Source: Octopus sinensis
Lineage: Eukaryota
Direction: 5' to 3'
DNA: 64,000 nucleotides
Assembly (NCBI RefSeq): GCF_006345805.1
Contig: NC_042997.1
Span: 124,248,001 to 124,312,000, forward strand
Shown here: positions 1 through 64,000 of the stretch, piece by piece
How the letters are laid out: every line of letters starts with the position of its first letter
How positions within the stretch are numbered: position 1 is the stretch's first letter
Position numbers and translations under genes: made by a program
Notes under the pieces: generated by a model
What the model was told of the DNA's origin: nothing
Seen by the model: only the letters and a program-made list of their open reading frames with translations
Database searches by the model: none

Positions 1-32
1 GTGTGTGTGTGTGTGTGTGTGTGTAGGGCGGG

Positions 33-347
33 CCCCTTCGGTCATGAATGATGATGGGATTGCACCTACAAAGTTATCCTCCGAGGCAGAGGTGTGGTCA
101 AGGTTGTTTATAAAAGAGCAGCAGTCGCCCATCATACATACCACCTTCCCCTCTACATGCCACCAATGTTTTCCAAGCAAAGGAAAAGGGGCCAATACAG
201 TTTGGCACCAGTGACATTACAACTCATTTCTACAGCTGAGTGAACTGGACCAACATGAAATAAAGTGTCTTGCTCAAGAACAAAACACGTGGCCCGGTCC
301 GAGAATCGAACACACGAGCTCACGATCGTAAGCTCGACGGTCTAACC
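33..347 (-). mobile_element. tRNA-derived SINE with CORE/Meta-like central domain; 3' module shared with the SINE at 17776
   Basis: Minus strand reads GGTTAGACCGTCGAGCTTACGATCGTGAGCTCGTGTGTTCGATTCTCGG (tRNA-like, B box GTTCGATTC), then TTCTTGAGCAAGACACTTTATTTCATGTTGGTCCAGTTCACTCAGCTGTAGAAATGAG (CORE/Meta-like), ending GCAATCCCATCATCATTCATGACCGAAGGGG, which matches ~18208-18237. Confidence 0.8.
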
Positions 348-352
348 TGTGC

Positions 353-358
353 ACACAC

Positions 359-409
<51 letters not shown>

Positions 410-416
410 ATATATA

Positions 417-471
<55 letters not shown>

Positions 472-517
472 CATACATATATACATATATACATACATAC
501 ATATATATATATACATA

Positions 518-566
<49 letters not shown>
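353..566. repeat. (AT)n/(GT)n compound microsatellite
   Basis: Direct reading; explains ORFs 270..566 and 274..516. Confidence 0.97.
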
Positions 567-573
<7 letters not shown>

Positions 574-1463
574 TGTGTTTATATTTAAGTATATGTAGTG
601 CTACCAAGACGTCATATTTAACAAACGTACTAAAAGCACTTTGTTTTCGTTACAGTATATTATTTTTATTTACTATTTACGTTACTATCGTATCCATTGT
701 ATATTTATTAAATAAAGTTGGTTCCTTTTTCGACCACTCTTTATTTAATAATAGCATTTAACTGGCTAGTGTTTATGTTCGTTATTCAAGTTTTATGTTC
801 TTATTCTCAGAATATGAGGTTTTTGAAAAATACATGGCGACGTACATTATTATAATCCGTTTTAACTAGACTAAAGTGACTCGGACGTCATCGGAAAATA
901 ATAGAGATTTCAATGGAATATTTTTAATGCTGACTACATTAGGTTTGAATGCAGATACTATTTCTCTGCGTGTGTCAGTGCACGCGAAGTCGTATATGTG
1001 TTTGTTTGTTCGACTGTGCATATATGTGTGTGTGTGTGTGTGTATGTGTGTGTGTGTGTGTGCGTGCGTGAGTGTACAGTTGTGTGTTTGATGTATATGA
1101 ATTTGTGTGTGCTTGTATATGAATTTGTTTTCTTGTGTGTAATGCGTACATATACATGTGCACTATCAATTATATAAACATACATATTCTTAAATATTTC
1201 AGTTTTCTTGAGTGACATTAAATTAATAGATGTCAACGCAATACATACATTTATACATACACTCACACACACATATATACATTCATACATACCATACATA
1301 TATATGTGCGTGTGTTTTTGTGAGGGGTGTTCTACTGCTGCATTGGCTATGCAGTAAGATGGTAAGATCAACAAAAAAAGAACTCTGTCTGGTGAGAGTA
1401 TTTTATTTTTGTTGAGCTACTATTAGTTTCACACGATGAAAGCATGCCAGTGAGCATGTCTGG

Positions 1464-1464
<1 letters not shown>

Positions 1465-1557
<93 letters not shown>

Positions 1558-1560
1558 TAC

Positions 1561-1591
<31 letters not shown>

Positions 1592-1612
1592 TGTATGTAT
1601 GTATATATACAC
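1465..1612. repeat. (AT)n/(ATGT)n microsatellite
   Basis: Direct reading. Confidence 0.95.
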
Positions 1613-1865
1613 ATAGTTTGTGTGTGTATGTATATAAGTCTTCTGGTGAGTGAATGTGTATCTATATGTATGTTTATATTATGAGAGACAGAGAGAGACT
1701 AGCAGAAAGAGTGTTTATGTAAGTTTACTAAGTTTATGCATCATTCGAGTTACTGAACTTTCATCATATGAGGTCGAAACCAAATTTCTACCGTCAGGCT
1801 CAAAGTGACTAGGTAACAAAATTTGTTCTTTGCTATCGCTTAACCCAATGACTTATATATATATT

Positions 1866-1918
<53 letters not shown>

Positions 1919-2544
1919 TGTGTGTGTGTGTAAATATGTATATATGTATGTATATATGCACTTACATATACAGGTATACTGATGACCTTCACTCTATTTA
2001 CGAAATACTTTCCATTTTCAAACATAAGATTTTAGTCACATGCCACCATAATGCCATGCAGTTAAATATCATACATTGATAACATTACATATCTAAAGAT
2101 ACCAATCATAGCTATATTTTTCTAAAAGCATTGTTATATTAGCAATAAAAAATAATTTCAAATGGAGTGTAATTAAAATTATTTCCTATACAACTTAAGA
2201 ATGTAAATCAATAAAAAGTTTAAACCTGAAATGAAGTTATTTAGCTAATACTAATTAAAAGAGAAAAAAATGCCTATCGACTAATTAAATCTCTTTCAAT
2301 GTAGTAATTTTAGTTGTGAAAATATTATAGCGAATTTCCTTTATATACAACGTTTCTAAAATTTAGAAACCCCATTGTATAATAAGTACTAGTTGATCGC
2401 TCAAGGACTAAGCTACAAGATGCTAAGAGTTGAAACATCGTTCATCATAAACGTTTTGGAAGAAAGTGCACTTAGCGCTTTCCAACAACAAATACCAGTA
2501 AAATCTAAACGGTCGTAACAGACATAGCTTCTCAAAGTCAATGA

Positions 2545-3090
2545 CAAATACTGTACATTATGGTCGTTGTCGATGATGATGTGAGCGAACAAGATACGGC
2601 AGACTTGTGGAGTTCGTACGCATCGATGAAAATCAAATAATTAAAATCAAGTTTTTAGCCTATTTTAAATCACCAGAGACTACGAAAACTTGGGAAAATA
2701 TTTAATTTTTGTAAATTGACGGTTCAGATAAAATAGACATGAAAGAAATTATCATAAGTTTTGGAACTATTCGCAAAATCGTTCGTCGTCACAACATTGC
2801 TACATTGTAGAGATATCTTCAACAGCTATTTTTCCAATTACGGCAGATTAAGCTGCCGCTCACGTCCATCATGAGGACTTCCGTGTTGATTCCCCGACCA
2901 AGTAATGCAGGCTTTTTTCCTTTGTTGTGGTTACAATCAAAACGATGGTAAGGTGGATAATATTGTAAGTATTAAGGGCAAACAATCACATCTTCAACTA
3001 CAGCCTCATCAAATTTGAATTGATGTGGGAGATAAAGGCAGACAAAGGTTTCCTTATCTTCAATGAATTTGCTGATTGACTCGTTATATT
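2545..3090 (+). pseudogene. Possible hAT (Charlie/SPIN-like) transposase fossil
   Basis: Frameshifted translation VVVDDDVSEQDTADL/VEFVRIDENQIIKIKFLAYFKSPETTKTWENI recalls hAT DESTDVSDTAQLxIFxRxxD..ExLxxxxLxxTTTGEDIF. Later PITAD*AAA recalls ITTDGAPAM, and EIKADKGFLIFNEFAD*L recalls EMxAxHxxLLxHTEVRWL. Many stops; by-eye match only. Confidence 0.35.
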
Positions 3091-3568
3091 GATTAGCAGG
3101 TCCCAGTAATGAACCCATGCGTAGAAATTAGACACATTTTTCTGCAAAATATGGATAGTTTATCCTGTCCGTGCTATATTATTAGCATTAGCCTGCGTTT
3201 GAGAATAAAATTATTTCCTTATCTTTCAATACATTGCAACGGTTCTAAAGCAAACTTTGTTTATTTACTTCCTCCGTAATTTGAATTTAACGTAAGATAA
3301 CGTCTTATAAAGGTAGATTTATATATCCTGAATGCGTAAAAGTATTTGTTGTTCGGTCAGTTTAGCTTAAAGGTAAAGTACTTCGGAATATTTCACCGAC
3401 CAGCCCTGCTATTTTGAGATAGAAAAGAATCTTCAGTTTTAATGGCTTCATTATATACAAATATATTTACAAACATTTTATTCGAACTCTTTCTATTTGA
3501 ATATCCTGAATTCATAATAATATCACCTTTAAGATGCTTGTGTTTTGATCGTTTGTACATAGACATCT

Positions 3569-3870
3569 GTGGAGGCACATGGCCTAGTGGTTAGAGCAGC
3601 GGACTCGCTGTCGTGGGATCGCGAGTTCGAATCTCAGACCGAGCGATGTGTGTATTTATAAGCGAAACACCTAAGCTCCATGCAGCTCCGGCAGAAGGTA
3701 ATGGCGAACTTCTGCTGACTTCTTCGCCACAACTTTCTCTCACTCTTTCCTCCTGCATCTCGCAGCTCACCTGCATTGGACCGGCGACCCGTCCAGGTGG
3801 GGAACCTATACGCCAAGAAACCGGAAACCAGCCTTTATGAGCCAGGTATGGCTCGAGAAGGAACAAACAA
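3569..3870 (+). mobile_element. tRNA(Arg)-derived SINE, type A
   Basis: Head GGAGGCACATGGCCTAGTGGTTAGAGCAGCGGACTCGC with A box TGGCCTAGTGG, B box GAGTTCGAATC (3623-3633) and a TCG anticodon-like loop. (AAAC)n tail. TSD ACATAG(A/G)CAT at 3557-3566 and 3870-3879. Homologous to 12185-12492. Confidence 0.9.
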
Positions 3871-4534
3871 CATAGGCATTTACGCAATATGTAATTCCCA
3901 AATTATTTAAATGTCTATCAGAGTTCAGGCAAATTCTTTCTATCGTTGATATTTACGTATTGATACTTTGCATTGCACTTCTTGTCAGTATGAATGCCAT
4001 GACGCGGATGATTGTGGTCAAGCGATAGTCGTGTGTCTTGTTTGGTACATATTCATGCCATCCACTATTCATTCTCACGTCTCCCAAAGCATTTCACAGT
4101 ACACGTTTATACTGACTTAATCTCGTTTGTTACTATGTTCAGAGTTGGCAGAACTGAGCAATATCAAATGTGCTTAGATACTTACTGAATCGTCTGCATT
4201 TCTGGGAATACATTTCATAATTTTACTTTTGTAAGTTTTTTAGCTCTCCGGGGATTCTGTGTACTGCTAAAATCATAGCCTCCTATTCTATTTTAAACCA
4301 AGAAATTTAAGCAACAATTGCCTTTCACTCGGACATATTTTCTATCTGTCAAGTCTTTCATAATATCGGCTACAAACATACTTTTCTTTCTATTTTTATC
4401 TCTTTTGTTTAATATTTCTTTTCTGCTGCTTTATGATTCTTAGCGTAATCGTAATTCTTTGGTTAGTTTCAAGTTTATACTTGGTTCTTTTTTCGTGCAT
4501 ATATAGGCTAGCAATTTCTAAGGTGGTAGTTGGT

Positions 4535-4692
4535 CAGTTACATCGACCCCGGTGCTCAAATGGTACTTATTTCACTGTGCCCGAAAGGATGATAGGCAAA
4601 GTCGGTTTCGGCGGTATTTGAACTCAAAACGTAAAGTAGGAATAAATGCCGCTAAATATTTTGTCCGGCGTGCTAACGATTCTGTCAGCTCA
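4535..4692 (-). mobile_element. SINE type B (tRNA-like head), degenerate
   Basis: Matches the type B consensus (CATCGACCCC..GGTACTT..GAAAGGATGA.AGGCAAAGTCG..GGCGG.ATTTGAACTC..CGGCGTGCTAACG.TTCTG.CAGCTC) seen at 28836, 59013 and 60253. Confidence 0.85.
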
Positions 4693-6289
4693 ACATGTTT
4701 CCAACAATATTTTAATACTGATACGTGCAGGGAATGTTTTAGTAACTGAAATTGAGCCCGACAATGGAGTATTGTACAGCGCACTCGGCACATTGAAAGA
4801 TAAACTGTTTGAATCACTTCAACTTCTTTTGATTATAAAGTCGTGTAAGCAAAGGTTAAACAAATTTACAAACTGTTATGTGAACCATTTTTATTGCGTT
4901 GTCAACTATTTTTAAAGAAGCTTAAATTAAACGTAAATTACATTCCTATAAACTTAGCATTTGACCCGAAGAACCAGAAGCTAATAATAACTTTCAAAGA
5001 GTTCTACATGCAGGAATCCTTCAAATACATGATAATAGGTTAGACATAAACGCTGTGAATGTAATGTATACTACCAACAATCATTTAGCCTTTTAAATAT
5101 GTCATTCATATCATTTGGGAAAAACATGACCCTAACAGATAATTCAACCCTAAATAACCTCTAATATTAAAAGGGGTAAAAGTATATATACATAATCATA
5201 ATAGATATATTACTTAGATATGTAGAATTGTATCTTGGTAGCATTATTAAATCTCTTGTTCAAAATTCAAATAAATTTAAACTACGTTGTAGTTTGGAAT
5301 GAATTTCTACTAAAATGAATTTGGAATGAATTTCCACTGAAAAGCGAAAGGATTTTAAAAAATAGAGGCCAGCGGAAGAGAGGACAGCATTCACGCATTT
5401 TGACTCAAATTGGAGATAATAGCTAGATTGTAATGCAGACATGGAATTTCTTTCTAGGAGAAGAGTGGTTGATCAACACCTTTCTAGTAAAATCAATTCT
5501 ATGAAATTTGGCAACGAGAGAACGCAGGTAAACCAGAATGGATTGTGAATATAATATATAATCGACACTGATTTTTTAATAATGGCCACTTTTCGAACTA
5601 TCTGAATGAGCGGTGCTGTGAGACAGACTATGAAAGAAAGTTCATTTTGCTGGGTGTCTTTTGTTTGCTGTAATCGTTTGTTTCTGGCATCTATATTCTG
5701 AGAGCTCATGCGTATTTCATGTGTGATTGTCTCTCTTTGGGTTCTTACTTTTATAGCATTTTATGGGATTTCCTGTGTTGAATTCTGTTATGATACTTTT
5801 ATTGATTGTGGTGGGTTCTCTAATTATACCTGCAGTGAGCTGATATGCGTATTCCCTGTGTGTTCTTTATATGATTATATGAATCTTGATGTCGGTTCAT
5901 TTTCTATACATTTACTAGTTTCATTCCAATTATATATTTCTCCATTTCTTCGTGTAGTGGATATATTGCTGGTGTGTCATATGATTGTGGCATTTCAGCA
6001 TAGTTTTCACTGATCCTTCGTTCTCTGTTAATCTTGAATATATTTAATACAGAAAATATATGAGCCCAGCCATTCGAATGAGAATCAATTTAAGAGAGGA
6101 TACTTTTCCTGAAATGCATGTTGTAATATTTACGCATCGTTACCTCAACAAATTCAGATTATGTTTATTATCCAAACCCATTCATTCAATTATTTTTGCT
6201 CCCGTTTTAAACATTTATGAACACGATTCATTTCATATTGAATTGTGTTAGTTATATTTCCAGCTCATATCGTGCTTCTGTTTCTACAT

Positions 6290-6423
<134 letters not shown>

Positions 6424-6795
6424 GAGAGAGCATTACGTGCTATCAAAGTGAAGCTGACGTAAAATATACGAAACCCAGTATACACATCATGACTACCCCT
6501 CTGTTAAATGTACACCTGGCACGTGCATCATAATCATATGTGCGCGACATGGTAATCTCATATCAAGATAAACAGCGCATGACCTTACAGTTGGTGGCCC
6601 AGTTGGAATTTTTTTCAGGTCGAGTAGCCTTTCCCTCTGAAAACGTCCTTGAATAAGGATGTGGAACAAAACAGCCATGTTTCCAGAGGTGAATTATCCA
6701 ACCCCCAAAGTATTCCACTCAACAGATGGCTATGATTCTCCCCCACTACTACTTCTCGTGATCACAGATGCACATAACGTCAGCCACTAAGGGTC
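6424..6795 (-). mobile_element. Family E non-coding repeat, truncated at the inferred 5' end
   Basis: Colinear with 37255-37806, 37850-38405 and 42703-43225 (e.g. CGACATGGTxATCTCATATCAAGATAAACAGCGCATGA; CATGTTTCCAGAGGTGAATTAT). Strand inferred from (AAT)n polarity. Confidence 0.85.
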
Positions 6796-6804
6796 GTATG
6801 TGGC

Positions 6805-6982
6805 AAATTATTTAGCTGCATTTCATTCGTCTTTACGTTCTGAGTTCAAATTCCACCGAGGTCGACTTAGCCTTTGATCCTTCGGGATCGATAAGAAAAG
6901 TACCAGTTACGCATAGGGTTCGATGTAATCAAGCAGCCCACCCCTCAAAAAAATTTCAGCCTTGTACTTAAGGTAGAAGGGA
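6805..6982 (+). mobile_element. SINE type B, 5'-truncated
   Basis: TTTACGTTCTGAGTTCAAATTCCACCGAGGTCGACTTAGCCTTTGATCC...AAGTACCAGTTACG...GTAGAAGGGATT. Confidence 0.85.
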
Positions 6983-7029
6983 TTTTTGTTATTCTTAACT
7001 TCATCATCATAATCATCGTCATTCTTAAA

Positions 7030-7140
7030 ACGCGGAGCTACCAGAATCGTATACGGCATTTCATTCGTCCTTACGTCCTAGGGTCAATAACTGACACTGA
7101 AGGAGTGTGGTCGATGTAATCGACTTGTACCCCTAAAATT
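7030..7140 (+). mobile_element. SINE type B remnant followed by ATT/ACT tract
   Basis: GGCATTTCATTCGTCCTTACGT..GGGTCAATAA..GGTCGATGTAATCGACT; internally deleted. Confidence 0.55.
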
Positions 7141-8885
7141 ATTGTTATTATTATTTATTACTACTACTACTACTACTACTACTATCAGTATTATCATCAT
7201 CAACATCATCAGGTTTCGAAGCTTGTTTTTGAGAATTCAGTACAGGCAGACAATGCAGAGTGAGCACAATCCGGAAATTAATTTTTGTGTGACCAACAAG
7301 TAGAGGGATTCTGCGGTAAAGAAAGATGCGTCCTTAGGTATAAGACGTTGAAACGATCATTATAATCCCTCCAGCTTATTTTAACATCTCGAGAAAGTCA
7401 TTGCCTTGATCGATCTGAGAGGTGTAATATGTGTCATGACGCATCGAAAACAATTGGGTTGGAGAAACAGAACATGGAAAAAATTATATCCTACAATGAA
7501 TAGACACATTTTTTTCAATTCCAGGCAAAATGAAAGTCGTCATTGTCCCCATTGAGACTTCATAGAAAAAATTCCTACCTGCACTCAAATTACAGTCATG
7601 TACCCATTGCAAATACATGCCGCTTCTTTTATATTTTAATCCTTCCTTTCAAACACTCCTATCGCGAAGTAGTAGGAGGAGGACGAGAAGGAGGAGAAGG
7701 AGGAGGAAGAGGAGGATAGGCGGGGAGGAAGTGCAACAGGAAGGGGAAGAATAACAAGCATTTTTAGTTGTAATCTTAAGGCAATCAATAGCAGCACTTT
7801 TAGTGCAAAGGATAAAATGCTTTGTGCTGTTTGCCCTTGTCACCGAATGATCTTTAAGAAGTTAACTTTTTACATAGAAAATCTTGAAAAATCTGTATTA
7901 AAGAGAAACGTTATAATATAATTTATAAATAATTTTGATTCAATATTTTGCTAAAAGTATTCCCATTATTGTGATATATATATATATATATATTCTTTTC
8001 TACGCGATTAGAAATTCAAATTAGAAATTCAGATTTATATTATAACTGCTAAAATTTAATATATATCTGCATTGATTAATAAGTAATTTTAAACTAACAT
8101 TTTCACTATCTTATAAACGTTCCCAATTCTCTATCCCAATAAGAAATATAAATATGAAACCAGTAATAATTCTAAAATATAGATTTTAAATTAAAGAAAA
8201 TGGAAAGAAACTGCTAAATATTCTCACTAGAATGCGCTTTTCATTACGAGTCACTGAAATGTATACAAACCCGTTGAGAGAATACAAATGACGAAAGAAG
8301 AAATTATAACTCGAAGAAACGCTAATTTATTGGGTTAGGAAATATCAGTGATTGGTAAGTATACTGTCATTATTGGTAAAATCTAATTCCAATAACGCAG
8401 GGGAAATCAACATTTAAGTCACTGTCATTATATCTAAAACACAAAATATGGAAGACTGTCGATAACACATTTCGTACTGATAACTTTCTCAAACGTGTTT
8501 GCTGTAGTAAAGTGAAGTTTGAAAGATAATTAAGGGTTGTGAATGTAGAAGGTTATGAAATAAAATCAGAACCTCATATTCCTATTTAGCAACCAGGTTA
8601 ATACGTTCCATCAGTATCCGAGGGTCTTTTACGAAAAGAGTTAAATCATTTGTTTATGCCATTTCCATGTGATGTTTCCTTTTGGATGGTTTTACAACAT
8701 TTCATAGATGGCCTTTTACGTGCCATATTTTCTCATGAAATTGAAAGCTAGTCGAAATGTAACTGTATTGCATGTTATACAAAATCATTGATAACTAGAT
8801 GTGAAGGAAATTGTATCTATACACGTATGAATGTATATGTGTCTCTATATATGAATATGCATGTGAAAAAAAAAAAATATATATA

Positions 8886-8989
8886 TTACTCTCTCTTTTA
8901 CTTGTTTCCGTCTACCAAATACACTCACAAGGCTTTGGTCGGCCCGGGGCTGTAGTAGAAGACACTTGCTCAAGGTGCCACACAGCCAC

Positions 8990-8991
<2 letters not shown>
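8886..8991 (-). mobile_element. SINE type C mini-copy with two internal deletions
   Basis: CTTTTACTTGTTTC joined to CGTCTACCAAAT...AAGGTGCCAC joined to ACAGCCACTC; compare the full copies at 10003 and 14011. Confidence 0.85.
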
Positions 8992-9140
<149 letters not shown>

Positions 9141-9436
9141 TCCGTAGCGTAAACGTCAAATGTAACTACACTAAGAACCATTACATAAGAAGCGTCTATC
9201 ATGGGATTATTTTAAAATAACCAGTTATTTCGTGCTGAAGCGTCCAGAAATTGGTCGAAATAGTGATATTCACAGCTACCAGTGGCTTTATCTCATAAAA
9301 AAGAAAAGAATTATATGGTAATATATCTGCTCTTTCACTCTTTGATAGTGGTTTTTCAACATAAAAAAGATAAACATAGAAACGATTTTCTCCCCTCAAG
9401 TAGCGATCCCAGTACTTCTACCATTTATATGTTTGG

Positions 9437-9477
<41 letters not shown>

Positions 9478-9615
9478 TGTGTGTGTGTGTGGTACTGAGT
9501 TATTGAAAATTTGAAACGAAAAAATTAAGAAATTAAATATTGAAACACCCTAATGGCTTTTGGCTAACCCTATACCTATGAGTGCGTGTGAATGTACACA
9601 CATGCATGTATGTAC

Positions 9616-9646
<31 letters not shown>

Positions 9647-10002
9647 TGTATGTATGTATGTATGTACCTATGTATCTATGTATATGCGTCTTGTCATATC
9701 ACGGTGAGCATTGTACAATATGATATAAATTATTAGTTGCAGCTTCCATGTAGCAAGCGCCAAAGTTAACTTTTAACAAATCATTTATCAGTTGATATGT
9801 TTTTGAAGTGTTGTTAACAAGTGCAATTCTCAAACTCAGGAGGGCTTTCTGACTGGTGTTAATTCCAGTGAGTGTCACGTGGCAATGACAATGTGTCTTC
9901 AAATATGATTTCAAGATTAGCATCCTTTTGTGAAATAATTTTGGTAGACTGAATATGTACGAAAACTTAATTGTTGTTTTATATACTCACATATACACAT
10001 AT

Positions 10003-10230
10003 ATTCTTTTACTTTTATTCTTTTATTTGTTTCAGACATTTGACTGCGGCCATCCTGGGGCACCGCTTTTTAGTCGAACAAATCAACCCCAGGACTTATT
10101 AACTGTAAGCCTAGTACTTATTCTATCGGTCTCTTTTGCCGAACCGCTAAGTTACGGGTATGTAAGCACACTAATATTGGTTGTGAAACAATGTCGGTGG
10201 GGACAAACAAAGACACATAAACATATATAT

Positions 10231-10322
<92 letters not shown>

Positions 10323-10505
10323 ATAGAAAGGGAGAGAGAGACGATAGGCCTCTTTTAGTTTCCATCTACCAAATCCACGTACAAGGCTTTGGTCGGCTCG
10401 AGACTATAGTAGAAGACACTTGCCGAAGGTGCCACGCAGTGGGACTGAATCCCGAATCATGTGGCTGGTAAGCAAGTTACTTACCACACAGCCTCTCCTG
10501 CGCCT
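10003..10505 (-). mobile_element. SINE type C (tRNA head, CORE-like segment, internal microsatellite)
   Basis: Minus strand GGCGCAGGAGAGGCTGTGTGGTAAGTAAC...GGGATTCAGTCCCACTGCGTGGCACCTTCGGCAAGTGTCTTCTACTATAG, internal (AT)n, tail ...CAGTCAAATGTCTGAAACAAATAAAAGAATAAAAG; homologous to 14011-14468. Confidence 0.9.
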
Positions 10506-11275
10506 GTATAGAGACTGGAAATTCCTTTTGCTTTATGTATAATGATCATGCTTTTTCCACAATGTTCATAAATGTGAACAAATAATTCCCTCGTGGATAA
10601 AAAAATATTGAGTTTCTTTTAATTCAAGTTATGTATAATTCTTTAGACTTATTTCACTCGCGCACTGATTTTATAATTTAGAGATTATTCGTAAAACTAT
10701 ATTAGCTTTCAGATTATCCTTTATAAATTGTGTTCCGAAAAATATTATACATATATACATACCCTCATACAACCACACAACGTATACACACACATACACA
10801 TACGCACACATACCCACACACATATATATATACGCACACATATATACACATATACGTATGTGCGCGTGTGTGTGTATGTATATTAGTCATGAGTGTGACT
10901 TATAAAATGTATCCGATAGTGGAGCCAAGGCTCGAGATTCCCAGGCTTTTGTGTGTAAAACCAGCACCTAGAGAAGTAGCACCTGTCAGAATCCCAGTTC
11001 TGAGTTGATTAGCGTGTCACAGAATTACCTTCAATTGTTACATACAAATCTTAGATCCAAATAACTAGGTTCACACCGTGTCCACTATAGTAATAATATT
11101 AATCTGCATATATAAATATAAACAAGTGACTAAAAAATGGTAAGCTAATCTCAAGCAGAATCGAACTCGCAAATCGACGCTTTCATGGCTCCTTGCGAAT
11201 CTGATTGGTCAAACGCTCACCTATCATTTCAATGAAACTTAGTTAATATATACTTAAACAGTTTTGATACTATAT

Positions 11276-11438
11276 AAATAATATTTTTATAAATAAACGC
11301 GAAAGTCTTTGCGAGTTACGGAGAGAAAGCTACTATGGAAGATTCACAGTATAATAATTGTATGCAATATATATCATAATGATATGTATTCTCCGTAACT
11401 CGCAAAGTCTTTCGGATTGGTTTATAAAAATGTTATTT
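11276..11438. repeat. ~50-bp inverted repeat (foldback) with ~65-bp spacer
   Basis: Core CGAAAGTCTTTGCGAGTTACGGAGA (11300-11324) vs TCTCCGTAACTCGCAAAGTCTTTCG (11390-11414): 24/25 complementary; arms extend with mismatches to 11276 and 11438. Confidence 0.9.
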
Positions 11439-11444
11439 GTGTAG

Positions 11445-11491
<47 letters not shown>

Positions 11492-11929
11492 AAGAGTGAG
11501 AGAGAGAGAGAGAAGAAAGAGGGAAGGGAAGATTACTCATTTAAAGGTACATTAAACCGTCTTCAGCTACCCAAAATACGATGTTCAAATGTATTGCAAA
11601 CTGTAGCAGCCGATGAAAAACTATTCTAAACATGATACAGAATACAGTACTAGGTTTGGTGTTGGCTAACTTGAATCCGATATATAATGCGCAGAGGCTA
11701 ATTACAGTAACTAACACTGAATCTACTCCATAACAATTGAATATTATAATATTATAATAGAAGTAAAATTGTTTAGAGTAAGGCATCAGAAGATAAATAT
11801 TTCTGATGCTGAGATACATATATTCAAAAGAGTACTGGTGGAATTGCCATGTACGTGAAGATGTCACACTGCAATGCTACTTGTCACGCTTACTTACTGT
11901 ATATGAATCAAGCTTTTATGAATATATAT

Positions 11930-11960
11930 ATAAATAAATATATAATATATATATAATAAT

Positions 11961-11991
<31 letters not shown>

Positions 11992-12035
11992 TATATATAA
12001 TATATATATATATAATATATATATATATATAATAT

Positions 12036-12080
<45 letters not shown>

Positions 12081-12113
12081 ATATATATATATATATATAT
12101 AATATATATATAT

Positions 12114-12183
<70 letters not shown>
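11930..12183. repeat. Long imperfect (AT)n microsatellite
   Basis: Direct reading. Confidence 0.97.
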
Positions 12184-12184
<1 letters not shown>

Positions 12185-12185
<1 letters not shown>

Positions 12186-12492
12186 GAGCCGCAATGGCCC
12201 ATGGTTAGAGTAGTGGACTCGCGGCCGGAGGATCGCAGTTTCGATTCCCATACTGGGCGTTGAGTGTGATTGTTGAGAGGAAACACCTAAAAAGCTCCGC
12301 GAAGCTCCGGCAGGGTGTGGCAGTGACCCCTTTTGTACTCTTTCGCCACACTTTCTTTCTGTTTCTCTCACTCTCTCTTCCTGTTTCTTGAGTAGCGCTG
12401 CGATGGACTGGCGTCCCGTCCAGCTGGGGGAACACATGCGCCACAAAACCGGGAAACAGGGCCCATGAGCCTGGCTAGGCTTGAAAAGGGCG
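12185..12492 (+). mobile_element. SINE type A
   Basis: GGAGCCGCAATGGCCCATGGTTAGAGTAGTGGACTCGCGGCCGGAGGATCGCAGTTTCGATTCC head; body and tail (CTGGCGTCCCGTCCAG..GGGGAAC..GCC..AAACCGGGAAAC) colinear with 3569-3870. Confidence 0.88.
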
Positions 12493-13831
12493 ACGTCTAT
12501 CGTTATATATATATATATATATATATATAATATGCATTTGGTACCTTAAATGAAGTTTGCGAATGTAAAGTGGTCAGAAAGTAAACTGCTCTCTGGCATC
12601 TCACATCTCATTTTCCTGGCCCCAAGAAAAGAATGCCAGGCTATGAAGCAGTGATTTGTATTTAGCATCGTTGATTATTTCCCCTATAAATTAAACAACT
12701 ACATGACAAAAACCCCCAAACATGTTATTGTTTCTGTTTACACAAAACCTTTATTCATGAAATATATGAATTGTCTAGTACAAAGTTACTGAAACCTGTT
12801 ATTTACAGGTCAATATGAAACAACGCTCAAGAAGTCGCGTTTTTAATTAAATATATCGTTTACAGAAGTGGCCATTACAAATCAAGTTAATCCCCTTAAT
12901 CTCTATAAATCTATGATTTATGGATTGCAGAAATTAAATTCCAATATATGAAGTGATTACGCCTCTAATACCATTAACATATGTTACAAAATCTAACCAA
13001 CCTAAGCTAGCTTTTTTTCCTTCTCTTTCAGATTAGGTAACGGTCATATAATATAGAACGTCGTCGACATATACATCAGTATCATGTGTTAATAAATGTG
13101 TATAAACACACGGAAATCCTGGTTTATGCCTATGATGTTATTCGATCGATCAGATACTAGAAGAGTTTTTAAAATTCACAGTAAAATTAGTCATACCTAA
13201 TTCCACTAGTTTTCATAGCCGATTAGTTTTCTTTTTTTCTCTCGTTCTTTACAAATATCTAGCTTGCAAGTATTTATATTTTAATAACACATTTACTTTG
13301 CACGTATGTAATCCTTTATGAACTAAATTATTTCTTCATGAAATTATATATTCTACCAATAATAGGAATTGCTTTCGGCACTTACAATATTGGTTAAAGT
13401 CTAAAATATAATTTTAATTACAGTTGCCTTCAGATATTTAGCAGTTCTAGAAAGTAAAATTATAATTACTTTTTTATAAACTTTAGCAAAATATGAATTT
13501 ATTGCGTAGTAACAGTGCTGTGATTTGCGGGCAGCAGACGTAGACGAGAAATATAAATATGATTTAGTAAATAGAAGTTAAATGGGAAATATACAAATTG
13601 GAGAGTTTAAATTAAATCTTGGCTAACGCAGACACTTGGAATACAAGAGAAAAAAACCGTCGTGCCCCGATAAGTGTAGAGCTAGACATATTCCGTTAGT
13701 GCCAATGGTGACTGGCGGTGCTAGAGAAAATAATTCTGCTGGAAGGTGTCGGTGTCGTTGAGATCGACAGTTGGCTGGTAGTAAAAGTCAAGCTTGGCGT
13801 ATTATATATGAATATATATGCACGTATAAAG

Positions 13832-14005
13832 CGATGAGCGCACAGAATCGCTAGCATACCATGCTTACGTCTGACTTTACGTTCAGAGTACAAATTCCGC
13901 CGAAGTCGACTTTGCCCTTTATCGTTTCAGGGTCAATAATCTGTGTTAATGCAATCGATTTACCCCATTCCTGAAATTGCTGGCATTGTGACAAAATTTA
14001 AAACC
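13832..14005 (+). mobile_element. SINE type B, degenerate, directly followed by a type C copy
   Basis: ACTTTACGTTCAGAGTACAAATTCCGCCGAAGTCGACTTTGCCC...GGGTCAATAA. Confidence 0.75.
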
Positions 14006-14010
14006 AATAT

Positions 14011-14204
14011 AGGCACATGAGTGGCTGTGTGGTAAGTAACTTGCTTACCAACCACATAGTTCTGGGTTCAGTCCCACTACATGGCACCTTGGGCAAGTGT
14101 CTTCTACTATAGCCTCGGGCGGACCAAAGCCTTGTGAATGGATTTGGTAGACGGAAACTGAAAGAAGCCCGTCGTATATATGTATATGTATGTATATATA
14201 TATA

Positions 14205-14250
<46 letters not shown>

Positions 14251-14468
14251 TGAGTGTCTGTGTTTGTCCCCACCAACATCGCTTGACAACCGATGCTGGT
14301 GTGTTTACGTCCCCATAACTTAGCGGCTCGGCAAAAGAGACCGATAGAATAAGTACTAGGCTTCCAAAGAATAATTCCTGGGGTCGATTTCCTCGACTAA
14401 AGGCGGTGCTTCAGCATCGCAGCAGTCAAATGACTGAAACAAGTAAATGGGTAAAGAGTAAAAGAGTA
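14011..14468 (+). mobile_element. SINE type C, full length
   Basis: A box-like GTGGCTGTGTGG, B box GGGTTCAGTCCC, CORE-like CACCTTGGGCAAGTGTCTT, internal (AT)/(GT) tract 14175-14255, tail ending GTAAAGAGTAAAAGAG. Confidence 0.92.
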
Positions 14469-14529
14469 ATATATATGTGCGCATGTGTGTGTATATGTGC
14501 ATATGTATGTCTGGACATGAATAACTGTA

Positions 14530-14765
14530 TACAGGTTGACCAAAAGTCACCTGACATTAAATCAAAACCATTTAGTTCCAAATTTACGTTTAACAATGAA
14601 TGAGACTTCGCTTATAAATGGACAAATATTGAAAGAAAAAACGGTGATTTTAACTCATAGCATTCAATTATTAAACATTCATAATTGGAATGAATAAATA
14701 AAATTGAATATTTAATATTTATGGAATTTTGATTTACTGTTTTTTGACTTTTGGTCAACTATGTA
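14530..14765. mobile_element. Tc1/mariner-type MITE
   Basis: TIRs TATACAGGTTGACCAAAAGTCA (14528-14549) and TGACTTTTGGTCAACTATGTATA (14745-14767), TA flanks, AT-rich non-coding interior. Confidence 0.8.
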
Positions 14766-15386
14766 TATATGCGTGTGTGTGTGTGTATCTTGATTCTTAC
14801 TATATTTTCGTAGTTTTGCAACTATTTTTAAATAATTAAATTCCAGATGCACTAATCAAATCTTACATTCCCTTGCAGATACTGGGCCGAATATCACATT
14901 TAAAATAATATACGCCAAACCTTCAGTTTGGCATATGTTATTTACCCCAAGTGAAATGAAAAGTCTTAAACTAGGAATTACTAATAAAAAAAGTTGATCT
15001 GAGAAAACTTATTAATCTTTTACTGTTCAATTTTTTTTTAGAATGCGTATCAATTGCTTCTGTATATTAGATTGGTCTTTAAATTTCTTAGAAATGATCA
15101 TAAAATTTAATTCCAAGGCAGGATAAGAAAAAAAGATTATTAACATCAGTGACACTCACTCCAAGATTAAAAAAACACTTTCAAAAGAGTTATTCATTAA
15201 AGTAAATAGTTGGGCAATTCTCTAGATTTTATGTCAGAAATTAGAGATTGTTTAACATATGGACTTCACAGCACAACTGCATGGGCCCAGAATCAGTAGT
15301 TTTTGCAGCAGGATGGGCAAATATCTTAACATCTTCCAGCATATATTGGGGTTGATTTGTCAGTGAAAATTAGTAGACGTGGAACA

Positions 15387-15431
<45 letters not shown>

Positions 15432-15432
15432 A

Positions 15433-15636
15433 TACGATGTTCCTGGTTTTAAGGGTATCGCGGAAGACTTGGTTGGAGGTGCAACTGTTCTTTTATAGAG
15501 CTTAGAAAAGCTGAAGGACCGCTACAATAAGTGTTTGAACGCGTAAAAGGAAAATGTTGAAAAAATCATAATTAACTGATCGGTCTGTATTTTCTGTTAA
15601 CTTAACCCAGGAACTTCTCTACACCAACACCTCGTA
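15433..15636 (+). mobile_element. Internally deleted mariner retaining the transposase C-terminus
   Basis: Frameshifted FYRA/LEKLKDRYNKCLNA*KENVEK resembles the mariner C-terminus FxxGIxKLxxRWxKCIxxxGxYVEK. Ends TACGATGTTCCTGGTTTTAAG and CTTAACCCAGGAAC...CCTCGTA are partial inverted repeats; inserted in (TA)n. Confidence 0.7.
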
Positions 15637-15644
15637 TGTGTGTG

Positions 15645-15845
<201 letters not shown>

Positions 15846-17454
15846 TTCACTTGTATCTATGTATGTGTATGTGGGCTTGTGTGTACATACGTATAAATAT
15901 AAGATAACAGAACAAATACTTGAGTGCATTATGTATCTTTTGAACTATTACATGAAAGGATCTCTAACTATAAACCAGTTTCATTTATGAGCGTTTTGCA
16001 TTAAAAGTTAATCCACTGGTGTTAAGTCCTCTCATATTTATATATACACCCAAACACATAAATTCGCTCATATACAATCATGCACGTACCCAAAAGTATA
16101 GTTCACATTTATACATAACACAAATCAGAAATGTTCGTAGCATATATATAACACACAATAACTCGTACTATGAGATACTTAATATTTAAGTTGATATAGT
16201 TAGTTCTCAAATAATAATAAACGTACAGCCGTATATCTTAATGATATTTGAATAGTACACGCATTGAAGTCGCCACTTTGTATCGTATTCTACTGACAAG
16301 GCTGACGCATAATAATACACGTAAATCAAATACCTTCAATAGGTGTGTCACGCAAATTTTGTATAAATGCATGAAAGACCCGTAGCCAAATTTTATGTTA
16401 TGTATGGTATTTACGCTGTTTCTCTCCCTTTTTTTATAACAGGATTTTCAAGAAATGTTTGAATTATTAAGTGCTGGAATTAAAATCTCTTATATCGCCC
16501 AAGTTACAGAATTTTCTTAGTTAAAAGTTCAACAGTTTTAAAATTTGTCTCAAGATTCTGTGAATCATAAATCAAAGTCGTTTAATATTACAGAGGAGAT
16601 AACGTCATCTATAGCCATTTCTTGTGTGAGGTTTTGATGTTCGTCTTTAAATTTATGGCTATTGTTTTATAAAATTGTACCTTTAAGAATTAATTAATCA
16701 TCTGTCTGTGGTATTTTTTAACCTCGAGTTAGTACTAATTCTGCAGAATTTTGACGAAAGGATTTCCGGTTTATAATATAGCTAAAACTAAGTCATATCT
16801 CAAATTAATCAAAATTGCTTATGATTTGAGTGTATTTGGTTGTGACCTATTACGGGAACCCGTACGTTAATGAGGTTCCTTTTAAAATCAATGTTGCAAA
16901 GTTTATATAATATTTATGAATCCATTTTATTTATTACACCACGAGCGTCCAGGGATACAAATACAAACTTAATTTCTAAGTTAGATTATTAACATATCTA
17001 CGACAAAATTATAAATCTTGCATCATATGTTTTTCCTCCATACACACCCAAGGTTTCTGAGGTATTCTAATACCAGTAATTAAGGAGGGTATAGTGGGAT
17101 CCATCGATAAAAAGCAAGAAAAATATTGGTATCGTTTAATGTATATAAAATATATTTTCAAAACGGATTATTCTATGATTAAGAACTTCACTCCTTAACC
17201 CTGTAGTTACGGCTGCTGTCCCAAGGTGTATCACAATGGAAAGAGTGCTTTCTGCTATAGTCCCTGGACAGTTAATTTACTAGAGTTAAATAACTCAGAA
17301 GCTTGTTTTATATATATGATATATAAACATATATATATATATAATCTAGGCTTTTCCCATCAACTTGTATAGGAGTGTCAGGAAATATGTGCATTTGTGT
17401 GTTTATGTGCGTGTGCGCGAGTGTATATTTGTATAGATGGGTATGTTTGTATTT

Positions 17455-17625
17455 GTATCTCATGTATTGACAACTGGTGTACTCTGGTTTACATTCCCTG
17501 CAACCTTGTGTTTCGGCAAAAAGGGATTGGACAGATTAAGTATCAGATTTTAAATAATTATCGGGATTGGTAATATGTGTCCCAGCATGGTCTTAGTTAA
17601 ATGATTGAAGCAAGTAATAAAAATG
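17455..17625 (+). mobile_element. Old SINE type C 3' half
   Basis: TTGACAACTGGTGT..GGTTTACATTCCC..AAC..TTCGGCAAAA..GAT..AAGTA..CCCAGCATGG..AAATGATTGAAGCAAGTAA resembles 14280-14450. Confidence 0.55.
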
Positions 17626-17775
17626 AAAATGCTGAAACCTTTATTAATTTTTGTTGTGTGAAATTACCAAATATCGAATACCTGTATATATACTTTCGGC
17701 ATTACTAAACGTCAAAATGTTTAAAGCCTTATCATTGGGAAATGCTTAATTTAGTGCAATTATTCCTTTTTCTGT

Positions 17776-18255
17776 GTGGAGGCGAAATGGCCCACTGGTT
17801 ACTGCAGCGGAATCGCGGTCGTAGGATCGCGGTTTCGATTCTCAAGCCGAGCATTGTGAGTGTTTATTGAGCAAAAACATCTAAAGCTCCACGAGGCTCC
17901 GGCAGGTGGGGGTGAACCCGGCTGTACTCTTTCACCAAACCTTTCTCTCACTATTTCTTCCTATTTCTGTTGTATCTGTATTTCAAAGGGCCAGCTAAAT
18001 CTCCCCGAGAATTACGTTAAGGGTACAGGTGTCTGTGGAGTGCTCAGCCACTTGCACGTTAATAAATGTGCTGCGACGTATCGGCTTTTGCCTTTCCCTT
18101 GGATAACATCGGTGGCATGGAGGGGGGAGACTGGTAAGCGTGGGCGGCTGCTGGTCTTCCGTAAACAACCCTGCCCAATCATTGCCTCGGAGGGTAACTT
18201 TCTAGATGCAATCCCATGGTCATTCATGACCGAAGGGAATCACAAAAACAATAAT
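17776..18255 (+). mobile_element. Composite SINE: type A head and body with the 3' module of the SINE at 33-347
   Basis: 17776-17960 colinear with type A; 18078-18237 colinear with the reverse complement of 33-185; flanked by TSD-like ATTCCTTTT(T)CTGT at ~17762-17775 and ~18257-18269. Confidence 0.85.
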
Positions 18256-19585
18256 AATTCCTTTTCTGTATAAGACACTATTATTTGGTCACGGTAATAT
18301 AATTTCCTGTTCAAAAACAGTTAACGTATCATAAACTGTAAAATAACTTTTAAAAGTTCAACTAGAAACGATCATGGAATATTTTGGCATAAAATAATGA
18401 TCTGCTTGATAAATAATAATTTATATAACTAGTGAAGAGAACCTAAGAGTAAATTGCACATAATGTGTAATCTGAAAGTATTATTTTAAAACACAATTTA
18501 TATCTTTAAAATATCAAATACATCACTGAGATGTAATTTATCAAATACGCATGTATGTAGCATACCAGATTCAACCATACAAAAATAACTATTATTATAA
18601 TTATTATAATTATCATTGAGGACGTTGTTGTCTGATAAATTTATTGTAAGTCTACTTTTGCATTTTATCATTGTAATGATAAAGAATATTAATAATCATG
18701 TTTACAAATGTTCTAAAATTACAGATTTATCTTAAAAAGTTCTAGTAATATGTGTGATCATATCGTAGCAATAATCAAACATGTATAAAACAAACGCTAA
18801 CAGCGAATAAATGTTCTCGGCATTATATCATATTGAAACAAATGTGTTCAGTCTAAAATTTGATATCATTTCGTATCATATTTATTTCGTTTTCCCCATT
18901 TACGTTTCTTCTAACATTTTACGAATCAAATACAAATACTTATTTGGATAAGTCTAAGTTTAAAAGATGCTTATCACAAGATAAGAAATACGAAAGTTAT
19001 TAACGTCAATGTTGATTTTGTCATCAAGCATAGAAAAGTTATTCCATTCTGAATTAAATATAATTGAAAATATTATTTATTTCATAATCGAAATAAGCCG
19101 CAGTTGTGTTTAGATTGAAATACCAATCGTTGACGTAACTGTAATGGCAACATTTTTATAAAATCAAATATGCAAAGATGTTTGAAAACCCATTTGTTTG
19201 TTTTTATTTCAGAAATTGAAAACTTTACATTATTAATTCTAAAAGAAGGAAAATACTATTTGTATACTGGAATATATTTTCTTTCTATATTAAGTATGAA
19301 GCTTAGCATATTTCATAATTGCATTACCAGATCATTCTTCAAAGGCTTTCCTGAGAATACTTTCAGTCGAGTTTTATTTCCAATAATGGAATTGATGGTA
19401 ATAAAGAAGTTAATTGGATTATCATATCAAGAATACTTCGATTTCAATTGTTCTGTAGAACACTACTAAATATAGTTTGGTAGGGAAAATATACAACTTA
19501 TTTTTACAACAGATCCATTACGGACTATTAAATTTTTGCTTGCAGTTAGAAACAATAGATATTTAAACGCTCGTCGAGAGAGAGC

Positions 19586-19619
<34 letters not shown>

Positions 19620-22600
19620 GACAGAGGGCGGGGGAGGGAGTGAAAGAGAAAGAATCAAAGCGAACCATTTTTCTATAACTGAACGAGACAATTCGTTTCA
19701 TTGGTGTAGAGAGTTGGAAACGGAAATCATTTTCCTATCATCTGACACTCGACTTGTGGTTCATTTTTAGCTCTTCGTCAGATCTCACTATGGAGAACTG
19801 TGGTCAAAATCTAACTTATTCAAATTGTATCTAGACGTACATAATAGGATGTGAACTATTTTGGAAATGCTAAGGTGTGATGAGGGACAGATCTAGAGAG
19901 AAGATTTAGCATTCTAGTAATGTTTTGTGTACAGATATTTGTGTCACCAAATCCAAACTGACTCATTCTTAAATGTTGAAATTTATTATTTATAGTATTA
20001 AATAGGTTCATCTGCAAAGCAAAGTGCTACATTTTTTATTCACATTATATTTTATAAATTTGATATACGAAAGTTTGATGTGTATGTTAATCTATGCATG
20101 ATCAGCATGAAATATAATAGATTCAATTTAAAATATTACTGTTAGATATCAGAAATATCAATGTGCCATAACTTCTTAAAAATAGGCTTTGACGATAATT
20201 TTCTACAGACAATAAATGAACATGATTTTCCATAAATTCTATTTAATTTAATTGATTATTTTTCGCGTTATGGTAAACTGTATCGTAATGTCAATTCATC
20301 GGTAAAATTGTTATTCTTTATTCGAACCATTAAGGCCCATGCAAAATGTTTCAATGGCACATTTTTTCACTTAATTTTCTACGTAAGCGTCACACCACAT
20401 ATCTTGTGAATCTATAAATGGGTTATGTTTTTTATACTTCAGTAGCAAGAAGATGGACGGCAATATTTCACCAGGAATGAATGATACATACTGATTATAC
20501 TACAAGAGTATCTTGACAAGAAGCATTGATTTTACAAAATATTGATTTACTATAACAAATTAAACACAACACAGGTGAACCTGAAATAAAATTCAAGTCT
20601 CTAATCTAAAATGATTAAGGCTCAAAAAGATTAAGTCTGGTCATTACAGCTATGTTCTTGTTTGGATTAAGACAAGACTGTTTATACATTTTCTTTGTGA
20701 GCAGAAGGACTATGCCGTATTTGACGCCTAATGAGTGACCACTTTAGGAATATCTTTGACATGTTTTGTAAGAAGAGCATGACAAAATGTCTTATCATTT
20801 GTTTAAAGTTGTATCGCAAAGGCCTCCTAACTACCTTTCACAACATGAAATGTATTTTAAGTTTTATTGATATTTGTATTTACTTGCATAACTAGAATGA
20901 TTTAGAGAAAAGCAGTATAGGTAAAGCTAATGTTTCAACTCTACAGTTGAAGTTGAAATGCAACAGAAACATCTATGCCATCCCATACATACATCTTCTG
21001 TACATATATCGTATCCTACTGTTATCAGGCATTATTTGTTGATTTATATTGCAGTGTTATACATGTGTCGTTTCATTTAAATTTTAGTTTCATTTCAGCA
21101 TATCTTATTAGCCGTGTTTATGCAGCGAGAAATCGTTGTACGAATTGGGAAAAATGGGTCACTGGTGCAGCCATATTTTAAGAAGTTTATTTTGTTCCCG
21201 TGTCCTTCTTTTCACGGTGAAGGACTACGTGTATGTAAATTTTACGACCTCTGATAGAAAATGCATTCGAATTTTAAGTAACATATCCAAGTAATTAATT
21301 CAATATTATTCAAATAATCCATATTGACAGCCATCTATTGGATTTTTGAATTGCACGTTATAATAGGTTATAATTGCGTTCGCGAGTGAAGATAAGGTGC
21401 GTAAATCGTAACATTTAAATATAAGAGTTGTTTCCCTTTAATTATTAGAAAAATTTATAAATAATACATGCACACAATAACAAAACGTTGCATATGGAGT
21501 ACGCAGTGTTGTCAAGAAGAGGGACAACTGTGAAGAGTGAAGGAATGTAAATGAGAAGAGGGAGTAAAAGCTATTCATTTCGGTTTTTGTTGTAAATTCC
21601 AGTCTTCACTAATTACCTTTGAAATTGATGAATGATGTCTAAAAACTTTCTTGCACTATAGAGCCTTGAGGAATGAGACTTCTTTCTGCTGTATATAAAT
21701 CACATCTTATATTTCCGTTAGTTTATTATTTTCTTCTCTCAAAACTTTTACTCTTCAAACGTCATCTGTAAATTCACCTTTTTTTAAATAAATTTTTCAT
21801 TCCTATTTAGTGATACCCGTTAGTATTTATGCATTGAGATGCATCTCAATATAATTTTAAATGTTTTTAAGCTGTGTGATCCTTTATATTATGAATTCAT
21901 CAGTAACTTAGTTCAAAGCAATTCTTATTTTAAAAGCTTAAGATATGTTTGATTAATAGATACCTGTTCATCATTTGTGAAATCAGAACCTTTGCGGAAT
22001 GCTGAAATTAGCATTCCCTGTAAACGACATAGAACAGGCAGAACGTTAGCGCATCTCAGTATGCACTGTTGAGAGCGGGGGTTAGGACGAAATATTCTTG
22101 TCGTAGAATTCACTGCATTCTGGCGCTTTATTATAGAAGCTTTCTTCACTGCCTAAAGTCATATCAGAAAGCAAATTAAATATCCTTCTAATGTCAATAA
22201 TTAATTAATTTCATATGTTCTGTATTAGATGTGTTGCAGTCTTTTTATGAATTTGTGACTTAATTGGGAGTAACGATTAAAATTTATTGAGCCTGTAGGT
22301 ATTGTAAGAGTTAAATCACGGCTGAAATTATTGTAAATGATTTAGAACAATTTTTATGTATCAAGATTTTCCATGGGAACATATTGGAACAAAGTCAGTT
22401 TTTTTTATCAGTCTCTAATGAAGGTCTATTTTCAATTGTCATACTCAATCTTTTCAAAGGGGCAAAAGTAATTTGGTTGTATTTAATTTCATCGGATTTT
22501 CTGCCATTTAGACCACTGAGGTTTTGCCTTTCGTCTGCGACTAGATGGTACATTCGCTTAAGAATCTTAAATTCAACGTCCTAGTACAGAACATAATAGG

Positions 22601-22620
22601 TTGCTAGTATTCATAATGCT

Positions 22621-22755
22621 GAGGTGCGTGGCTCAGTGGTTTGAGTGTGGCAGTAATTCCGCGACAGATCAGCATCCCGTGCAGTGGAATGTACATATAT
22701 AACCCGTAGAAACCGGTAAATTGGCCTTATGGTCCTAGAGCTCGGGAAAAACCTT
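22621..22755 (+). mobile_element. Degenerate, deleted SINE type A-like remnant
   Basis: GGTGCGTGGCTCAGTGGTT head and AAACCGGTAAA..CCTTATG..GCTCGGGAAAA tail. Confidence 0.45.
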
Positions 22756-23134
22756 CAGCCTTTTTAAATTTACGTAATATTGTAACAATACTTATATTAA
22801 ACTATACTACTAACGAATTGGCATAGGAGAGAAGACGAGGTGGGCGGTTATATGTATTACGAAGCAAAATTGTTATTATCTGTATGAATAATTAAAATTC
22901 TAAACACAGCCCAAAATTACAATTATAAAATTAATATTTAGAATCCAATAGACCATATCATGTGGAAAATAAATCACAACGACAAATTATGTTAGCTCAT
23001 AGATATGCCAATCTCAGCAGACTGTAACACTTCAGTCAAAATGTATGGAAAGTTAATTTATTATAAGAACATCGAATTCGAGGTCTCAAAAGTAAGGCTT
23101 CAAAGAACAAGGGTTATACATTTTATCATCGGAG

Positions 23135-23195
23135 CCTTTGGAATAATATGAAATGAGTGTTTTTTTCAACATCCTTAAACAAACCTTATTCAGAG
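23135..23195 (+). mobile_element. Family E internal fragment fused to Dong ORF sequence
   Basis: ATGAGTGTTTTTTTCAACATCCTTAAACAAACCTTATTCAGAG matches the reverse complement of ~37490-37535 (ATGGGTGTTTTGTTCAACATACTTAAACAACCCTTATTCAGGG). Confidence 0.75.
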
Positions 23196-24269
23196 CTAAT
23201 ATTGCCGGTGTTGAAAAAGCCGTTAACCATCAATGGGTAGTATCTTCTGGTTTAAAATCAGAAACAGAAGGCTTTATCATAGCAGCCCAAGATCAATGTC
23301 TACCTACAAGGAGCAATCAGGCCAACATGTTAAAGAACGGTAGTAGTCCAACACGTCATGTATGTAATCAAGATGGCCTAAACACATGCCTGAAAGACTC
23401 TGATGATTGGATGTTAAAACTTGCCTTAAAGCATGAAAAGAAGAAAGCATCACACTCACTAACAAAATAGGCAAAGGAATATCTAAATGAATACCAAGTG
23501 CAACATATCCCAAAATTTGAGGTACTGGAAACAAGCGTACGAAAACCCTTGCTAAAACTGCTGCCTTAGATATTCTTATTGATAAAAAAAAAATCACAAT
23601 GGCAAATACGCAAAGAGAGCTAATGATGCCAATGCTGAAAAAGACTTTACCCAACAGTAGTTAGTGAGTGTTTTCTGGTTTAAATTCGGAAACAGAAGTG
23701 TTTAACATAGCAGCCGAACGCTTCTGGAATATAACTACTCAAACTGACAGAAAGATAGATGTGAATAGGCCTGACATTATTTTGAAAGAGTTCAGACGAA
23801 AATCATGCCTCCTCAATGATATGACTGTCCCAATCGGCATAAATTCATTTGTGAAGACATACCAAAATCTAAGCAATATAAAGATCTTGAAATATAACTT
23901 AGCAAAATGTGGAACCCCAAGACTAAAACGTTACCTGTTGTCATAGGTGCTCTAGGAATGATAGCAAAAGGGACTGATTCCTACCTAGCTCAGATATCAG
24001 GAAACCCCAAATTGGCAGAAATTCAAAAGATAGTGCTCATGGGAACTGCCCATATCCTACGTAAAATACTGTCTATGTAATCTCAAAATTTAAAACAAAC
24101 TTATAATTTTCTTACGTACGCTTAAACATTCTCTAGAACAATCCCATTTGCAAGACCAAATATTTGACACCCTAGGCATAACAACTTGAACTTCTAACTT
24201 GTTGCCTCTTGAGGTCTCTGGGTGAGACTTGGAGTCAACTTGTTCAAATACAAAGCAGAAATCAAACAT
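23196..24269 (+). mobile_element. R4/Dong non-LTR retrotransposon 3' part, rearranged; the only plus-strand copy
   Basis: SSGLKSETEGFIIAAQDQCLPTR; WNITTQTDRKIDVNRPDII (RLE); ...EIQKIVLMGTAHILRKILSM* (stop ~24080); 3' UTR ends CAAACAT then (AAT)n. Confidence 0.9.
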
Positions 24270-24315
24270 ATAATAATAATAATAATATAATAATAATAAT
24301 AATAATATAATAATA

Positions 24316-24356
<41 letters not shown>

Positions 24357-24358
24357 TA
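24270..24358. repeat. (AAT)n between a Dong 3' end and a SINE B 3' end
   Basis: Direct reading. Confidence 0.95.
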
Positions 24359-24490
24359 TTTTCTATTATAGATACAAGGCCTGAAATCTGTTAAAAGGGG
24401 GATAACCACTTACATCGCTACAAGTGCACAACCCCAAAAAGATGAAACGCAAGTTCGGCCTCAGCTCAATTTCAACACAGAACGCAAAGG
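24358..24490 (-). mobile_element. Degenerate SINE type B
   Basis: TTTTCTATTATAGATACAAGGCCTGAAAT..GGGGGA..TTACATCG..AAAGATGAAACGCAAGTTCGGCCTC..AATTTCAACACAGAACG. Confidence 0.65.
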
Positions 24491-24521
24491 AGGATAATAT
24501 GTCACTTAAGCTTCTTTTAGG

Positions 24522-24720
24522 TTTTAAATTTTGGCACAAGGTCACCAATTTTAGGGGTGAGGTTACTTGATTACATTGACCCCAATATTCAACTGGTACT
24601 ACTTTTATCGACAGAGACAAAATCGACCACGGTTGAATTAGAACTCGAAATGTAAAGACTGATGGAATGATGGAATGCAAAATATTTGGTTCGGCGTGCT
24701 AACAATACTGTCAGCTCACC
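24522..24720 (-). mobile_element. SINE type B
   Basis: GGCACAAGG..GATTACATTGACCCCA..ACTGGTACT..TTTATCGAC..CGGCGTGCTAACAATACTGTCAGCTCACC. Confidence 0.8.
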
Positions 24721-24814
24721 AATAACGACCCCAATAATAGTAGTAATAATGATAAGGAATTTTATTTTTATTGTTGTCGCTTTGATGCTTATTATTGTTG
24801 TTGTTGTTATTATT

Positions 24815-25715
24815 GCCTTTGCACAGCTTCTAACGCTGGAGATGTACTACAGTGTCCGCTGTTCATTACCAGAGAACTAAGGTAATACCTCTTATTTTTC
24901 GAGCACCTTCCGGAGTATTCGAGCGGTTCCAAGCAGTGGTGCTTTCTGCTAGTGCTCCGCCCCTATTGCAGCCCCTATTTGTTCCACATACTTCTGGAGA
25001 TTTTTGTTCCCTGTTGGTACTATTGTCACCTTTTTCATCAATCACAACTGATTAACTTCCCAAGCTAACCTGTCATATCTCTCACCTTTTCTTTCTTCCT
25101 TGTCACATACCTTGTTTTCAGCTGGGCATGCTATATCTATGATCCAGCATAGTTTGTTTTCTTTCTCAATTAAAACTGTCCGGCTTCCTATTCTCTATCT
25201 CATGGTCGCACTGAATCATAAAACCCCATAGGATCTTTGCATTTCTATTTTCGACAATGCCTTCAGGTTTGTGGTGGTACCAATTTTTTGCTCTGTCAAG
25301 TCCATACTTGTTGCAAAGTGTCCAATGTACAAGCCTAACTATATTGTCGTAGTGTCTCTTATATTCCTTCTGGGCTAGTGGCGTACATTGGCTGGTAAAA
25401 AGCCATACGGTTTCACCATTTGTCCACAGATTCTGCGCTTATCACTTGCTGCTGTGTTGTCTATTCTGTATTTTATGTAGTTTGTTCTTTGTGCTTGCCC
25501 TTGGGCAGCACAGATTAGAGCCTCCGTTTCCTGTTTGAAATTGCTTTTAGTCATCCACAGCCATCTTTTGTCTCTGTCTGTCTTATCTTCAACATCCCTA
25601 TGAAGTTGACTATGCATTCTTTTCTTTACCCACCAATTTTCAGTTTCATTCCTTTTCAATTTCTTGTATAGTGCTTTATCTTTGCAATCTTTCATCCTAC
25701 ACAAGCCTGACCTAA
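24815..25715 (-). mobile_element. R4/Dong fragment (zinc knuckle and RLE), decayed
   Basis: KRMHSQLHRD..WLWMTKSNFKQETEALICAAQGQAQRTNYIKYRID..RICG; LAQKEYKRHYDNIVRLVHWTLCNKYGL..KPEGIVEN..KILW; 3' end abuts ATT/GTT tract. Confidence 0.88.
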
Positions 25716-26702
25716 GATTGATTATTGATGCAAACCCAAGTTCATATCTATGTCCGCTGAGTCTTGGTGTGTTTTGTGTCTGATCCGTGGTCTCATCGTT
25801 TTGGCAATACACAATGTTATTTTTCTGTGCGTTGTGCACATTTGTAAGTCCTAGTTTTTGGTTATGCATTTGCCTGTATACTTTCTAAATATGCGTGAGG
25901 CATTTAGTGTAGGGAATATTACAGTTTTTAGCACAAGTGGTTTATTAATATTTTCAGATATATATATTTAGAAAATTATTTCCTTTGTCTCAGAGATAAA
26001 TTAACAGTACCTGGAAACTTAAATTCTTTCCCGTTGGTGCTTGCTAACTAGACCTAGTGGATTAAACTTGGCCTTATGACTGCATGAACTAAAGTAACCT
26101 CATGTATGGTTTACGCTTCATTGTGCAATACTGTGACAGGTGTATGCATATACTAACTTCAAATTTATTTGGGACGATTAGCGTATAGATACTTAATTGC
26201 TGGGACGATTAGCCTAATAATACTTAATTAGCCTTTTATGATGTTAAACTAATGACTAGAATATTCCATCCTAATTCTTCATTTTTATGTTTAGTTCATT
26301 GATTCTTGAGTATTTCCTTGTCCGTATATGTTGTAATTCTTTTCTATTAGTTTTGGTATCAATTATACGAGTGTTTTATAATTTTCCTCCCTTTAATTTG
26401 AAAAAGGTGCAATTTTAAAATCCAGATTGCAGAATTGCAATGATAAATTCGTTTATTGTCTGTAACATTGTTTCAACTGGCTTACCATTTACAGCGTACA
26501 AAATGGACTTTGTATATTAAAAACTGTTTCTGTTCCATAGAAACGATTCTTCGTGAATTAATACTCGTTCAGCACACCAGTGAATGCAGTTGGCATAAAA
26601 CAGAAAAACAGTTCCCTTCCAACATTTCTCTTCTAACGGCTGTTAGTTAAGATGTCTTTGATAAAACTCGCTTTTCTATCGGTGTAATCAATTCCTGCCA
26701 AA

Positions 26703-27007
26703 AGGCCTCTGAATTAAGGATGTTGAATGAAAAACCCATGTTTCCTCAGGTGAATTATTCAAACCACAAAGAATTCGTCTCAACACATGGATATGATTCT
26801 CACCCACTACTTCTGCTCGTGATCAAAGATGCACATACTGTCAGCCACAAAAGGACACGCTGAACTGGTTAAGGTCAAACAACTGACAAGCAAATCTGTG
26901 GCATTGAGCAGAATATTTGCCAAGACAAAACGTGTACATGATAACACTTCCAATCAGTTAAGATCAGAAGCCATGAGAGCCACTGCTTGGTACTGCATCG
27001 GGGCATT
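26703..27007 (-). mobile_element. Family E, inferred 5' half
   Basis: Colinear with 42950-43225; ends CTGCTTGGTACTGCATCGGGGCATT then (ATT)n. Confidence 0.85.
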
Positions 27008-27041
27008 TTTATTATTATTATTATTATTGTTATTATTATTA

Positions 27042-27105
<64 letters not shown>

Positions 27106-27148
27106 CATCATCATCATCATCATCATATTATTATTATTATTATTATTA

Positions 27149-27218
<70 letters not shown>
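27008..27218. repeat. (ATT)n/(ATC)n array
   Basis: Direct reading. Confidence 0.97.
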
Positions 27219-27220
<2 letters not shown>

Positions 27221-28205
27221 ACTGTTCAATATTTGGTAGATTGAGGCAAATATCTACTGAATTACCTGCTACACTTCCGTGTTGCTAAGGTATGTGTAGC
27301 ATTGTGTCTTCTTTTCTGCTGTTGGGAGTGTACGAACTCTTACCGGTACTATATTGTGTTAGTTTTTTTTCTTTTTTGTTGTTTGACGTGTGGTGCTATC
27401 TTTTGTCGTGTTACTGCTTGTGTTGTGTGTTGAGTGTGTAACGCTTTGGATTTCTGGATTGCCCGTGGGCGTTTATTTCATTGGGTAAGTGCTATCTACA
27501 GTGTGTCTTGTATTCGTGGATTGTTATATTTAGGTGTATCATATGATTTATAGTGACTTGCGTAGGATGTTGGCTCTTCTTAGCAGGCCTATATCTTGGA
27601 CAGCGTGTAGTGTTGAGGATCCAGGTATAGCTTCTAGGTTTTTGTTCGTATGATGTTTTTATCATGCCTCATAGTCCAATTATTATTGGTATTGTTTTTA
27701 CCTTCAAGCCCCACATTTTGAAAACTTCAATTTCGAGGGCTTTGTACATCGATAATTTCTCCACTTTTTTTGACAATATTTTTATCAGAAGGGACTGCAA
27801 TGTATATCAGTAGGCAGGTGGTTTTCTCCAATCCTTGACTATTGTGCCTGGGCGATTAGCTGTTATTTCTTTATCGGTTTGAACCGGAATATCCCAGGTC
27901 ACTGTGGCCTAATCGTTGTTTTGTACCTAGCTTAGCACATGCTTATACCACTTGTTGTCAGTTTTGATGTTGTGATGTTGCCATATTGTTCAGTGGATAT
28001 GACTGTTTACATAGTCGTGTCTGTATACATATCCAGACTTGGCAAGGACGGGGCAGCCCGAGATGATGTCGTCAACTGTCTCATTGTGCTGGTCTCATAT
28101 TCTGCAGAGCTTTTGAGCCATTGTTCGCTTTTACTGTGGCTCACATTCTCTCCGTCAAGCCTTGCAGGTTATTGGCTATGAAGTGATTTTCTCTCCATTT
28201 CTTCT
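27219..28205 (-). mobile_element. R4/Dong 3' fragment with ~340-bp 3' UTR
   Basis: ETVDDIISGCPVLAKSGYVYRHD..WDIPVQTDKEITANRP..YKALEIEVFKMWGLKVKTIPIIIG; 3' end at (ATT)n 27218. Confidence 0.88.
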
Positions 28206-28263
28206 TCAGTACTTTTGTAATTCAGTTTTCATTTTTTTTTTTTGAAATTCCGGCCATTTCTGC

Positions 28264-28299
28264 TATGTTGCCATATCATTATCATCGTCATCATCATTT

Positions 28300-28342
<43 letters not shown>

Positions 28343-28420
28343 TATTATTATTGTTGTTGTTATTATTGTTATTATTATTGTTACTACTACTACTACTACT
28401 ACTACAACAACTTCTGCTTC

Positions 28421-28486
<66 letters not shown>

Positions 28487-28511
28487 CATCATCATCATCA
28501 TCATCATCATT
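28264..28511. repeat. (ATT)/(ATC)/(ACT)/(GTT) compound array
   Basis: Direct reading. Confidence 0.95.
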
Positions 28512-30290
28512 AGTTCCCTAGGTTATCTATGTCACATCTCAGCTCCTTCCTGCAGCTTAGAAACACAACATTTTCCTCATGTTCCGAATATTGCTGCTAA
28601 CTTTCTATCAAGTTTCCTTTCCATAACGGAATATTGTTTTCTTTGAGATGCTATCATGTGCACTACGCACGATACATATCACACTCATTGTCTTCACAAC
28701 ACTCTGGTCTGTAGGTATTGGTACGTCCATAAAGGTCCATTCTTTGGACTCTTTCTGTAGGAGAGTGACATTTGGTTTGTTATGTTGCAGCTTCTTAGCT
28801 GTGTAGATTGGCATATCCCCCATGTGTTTAATATATATTTCTTCATTGCCCACAGGAGGCTACATAGAGGGGGAAAAGCAAAGGGATTAAGTCGATTACA
28901 TCGACCCCAGTACGTAACTGGTACTTATTTAATTGACCCCGAAAGGATGAAAGGCAAAGTCGACCTCGGCGGAATTTGAACTCTGAATGTAACGGCAGGC
29001 GAAATACAACTAAGCATTTCGCCGGGCGTGCTAACGATTCTGCCAGCCCGCCGCCCAAACATATTAAGCATGGATTTAATATAATCAATATTTGCTACTG
29101 GCAAATGTTGGTGCTCGTACCACTTGTTAATACACTCTAACCCATACTTCCTGCAGTGTATACGCAATGCCACTTTGCCAGGGTGTTTTTTGCATGCCTT
29201 TTTGATCAGGTTTGAGCAAACACTAATTATAAATCTCTCACATGATATTTCACATAATGTACACTGCTCTCTTATGAATAGAGTACTTCATTGCGTTGGT
29301 TCGTAAAGATATTTCATCAGCAGCAAGGATAAATCTAATTGCCTTGTCTCCTTTAAGAATTTATGCCTTAACCAGCTTCGTGATTCCCTATCGGATTCAT
29401 CTGATGTTGAAGTTTGATAATTCCCACTGAAAGGTTTTCTCTTTCCAGTTAGTGATCGTTTCCATTAGTTCTCATTCTGAACTTCTGGTCGGCCTTGATC
29501 ACCTTCCCACTCAGTGCGATCTGCAGCATTCTTTCATCCCCATCTCTAAGATAGGCATACAAATACTTAATCTCCTTCCTAGTACTATTTTTATTCCCAT
29601 CAATCCTATTTCCCCTTCTTTCCTTGGTTAGTAAGGCCTCACCACGTTACTTCTAATATGAAAGCACCTATGCATAGACATTATCTTCCTAGTTTTTCTA
29701 TCCACGTTGGCTAGTTCTCCATCTGCCCATTCCCCAGTTCCAGCGCAGTAACGTACTGCTTAAGTGTTGATGCTCCTAGTCAGACTCCCTCCATTCATCT
29801 TGGATCATCATGTTCATCATCTGGATAAATTGTAAAGTACTGACATACTTGTAAGCTTCTCTGTTCACTTCTTTTATACGCTCATTATTTGGAAACTCAA
29901 ATCCATTGCTCTCTACATTTCACTTTCTCCTTAATTCATGAAATGCGCATTTATCTTGACGAAATGCAAACATAAGAGGCGATTCGTACAGCAGGAACTT
30001 CATTGGTCTCACGATTTTGCATGTTGTCATCAGCTATTATGTTCTCCAATACAAGGAGCGGTGGCAACTTGCTAACAATACAGAGCAGGGGTGACATGAA
30101 TTTTCCTTCACTTGCCCAATTTCTCTTTTCACGTACTATCAAAACTGTCTTCCAGTTGCTCATACTACTTCCAATTAAACATGTCATCTCCAGGCAACCT
30201 AGAATCCAAGAGATAGGAACATGTCATCTAGCTTTTTTCTAGTCAAACTAAGCCATTGAGAAGCTGGTCAAACTTCTCAGATAGTCACTC
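28512..30290 (-). mobile_element. Old R4/Dong fragment (RT end to RLE) interrupted by a SINE B
   Basis: NWKTVL..MSPLLCI (RT), LDKC..EAYKY (post-RT), DMPIYTAKKLQHNKPNVTL..FMDVPIPTD (RLE); many stops and frameshifts. Confidence 0.75.
28836..29055 (-). mobile_element. SINE type B with alternative (B2) tail
   Basis: Full head GGCGGCGGGCTGGCAGAATCGTTAGCACGCCCGGCGAAATGC, B box GAGTTCAAATTCC; tail ..TAGCCTCCTGTGGGCAATGAAGAAATA as at ~59013-59060. Confidence 0.9.
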
Positions 30291-30419
30291 AAAATTGCTT
30301 TATCTATCAGTAATTGACCCTTTAACAATTTTGAGTAAGTCCCGACAACGTCGACATTATTATAGAAGTACTTTTTATTATTAATGTTATTCAGTGAGAG
30401 AATAATGCATACAATTATT

Positions 30420-31050
30420 ATTCTTTAACTCAGGAGTTGTTGGGACTCCTGGTGTCTTGTATACATAGTGGGCTTTCTATCTGCAGCTTTCGTTTGTCTA
30501 CATACTATTCTTTTCAACTAATACTTTCTAGCCGGACCAAGGAGGAAAGCATTTAGTAACAGCTCTATTGAGTACACTATTCTGATTTCCTTTATATTTT
30601 TTCCTGATGATTTCTGATACTGTTCCCAAGGACCCAAGAATAATTGGCAATACCGTGTCCTATATTTTGTATAGCCAGGCTAATTCGTACTGAAAAGGAT
30701 AGTATGTGTCTATTTCTTCGTCATCCTTCTAGACTATTCATGTGCCAAAGGGGTAAGAAACATCCATTATATAGCACATGTTGTTCACCTTGTCCACCAC
30801 AACTATGTTCGGCTTGTTATGCTCTAGCACCTGATCTGTTTGAATTGGGACATCTCACAGGATTTTGGAGGTCTCAAGCAATCTCTGCGGTTTATCCTCA
30901 TACCACGTCTCTAGACTCCACTTTTTGCATAGTTTCCAATGTAGCACTTTCACTATCTCATAGTGTCGCCACAACTGATCACACTTCAAGAACCCTGCAG
31001 CGAACTCTTGAAATGAGAATTTTTGCAGATATTCTATTTTCATATTTGTA
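30420..31050 (-). mobile_element. R4/Dong RLE-region fragment
   Basis: VLHWKLCKKWSLETWYEDKPQRLLETSKIL*DVPIQTDQVLEHNKPNIVVVDK; 3' UTR motif GTTGGGACTCCTGGTGTCTTG shared with ~39903. Confidence 0.8.
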
Positions 31051-31079
31051 CCAATATGTTTTAATCATGTTGGTACTTG

Positions 31080-31360
31080 AGTGCTGATACTTCCAAGCGC
31101 GTCAGGTACTTCTGGTATCATGTTCACTCTCCTCATTGCCCACAACATGCATATTCTCCACTTCAAATTGTCATAGTTGTTCAGTTTTTCCTCTTGATTC
31201 TCGTTAATTTTGTCGTCACACGGACGTGCTGCGTCGATTATCATGCAATTTATTTTTCCTTTTTGTTCATCACAACAATATCAAGTTTCCTATGTTTAAT
31301 CTGAAGGTCATACTGAATCATTGATCGCACTTTGTGGTCTCACTGACTCATTGGTTCAAT
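31080..31360 (-). mobile_element. R4/Dong RLE fragment
   Basis: IQYDLQIKHRKLDIVV..IIDAARPCDDKINENQEEKLNNYDNLKW..LWAMRRV. Confidence 0.7.
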
Positions 31361-31424
<64 letters not shown>

Positions 31425-31450
31425 CATCATCATCATTATTATTATTGTTG

Positions 31451-31527
<77 letters not shown>

Positions 31528-31570
31528 CCTCATCATCATCATCATGATTATTATTATTATTATTATCATT
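31361..31570. repeat. (ATT)n/(ATC)n array
   Basis: Direct reading. Confidence 0.97.
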
Positions 31571-31787
31571 GAGGTGGCCAGCTGGCAGAATTGTTAACAT
31601 GTCGGGAAAAAATGCTTAAAGGTATTTCGTCCATTATCACGTTCTGAGTTCAAATGTATCCGGGGTTTACTTTGCCATTCATTCTTTCAGGGTCGATAAA
31701 TTAAGTACCAGTCGGGTATTGGGGACGACGTAATTGACTTGTCCCCTCCATACAGATTTCAGGACTTGTACCTTTAGTAGAAAGCAT
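31571..31787 (+). mobile_element. SINE type B inside ATT array
   Basis: GAGGTGGCCAGCTGGCAGAATTGTTAACA..GTTCTGAGTTCAAAT..GGGTCGATAAATTAAGTACCAGT..GTAGAAAGCATT(ATT)n. Confidence 0.88.
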
Positions 31788-31792
31788 TATTA

Positions 31793-31837
<45 letters not shown>

Positions 31838-31841
31838 CATT

Positions 31842-31894
<53 letters not shown>

Positions 31895-32101
31895 GAGGTA
31901 GCGTGCCGGCAGAAACGTTAGCACACTGGGCGAAATAATTAGCGACATTTCGTCTGTCTTTATTTTCTGAGTTCAAATTCCGCCAAGGACGAATTTGCCT
32001 TTCATTCTTTCGAGGTCGATGAAATAAGTACTAGTGGAGGGCATGGATGGATGTAATCGATTATATATTCCCCCAAAATGTCAGGCCTTGTGCCTATAGC
32101 A
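31895..32101 (+). mobile_element. SINE type B inside ATT array
   Basis: GGCAGAAACGTTAGCACACTGGGCGAAAT..CTGAGTTCAAATTCCGCC..GGCCTTGTGCCTATAGC(ATT)n. Confidence 0.88.
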
Positions 32102-32133
32102 TTATTATTATTATTATATTATTATTATTATTA

Positions 32134-32175
<42 letters not shown>

Positions 32176-32178
<3 letters not shown>

Positions 32179-35100
32179 TAGTATATTTTTTATATCGTGC
32201 TTTCACTTCACTACCGAGCACAGCTCTGTGTGCCTTGGGTATGTGCTGTGATTTGTGGTGATGCTCTGATGGTTATTGTATGGAAAGTGTTCTGCGTAGG
32301 ATGTGTGCAGTGCCTAGTAGTGCAATTTTCTGTATGTTATATGTGTTTGTAAGTCCTGGTGTTTTTGTTATGCATTTGTCTGAATATTATTTTATTTTGC
32401 CGAATGCACCTACTATGATAGGAATTGTTTCTGCTTTTAGATTCCACATTCTGGTTACCTCTATTTCCAGGTCTTTGTATTTTGAAAGTTTCTCCATTTC
32501 TTTTCGAGACACGTATCATCCGCTGGTATTGATACAACAATTAGAAAACATTTTTTTTCTTCGTGATCTCTGACAACTATATCTGGTCTGTTGGCCTTAA
32601 TTTCTCTATCTGTGTGTATTGGCATATCCCAGAGTGTGGTTGCTTTCTCGATTTCTGTGACCTTTTCTGGTGTGTGCCTATACCATCTATTTTCTGTTGT
32701 TATTCCATAATGTTTGCATAGATTCCAGTGTATATAGGTCCCAACTCTGTCGTGTCTGTGAATATATTCCTTCTTAGCCAGGACTGGGCAGCCAGAGATA
32801 ATATGATTTATTGTTTCTTGTCCATCTCCACATATTCTGCAGTTACTTGTTATATTTCTTTTCATTACATGTTTTTGGTAATTTCTGGTGGGGAAGCTTT
32901 GGTCTTGTGCTGCAATTAAAAATCCTTCTGTCTCTGCTTTGAGTCCTGAGCTCCTCAACCATTGTTGGGACTTTTCTTTGTCTATTTCTTTTGCATTAAT
33001 TTAGTCCAGTATTTGCCATGAAGGGGCTTTTCTTGTCATCGTTTTATCATGGTTCGTTGCTGTTCTATTTTTAGTTTGGATTTCATTTGTTTTATAGATT
33101 TTGTTGTTTCTTCTTCTTCTTCTTCTTCTTCTTCTTCTTCTTCTTCTTCTTCTTCTTCTCTTCTTCTTCTTCTTCTTCTTCTTCTACTTCTTCATATTTG
33201 TTAGGTGGTATGATTTCTTGTTTGTATTTGTCAACTTCCTTAAATACTGAGAACTTTTTTTTGTTTTGCTCGTGCTTTGCCGCTATTTGTACCAGTTTTC
33301 CTTCCTTCTGCAGTAAATATTTTTGCAGTCCTATGGGGGTTATTACATAGAAGTTTTCCAGCTGTATAAGGACTCTACCAACATCTATACGTTGTATATA
33401 TAGTCTTTCTATGTCAGATTTTGGGTGATGCATCCTAGATCCTGTCATTATTTTCCGTGTTTTCCTATCTATTTTGGTCAGTTCATTTAGTGTCCAGTTA
33501 AGGATATTGTAGCTGTAACTTATAACTGGGACAGCTAAAGTGTTGATACCTATTATCTTGTTTTTAGCATTGAGCTCTGTTTTCAGTATTGATCTAACTC
33601 GTCTATAATATTCTTTTTTTTATTTTCTCTTTCATTTGTGTGTGTGTTGTGTCTTATCTAGTCCATGGATTCCTAAGTATTTGTAAGTTTGGCTTTGGTC
33701 TAATTCTTTTATTTCATTGGTTTTATCTAGTGTGATGTTGCTATTCTTAACTAGATTTCCATTTTTCAGGGTTACTTTGGCGCATTACTCTAATCCAAAT
33801 TTCATATCTATTTCTTTGGTAAATCCATGAACTGTCTTTAGTAGTGTTTCCAGCTGTTTGTCATTTGTAGCGTATAGTTTTAGGTCATCCATATATAAAA
33901 GGTAACAGATCGATTTGCCGTAACATTTATATCCGCATCCAGTTCTCTTTAGCATATCCGATAGAGGTGACAGTGCCAAGCAGAAAAGGAGTGGAGAGAG
34001 CGTATCTCCATGGAATATTCCTCTTCTAATGGGGATGGCTTTGGTTTTCATGAGTCCTTCTTTTGTTTGGAGCTGTAGCATTGTTTGCCATTTATTCATA
34101 GTGTCCTATGTATTTTATAATGGTTGGTGCAACTTTGTTCATGGCTAGTGTTTCGAGGATCCATGTCTGGGGGATGCTGTCAAACGCCTTTTTGTAGTCG
34201 ATTCAGGCCATACTAAGGCCTTTCTTCTTTCTTTAGCTGTCTTCAGTTATGGCTTTATTGGTCATTAGTTGATCTTTACAGCCATATGAGCCTTTGCGGC
34301 ATCCTTTCTGCTCTTCTGGAAACAGGTTGTTTTCGTCCAGGTGCTTGTTCAATCTTTGCGATATTACTGCAGTAAATGCTTTATACATTGTAGGGAGACA
34401 GGTTATAGGTCAGTAGTTTTCTGGTTTTGCTGTCTCATTTGATTTGATAATTAAGATGGTTTTCCCCTTCGTGAGCAATTCAGGCATTGTGTCTGGCTCT
34501 GTCAGCATGTTGTTTAAATTTTCAGCCAGCTTTTTGTGCATTCCAGTTAGATATTTCAACCAGAAGTTGGGGATCTTGTCATGCCCAGGTGTCTTCCAGT
34601 TGCTTAGTATTTGCAGTGCCTGGGTGACCTCTTCAGTTGTTATGGAGGTCCAAAGTTGCTCAGATGCTGAGTTTGTTGTTTTAATACTTCTTTTTTGGGG
34701 TGTTGTTCGTTCGCCGACCATAATTCTCTCCAGAATAATTCCACTTCTGCCGTTCGTGCTGTAGTGATTTCTATTTTATTTTTGCCAAGTTCTTGGTAGA
34801 ACTTTTTGGGGTTGGAGTTGAACTGTTTGTTTTGTTCAAAGAAACGTTGGCGTTTCTCTTACTGGCGGATCCTTTGTGCTCTGGCAAGGATATCTTGCTT
34901 TAGCTTTTCTTTTATCTCAGGTAAATCTTTTTCTGTGGTGCTGTATTTGCGGAGTATTTTTTGTTTTCTTTTTGTTGCTCAGTAGCGTTGATTGTCTACT
35001 GATTTCATTAAGAATCGACAGATCTTTTCTCCTTTTTTGTATTTTGTTTTGGATGTTATATATCCACAGGGTTTGTTTGGGTGGTGGTACTCCTGTTTGG

Positions 35101-36334
35101 ATGGGTCTGAGTGAGTATCCAGCTTCTTTTGTGGTTGCAGTGGCTGCTGCGTATACTAAGTCATTTAGCTCAGTGATATCGCTTTTTGTTTCAGTGGCTA
35201 TTAGTTCCGTGACGGCTAGGTTTATGTTGTTTATAATTGGTGTTGTTTTGTCTATTTTGATTTTTGGGAGGTATGGTCGGTGGTCCATTTTATCTCTGTG
35301 GTTTTCAGTTATTTGATTATTCTACTTTTTATAGTTTCATAATCATTAGGCTTCCCTTCGTTGTTTCCAGGTTTTAAATTTGTGTCGCTTTCTATCTCAT
35401 CTGTATGTTTGTTTGTCGTGTTTTGGCTTGCTGTTTGTCGTGTATTATTATGTATCCTTACGGTCTGGGTTTGTTGTTTTTTGTTTACATCGTTTTTGTT
35501 GGAAATGTTACGTTTGTCTTCGTGCTTTACTGTTTCAGTGTTTGAATTATTTGGCATTGTTGTGTGGCTTCTATCTACATTTTCCTGATGTATTTTTGCT
35601 TTTAAATGTTCTATTTCTATTTCCGATATTTTTTTTGCGTTGAGAATATATATCTCCGTATATTTGCTAGTTTATTTGGGTTCATTGTTGTATCCAGGTC
35701 TTTAATTATGTTATTTTTCTTCCATATTTTGTATGTATGTGTTGTTGTATTTTCATTCTTTGGGTAGAGTACTGCTGTAAATTATGCGTGTAGGATTGAA
35801 ATGTATTCCTCACGTGTCCATTTATGTCTTCTGGGTTTTATTTGCGGGACATGAAGAATAGCGTCCGGCCCATTATTTTGACGGTCGTCATTTTCGTAGG
35901 TTACCGGTCCGTTCATTTCTGTTGTCACATTGTTTTGCAAGTGTAGTTTTTCGTACGTTTTATGTTGTAAGTTTACAGTGCGTACTTCCCGATTGTTATT
36001 CTTGGGTTGAATAATACCAGTATTATTTAATTTATTCGTAGTTTTTTTGTACATGGTGTTTGGGGCCGGAGATGACCTGGTGTTGATGGATCGTAATGTA
36101 TCAAGCATGTTTACATGTGTTGTGTTAGAGGTGGATATGATATCGAGTTAAAATACATCATTTCGTTTAGAAAATAGTAATAAATTTCCATGAGTATTAC
36201 TTACTCGGATATAGTTCAAATCCTTTTGTCAGTTATTTTTTATCTCCATGCGATGTCTTTGTTTCCGATGTTTGTGGATTGATTTCGGAGCACTGTTTTA
36301 TTGCTCTCACATGTTTAACGTCCCCGGTGTAATC
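32176..36334 (-). mobile_element. Full-length (~4.16 kb) R4/Dong-clade RLE non-LTR retrotransposon in (TAA)n
   Basis: Flanked by (ATT)n at 32101-32175 and 36335-36390. ~225-nt leader, one long degenerate ORF, ~100-nt 3' UTR ending GTGAAAGCACGATATAAAAAAATATACTACTG(AAT)n; same 3' end at 42428. Confidence 0.93.
32273..36108 (-). pseudogene. R4/Dong polyprotein (N-terminal domain, RT, CCHC knuckle, RLE), ~1270 aa, disrupted
   Basis: RRHKWTREEY (N-term); NWKTPGHDKIPNFWLK (RT domain 0); RRGIFHGDTLSPLLFCLAL and LLYMDDLKLYA (RT core); CRICGDGQETINHIISGC (CCHC); RHD..WDMP..NRPDIV (RLE); QKIALLGTAHILRRTLSIQ*. Point stops (e.g. 35782) and frameshifts. Confidence 0.92.
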
Positions 36335-36382
<48 letters not shown>

Positions 36383-36479
36383 TATTATTTTGTTGTTGTT
36401 GTTCTTTTTGTTGTTGCTGCTGTTGTTGTTATTATTAGTATTATTATAAGTAATATTATTACTATTATTAGTTACTTTT

Positions 36480-36975
36480 AGTCTGCATGTTTGTTACAAT
36501 CATTCGCCGAGACACACCCGACGTTCTAGCGTGAGTGAAGGATAATAGATTTTAGATTATAACGGAAAGCTTCGGGAGAGGAGGTAGCAGACACAGTAGC
36601 GAAAATTCTCCATATAATAAAACAATTCATTATAGGGTTTTATCCCTATCATGTTGTAATACAACATATTAAGTTATTTTCCTAAGGTTGTCGGTAGTAA
36701 TTGTCAGCAGAATCTTTAGGATTTCTCTGAGATATGATTCTCCTAATATATTATCTAGATGCTTCTGACATCCCACAATAACAGGAACAGTTTTCGCTTT
36801 AATATGCCTCATCTTTTCTATTTCAATATCCAGGTCATTTTATTTACTTAATTTATCAAATTCCTTTACACATATATTTTTATCAGTGGGAACGCTTAGA
36901 TCTATTAGTCTACATGTATTTTCTTACTGTCTTTAGTGATTATGTCTGGTTGATTACTCTGGATTTATCTGTTAT
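36480..36975 (-). mobile_element. R4/Dong RLE 3' fragment, old
   Basis: Frameshifted PDIITKDS..LIDLSVPTDKNICVKEFDKL..DLDIEIEKMRHIKAKTVPVIVG. Confidence 0.7.
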
Positions 36976-37043
36976 TATTATTATTCTTGTTGTTGTTGTT
37001 GATGTTGTGGTTGATGTTATTATTATTATAATTATTATTACTA

Positions 37044-37225
37044 TATGAAAACTCACAGCTTATTTTGCTGGGTATGATGGGAAGTGTCAGCTGTCCAAAG
37101 CCAGCAGACTAGGGTGACACTATTGGTCATGCTTCAAGTGCTCTGAGAAGAATTCTTGCAGTTCCAAGCAATGCTGATTTTAGTAGGTGTTCTACCTTCA
37201 CACATACACCACTTCAGTCATGCTG
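37044..37225 (-). mobile_element. R4/Dong extreme 3' end with a distinct UTR
   Basis: VEHLLKSALLGTARILLRALEA* then ~90-nt UTR abutting the ATT tract at ~37040. Confidence 0.75.
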
Positions 37226-37254
37226 GTAGCTGAGGGATTATCATTATTATTATT

Positions 37255-37806
37255 GAGTGAGATGCAGTGCATACCTCCTAGTGAGCTGGGGTACAAATAT
37301 ACAAAGGCGAATCTACCCGTCATGACTACTTCATGACTACTTCACATAAGTGTAAACCAGGCACATACATCACAACGATATGTGAGCGACATGGTGATCT
37401 CATATCAAGATAAACAGCGCATGATTTGCAGGTGATAGCCAAGTTAGAGTTTTCTTCATGTTGAGTGGCATACCCTGATTAATAAGTCCCTGAATAAGGG
37501 TTGTTTAAGTATGTTGAACAAAACACCCATGTTTCCAGAGCTGAATTTTTCAAACTCCAGAGAATTCCTCTCTAGACATGGCTATGATTCTCTCCCACGA
37601 TTTCTGCTCGTGGTCAGAGATGCTTTTATATATAACTAGCAGACAGTCTCAGTTGGTTAAGCTCAAGCAATTGGCTAGCAACTCTGTGGCATTGAGCAGA
37701 ATATCTGCGGTAGCCCACCTTTTATACCAAGACAAAACAATGTTCTTGCTAACACTAGCAATCAGTTAAGATCAAAAACAACTCTCTGGTGCTGCATTAG
37801 AGCAAT
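37255..37806 (-). mobile_element. Family E, full length
   Basis: Starts GAGTGAG after (ATT)n, ends ..CTGCATTAGAGCAATT before (ATC/ATT)n; colinear with the other copies. Confidence 0.88.
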
Positions 37807-37849
37807 TATCATCATCATCACCATTATTATTATTATTATTATTATTATT

Positions 37850-38405
37850 GAATGAAAGGAGAGTAGTGCATACCATCAAAGTGACACTGGGGAAAAATAA
37901 ACGAAGCCCAGTATACCCATCATGTCTACCCGTCTGATAAGTGTACCCCAGGCACATGCACCACAACCATATGTGCACAGCATGATCTTATATCAAAATA
38001 AGCAGTGCGTGACCTTGTAGGTAAGGCCCAGTTAGACTTTTCTTCGGGTAGAATAGCCCATTCCGTTCAAAAGGACACTGAATAATGGTTGTTGAAGGAT
38101 GTTGAACGAAATACGTATGTTTTCCTCGGGTGAATTATTGAAAACCCAAAGATATTCTCTCAACACATGGTTAATATGCTCCTTACTACTTCTGCTTGTG
38201 ATCAAAGATGAACATATCATCAACCACCAAGGAACATCCTCAACTCGTTAACGTCCAACAACTCACAAACAAAGCTGCAGCATTGAACAGAATATTTGCG
38301 GTAGCCCTAGTTTTATACGATTGGAAAATATATACATAATAACACTTCTTATCAATCAAGTTCAGATACCATTTGAAACGCTACCTGGCCCTGCATCAGG
38401 ACATT
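37850..38405 (-). mobile_element. Family E, full length (tandem with the previous copy)
   Basis: ..AGAGTAGTGCATACCATCAAAGTGACACTGGGG.. to ..CCTGGCCCTGCATCAGGACATT, ATT tracts on both sides. Confidence 0.88.
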
Positions 38406-38420
38406 TATTATTATTATTGC

Positions 38421-38468
<48 letters not shown>

Positions 38469-38599
38469 CATTTCCTTCGTTCTTCAAATTTTCTTCCGTC
38501 TCTCGCCGATTGTTTTCCGTACACCTAGGGCAGAGAAGCTCATTGTATGCATTCCCAGATTACACACGCAAATTCACAGGTAAACTATGTATTTAAAAA

Positions 38600-39340
38600 A
38601 TTAATAAATAAATAAACTCATGAATAGATGTTGTTTCCATATCGATAATGCTCTTCTCAGTACATGAGCCGTTCCAGTTAACACGATTTTTTGCACTCAC
38701 TGGATGTCAACCAGAGTCCTAAGGCACGTGTATTTTACATGGAGAGAAACTTCCTGAGAATGGCGGCGGTTGATGTGAACACAACTTTTTGACTTTCATA
38801 GATTGTTGCTTTCACAAGGACCAGGTCTAAATATTTGTCATCATCTTTCTTGATCATTCCCTGGGCACCCACAACCTCAGGGATGCTTTTGGATTCTAAT
38901 GGCCACATCCTAGATATCTCGTTCTCAAAGTCATGATATTTTGACAGTCTTTTTTTAATTCCTTTGTTGAGACTTTTTATCAGTAGGCACTGTCATATTA
39001 ATTAACAGGCTTTTTCCTTTTATTTTCAGTCTTTGATGACGATGTCTGGTGTGTTATCATTTATTTGCCTGTCTGTATATATCTTATTATTCCATAGGAT
39101 GGTAACATTCTCTCACTCAGTGACTGACTTTGGATGGTGTTCATACCAGTTCTTAGAGTGCGCGATATCATAGTGATGACATACGCTCTAGCGTAAGTAT
39201 TGGCCAACTCGATTGATCATGCCTGGTTTCATATTCTATAGGGTCAAAGACTGAGCAATCGACAAAATGTGATAAATACTCTCCAGTTTGTCATTGCAAA
39301 GTCCACACTTTGTCCACCTCATTGTGTGTGACAATAGCTT
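38600..39340 (-). mobile_element. Two adjoining R4/Dong 3' fragments
   Basis: 38740-39340: KNWYEHHPKSV..VTILWN..TDRQI..PDIVIKD..LSKYHDFENEISRMW..ILRKFLSM*. 38600-38740: QKIVLTGTAHVLRRALS. Confidence 0.8.
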
Positions 39341-39370
39341 GATCGTTCCGACTGAGTATTAATATTATTA

Positions 39371-39467
39371 TAGTATGTTTGATTTTTGATTTACATTTGT
39401 ACAAGTTGGCTCCAAGTCTCACCCAGAGACCTCAAGAGACAACGAGTTGGAAGTTCATGTTGGCGCT
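39371..39467 (-). mobile_element. 3' UTR-only copy of the Dong family at 23196-24269
   Basis: Reverse complement ..CTCTTGAGGTCTCTGGGTGAGACTTGGAGCCAACTTGTACAAAT..AATCAAACAT matches ~24190-24269. Confidence 0.85.
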
Positions 39468-39515
39468 ATATTATTATTAATATTATTATTATTATCATTA
39501 TTATTATTATTATTA

Positions 39516-39564
<49 letters not shown>

Positions 39565-39885
39565 CATTATTATCATTATTATTATTATTATCATTATTAT
39601 CATTATTATTATTATTATTATTATCATTATCATCATCATTATTATTATTATTATTATTAGTATTATTGTTATTATTATTATTTATTATTATTATTATTAT
39701 TATCATTATTATCATTATTATTATTATTATCATTATTATCATTATTATTATTATTATTATTATCATTATCATCATCATTATTATTATTATTATTATTAGT
39801 ATTATTGTTATTATTATTATTATTATTATTATCATTGTTGTTGTTATTATTATTATTATCATTGTTATTGTTGTTGTTATTTTCT
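39468..39885. repeat. ~420-bp (ATT)n/(ATC)n array
   Basis: Direct reading. Confidence 0.97.
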
Positions 39886-40400
39886 TTTTACCACAGGTTG
39901 TGTTGGGACTCATGGTGTCTTGAATGCGTAGCGGACTTGCTGCGTGCAGCCTACAGTACCGTGTTATCCGTTCTTTTTAGCTATCTAATACAGTCTTGAT
40001 TATTCTGGCTAATGGATTATTCTGAGTCACGGGTTACTACCTATAACCTTTAGTATCCACAAGTTCTCAGCAGTCTTCGAAGTGCTTCGAACCCTTCTGA
40101 TTTTCCTTGCTGTCCTTAAGAGGCAAACTTTCTCTAGGAACTCTACCATACATTCTATTCCAATCTTCTTCAGCCATTTGTTTTTATCCCTCATTACTGT
40201 TCCCAGCGCACCAATTATTACAGACACGACCATTACTGTTCTGAGGCTCCAAATTCTTCCTATTTCAAATTTTAAGGGTTTGTACTTTTTATTTTCCGCT
40301 TTCTTTACAATCCTGGAATCCAACGGTCATGATGGGACGATAAGCAAGCATCTTCACTTTTCCTTATCTCTAACTGTTGTCTGGTCTATTATATCCTAAC
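39885..40400 (-). mobile_element. R4/Dong RLE 3' fragment with 3' UTR
   Basis: KKYKPLKFEIGRIWSLRTVMVVSVIIGALGTV..LEKVCLLRTARKIRRV. Confidence 0.85.
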
Positions 40401-40457
40401 TTCTTGTCCGTAAATTATTATTACTATTATTATTATTGTTATTATTATTATTATTAT

Positions 40458-40489
<32 letters not shown>

Positions 40490-40490
40490 A

Positions 40491-40532
<42 letters not shown>

Positions 40533-40569
40533 GTGTAGTTGTAGTATTGTTGTTGTTATTTTATTCAGG

Positions 40570-41030
40570 TCTTAATTTTGTTTCATGCCTTCATTATATA
40601 ACGACCTCCATCTCTGCAGATTTTGGACTGTACAGCATTTTAAATTTTGGTTGTATTGGCAGCATTATTCCTCCTCTAGGTAACATATATGCAATGCCTT
40701 GAAGTGCAATTTTATGTGATGACTATTTTTAAGACCTAGAGTATTGATATTCGATCTTCGTGTCGTTTTGTAATCAGTCACACAGGATCTACATTTTCAG
40801 GGTTTGTTCTTGCTTTAATTCGTACATTTTGATTATTTCTATTTCCAGATATTTATATTTGACAGTTCATCCGTTCGGTGTGTTACTTCAGGTATGTGAC
40901 GCAACTTTCCTTAATTATCCCTGTCAACTATATCCGGCAGTCTTATTTAGATTTTTCTGTGTACAGCACAGAATACGACAGTATATAATCGTCTACAATT
41001 CTGTAGCATCTTTCTGTTTTTGTCGTTGTT
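40570..41030 (-). mobile_element. Very decayed R4/Dong RLE fragment
   Basis: PDIVDRDN..KYKYLEIEIIKMYELK. Confidence 0.5.
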
Positions 41031-41399
41031 GATGTTTCATAACTTCCATTGCAAGAAAGTATATAATCTGCCGAGCCTCTAAATATATTCTTTTACCAAA
41101 CGTTTTTTGTTGTGATTGGATAAATGAGAGATAATGAGAGAGAGAGGAAGAGGAGGAGTGGGAGGAATAGGAGGAGGCTAGGAAGAACAGGTTAAAGAAT
41201 ACTGGTTTCTACACATTTTGAGGTTGCTCTCGTCTGCTTCATTCCATACAATCCATGGGTTCTGGGGCATGGCCTCAACGGAAATATTTATCTTGGAATT
41301 TACTCTATCATTTCTCGATCAGTGTTGCGATATTTTTTATCGCTTCCTTTTCTCGTAGCGCACGTTTCAGTTTTCTTTTTCTTTTTTTTTCTTTTTTTG

Positions 41400-41810
41400 G
41401 AATTGAATATATAAAAGCTTTCTTTCTTGTTGCTTCAGTATAACATTCTGTGGACCTATTTTTAATTTAGTTGTTAGCAGCACACCTATTTCTGTTGTTG
41501 TTTCTGTTGTATCTTTCAAATTGTAGTTTTTAGCCTTTGTTCTGTATTTGTTGTTCATTGTAATTTTAAATCTAATACCAAAATTCTCCTTTGTAGATTA
41601 TTTGCATTACTTTTCCATTGTTCTTTATTAGATAAATCCCTTGTCCTACAGCCGTTATTTTATAATAGCTTTCTAATTGCAATAAGCCCCTAAGTTCTGA
41701 TATTCGTGGCAAATACAGTCTTACTTCATCATTGTTTAGTCCTTGTATTCTAAATGACGTCATTGTTTTTCGAATTTTCCTTCCTACATTTGTAAGTTTA
41801 CGTAACGCAT
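41400..41810 (-). mobile_element. R4/Dong post-RT fragment
   Basis: RKIRKTMTSFR..RLYLPRISELRGLLQLESYYKIT..YL aligns by eye with RKIMTGSRMHHPKSDIERLYIQR..LIQLENFY of the full-length copy. Confidence 0.75.
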
Positions 41811-42108
41811 TGTTGAACATTAAACAACAACTTACGACAGGGACAAACGGAGTATTAAATGCTAGTATTTATTATAGCTCGAATCGAATTCGCCGATGAA
41901 ATTGTTTCCTAAACTTTTCTTTGTTTTGTGAACGTTTTACTTTGTCTAGTTCATTGTTTCATTCGTATTTGTAAGACTGTTTTTATTGTAATTCTCTTAT
42001 TTCCATTTCTTTATCATGAGATTATTGATCTTAATCGTTTTTCCTTTTTCAAGGTTGTCTTGGCGCAGATTGCTTTTTAATCCGAAAATAATATTGATAT
42101 TCCTGTCG

Positions 42109-42139
<31 letters not shown>

Positions 42140-42144
42140 TTTCA

Positions 42145-42320
42145 GTGAAAGCAATCGGTTGGCAAAATTATTGGACAAAATGCCTTAGATACAGCTTGTG
42201 AATTAAAAGCACAATAAATTGTCCCCTAAGTCTAAGGGATCAACTGTGGGTATCATCATTAGGAAGTTGGTCAAATAAAATACTATTCAAGTACAAGTCA
42301 AGTACTAGGGTCGATGACAG
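42145..42320 (+). mobile_element. Degenerate SINE type B
   Basis: TTGGCAAAATT..AAATGCCTTAG..GGTCAAATAAAATA..AAGTAC..GTACTAGGGTCGATG then ATT/ATC tract. Confidence 0.45.
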
Positions 42321-42359
42321 TAATCATTATTATTTTTGTTGTCGTTATCATCATCATCA

Positions 42360-42427
<68 letters not shown>

Positions 42428-42430
<3 letters not shown>

Positions 42431-42570
42431 TACTTTATTTTTTATAGCGTGCTTTCACTTCACTACCGAGCGCAGCTCTGTGTCCCTTGGGTATGTACTG
42501 TGGTTTGCTGTGATGCTCTGATGGTTACTGTATTGAAAGTGTTTTGCGTGTGTGCTGTGCCCAGTAGTGT
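42428..42570 (-). mobile_element. 5'-truncated 3' end of the full-length Dong family
   Basis: CGTGCTTTCACTTCACTACCGAGC(G/A)CAGCTCTGTGT..CTTGGGTATGT..GATGCTCTGATGG nearly identical to 32176-32320; ATT tracts on both sides. Confidence 0.9.
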
Positions 42571-42585
42571 CATTTCATTATCATT

Positions 42586-42638
<53 letters not shown>

Positions 42639-42702
42639 CATTATTATTATTATCATTATTATTATCATCATCATCATCATCATTATTATCATTATTATTA
42701 CT

Positions 42703-43225
42703 GAGTGAGAGAGCATAACATCAAAGTGACTTTGGAATACAGATAAACGAAGCCCAATATACCCATCATAACTACTCATCTGATAAGGGTACACCAGGCA
42801 CATGCATCATAACCATAAGTGCACGACATGGTGATCTCATATCATAGTAAACAGCTTATGGACCTTGCAGCTGTGGCCCTGTTAGAATTTTCTTCAGGTC
42901 GAGTAGCTCATCACGCCGAAACGTTCCCCGAATAAGGGTTGTTTCAGAGGTGAATTATTCAAACTCAAGAGAATCCTCTCAACACATGGCTATGGGATTC
43001 CCCGACTTCTTCTGCTTGTGATCAGAGATGCACATATTGCCAGTCACGAAGGGACATGCTCTACTGTTTAAAGTCAAACAGCTGACAGGCAAATCCGTGG
43101 TATTCAGCAGAATATTTGTTGTAGCCCATCTTTTAGACAGAGACAAAACATGTACATGATGACACTTCCAATCAGCTAAAATCAGAAGCCATAAGAGCTA
43201 CTGCCTGGCATTAGATCAGGGCATT
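42703..43225 (-). mobile_element. Family E, full length
   Basis: GAGTGAGAGAGC..ATCAAAGTGAC.. to ..CTGCCTGGCATTAGATCAGGGCATT, ATT tracts on both sides. Confidence 0.9.
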
Positions 43226-43233
43226 CATTATTA

Positions 43234-43289
<56 letters not shown>

Positions 43290-43290
<1 letters not shown>

Positions 43291-44250
43291 GCCGAAATCT
43301 CTATCTATTTGTGGTGTCTTCAGTGAAACGATGATTTCCGAGAGGCTCTCACCTACATACCTACTCGCTGACTACATCAGTCAGCACGAATCGAGAAGAG
43401 ATATTTTGCTGATCTGCTAAGTCCTGCTATGGTATTGTCTTCATATTCTTTGGTTGTTTATATACCGAGAAATACCATGAGCTGAATTTCTTAGGGTGAC
43501 TACCAGCTTCCGTGACAATATTTTGATATTTTCATTAATGTTAGTGGAAGCGTAGTATAGCTTGTGAGTGCTAAGCTGTTCAGCCATTTTGAAATTGGCT
43601 GATGTCTATTGCATGAATACATCGATGCATTTATGCGAACTTAATCTGCAGCAGTTCATCCTGATCCTATCATAATATCTGTTAGGTTGACTGATATTTA
43701 TAGTGCAAATTCTTCAAGTAGATTGATGACGTCTACAGTCGATGTAGATACCACAAAAGGAATATGGTTGAGAGCACTGGCAACCAGAGCATTTTCCCTG
43801 CATACGAAGCTTCCGGATATCGGATTAGTGAATTAGTTAAATCGCAGGTCACAGATGGCGTTTTCTCTAACAATTTGTGTGCATAATTAAATAATGAAAA
43901 TTGGAATAGAATCTGTTAGTTTCGGCACAGATGTAGAAAGTAGCATAGATATGTTTGTAAGTTGCTTATACATGATTTTATGTGTCTAATGATGTCAGTG
44001 TAGGACGGATTTTGTCGTCATCCGTCAAGAAGAGCGAGTAGTCTTCCTCTACATGCTATTTATGATGAAGGTAGTTAGTATTGGATAAGATTTGAAGACA
44101 TGATTGTCCCTTAGTCCAAGAGGTCATCAGGTGGAAAGTGAGAAAATGACGTAAGGTGCTGCCATTAAATAAAATAGCACTTTGGTAACGGTGGCAGAAA
44201 CGGGGTGCATAGATTCTCTTACTCTAAGAAATGAGAGTAGGCACTTGCAT
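43290..44250 (-). pseudogene. Possible L2/CR1-like LINE RT fossil
   Basis: Minus-strand remnants FIINSM, LFLTDDDKI (cf. LFADDTKI), AETNRFYSNF (cf. WxxxNxLxFN) and YYDRIRMN (cf. YxxRLxxL) occur in the expected order; by-eye only. Confidence 0.35.
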
Positions 44251-44614
44251 TTATATAAGCCAAAAGTGTGAGGTTGTGACCTAACCAACCGTACGAGTTT
44301 GTTTTTCCCTATTTGTAGGATCCTTTCTTTTTAGTGTATTATGTTATAATTGTTGTTCATTATTTTCTAATTATCAAAGTTTTTTGGCTTTTGTCGATCT
44401 TACCTTTTTACCTGATGCGATTAACCTACTGTCTCTTGATCCATGTTCACTTTTGTTTTCCGATTTTCTACTTTCCTTAGTGTCATGGATCCATGTGGCT
44501 AAAATAGAAACTATTATTATTGAACTCAGAGATTCGTTAGAGCGTCGAACAAAATTCCACGTCTTTCTTATTTTTGTTTTTGGCTCTTTACATTCTCCTA
44601 TTGAATCAGATTGA

Positions 44615-44730
44615 GATCAACTTTCAGGCTCAATAAATTATAGCACCAGTTAAATACTAGAGTCGAAAGTATTGATTGACCCCATTCCTCTCAAAGTTGT
44701 TGACCTTGTCCCGAAATTTGAAACCGTTGT
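44615..44730 (+). mobile_element. SINE type B 3' remnant followed by (GTT)n
   Basis: TCAATAAATTATAGCACCAGTTAAATACTAGAGTCGA..TTGACCCCATTCC..CCTTGTCCCGAAATTTGAAACC. Confidence 0.6.
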
Positions 44731-44895
44731 TGTTTTTGTTGTTGTCAGTTGTGTAATTATTATCATTATGTTTGAATGCTTTGCTGCAGAAATGACATGA
44801 TTGATGTCTATAATTTACAAGGAAATGAAACAAGAAGTTTGTTTAAGAGAGGAATGAAAAGTGAAGCAAAATTATAGTTAATAACAATGATAGAT

Positions 44896-45329
44896 AGAAA
44901 GAAGAAAAGAAGAAGAAGAAGAAGAAGAAGAAGAAGGGGAAGAAGAAGAAGAAGAAGAAGAAGAGAAGTAGAAGAAGAAGAAGAAGAAGAAGAAGAGAAG
45001 AAGAAGGAAGAGGGGGAGGATGAGGAGGAGAAGAAGAAGGAGAAGAAGAAGAAGAAAGAAGAAGAAGAAGAAGAACAAGGAGAAGGAGAAGAAGAAGAAG
45101 AAGAAGAAGAAGGAGGAGGAGGGGGAGAAGAAGAAGGAGAAGAGAAGAAGAAGAAGAAGAAGAAGAAGGAGAAGAGAAGAAGAAGAAGAGAGAAGAAGGA
45201 GAAGAGAAAAAGAAGAAGAAAAGAAGAAGAAGAAGAAAAGAAGAAGAAAAAGAAGAAAGAAGAAAGAAGAAGAAGAAGAAGAAGAAGAAGAAGAAGAAGA
45301 GAAGAAAGAAGAAAAGAAGAAGAAGAAAA
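44896..45329 (+). repeat. 434-bp (GAA)n-rich polypurine tract
   Basis: Only three pyrimidines counted on the plus strand. Confidence 0.97.
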
Positions 45330-47539
45330 TAAAATAAATGCATGCAGCGAGCAAGAAAGGGGAGGAATGAAAGGTCTAATGATACATCTGTTTCAACGTC
45401 TTTTAAACAATCTCAATTAAACTAAAGTAAGCTGTTGTTGCATCAAAAATATTTTGTGTCATATAAAGTACATTTATACGTTTGGCTACCCTCATTAATG
45501 TTTCTTGTAACAGCTTAGCTATTCTGAACTATACTTGTAAAGTTGCTTAGATGCTAAGGGGAAATTTTGAGAGCTATAACCTCTTTTGTTGAATTAAAAA
45601 CATCTTGATAATAATGAAATGTGCTTATAATTACATTTGTAATTCGTACTACGGGAACGATAAGTAAGGAGATCGATAGCATTCATATATGAACAGCCAT
45701 TGGCATGTTCCATAAAACTGCAATAAGTGTTTGCAAATACTGTGTTCTCACACAGCATTTGTTAATTGCATATATGTTTGTTTTTGCTTTCCAAAACGTT
45801 CATGTTTTGAAATCATGAAGCCAAGCTTGATACGTAAAGACTATATAAACAATGGATAAGCAATAGTATCTGCCTTCAGCAATAAACTGACAAACCCCCT
45901 TTTAAAAAATACTGAATAGTTTCTGTCGACAGATAAATTAGTGACAATACAGAAGTAGGTATGATTCAAAAACGCTATTAGTAACATACTGGAAACACTT
46001 GAAAAAATATACAAATAAAGAAAAATAGCTAGTGATAGAGAAGGATCATGCTGAATCGTAATGCATCTAAACATTAAAATCTGTGAATATTTCCTAAGAA
46101 ATTTAAGCATTGAAAAGGATTTTGTACAGATAAGGTCCACAATTATCGTTAGTTGTTATTTAATATAACTTTCAAATAATCATCATTAATTTCCGAGGTA
46201 TTTCTAAAGCTTTAACCATGACTTCATTTATTTATATACTCGTTTTAGTCATGTTTGTTAACGTATTTAACTACGCAGTCAACAAATGTTATCTTTTTTA
46301 AGTATCTCCGTATTGCGAATTCCTCCCCTATGATATGGTGTAATAGACTGATTTAGCTTGAATAAAATATTAATGTAGTTTAATATAGTTATTTTAAAGA
46401 AACGGAATAATCTAAGACACTGATAATATTCTTTGAATAAATTAGCAATACGTGTCAGAAATACGTGAAAGATTGCCAGACAAATACTTTTTGTGCTTGA
46501 ATCGACTACTTGAAGCCTTTGCTTTGATACTGATTTACATATGTGGACATTTTGATGACACTTAGTGAATGCATTACAGCAAAAATGATGTTAGTTCTAT
46601 TCACTAATGTAATATGCAATGGGATATGTCAAAGCGATGCTTCTCGTTTTTCATTTTGTTTTTATTTAAGTGAACTTTGATTTAGTCATTAAAATTTCAA
46701 ATTTAAGAAAGGAATTAGTTGACAGACCTACCTCTTCTTTTCAAAGATGACCTAAATACATTTGATACACATGCTCTTCTGAGTCTTTCACTTCAGTATA
46801 TCCTTACTGTCACAACATTGTTGGGTAAATAATTTTAAATGCGCTGTCATATGAAGCTATGCAGGCGTTAACAATAGCACGATGTCGATTTGCATTTCGG
46901 CGTAAGGAAAGCAAATCTGGGTCAAGGGTCAAAAATTGGATTTTCTAGATTTATGTCTAGTGATATATTAATGGACGCAGCGTAAATGAGAATCGGACTT
47001 AAAAATTTTGAAAAACTTTACGTTTATAAAAGTTCATTTAAATAGCAAGAAACAGAACACTAACATTGCAACAAATAAAATATGACTCTCCAGAAATTAT
47101 TTAGAAAATGACAGAGACACCACACACCACAAAATTTGGAATCTTGGAGAAACAACACTTATACAATGCCTCTAATATGTCACTACCATACAAACCACAG
47201 TTAGAAAGTTTTGTAGAAATTACTAATTCTAAAAGAACTGCTTAAAGACGCATTATAATAATTATTCATTGCGCTTTAATCCATAAAATTTACCTATTAA
47301 ATAGATTTGTTAATTCATATGAATTATTGCAAGACCTGTAAAGTTTTCTCGAGAAATTAGGTCTAGAAATAAGAGCTAAAATCGAAAAGTAGCGCTGCCA
47401 CAGAGATGAACAAAGAGAGGATACAATTATCTCCTTATGAACCGTAGCCACCATTATAACATTGAAAGGAATAGAAGAAATTATTGCCTAGTAGACTTCC
47501 ACCACCCTAGGTAAAATAATAATAAAACTAAAGAAAACA

Positions 47540-47750
47540 ATCATTTCTTACTTTGGCACGAGGATATGTTTCGCGGGTGGATTTCTCGCCCCAGGAACTG
47601 ACTGCTACATATTTCATCTACCCCACTGGAGAGAAAGGCACAGCTGACAGAAACAAGATTTTATGTCATGAATTAAAGGTCACAGAAAAATACTACATGG
47701 AATATTTTCTAGTGTTGAAACGAGTATCACGATTAGCAAAGACGCCAACC
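47540..47750 (-). mobile_element. Degenerate SINE type B
   Basis: ATCATTTCTTACTTTGGCACGAGG..CCCCAGGAACTGACTGCTACATATTTCATCTACCCC..GAAAGGCACAGCTGAC. Confidence 0.55.
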
Positions 47751-47764
47751 GTTTAACGAATAGA

Positions 47765-47782
47765 CAAATAAATAAATAAATA

Positions 47783-47857
<75 letters not shown>

Positions 47858-47973
47858 TAATAATAATAATGATGATGATGATGATGATGATGACAATGAC
47901 AATGACGATTAGGATGGTGATGAGGAAGATGATGATGATGATGACGATGATGATGATGATGATGATGATGATG

Positions 47974-48059
<86 letters not shown>

Positions 48060-48060
48060 T
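47765..48060. repeat. (AAT)n/(GAT)n array
   Basis: Direct reading. Confidence 0.97.
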
Positions 48061-48794
48061 TTACTTCGTTTCACCATGAGGGCGACAGATGGAGGATACT
48101 TTAGGAACAGTTACAAAAGTTGGGGATTTAAATAAAACAGGATATGAAGAGTTCATGGATGTAAAAAGTAAAAACCGTAAATTATGTGAAGTGTCATCAT
48201 AGCATTCGAAGAAATCTACAGATCTTAGATAATATTTACTATTAAGGTGAAGTTTTGGCTTTCAGCGTTCTTTTTTCCGTAACGAAATCGAGATTTTACG
48301 CAAAGAAAAAGAACATTGATATTTATATTCTTATCGTTGGTACATTTTAACACAATATTGGCTGATTTTAAATATTAAATAGACCGAGTTTCGAAGTAAC
48401 TTCAGATTTTTTTATTTACTTATTCGCTTTTCTATATTTTATTGACTTCAAATTTCAAATTATCGAGTGTTAGAATAAAGAAGTTAACACGGTGATTATG
48501 AACGTTATTGTAATTGGGAAATTGGCAAATTTGACGAGAATTTGAAAGCAAAACTTGGAAGTCTAGACCTTCAAATAGAAGTGGGTGTAGTGTAGAAAAT
48601 ATCTTTACTTGTTTACGCAAAACCTTTTCAGAATGTCTTCCTCCATACAATGCAAGAACAGGTATGATCAAAAGGAAATTACCTTTTTTTAAAAAAAATT
48701 ACAAAAAATGCTACTAATCCTAAATTATGAGATCTGGTTTGATTGATAGCATAATAAAATCGATTACAAATTCAATAACGTGTAACAGCAGAAT

Positions 48795-48985
48795 AATGAT
48801 GATAATGATGATAAAGAAGAAGAAGAAGAAGAAGAAGAATGAGTAGGAGAAGGAGGTGGTGGTGATAGTGGTGGTGGTGGTGGTGGTGGTGGTGGTGGTG
48901 GTGGTGGTGGTGGTGGTGGTGGTGGTGGTGGTGGTGGTGGTGGTGGTGGAGGACGAGGACGAGGAGGAGGAGGAAGTGGAGGAAT
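48795..48985. repeat. (GAT)-(GAA)-(GGT)n-(GGA) compound microsatellite
   Basis: Direct reading; long (GGT)n at ~48853-48948. Confidence 0.95.
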
Positions 48986-50271
48986 AAAACATTCATAGAC
49001 ATGATATCATGAAAACTATATTTAAAAGAACAGAGAAAATAAACCCAATGAGCATTGCGCATATTTTACGAAGGAGTCTACCAACTGAAATTTCATATCA
49101 CTTTTATCTTGCACGCGCATGAACACGTGTTTTTTTTAATAATTTATCCAACCATAGGACTTCTCGACATCGCATAATCATCAATCTTATTAAGACAATC
49201 ATATCCGGAAATTTGGAATGTCCAAAATATTTATATGTCATCTGTGTAATATATTTTCTGACACAATGCAAAATATTTTGTGGGGATATAATACACTTGA
49301 ATCATGGAAAATATTCTTACGGCCAGATAATGCAGCAAAGCTTTTGTATGTACAGTAACCTACCTCAATTCAGCACTTACCAATAAACAAGATGAGGCAC
49401 TCATGTGAAACACTATCTCATTGCAAAATTGATAATGCTGAAATAGTATGCTACTTTAACATAGAAACAGGTCAAAAGGGAACATATGTACCATAATTAT
49501 TTTGCGTAACAAAATGTAGAAAATCAATTAAATATCGGTAAAGCAATATCAAATAAGCCTATAGTAGGATATAGCTGTCACAGAATTCTGTTACGTGGTG
49601 AAACTATGTAAGGTGTCTGGGGAAGAATATGATAATTGTGTATACTATTAAATTATTTTGAGATATATTTGGAATGTTGTGCTGAAGCGAGTTGAGAGGC
49701 TGTTGGAAAACGGTGTCATAGATGTTGAATCAAAAACATTACGGCATGGAATGGTTGTGACCATAATTGCATCATTAGTTGATGTAAATATAATTATATA
49801 CAAACAATTTTTGAAAGCCATTGACATATTTCATATGAGAGTAGAGATATATGAACTTTCAAGTAAACTAAAATACTATTGCCGGTACGTATTGTTTGAT
49901 AATTCTCATGCGGATTGGTTGAGTTTAATCATTCTTATGGATGGTTATTCAGGCATTCCTATTAAATTTTTAAAGTTTTTTTCAAGAAATGCGACTATTT
50001 ATATAGTACTAATTGCAGGAATACTAAATATAATAACGATAATATATTACTAACAACAACAATAACAACAACAATAATACTGATAATAACAAATAGGGAT
50101 AAAGATAATGAGCATGGTAGTAATTTACAGTAGACAAAATTAGTTAATCAAAGCAATGTTTAATATGCGTGAAGCAGGACATCACAATTAATATTCGTAC
50201 GTCCGACTGGCATAAAAATGTATTTAGTGATGGCCGTTATAGTTGAAATAATAGTAGTTGTTTTTGTGGAG

Positions 50272-50307
<36 letters not shown>

Positions 50308-50607
50308 CCAGATATTGAAAGAACAGAAACTGCTGTGGTGGTGTTTGTAGAGGTATTTTGTGGTAGGAACATCAATAAAAAGTTTACCCAATGAGCACAG
50401 GTATGGAGGGAATTGATATTTATGCTTTATCTTCGGCATGAAAAAGAAACTGCAGTCGGTAAGTTAAAATAACATATTGTATGTATGCGAAAACGATAAA
50501 AGGGAAAAAGTTATATGAGTGTATTTGATTTCATAGCATGAATCGACCACATGTAGGGAGTCATTTTATCCTAATCTGCTTGTTCTCTTAACAAATATTC
50601 TAAGTAA

Positions 50608-50620
50608 AATAATAATAATG

Positions 50621-50656
<36 letters not shown>

Positions 50657-50688
50657 TAATAATAATAGTAATAATAATAGTAATAATA

Positions 50689-50742
<54 letters not shown>

Positions 50743-50816
50743 TAATGATGATAATAATAATAATAATAATAATAATAATAGTAATAATAATAGTAATAAT
50801 AATAGTAATAATAATG

Positions 50817-50874
<58 letters not shown>

Positions 50875-50909
50875 TAATAATAATAAAAATAATAATAATA
50901 ATAATAAGT

Positions 50910-50961
<52 letters not shown>
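50608..50961. repeat. ~350-bp (AAT)n array
   Basis: Direct reading. Confidence 0.97.
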
Positions 50962-50963
<2 letters not shown>

Positions 50964-51046
50964 TGCCTTGATACAGTACCAGGCAGTGGCTTTCATGGCA
51001 CCGGATCTTAAGATATTGGAAGTGCTATCATGTACACTGCTTTGTC
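50962..51046 (+). mobile_element. Family E terminal 85 bp only, opposite orientation
   Basis: AATGCCTTGATACAGTACCAGGCAGTGGCTTTCATGGC..GATCTTAA..TTGGAAGTG.TATCATGTACA is the reverse complement of ~26925-27007 and ~43140-43225; AAT on both sides. Confidence 0.85.
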
Positions 51047-51194
51047 AATAATAATTTTTTTTTGACCATCAAAAATATAATTAAAATAAAAATTATAATT
51101 AGTTCTTAACTGGCTACAATGGCTACACAGATATAAAAAATATATATTATAAGAAAGAGAGAGACAGGGACTCAGATGTCGTGGAAGAGATACA

Positions 51195-51310
51195 AGTGAT
51201 TATTTTGGCTGCAGTAATTGATGTATAGACCTGTTACCGACCTCGAAAGGAAAGAGAGCAAAATTGACCCCGGCGAGATTTCCGCTCAGACCGTAAAATG
51301 ACGTAATTAA
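51195..51310 (-). mobile_element. Degenerate SINE type B fragment
   Basis: CCGACCTCGAAAGGAAAGAGAGCAAAATTGACCCCGGCGAGATTT..CTCAGACCGTAAA. Confidence 0.55.
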
Positions 51311-51649
51311 CTAATTTAATGCAAAGCATGTTCTCCAAACTTATACTTATTTTACCAGATGATAATGAAAAAAATCTAAACAACAATCCTTAAAAACCTC
51401 GCTACATCATCAATTGCTATCAGCTTTGTGTAAAAAAAATAAGAAGATAAAATACCAACCAGAAGCAAATTAGCGATTCCAGAATGTTCTTGCATCCGGC
51501 CATTCACAACTGCCATACATTTCTCTGCTGCTACTTACCTTTAACATTTCGGCTGCCATTGGAGATCCCGTAGATGCAATATTTCGTAGGATATATATTC
51601 ACATACACATGACATACATGTATGTGTATGGTTATGTATACATGCATAT

Positions 51650-51652
51650 ATA

Positions 51653-51726
<74 letters not shown>

Positions 51727-51727
51727 G

Positions 51728-51758
<31 letters not shown>

Positions 51759-51801
51759 TATATTACATATAGATATAGATATAGAGATATATAGATATAT
51801 A

Positions 51802-51835
<34 letters not shown>

Positions 51836-51935
51836 TATCTACATACGATATATATATATAATATGATATATGTATAGTATATTATATATAATACATATAT
51901 ACATATAGAATATATGTAATATATAGATATACATA

Positions 51936-51966
<31 letters not shown>

Positions 51967-51970
51967 GTGT
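51650..51970. repeat. Imperfect (AT)n array
   Basis: Direct reading. Confidence 0.95.
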
Positions 51971-52445
51971 GTATACATACACGTATACATATACATATAG
52001 CGATGTTCACAGAGCGACTTAAGCCTATGTAAACGCATACATACACAGAAATGGACTTATATGAACGAAAATATTGGTATACATACATACTTACATACAT
52101 GCAAGCGTATATATATATGTACAAAAGTACATATAGGTATATTTTATAACATACGTACACAGCACATTCATACAAACATGCACACACATACGCACAGAAT
52201 TACTGTAATAGCCACGTTGAGCAAGACAATAAATAACTAATATACCAAACAAGACATCCATTACGGTTCTCGCCAAAATTCATTAGTGACGTCATAGATA
52301 ACCTTCCAAATAAGACTATATTATGACGTGTGTGCACTCGACCTTAGAAAAGAGGGTACGATGGTTGGGTAGGGTGGGGCACTAAATTTAATGGGGTGTT
52401 GTTTCAAATATATATATATATGTATATATATATAATATATATATA

Positions 52446-52485
<40 letters not shown>

Positions 52486-52664
52486 CGATATCTGCATGTG
52501 AAGTTGCACCTTCTCAGTTATAAAATTTAATTATTATTATTAGTGACATTTGACACGTGTGATTATACGTAGTTATTTCACTGGTAATATATGAAAAAAT
52601 CATTAAAAACGAAATAAGGGAAAAAGAAAGAAATTCTACAAATAAATATAAGAATAATAAAATA

Positions 52665-52855
<191 letters not shown>

Positions 52856-53440
52856 ATTAAATTTTAAATAAACAGAAGCCGGTAAAATATATGTCCCTGG
52901 TTTTTGGTTATCTAGAGAGTGACTAATGACAGTTGATGAGAATAGCCATATTGTATAAACATTCTTAAATGTTTGGAAAAGAGGCAAGAATACACGAAAC
53001 ACTTGTATTGTGAAGAACCTTTTTTATTATTTCAGGAAAACGTGAATACAAATTGATATGATTTCAATTGGATTTGATGTATATAGATGTATATATGTAT
53101 ATGCATTGATATAAATGTAATTATGTATATATGTAAGTATATAGATATAGCTGTATAAGTGTATACATATATGTATACCTTAAAACTACGATTATATATT
53201 ATACCCCTACATACATTTATATAAGTATGTGTGTAATTATACATGTATATATATCTTTGCATATTTGTATAATTATATAGATGTAACGGGTGTATATTTA
53301 TATACATTTATATATATATGTGATATATATATATATATATACATATATATAAATATATGTCTATATGTATATATACCTATATATATATATATACATACAT
53401 ATATATATATACATATATATATACATACATATATTATATT

Positions 53441-53473
<33 letters not shown>

Positions 53474-53671
53474 TATATATAACAGGATGTATTAACTTGG
53501 TGGGAATTGTGTCACAAACGTTGGTAAACTGGATAATACCCTATGTCTAATTTCAGACTCATTTTAAAAGAGGTTGACGGCGACTGCATGAACATTTTAA
53601 ACATGAGGAAATAATCATATTTACCAACAGGGAATTAGATGTATTGATGTATATATATATATATAATATAT

Positions 53672-53717
<46 letters not shown>

Positions 53718-54414
53718 ATATATATGCTTATATATATTTACATGTATGTATGTATATATATATATATATATATATTAATGTATATGACGTTTTAGTTTTT
53801 AGATTTTGAAAGTAAACTGTTACAGTATTGATATCGAAGTTTTTTTATTTGTTTCTTTTTTATGTTAGGAAAATTATCAACCATATTCACAGTTCTATTC
53901 TTATTCAATAATACCATATTAAAAGTTTTCTATTTATTCTGTATTATTTCACATCTATAAATTGGGGAGTGGAGCAACTCACTCCACACAAAATAAATCA
54001 GTGCTATCATTCTGATGGCTCTATACAACAGTACAAAACATTGCATGTATTTAATACCTCAACATATTCAACCCCGTGTACATTCTAGGTGTTATTACGT
54101 ATATGTGATGAAATTTGGATTTACTAAAGATCATTCATAAAGTTGTTTATATGTGTCTTTCGAAAACTGTATCAAAACTGTAATTACTTATGTATGATTA
54201 TATTCAAAAGACGACAGATTTAGAGAAGGAGCAACACACAGAAAATGACAGAGAAATAGAGAGAACATTACAGAAAAAGTGGAGTGAAGGAGGCCAGTCC
54301 TGTTGTGTATATTTATTAGGAAAGTCTAATATTTAACAGATTAAATTTTCATATTCTATAGCGAAGTGAAAAGTCACGTTTAGACACATGGTTCAGCAAT
54401 GGGATATATGAATA

Positions 54415-54485
54415 TGTATATATATATATATTATATATATATATATATATACATACATATATATATATATATACACATACATATA

Positions 54486-54540
<55 letters not shown>

Positions 54541-54586
54541 ATACATACATATTTATATACATCCATACATATATATTTATACATAC

Positions 54587-54650
<64 letters not shown>

Positions 54651-54700
54651 ATATACATACATATTTATATACATCCATACATATATATTTATATATATAT
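54415..54700. repeat. (AT)n/(AC) array
   Basis: Direct reading. Confidence 0.95.
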
Positions 54701-57700
54701 ACACCAGCTTGAAAACGGAACATAATATATTAAGGAACATGATGTTTTTAAAAATCGAAAAATATATCATTTTCAAAAATTGAGAATGACTACACGTTAC
54801 GTTTTCTATATGATTGCTTATTGAATTATGTGTTGAAATATATGCTTATTTTGCTCATGTCTCTATTTTCACGGGATTATTTGATTAACAGATGGATACG
54901 AACGTTCATTTAATATATGCATACATATATGAATAAGTGCGTGATTTTATGAATGTGTGCCTCTGTGTGTGTGTGAATATATGTGTGTGCGTATGTGTGT
55001 GTGCATGTGTATGTGTGTTTTGGATACAAAACTATTTTTTTGTTTTCTAACACTGAGATTATTGTAGCTTGCAAATATACCGCAATTGGAGCTAGATTTT
55101 AGATTTCGTGTGGCATTATTGTTAAGGCTGATGTTATTCAAGTGTTCCAATACGATCCCTACTGCAATTATTGCATCTTAAGTGATTGCTCTTAGATGAT
55201 CGTAGTCTGCATATCCCTATTTTCTTTGCATCCTCATCTTGCAAATACTATTCATGTATTTAACACATTTTTATAACTTTAAGAACTATTGAAGTATATA
55301 TAAATCTAAACGAATTACAAATTACTGACCGCATCGGTTGTTTTTCTACCATTACTCTAAATCTTTGGAGTCTGCCTATAAGTCACATAGAGCTCAATAT
55401 CTGATACTGTATGTCGGTACCATTTGTCACCTTGTAATTATTATATTGAATTCATTTAACTACCTACGATTGATCAGTGTCCTATATAGCCGAATAGTTT
55501 CCTTCTCTCATAAACTTAACGCCTCTCAATTGGGAATGATCACAAGCATCAAGCGATACATATAATTAAATGTGCTCTATGATATACATATATTATATAT
55601 ACATATATACATACATACCTATATATATATATTATATATAATATATATATATATATTTAATTAAATATATTCAATAAAATATTTGCGATGATAATATTAA
55701 ATTAAGCAAATTAAATTCATGGTGAATAATCTTAATACGCACAAATGACTCCGAACACAAGATCGCATGGAAAATACCGACGTGTTCAGAATGTAAGATT
55801 CTCTGGTTGAAAAGTGATTATGTTTGATCTTGCAATATTTAACATGTCTATAAATCGCATATATATTACTATAGTAGATTAGTTAATGGTATTTCAATGC
55901 AATATTGTTGAGTATAAGAGTAAGGAAGAATATAAAGTGAGACTTCTCCTGAAACAGCTTATTCAAAGGAACTGCAATGAACCATTAAGAATGAATAAAT
56001 TTAATCTAACATTGCCAAACACCTATATCATTATCACAACATGTCTATATCAATAAATAAGCATATAGTGTACGCTCGTGTGTGTATAGTTACCACCATG
56101 AATATTTTGGTTATTGATACTTGTTTTTCCAGAAGTATATTCTTCTGCGGTATGTTGACATATATATATATGAAATATATAACAATATGTTATCTAAGGG
56201 AATGTGTGTCGTCTAACAGTATATCGGTTATTTCGTAAGTAACATTAAACTAATAATATTAATTATGATATCTAATCATATTTTTAGTTATAGTGTATAA
56301 AACCGGAGGCAAAATGCAGCATCTATATTTACAAAACGTTCTGTTGCTTTTTACTGCTGATTACATATAAAAACATTGTTATCGGAGTCTTGTTATAAGG
56401 AATACCTTGTAATTTCCATGGCAGGTTCTCCTGCAAACGCATATTATATTAACAAATGTTGTTCAGTTACTTCTGTGTGCATAACTATAGAACTGAACTA
56501 ACAATGACACACTCTTTCAAGCAGCAAATACTATGCAAATAAATCTTCAACCGTTGCTGAAGCTACGTTGAAATTAAGCTTTGCAGAAAGGAGTATGAAG
56601 ATGAATCGTTACAAAATGATTTTGCAACGAATTTAAACTAAGAAGCGGTAATGCTCATATTTAAAGTCTAAACAGAATATTCACTTTGTATATTGTTCAA
56701 AAGTTCTATCAATTATATATTCACATACATACGCATACACACATATCTGTGTGTGTGAGTGAGTATGCATGTATATATGTGTTTGTACATGTATATGTGG
56801 GGAGTTGATGATATAAAAGGATAGAGTGTGAAGAGTGTGAGAGAATGCGTTACGTAGCTGAATCAATCACATAAAACTATACTGCAGTTAAAATACGTGA
56901 AAGTTTAAACGTTTACAAACCACCTCAACCGATCTGTTGTTTGCATTCGCACCGTGTTTATATATCCTTAACTAACAGAATTAGCAATGATATTAAGATA
57001 GACGTACACCAACGAAATGTATAGAATATTTTACTATGCACACTTAGAACGAAGAGAACTCAGTTGTAGAGTGTACACTATCGTTCAATACTGTTAATTT
57101 GGACTGCTGGAAACTGGACACTATTCGCCTTATACTTAAATACATAAACGCATCTATGTCGTGTGTTTTTTGAGTTGAAAAACACAGTATCTATTAGATG
57201 TTTTATATATTTTAACGCTTCGCAGTGTTCCGTTTTTTATGCCTGTTTAAATTTTCTTTCTTCATATGTGTGTGTATGTGTGTGTGTTTACATATATCCA
57301 ACTACATATACGCTATATACATAATGATATGTATTTATTCATTTCATTTCATTCTTAACAATATATATTGGCCATTAATGACATCAACAATATTTACATA
57401 AAAGCAGTAAAAATATATAAGTATAAAAACATGTTCCGAGTGCAAAATTAAGATGGATATGCTCTTGTATTTTTCTGCTTTCTGTTGTTATCTTTTTTTC
57501 GCCAATTTAGAATGACATAGGAAAACATATATAATATAACAACATGGCAATTTCAAATTATCATATACATATTTAGGACAGAAGAGGAAAATGGATGGAT
57601 ATCGAAAATAACTTAACTGAGAACAAACTGAGAAATGCTTAGAATCAAAATCAAACATTATGGCTTCTAGAGGTGTGGTGCACACACGCTATATATTTTT

Positions 57701-57909
57701 ACTGAAAAATTAATTTTGACGTTTATGGAAATTAAACGATTCCTATTAAAGTTAGATACCATAATTACGCATACATGAAGAATTTGTTTAATGTGTTAAA
57801 ATGGTATAAGTATCTCGAGCAGCTATTTATGGTATGAAATTCATAAATTCATATCCAATGAAACAGATATATATGTGTGTGTGTGTATGTGTGTGTTTCA
57901 TTGAATATG

Positions 57910-57961
<52 letters not shown>

Positions 57962-58128
57962 GCACACAAACAGACACACACACACATTTGCAAAATAATA
58001 ACAAGTAAATAAATCTAATAGCATTTCAACAAACAATCTAAGCAAGGAAGAAGTCTACTTGTTCAATTAACACGACGTAACCATTAGCATTGTTATAATT
58101 CAATCATATGCAGCAAAAGAATATACGT

Positions 58129-58167
<39 letters not shown>

Positions 58168-58195
58168 TATATATATAAATCACTATTATTATTAC

Positions 58196-58246
<51 letters not shown>

Positions 58247-58468
58247 CATGATATATTATACTAGATTATATGATATTATATATACTGCATATACAGCGTA
58301 TATATACAGCTGTTTCGATAAATGAATGTATACATATAAATTATATTAATATTTCTCTATTTGCAATATGGATATCCTAAAATACTAGGCAACAGTAATT
58401 GTATATCAAAATGTACAGCGTCTGTTGAGTCAGCTTTCATAATTGTTACTGTCATGGAAGCTGTGTTG

Positions 58469-58528
58469 CTGGCGAAGGTTTAGTGTTCGTTTGATAGTCT
58501 GGCGAAGGTGTAGTGTACGTTTGATAGT
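58469..58528. repeat. 30-bp tandem duplication
   Basis: CTGGCGAAGGTTTAGTGTTCGTTTGATAGT / CTGGCGAAGGTGTAGTGTACGTTTGATAGT (28/30). Confidence 0.9.
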
Positions 58529-58811
58529 GTGGTAGCTTGGTGGTTTTAATGGTAGTGGATTTTCAGACTTCTGCGAGTAGACAAAATTTGAATGATCCTC
58601 AAAGATTTCCATCGAAACCAACATCACTTTCCTTCAATAAATATGCAAGTGCACATATCTTTAGGATATTAGTACATTTAAGTTCTTCCTTGCATTCAAA
58701 GTTTGTATAATAATAATGTAACAAGTATTTTTTGGTAAGTCAAGTTCATTGTTTTATGGGTACAAGACTAAGGTCGTGTGCATGCACGTAGTTCTATATG
58801 TTTATAAGCAT

Positions 58812-59244
58812 ATTCTTTTCTACTCTAGGCACAAAGCCCGAAATTTTGGGGGAAAGGGCCAGTCAATTAGATCGGCCCCAGTACGCAACTGGTACTTAAT
58901 TTATCGACCCCGAAAGGATATCAGGCAAAGTCGACCTCGGTGGAATTTGAACTCAGAACACAAAGACAGACGAAATACCACTAAGCATTTCGCCCGGCGT
59001 ACTAACGTTTCTTATTTCTTTACTGCCCACAAAGGGGCTACACACAGAGGGGACAAACAAAGACAGACAAACGGATTAAGTCGATTACATCGACCCCAGT
59101 GTGTAACTGGCACTTAATTTATCCACCCCGAAAAGATGAAAGACAAAGTCGGCCTCGGCGGAATTTGAACTCAGAACGTATCGTCGGGTGAACTATCACA
59201 AAGCATTTCACACGGCGTGCTAACGTTTCTGCCAGCTCGCCGCC
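58812..59244 (-). mobile_element. SINE type B dimer (B2-tailed copy followed by B1-tailed copy)
   Basis: 59244-59013 is a full B with tail ..GGGCAGTAAAGAAATA joined directly to AGAAACGTTAGTACGCC.. of a second B (59012-58812) lacking its first ~14 nt and ending ..CCTAGAGTAGAAAAGAAT. Confidence 0.9.
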
Positions 59245-60252
59245 TTGTTTATAAACTTATTCTAACGTAATGGATATGCATGTATATGTTTGTTTATATG
59301 CACGTGCGAAATATGTTTGAAACAGAGTAATCTTTACAGAAGTGTAATATATGTGTATGTGAGGACACGTGTGCTTTTATTTTCTTTCTGAGTGTACCTA
59401 AGTGAATACCATCTTGGATAAATAGCGTCTTACATGTAAATATATATATATTTTTAATATTTGTGTGCATCCGTGTTTGAATCTCTTTCTGCGAACGGTT
59501 ATGAGTGTAGGATTCAATATATTCAATAGTATAACAAAAAAGTTTTTAGAAATATTATTTTAATTAAATTGCAATTCAATTCCGCTAAAACGTATTAATA
59601 CGATTGTATACAGCCAAACTACATAAGAAAAACACGTACTAAACTAATATATCAGCTGTCATATTACGTTCCGTCTTTCAAACGACATCTCTACCAGAAA
59701 CCTATGCAAATATATCCTATGCAGAAAACAAACAAGAGAAGTCTTTGAAAAATATATGATTTGAAATTTGTTATTATAAAGTATATACATATAAAACGAC
59801 TACGAAGATTAATAGAAACAAAATAAAATAAAATATCAATCAAATCAGACGAAAGGATTGAAATCGTGATGAATTATTTCCCTTAAGAATCTGACAACGT
59901 GAGTCAATAATTAAGCGTATTTAAAATATAAGCATAATAAATGTCTGAAAATTAAAAGGGAATCTTTTCTCTAATAATTTTATTGACATAAAAATTTCCC
60001 TCAAATATAGGGAGTGTATAATCCCTTCAAAAGTCTGATAGGGTTTTGTAATCTTATAATCATATATTTTGTAAAGATATAATTTAAAAATACTATTTGG
60101 CATTACGTTTGTAAGATATTCTCAACAAATATTCAATTATTAAATCTGCAGTCATATGAATATCTTCAAGGACATATATATATGCGAATTCTGCGTAAAT
60201 TAGGAAACGGTAGCGACTGAAACCTTGTACGGATTATAAACGTTTACATTAC

Positions 60253-60430
60253 GTTCTTTTCTATTCTAGAAAAAGGGCCCGGAATTTTTGGGTGGGGGAA
60301 GGGGCCAGTCAATTAGATCTACGCGAGTACGCAAATGGTACTTGATTTATCGACCCCGAAAGGATGAAAGGCAAAGTCGACCTTGGCGGAATTTGAATTC
60401 AGAACGTCTAGACAGACGAAATACTAGCGT
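60253..60430 (-). mobile_element. SINE type B (B1 tail), 5'-truncated
   Basis: TTTATCGACCCCGAAAGGATGAAAGGCAAAGTCGACCTTGGCGGAATTTGAATTCAGAACGT. Confidence 0.88.
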
Positions 60431-61509
60431 TTATGTGGTCTAATATAAGACCACAGAAACCCCTAGTTGGCAATTCTTTTTTTCCGTTACGAGGCTTTAT
60501 ATTTCCTAATATTGGATTATTATCTACGGGTAACATACGGTTAAGGCTGAGAATTCTATTTAATGTGAATGTGTGTATTTGCTTGTGCGTTAGTGTGGTG
60601 TGTACGTAAGTATGTACGTACGTACGTCGTATGTACGTACGTATGTAAGTATGTATGTGTGCATGTATTTATGTAAGCATGCAGGTATTTATGTATGTAT
60701 ATATGTTTTTGTATATGTAGACGGGTATGCATACATACACACATGTATTCTTATGTATATTACATATATGAGTGTGAAGTGTGTGTGACTGGGGTGAATA
60801 TTTGTTCAAAACGAATCCATTCTTCTGTGTGCAGAAAAATAGTTATCACTGCTTAGTAGTTATTGCTGTAAAAGAGTCTACATTATATGATGAATAAATT
60901 ATGTCCATTTTCAAGTAAGAGTGATATATTAGAAGTCAGACGGAAGATGTACATGTAGAAAGCAAGCCTCTAGAAATGGGTGGGCTGGTATCCAATTAAC
61001 CTTATTTCATATGAAATGAACGTGATATTAGGTCTTTATATTACAAGTTGTTCCGTAATTATACTTTTTCACAACGTTCAGTAATTACAAAAATTCAAAA
61101 TATATTTGCTGAATTAATGAAGATTTATGTAATATTGCTTTAATTAACACAATATATGGTCGCAGAATAATACAAATGTTGAGTATGCACGACAAAGTAT
61201 AACATTGCAATAGAATCCAATTTAGCTTCTAGTGGGACATTTACATTACCGTTCTGCAAATTCGCAACGGTAATAATTTTAACTGAAAGTTTCCAAGTGT
61301 TTCGAATTTAGTTGCTTACGAACTACTTGGTGTTGTTGTTGATGCGTATAAAACTGTACTCATAATATATACTCACTGTAGCAACAACACTTGATAAATT
61401 TTGATTAGCTCATTAGGGTCATACTCTGAAATTGTTTTGTCCTATTTGATTTTTGGTTTGTTTGTTTTTTGCGAAGTCCTTGCTACTATACGGTTTATAA
61501 TTACATATA

Positions 61510-61680
<171 letters not shown>

Positions 61681-62586
61681 TGTATATATATTTATGTCTA
61701 TACGTATATATATATTACATATATATACATTATATATATTCATATACTTATGCATGTTTGCATATATAACTTCGTCTTCATAAAATCTAGTGTTACAATT
61801 CATTATTACTTACTTTACCGTCTATGAGTGATACATATATCCTATTTCAATTACCTCTCCTTTACACTCTTTTTCTTCTCGTTATTTATATATATGAATA
61901 ACTCCTAGCGACCGTATCAAGGTTGATTTATTCACCTCATATTCAAAATTTAATAATACATACATATGTATCTATGTATGTAGGTACGTATGTATGTATG
62001 TATATATGTGTGTATGCATGTGTGTGTATGAAGGTGAATGTTTATCTATGCATAAAGAAAGGCAATTCTTGTGTGTGATGTTCTTTCCTTTTTTTGTACG
62101 TTAATGTCCGAAAGATTATTCTGAGCGAACCCTCAGGCGTAATATTGCTAGAAAAACTTATTCGCATTTCAGCTCCCTTCGATCAATATAATCCATTATT
62201 TATATTACTGATTAAAACCACCAAAGATATGTCAGTCACAACAACAGAAGCTGGAATATCATAACATGGAGCATGAAAATCACTTGATATACTATTCGAT
62301 TGAAATTATTTTACGCAATAATATGAAGCTTATAGTATATTGAACCAAAGAAACGACCACAAAAAAATCACACACACATCAGCTAATACGCACACATTGC
62401 ATATCAAGCGAAAAATGCACATGCACACACTTCTACAAATGAAACATACATTTTGACGCAACATCAGACTGATGTAGTATCAAAGAACAAGAATTGAATT
62501 AGCTATAGCAATAATATTAGATATTGTAATCCACACGTGTCCGTGTATGTATGAGCATATACATACATACACACATGCATACACAT

Positions 62587-62685
<99 letters not shown>

Positions 62686-64000
62686 CGAGTATACATGCGT
62701 AAGCCAATTATTAACCAACGGCATGTAGAGCAGTTATTGTATCAGCTGAAACAACAACAGTAAGATCAACTACAAATAAGCTGGAACAGTGAAATAAGAT
62801 TTCTATCACTACAAATATAGAACAGGGACGTCATAAAAAAAGTAATAGCCAACAACATCTATATAAATAACTATAGGAATTTCCATATAAATACCTATGC
62901 CAATATACTCTCATTTATCGTTACAATATATATCATACGAAATAACGTAATAATTTTTATTGATACTGTCCACTACACCAACTATTTTCCCATCTATATA
63001 TTTTTGCGCTAAAGGTAATTGTTTTCTTGTTATATGTTAATTTTACCATCATTCTACTTACTTATTCTACTGTAGGACTTCAGGTTTATGAAATAAGATA
63101 TTTTATAACAATCCTAATATATATTATTTAACGTAGATGTCTAGTTAGAACATCGTAATACAACGGTATTCGTCTGAGAAAGAATATGCTATAGAGGTTT
63201 AGTACATAAAAGCACAGAAATATCAACAGCAGACTATATTTGTAGCATTATATTAACGTGAGTAGGTAGGTAGCTATGAGGTGAAGAGGGTTTTTTAAAT
63301 AAATATTAACTATTCTTCATGGTTTGACTTGCGAAACATGCTCTACAGTACTTCGATTTTTAATTAAGGCCGGCAGCTAACTACTGCGTGGAATATCTTA
63401 TTATAAAAGCGTCTTTTAAGAATTGTTTGAGTAGTCTCCACTGCAAAATTTGTGATTGCGATTCGAATTTGACAGTATGAAGCCTCGAAATTTGTATTTA
63501 TTTGGATAAACAAATGCTATTCAAAATTTATAGCTAGAGAGTATACACTTTACTATATGCTCTAAGGTCTTGAGCCAAAGAGATTTTTACTTTTCGTGGT
63601 GGTATTACATTTTCACTTTTATAAAGAAAACGTAGCCAGTATTTGACATATATTCAAAATATTTTTAGAATCTTATTGAATGAGTCAGTATTTTACCAAA
63701 GATGCTTTAGGGTTAAGTTAGAGTTTTCCCGTCTCATATGCAGTGCTCTGACCTCAATTCCACCACGTACCCAATTATATTCTCAGCATTCAAATATATT
63801 CAGATTCAATTATTATTTGATACTAATGATATGGGTACATGATTTCTTAATAGATTCTATTTCCTATTACTTATATTCATGTCGTACTTTGTGAAAATTG
63901 TTATACTTTTCGCTGTAAACAGTAAACAGATTGCAATGCCTGGGATACATAGTACGTTTATATAGATATAAACTTAATTAAAAAGTTTCAGCTATATGGT

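What the first reader, a model, noticed from the sequence alone, without database searches (positions are those of the whole stretch)
37255..38405. Family E: a fixed-length ~550-bp non-coding element confined to (AAT)n arrays, a candidate non-autonomous partner of Dong/R4
Seen: seven copies or fragments (6424, 23135, 26703, 37255, 37850, 42703, 50962). Every intact end abuts ATT/AAT repeats. Boundaries recur, with base-level variation, at the same points (AATGCCC.. and ..CTCTCTCACTC-AAT). Polarity is always (AAT)n on the inferred sense strand, as for every Dong copy here, including the flipped copy at 50962. I saw no ORF, tRNA A/B boxes, TIRs or LTR pair. Established: Dong (R4 clade) elements target TAA repeats, and R2 has non-autonomous short internally deleted derivatives (SIDEs) released by HDV-like ribozymes. 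Inference: E is a Pol III-independent retroposon mobilised by a Dong RLE/RT protein. Its 3' end did not match any local Dong 3' UTR by eye, so the driver family may lie elsewhere.
Basis: partly seen in the sequence, partly recalled or inferred. Interest (0 to 1): 0.8.

Follow-up and report, generated by a model that had tools for sequence, protein, structure and literature searches.

The report
Octopus microsatellite-specific non-coding repeat family
A real, abundant ~555-bp non-coding octopus repeat sits almost only inside (ATT/AAT)n microsatellites in one fixed orientation, much as the local Dong retrotransposons do; it is probably a parasite of Dong, but which strand is copied and which element drives it remain unproven.

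Summary
The window is octopus DNA. All nine intact ends abut ATT-type repeats, which cover only 3.5% of the window. Polarity relative to the repeat is fixed. E has no ORF, tRNA-like head, Rfam match or terminal inverted repeats.

Five more copies lie in 70 kb of Octopus bimaculoides chromosome CM046623.1, and E-derived peptides occur in O. bimaculoides gene models. E is therefore a high-copy dispersed family (K2P 0.04-0.20 to consensus).

The Dong-partner interpretation is only partly supported.
- **For:** E has repeats on both sides, like the local Dong copies and unlike the (ATT)n-tailed tRNA-like SINE (9/10 vs 2/13, p=6e-4). It shares Dong's polarity. A 41-bp, 93% identical E piece sits collinearly between two Dong fragments. 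The youngest truncated copies keep the putative 3' end.
- **Against:** no local Dong 3' or 5' UTR resembles E, no ribozyme was detected, and truncated copies keep either end (4 vs 2).

An (ATT)n-tailed, opposite-sense retroposon with a different driver, perhaps RTE, is not excluded. A genome-wide census and a Dfam/Repbase check are still needed.

The parts
37255..37808 (-). Full-length E copy (consensus 1-555); the sense strand under the best explanation is the window - strand
   Evidence: K2P 0.195 to consensus
37850..38405 (-). Full-length E copy, separated from the previous copy by (ATT)9; 70% identical to it, so an independent insertion
42703..43225 (-). Full-length E copy with an internal ~30-bp deletion
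6424..6793 (-). E copy keeping the GAGAGAG/(ATT)n end (consensus 1-384); the break abuts a tRNA-like SINE
26672..27007 (-). E copy keeping the GGGCATTT/(ATT)n end (consensus ~189-557); the break abuts unique DNA
50962..51046 (+). 85-bp E fragment in flipped orientation (consensus 473-557), next to (AAT)118
23153..23193 (+). 41-bp internal E piece (E reverse-complement 289-329, 93% identical), lying exactly between a 3'-truncated Dong C-terminus and a 5'-truncated Dong copy, collinear with both
37809..37849 (.). ATC/ATT repeat spacer between the two tandem E copies
38405..38472 (.). (ATT)22 array between E 37850 and the 3' UTR of a Dong copy on the - strand
42577..42702 (.). ATT/ATC array at the left of E 42703
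43226..43289 (.). (ATT)21 array at the right of E 42703
27008..27217 (.). (ATT)71 array at the right of E 26672, itself followed by a Dong 3' UTR on the - strand
50608..50961 (.). (AAT)118 array abutting the flipped E fragment
32176..36334 (-). Near-full-length, frameshifted Dong/R4-like LINE (Myb-like N-terminus, RT, CCHC, RLE, ~100-nt 3' UTR, (AAT)n tail), bounded by ATT arrays on both sides; candidate driver type, but its UTRs do not match E
38473..39340 (-). 5'-truncated Dong-like copy (RLE C-terminus plus 265-nt 3' UTR) immediately upstream, on the - strand, of the E tandem pair
22813..24269 (+). Chimeric Dong-A / E piece / Dong-B block ending in (AAT)n at 24270-24356

Best explanation
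Family E is a non-autonomous, non-coding retroposon of octopus genomes, about 555 bp long. It integrates specifically into (TAA)n/(ATT)n microsatellites in one orientation.

The most likely mechanism (inferred) has four steps.
1. An E RNA of the strand reading 5'-AAAUGCCC...CUCUCACUC(AAU)n-3' is bound by the RT/restriction-like endonuclease protein of a Dong/R4-clade LINE.
2. That protein nicks the ATT strand of a (TAA)n array.
3. The ...ATT-3'OH end pairs with the (UAA)n tail of the RNA and primes reverse transcription.
4. This gives a precise CTCACTC-(AAT)n junction, and either a full-length or a 5'-truncated copy at the other side.

What is shown: the family exists, its ends are precise, it is confined to arrays, its polarity is fixed, it does not code, and it is abundant in O. 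bimaculoides.

What is inferred: retrotransposition as the mode of spread, which strand is the sense strand, and Dong as the driver.
For: (1) Target pattern. E's left end abuts ATT repeats in 9/10 copies and its right end in 8/8. Local Dong copies likewise have arrays on both sides: the 5' ends at 36334, ~39480, ~40424, ~31360 and ~28300, and every Dong 3' end that could be read (7 of 10), abut arrays. The octopus tRNA-like SINE carries its own (ATT)n tail but has ATT repeats upstream of its head in only 2/13 copies (Fisher p=6e-4).

(2) Polarity. Dong-like copies whose 3' junction is readable end in (AAT)n on their sense strand (7 of 10). E's orientation relative to the repeat matches this, including the two flipped pieces at 23153 and 50962.

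(3) A 41-bp E piece (93% identity, E=5e-9; 57 nt by nhmmer) lies exactly between a Dong C-terminus that stops after 'GAFGII' and a 5'-truncated Dong copy. All three are collinear. This is the pattern expected from RT template jumping or from serial insertion into tails.

(4) In unbiased genomic sequence, four copies keep the CTCACTC-(AAT)n end and have different breakpoints (consensus 384, 203, 147 and ~48). The two of these that span more than 100 bp in O. bimaculoides are the youngest measured (K2P 0.042 and 0.067, against 0.12-0.27 for copies keeping the other end). Young copies have had the least time for secondary deletion.

(5) The full-length copy in non-array DNA (L001 17347) has nine pure repeat units at that end and only three at the other.

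(6) Literature. Dong targets (TAA)n in insects, molluscs and cnidarians (PMC7998251, PMC3812793). Dong-R4 LINEs are abundant and recently active in Octopus (PMC13282606). R2, a related RLE LINE, has internally deleted non-autonomous derivatives (PMC3414825).
Against: - No similarity between either E terminus and any of about 10 local Dong 3' UTRs, or the 5' end of the near-full-length copy.
- No protein-level relic of the Dong C-terminus in E.
- No HDV-like, hammerhead or other ribozyme by Rfam or by my own strict descriptor. The local Dong 5' end also failed that descriptor, so the negative result is weak.
- Two window copies (26672, 50962) and two Logan copies (L003, L008) keep the opposite end. 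The two window copies abut unique DNA. This is what the mirror-image model predicts.
- One divergent copy (L004) has the repeat in opposite polarity.
- RNAalifold shows no strand-specific structural signal (z about -10 on both strands).
- The sample is small: 12 copies in 134 kb.
Confidence: 0.5

Rival explanations
1. Mirror-image retroposon. The sense strand is the (ATT)n strand, 5'-GAGUGAGAG...CAGGGCAUUU(AUU)n-3'. E is copied by a LINE that makes (ATT)n tails. This would be the same machinery that moves the (ATT)n-tailed octopus tRNA-like SINE, possibly an RTE whose 3' UTR is a microsatellite. Pairing of the tail with existing arrays gives the array preference.
For: - The octopus SINE ends in (ATT)n on its sense strand, and some copies sit directly after other ATT arrays.
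- O. vulgaris RTE-2_OV has a microsatellite as most of its 3' UTR (PMC9115989).
- Window copies 26672 (consensus ~189-557) and 50962 (473-557) look like classical 5'-truncated insertions: unique DNA upstream and very long (ATT)71/(ATT)118 downstream.
- L003 and L008 start at consensus 271, and L008 has a snap-back inverted duplication at that end.
- All E-derived gene-model peptides found are on this strand. However, the profile search used a single frame of this strand, and only the six-frame query covered both strands.
Against: - E's upstream flank is ATT in 9/10 copies, against 2/13 for the SINE (p=6e-4). E would therefore need a much stricter target preference than its supposed co-passenger.
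- There is no 3'-end similarity between E and the SINE.
- Four copies lack this supposed 3' end altogether, including the two youngest.
- The repeat unit of the RTE tail is not known to be ATT.
Confidence: 0.22
2. E spreads at the DNA level and not by reverse transcription. It could be a non-autonomous DNA element without TIRs (Helitron, Crypton or another class) with a TTA/TAA-type target. Alternatively it could be passively duplicated together with microsatellite arrays by recombination or unequal exchange.
For: - Copies truncated on either side occur at similar frequency (4 vs 2-4), as expected if truncation is only decay.
- Both ends are equally precise and in constant repeat phase.
Against: - No TIRs.
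- The ends are not TC...CTRR.
- Flanks beyond the arrays are unrelated between copies, so this is not segmental duplication.
- The tandem pair is only 70% identical.
- Copies occur singly in introns next to short SINE tails.
- No autonomous candidate is visible.
Confidence: 0.13
3. E is not an independent element. It is the terminal part (UTR) of a longer coding element that is not present in full in the sequence available.
For: The 41-bp match lies inside a Dong C-terminal region, about 230 nt from E's putative 3' end. That distance fits 'end of ORF plus 3' UTR'.
Against: - Full-length copies (three in the window, L001 17347; the Logan contigs L007 and L005/L006 agree at the ends they include) share the same two boundaries, each abutting repeats, with no coding sequence attached.
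- The alignment to Dong-A does not extend significantly beyond about 55 bp.
- The HMM of the Dong C-terminus stops where the E-like piece begins.
Confidence: 0.08

Closest known systems
R2 SIDEs (short internally deleted elements) of Drosophila (PMC3414825)
   Same: Non-coding and a few hundred bp long. Same target site and orientation as an RLE-type site-specific LINE. Presumed to use that LINE's protein in trans.
   Different: SIDEs retain the parent's 5' ribozyme and 3' UTR. E shows no similarity to the UTRs of any local Dong copy, and no ribozyme was detected. The target is a dispersed microsatellite and not rDNA, so copy number can be very high.
Dong / R4-clade LINEs, (TAA)n-specific (Xiong & Eickbush 1993; PMC7998251; PMC3812793)
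   Same: Insertion into (TAA)n arrays with fixed polarity, repeats on both sides, and co-occurrence in the same arrays.
   Different: E has no RT or RLE coding capacity and no sequence homology beyond one 41-57-bp piece.
LINE-dependent SINEs with microsatellite tails, for example the octopus tRNA-like SINE with an (ATT)n tail and RTE-derived SINEs
   Same: Short, non-coding, dispersed, with a simple-repeat tail.
   Different: E has no tRNA, 5S or 7SL head and contains T4 runs on both strands, so it is unlikely to be a Pol III transcript. E is flanked by the repeat on both sides far more often than the SINE (9/10 vs 2/13).
Microsatellite-associated DNA elements (MINE-1 helitrons, Micron MITEs; PMC3812793)
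   Same: Non-autonomous repeats found at specific microsatellites.
   Different: E has no TIRs and no Helitron termini. Its context and polarity match a co-resident (TAA)n-specific LINE.

Membership tests
Non-autonomous retroposon driven by a Dong/R4 (RLE) LINE | No coding capacity of its own | tested here: met
   Only short stop-to-stop frames on both strands. No similarity to Dong proteins.
Non-autonomous retroposon driven by a Dong/R4 (RLE) LINE | Same target, (TAA)n, and same orientation as the LINE | tested here: met
   All 9 intact ends in the window and nearly all ends elsewhere abut ATT-type repeats. Polarity is identical to the local Dong copies whose 3' tail is readable.
Non-autonomous retroposon driven by a Dong/R4 (RLE) LINE | 3' terminal sequence shared with the driver LINE | tested here: not met
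   No match to any of about 10 local Dong 3' UTRs by BLAST word 7 or nhmmer. The driver lineage could lie elsewhere. Only a 41-57-bp internal match to one Dong block was found.
Non-autonomous retroposon driven by a Dong/R4 (RLE) LINE | 5'-truncation series that always keeps the 3' end | tested here: inconclusive
   4 copies keep the CTCACTC-(AAT)n end and 2 keep the other end in 134 kb of genomic DNA. The youngest copies are of the first kind.
R2-type SIDE | 5' end carries the parent's HDV-like self-cleaving ribozyme | tested here: inconclusive
   No Rfam ribozyme hit at E<=10. My own HDV-like descriptor was negative on E, but also on the local Dong 5' end.
R2-type SIDE | Both termini collinear with a full-length parent (internal deletion) | tested here: not met
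   No similarity to the near-full-length Dong at 32176-36334. Other octopus Dong lineages could not be examined.
Classical Pol III SINE | tRNA-, 5S- or 7SL-derived head with an internal promoter | tested here: not met
   ARAGORN found none. Rfam found none on either strand. T4 runs occur on both strands of the consensus.
MITE / TIR DNA transposon (e.g. PIF-Harbinger with TWA duplication) | Terminal inverted repeats | tested here: not met
   End-to-end inverted alignment scores are at or below shuffled controls in all 5 sequences tested.
Helitron-type non-autonomous element | 5'-TC and 3'-CTRR termini with a subterminal hairpin; insertion between A and T | tested here: not met
   Read directly from the sequence: the termini are GAGTGAG...GGGCATTT, or AAATGCC...CTCACTC on the other strand.
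Satellite / tandem repeat | Head-to-tail arrays of near-identical units | tested here: not met
   There is only one tandem pair, 70% identical. The other copies are dispersed singly, including in introns of an O. bimaculoides gene.

The most novel reading that the evidence does not exclude
E is a retroposon with a 'generic tail'. It has no driver-derived 3' UTR and is recognised only through the microsatellite at its end. Because the same repeat flanks it on both sides, transcripts of either strand could be mobilised: (UAA)n-tailed RNA by Dong, and (AUU)n-tailed RNA by an ATT-tailed LINE such as RTE. This would explain why truncated copies keep either end. It would be the first element parasitising two unrelated LINE machineries in opposite orientations.
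Probability: 0.08. Interest if true: 0.75.

Novelty: new member of a known kind. Interest (0 to 1): 0.45.

Why it matters
If E is Dong-driven, it would be a high-copy non-autonomous partner of a microsatellite-specific, RLE-type LINE. It makes up roughly 1.6-3.9% of the two sampled regions. Non-autonomous partners of RLE LINEs are otherwise documented mainly as low-copy R2 SIDEs in rDNA.

It would also show how SINE tails, Dong and E together build the large compound (ATT)n arrays that are typical of octopus genomes. In addition it would give a natural substrate for asking what an R4-clade protein recognises in its RNA template: a 3' UTR structure, or only the repeat tail.

Practically, E explains a class of unclassified octopus repeats, and it contaminates several 2015 O. 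bimaculoides gene models as spurious first exons or small ORFs.

Tried and rejected
- **Protein-level relic of Dong in E.** blastx against 120 Dong C-termini, and an HMM of the last 80 residues against six-frame translations of 12 copies, gave scores below shuffled controls. My by-eye alignment of 'LIQG...LKKIL' to 'LQK...LRKVL' is therefore not significant and was dropped.
- **Extension of the 41-bp Dong-A match upstream.** Not above shuffles.
- **A weak Dong-A-like hit next to the E fragment in L001.** It is AT-rich and in the opposite relative orientation, so I treated it as chance.
- **Similarity of E ends to the SINE 3' end.** None.
- **Terminal inverted repeats.** None.
- **Ribozyme searches.** Rfam at E<=10 on three copies and both strands found nothing. 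My own HDV-like descriptor gave zero hits in E and zero in the control.
- **Strand choice from RNA structure.** A single-sequence fold gave z=-2.9 for the (AAU)n-tailed strand and z=-1.9 for the other. RNAalifold against column shuffles gave z about -10 for both strands, so this is not informative.
- **Repeat phase at the junctions.** It is constant at both ends, so this is not informative either.
- **Finding octopus Dong proteins for more loci.** The third homology search returned only relatives at <=57% identity from other phyla.
- **A UniRef-only protein.** It had no contig on record.
- **A regex fuzzy scan.** It timed out.

Full report
**What the window is.** The sequence is AT-rich animal DNA, full of trinucleotide arrays. 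A six-frame translation of the family-E consensus hit the N-terminus of an Octopus bimaculoides gene model, UniRef A0A0L8FVA6. A profile of one E frame found at least seven further O. bimaculoides 'uncharacterized proteins', plus ORFs on Logan contigs. Two O. bimaculoides loci from chromosome CM046623.1 (L001 and L002, 70 kb together) contain E copies that are 89-96% identical to the consensus. The window is therefore octopus, either O. bimaculoides or a close relative.

**Checking the observation.** I built a 557-bp consensus from the window copies.
- Three are full-length copies: 37255-37808, 37850-38405 and 42703-43225.
- 6424-6793 covers consensus 1-384.
- 26672-27007 covers consensus ~189-557.
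- 50962-51046 is in reverse orientation and covers consensus 473-557.
- 23153-23193 is a 41-bp piece in reverse orientation.

On the window + strand a copy reads (ATT)n|GAGTGAGAGAGC...CAGGGCATTT|(ATT)n. All nine intact ends abut ATT-type repeats. Those arrays cover only 3.5% of the window. The two copies inside the stated coordinates are 70% identical to each other, so they are independent insertions into one array.

- no tRNA;
- no Rfam family;
- no terminal inverted repeats;
- no long ORF.

**More copies.** The 70 kb of O. bimaculoides sequence holds five copies.
- One is full-length and lies in an intron (L001 17347-17897; nine pure ATT units on the left, only ATTATTATC on the right).
- Three keep the GAGTGAGAG end: consensus 1-203 (L001 9748), 1-147 (L002 5016-5163) and about 1-48 (L001 19360).
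- One is an internal fragment (L001 28401-28560).

Two of the three left-retaining copies follow directly after the (ATT)8-10 tail of a tRNA-like SINE. Logan contigs (L003-L013) add two essentially full copies, two starting at consensus 271, one broken at both ends, and one divergent copy whose flanking repeat has the opposite polarity.

E occupies about 1.6-3.9% of the two sampled regions (my sum of the copy lengths). K2P distance to the consensus is 0.04-0.20 within the octopus loci. E is thus an old but long-active, high-copy family.

**The surroundings.** tblastn with relatives of a 165-aa window ORF maps ten Dong/R4-type C-terminal fragments (CCHC plus restriction-like endonuclease). One copy at 32176-36334 on the - strand is near full length. 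It has a Myb-like 'KWTREE' N-terminal piece, an RT (PF00078), zf-RVT and the RLE region. Where the 3' junction can be read (7 of 10 copies), the copy ends in (AAT)n on its sense strand, after a lineage-specific 3' UTR of about 100-350 nt. Their 5' ends also abut arrays. Dong copies have clearly inserted into SINE tails; for example, the SINE at 31897-32098 is followed by (ATT)24 and then the Dong 3' UTR. The published picture agrees. Dong targets (TAA)n in insects, molluscs and cnidarians (PMC7998251, PMC3812793), and Dong-R4 is abundant and recently active in Octopus (PMC13282606, PMC8967140).

**Which strand is copied, and by what?** This is the crux, and the data do not settle it. An element flanked on both sides by the same direct microsatellite looks symmetrical. 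The following all fit either model, or were uninformative:
- fixed polarity;
- precise ends;
- constant repeat phase at both junctions;
- RNAalifold structure scores (z about -10 on both strands).

- (a) E has repeats on both sides, like Dong and unlike the (ATT)n-tailed SINE. The SINE's head has ATT repeats upstream in only 2/13 copies, against 9/10 for E (p=6e-4).
- (b) The 41-bp piece (93% identical, E=5e-9; 57 nt by nhmmer) sits exactly where one Dong C-terminus stops (after GAFGII; the HMM alignment ends there) and a 5'-truncated Dong copy starts. All three are collinear. This is what RT template jumping or serial insertion into tails would produce.
- (c) Four copies keep the CTCACTC-(AAT)n end with four different breakpoints. 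Two of them are the youngest copies measured (K2P 0.042 and 0.067). The copies keeping the other end are older (0.12-0.27).
- (d) The intronic full-length copy has its long pure repeat at that same end.

- No local Dong 3' UTR, and not the 5' end of the near-full-length copy, resembles E.
- There is no protein-level relic of Dong in E.
- No ribozyme was found. My descriptor also missed the local Dong 5' end, so this is weak. Bombyx Dong does have a 5' HDV-like ribozyme that cleaves at the TAA junction (PMC3774820).
- Copies 26672 and 50962 look exactly like 5'-truncated insertions of the opposite strand, with unique DNA on one side and (ATT)71 or (ATT)118 on the other.

A credible alternative driver exists. 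The octopus SINE shows that some LINE here makes (ATT)n tails, and O. vulgaris RTE-2_OV has a microsatellite 3' UTR (PMC9115989).

**Verdict.** With high confidence (about 0.85), E is a genuine, abundant, non-coding, microsatellite-specific mobile element.

| Explanation | Probability |
|---|---|
| Dong-dependent retroposon, (AAT)n strand as sense | ~0.5 |
| Mirror-image (ATT)n-tailed retroposon with another driver | ~0.2 |
| DNA-level spread | ~0.13 |
| Terminal part of an unseen longer element | ~0.08 |

E is not a demonstrated SIDE. The two defining SIDE features, shared termini with a parent and a 5' ribozyme, were tested and were either not met or inconclusive. It works like a target-specific LINE parasite, but membership in any named family is open.

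Octopus repeat libraries already contain hundreds of unclassified SINE-like families (PMC13282606). The sequence itself is therefore probably catalogued. What would be new is the link to Dong and to (TAA)n targeting. I could not query Dfam or Repbase.

Noticed in passing
window 31577-31784 and 31897-32098 (+); L001 18907-19118: A tRNA-like octopus SINE (B-box-like GAGTTCAAATTC) that ends in (ATT)n on its own sense strand. This is the opposite polarity to Dong's (TAA)n tail. Its tails appear to seed the arrays that Dong and E then occupy. The LINE that drives it must make ATT tails.
   Followed up: partly
window 32176-36334 (-): A near-full-length but frameshifted Dong/R4-like LINE with a Myb-like N-terminus, RT, CCHC and RLE, bounded by ATT arrays on both sides. 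A second copy of the same 3' UTR lies at 42426-42575 (88.7% identity to 32100-32328).
   Followed up: partly
window 22813-24356 (+): A chimeric block: a Dong C-terminus cut after 'GAFGII', a 41-bp E piece, a 5'-truncated second Dong copy with a complete C-terminus and 3' UTR, then (AAT)n. It suggests template jumping or nested tail insertions with upstream deletions.
   Followed up: partly
L001 9748-9951 and O. bimaculoides UniRef models A0A0L8FVA6, A0A0L8G4R8, A0A0L8IF61, A0A0L8HKP9, A0A0L8I5U5, A0A0L8H3K0, A0A0L8G9T0, A0A0L8FNA5: Several 2015 O. bimaculoides gene models consist of, or start with, ORFs read from the (ATT)n strand of E. One example is the first 34 residues of a sushi/CUB-domain protein, which the current RefSeq model replaces. 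These are probably annotation artefacts or cryptic exons.
   Followed up: partly
L008 432-476 vs 456-741: An E copy starting at consensus 271 carries an inverted duplication of consensus 281-324 at its broken end. This is a snap-back or foldback structure.
   Followed up: no
L004 1-560: A very divergent E relative (K2P 0.40) from a different sequencing project has (AAT)5...(AAC)4 at the end where all other copies have (ATT)n. It may be another species or subfamily, or an unrelated neighbouring array.
   Followed up: no
window 37046-37242: An unassigned ~200-bp segment lies between two short ATT arrays, just beside E 37255 and a Dong fragment (36675-36970). It has no other copy in the window or loci, and only weak and probably chance protein similarity.
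   Followed up: no
window 44899-45327, 48855-48949, 40458-40546: Other long trinucleotide arrays, (AAG)145, (GGT)32 and (TAG)30, lie among the ATT arrays. No E or Dong copies abut them.
   Followed up: no
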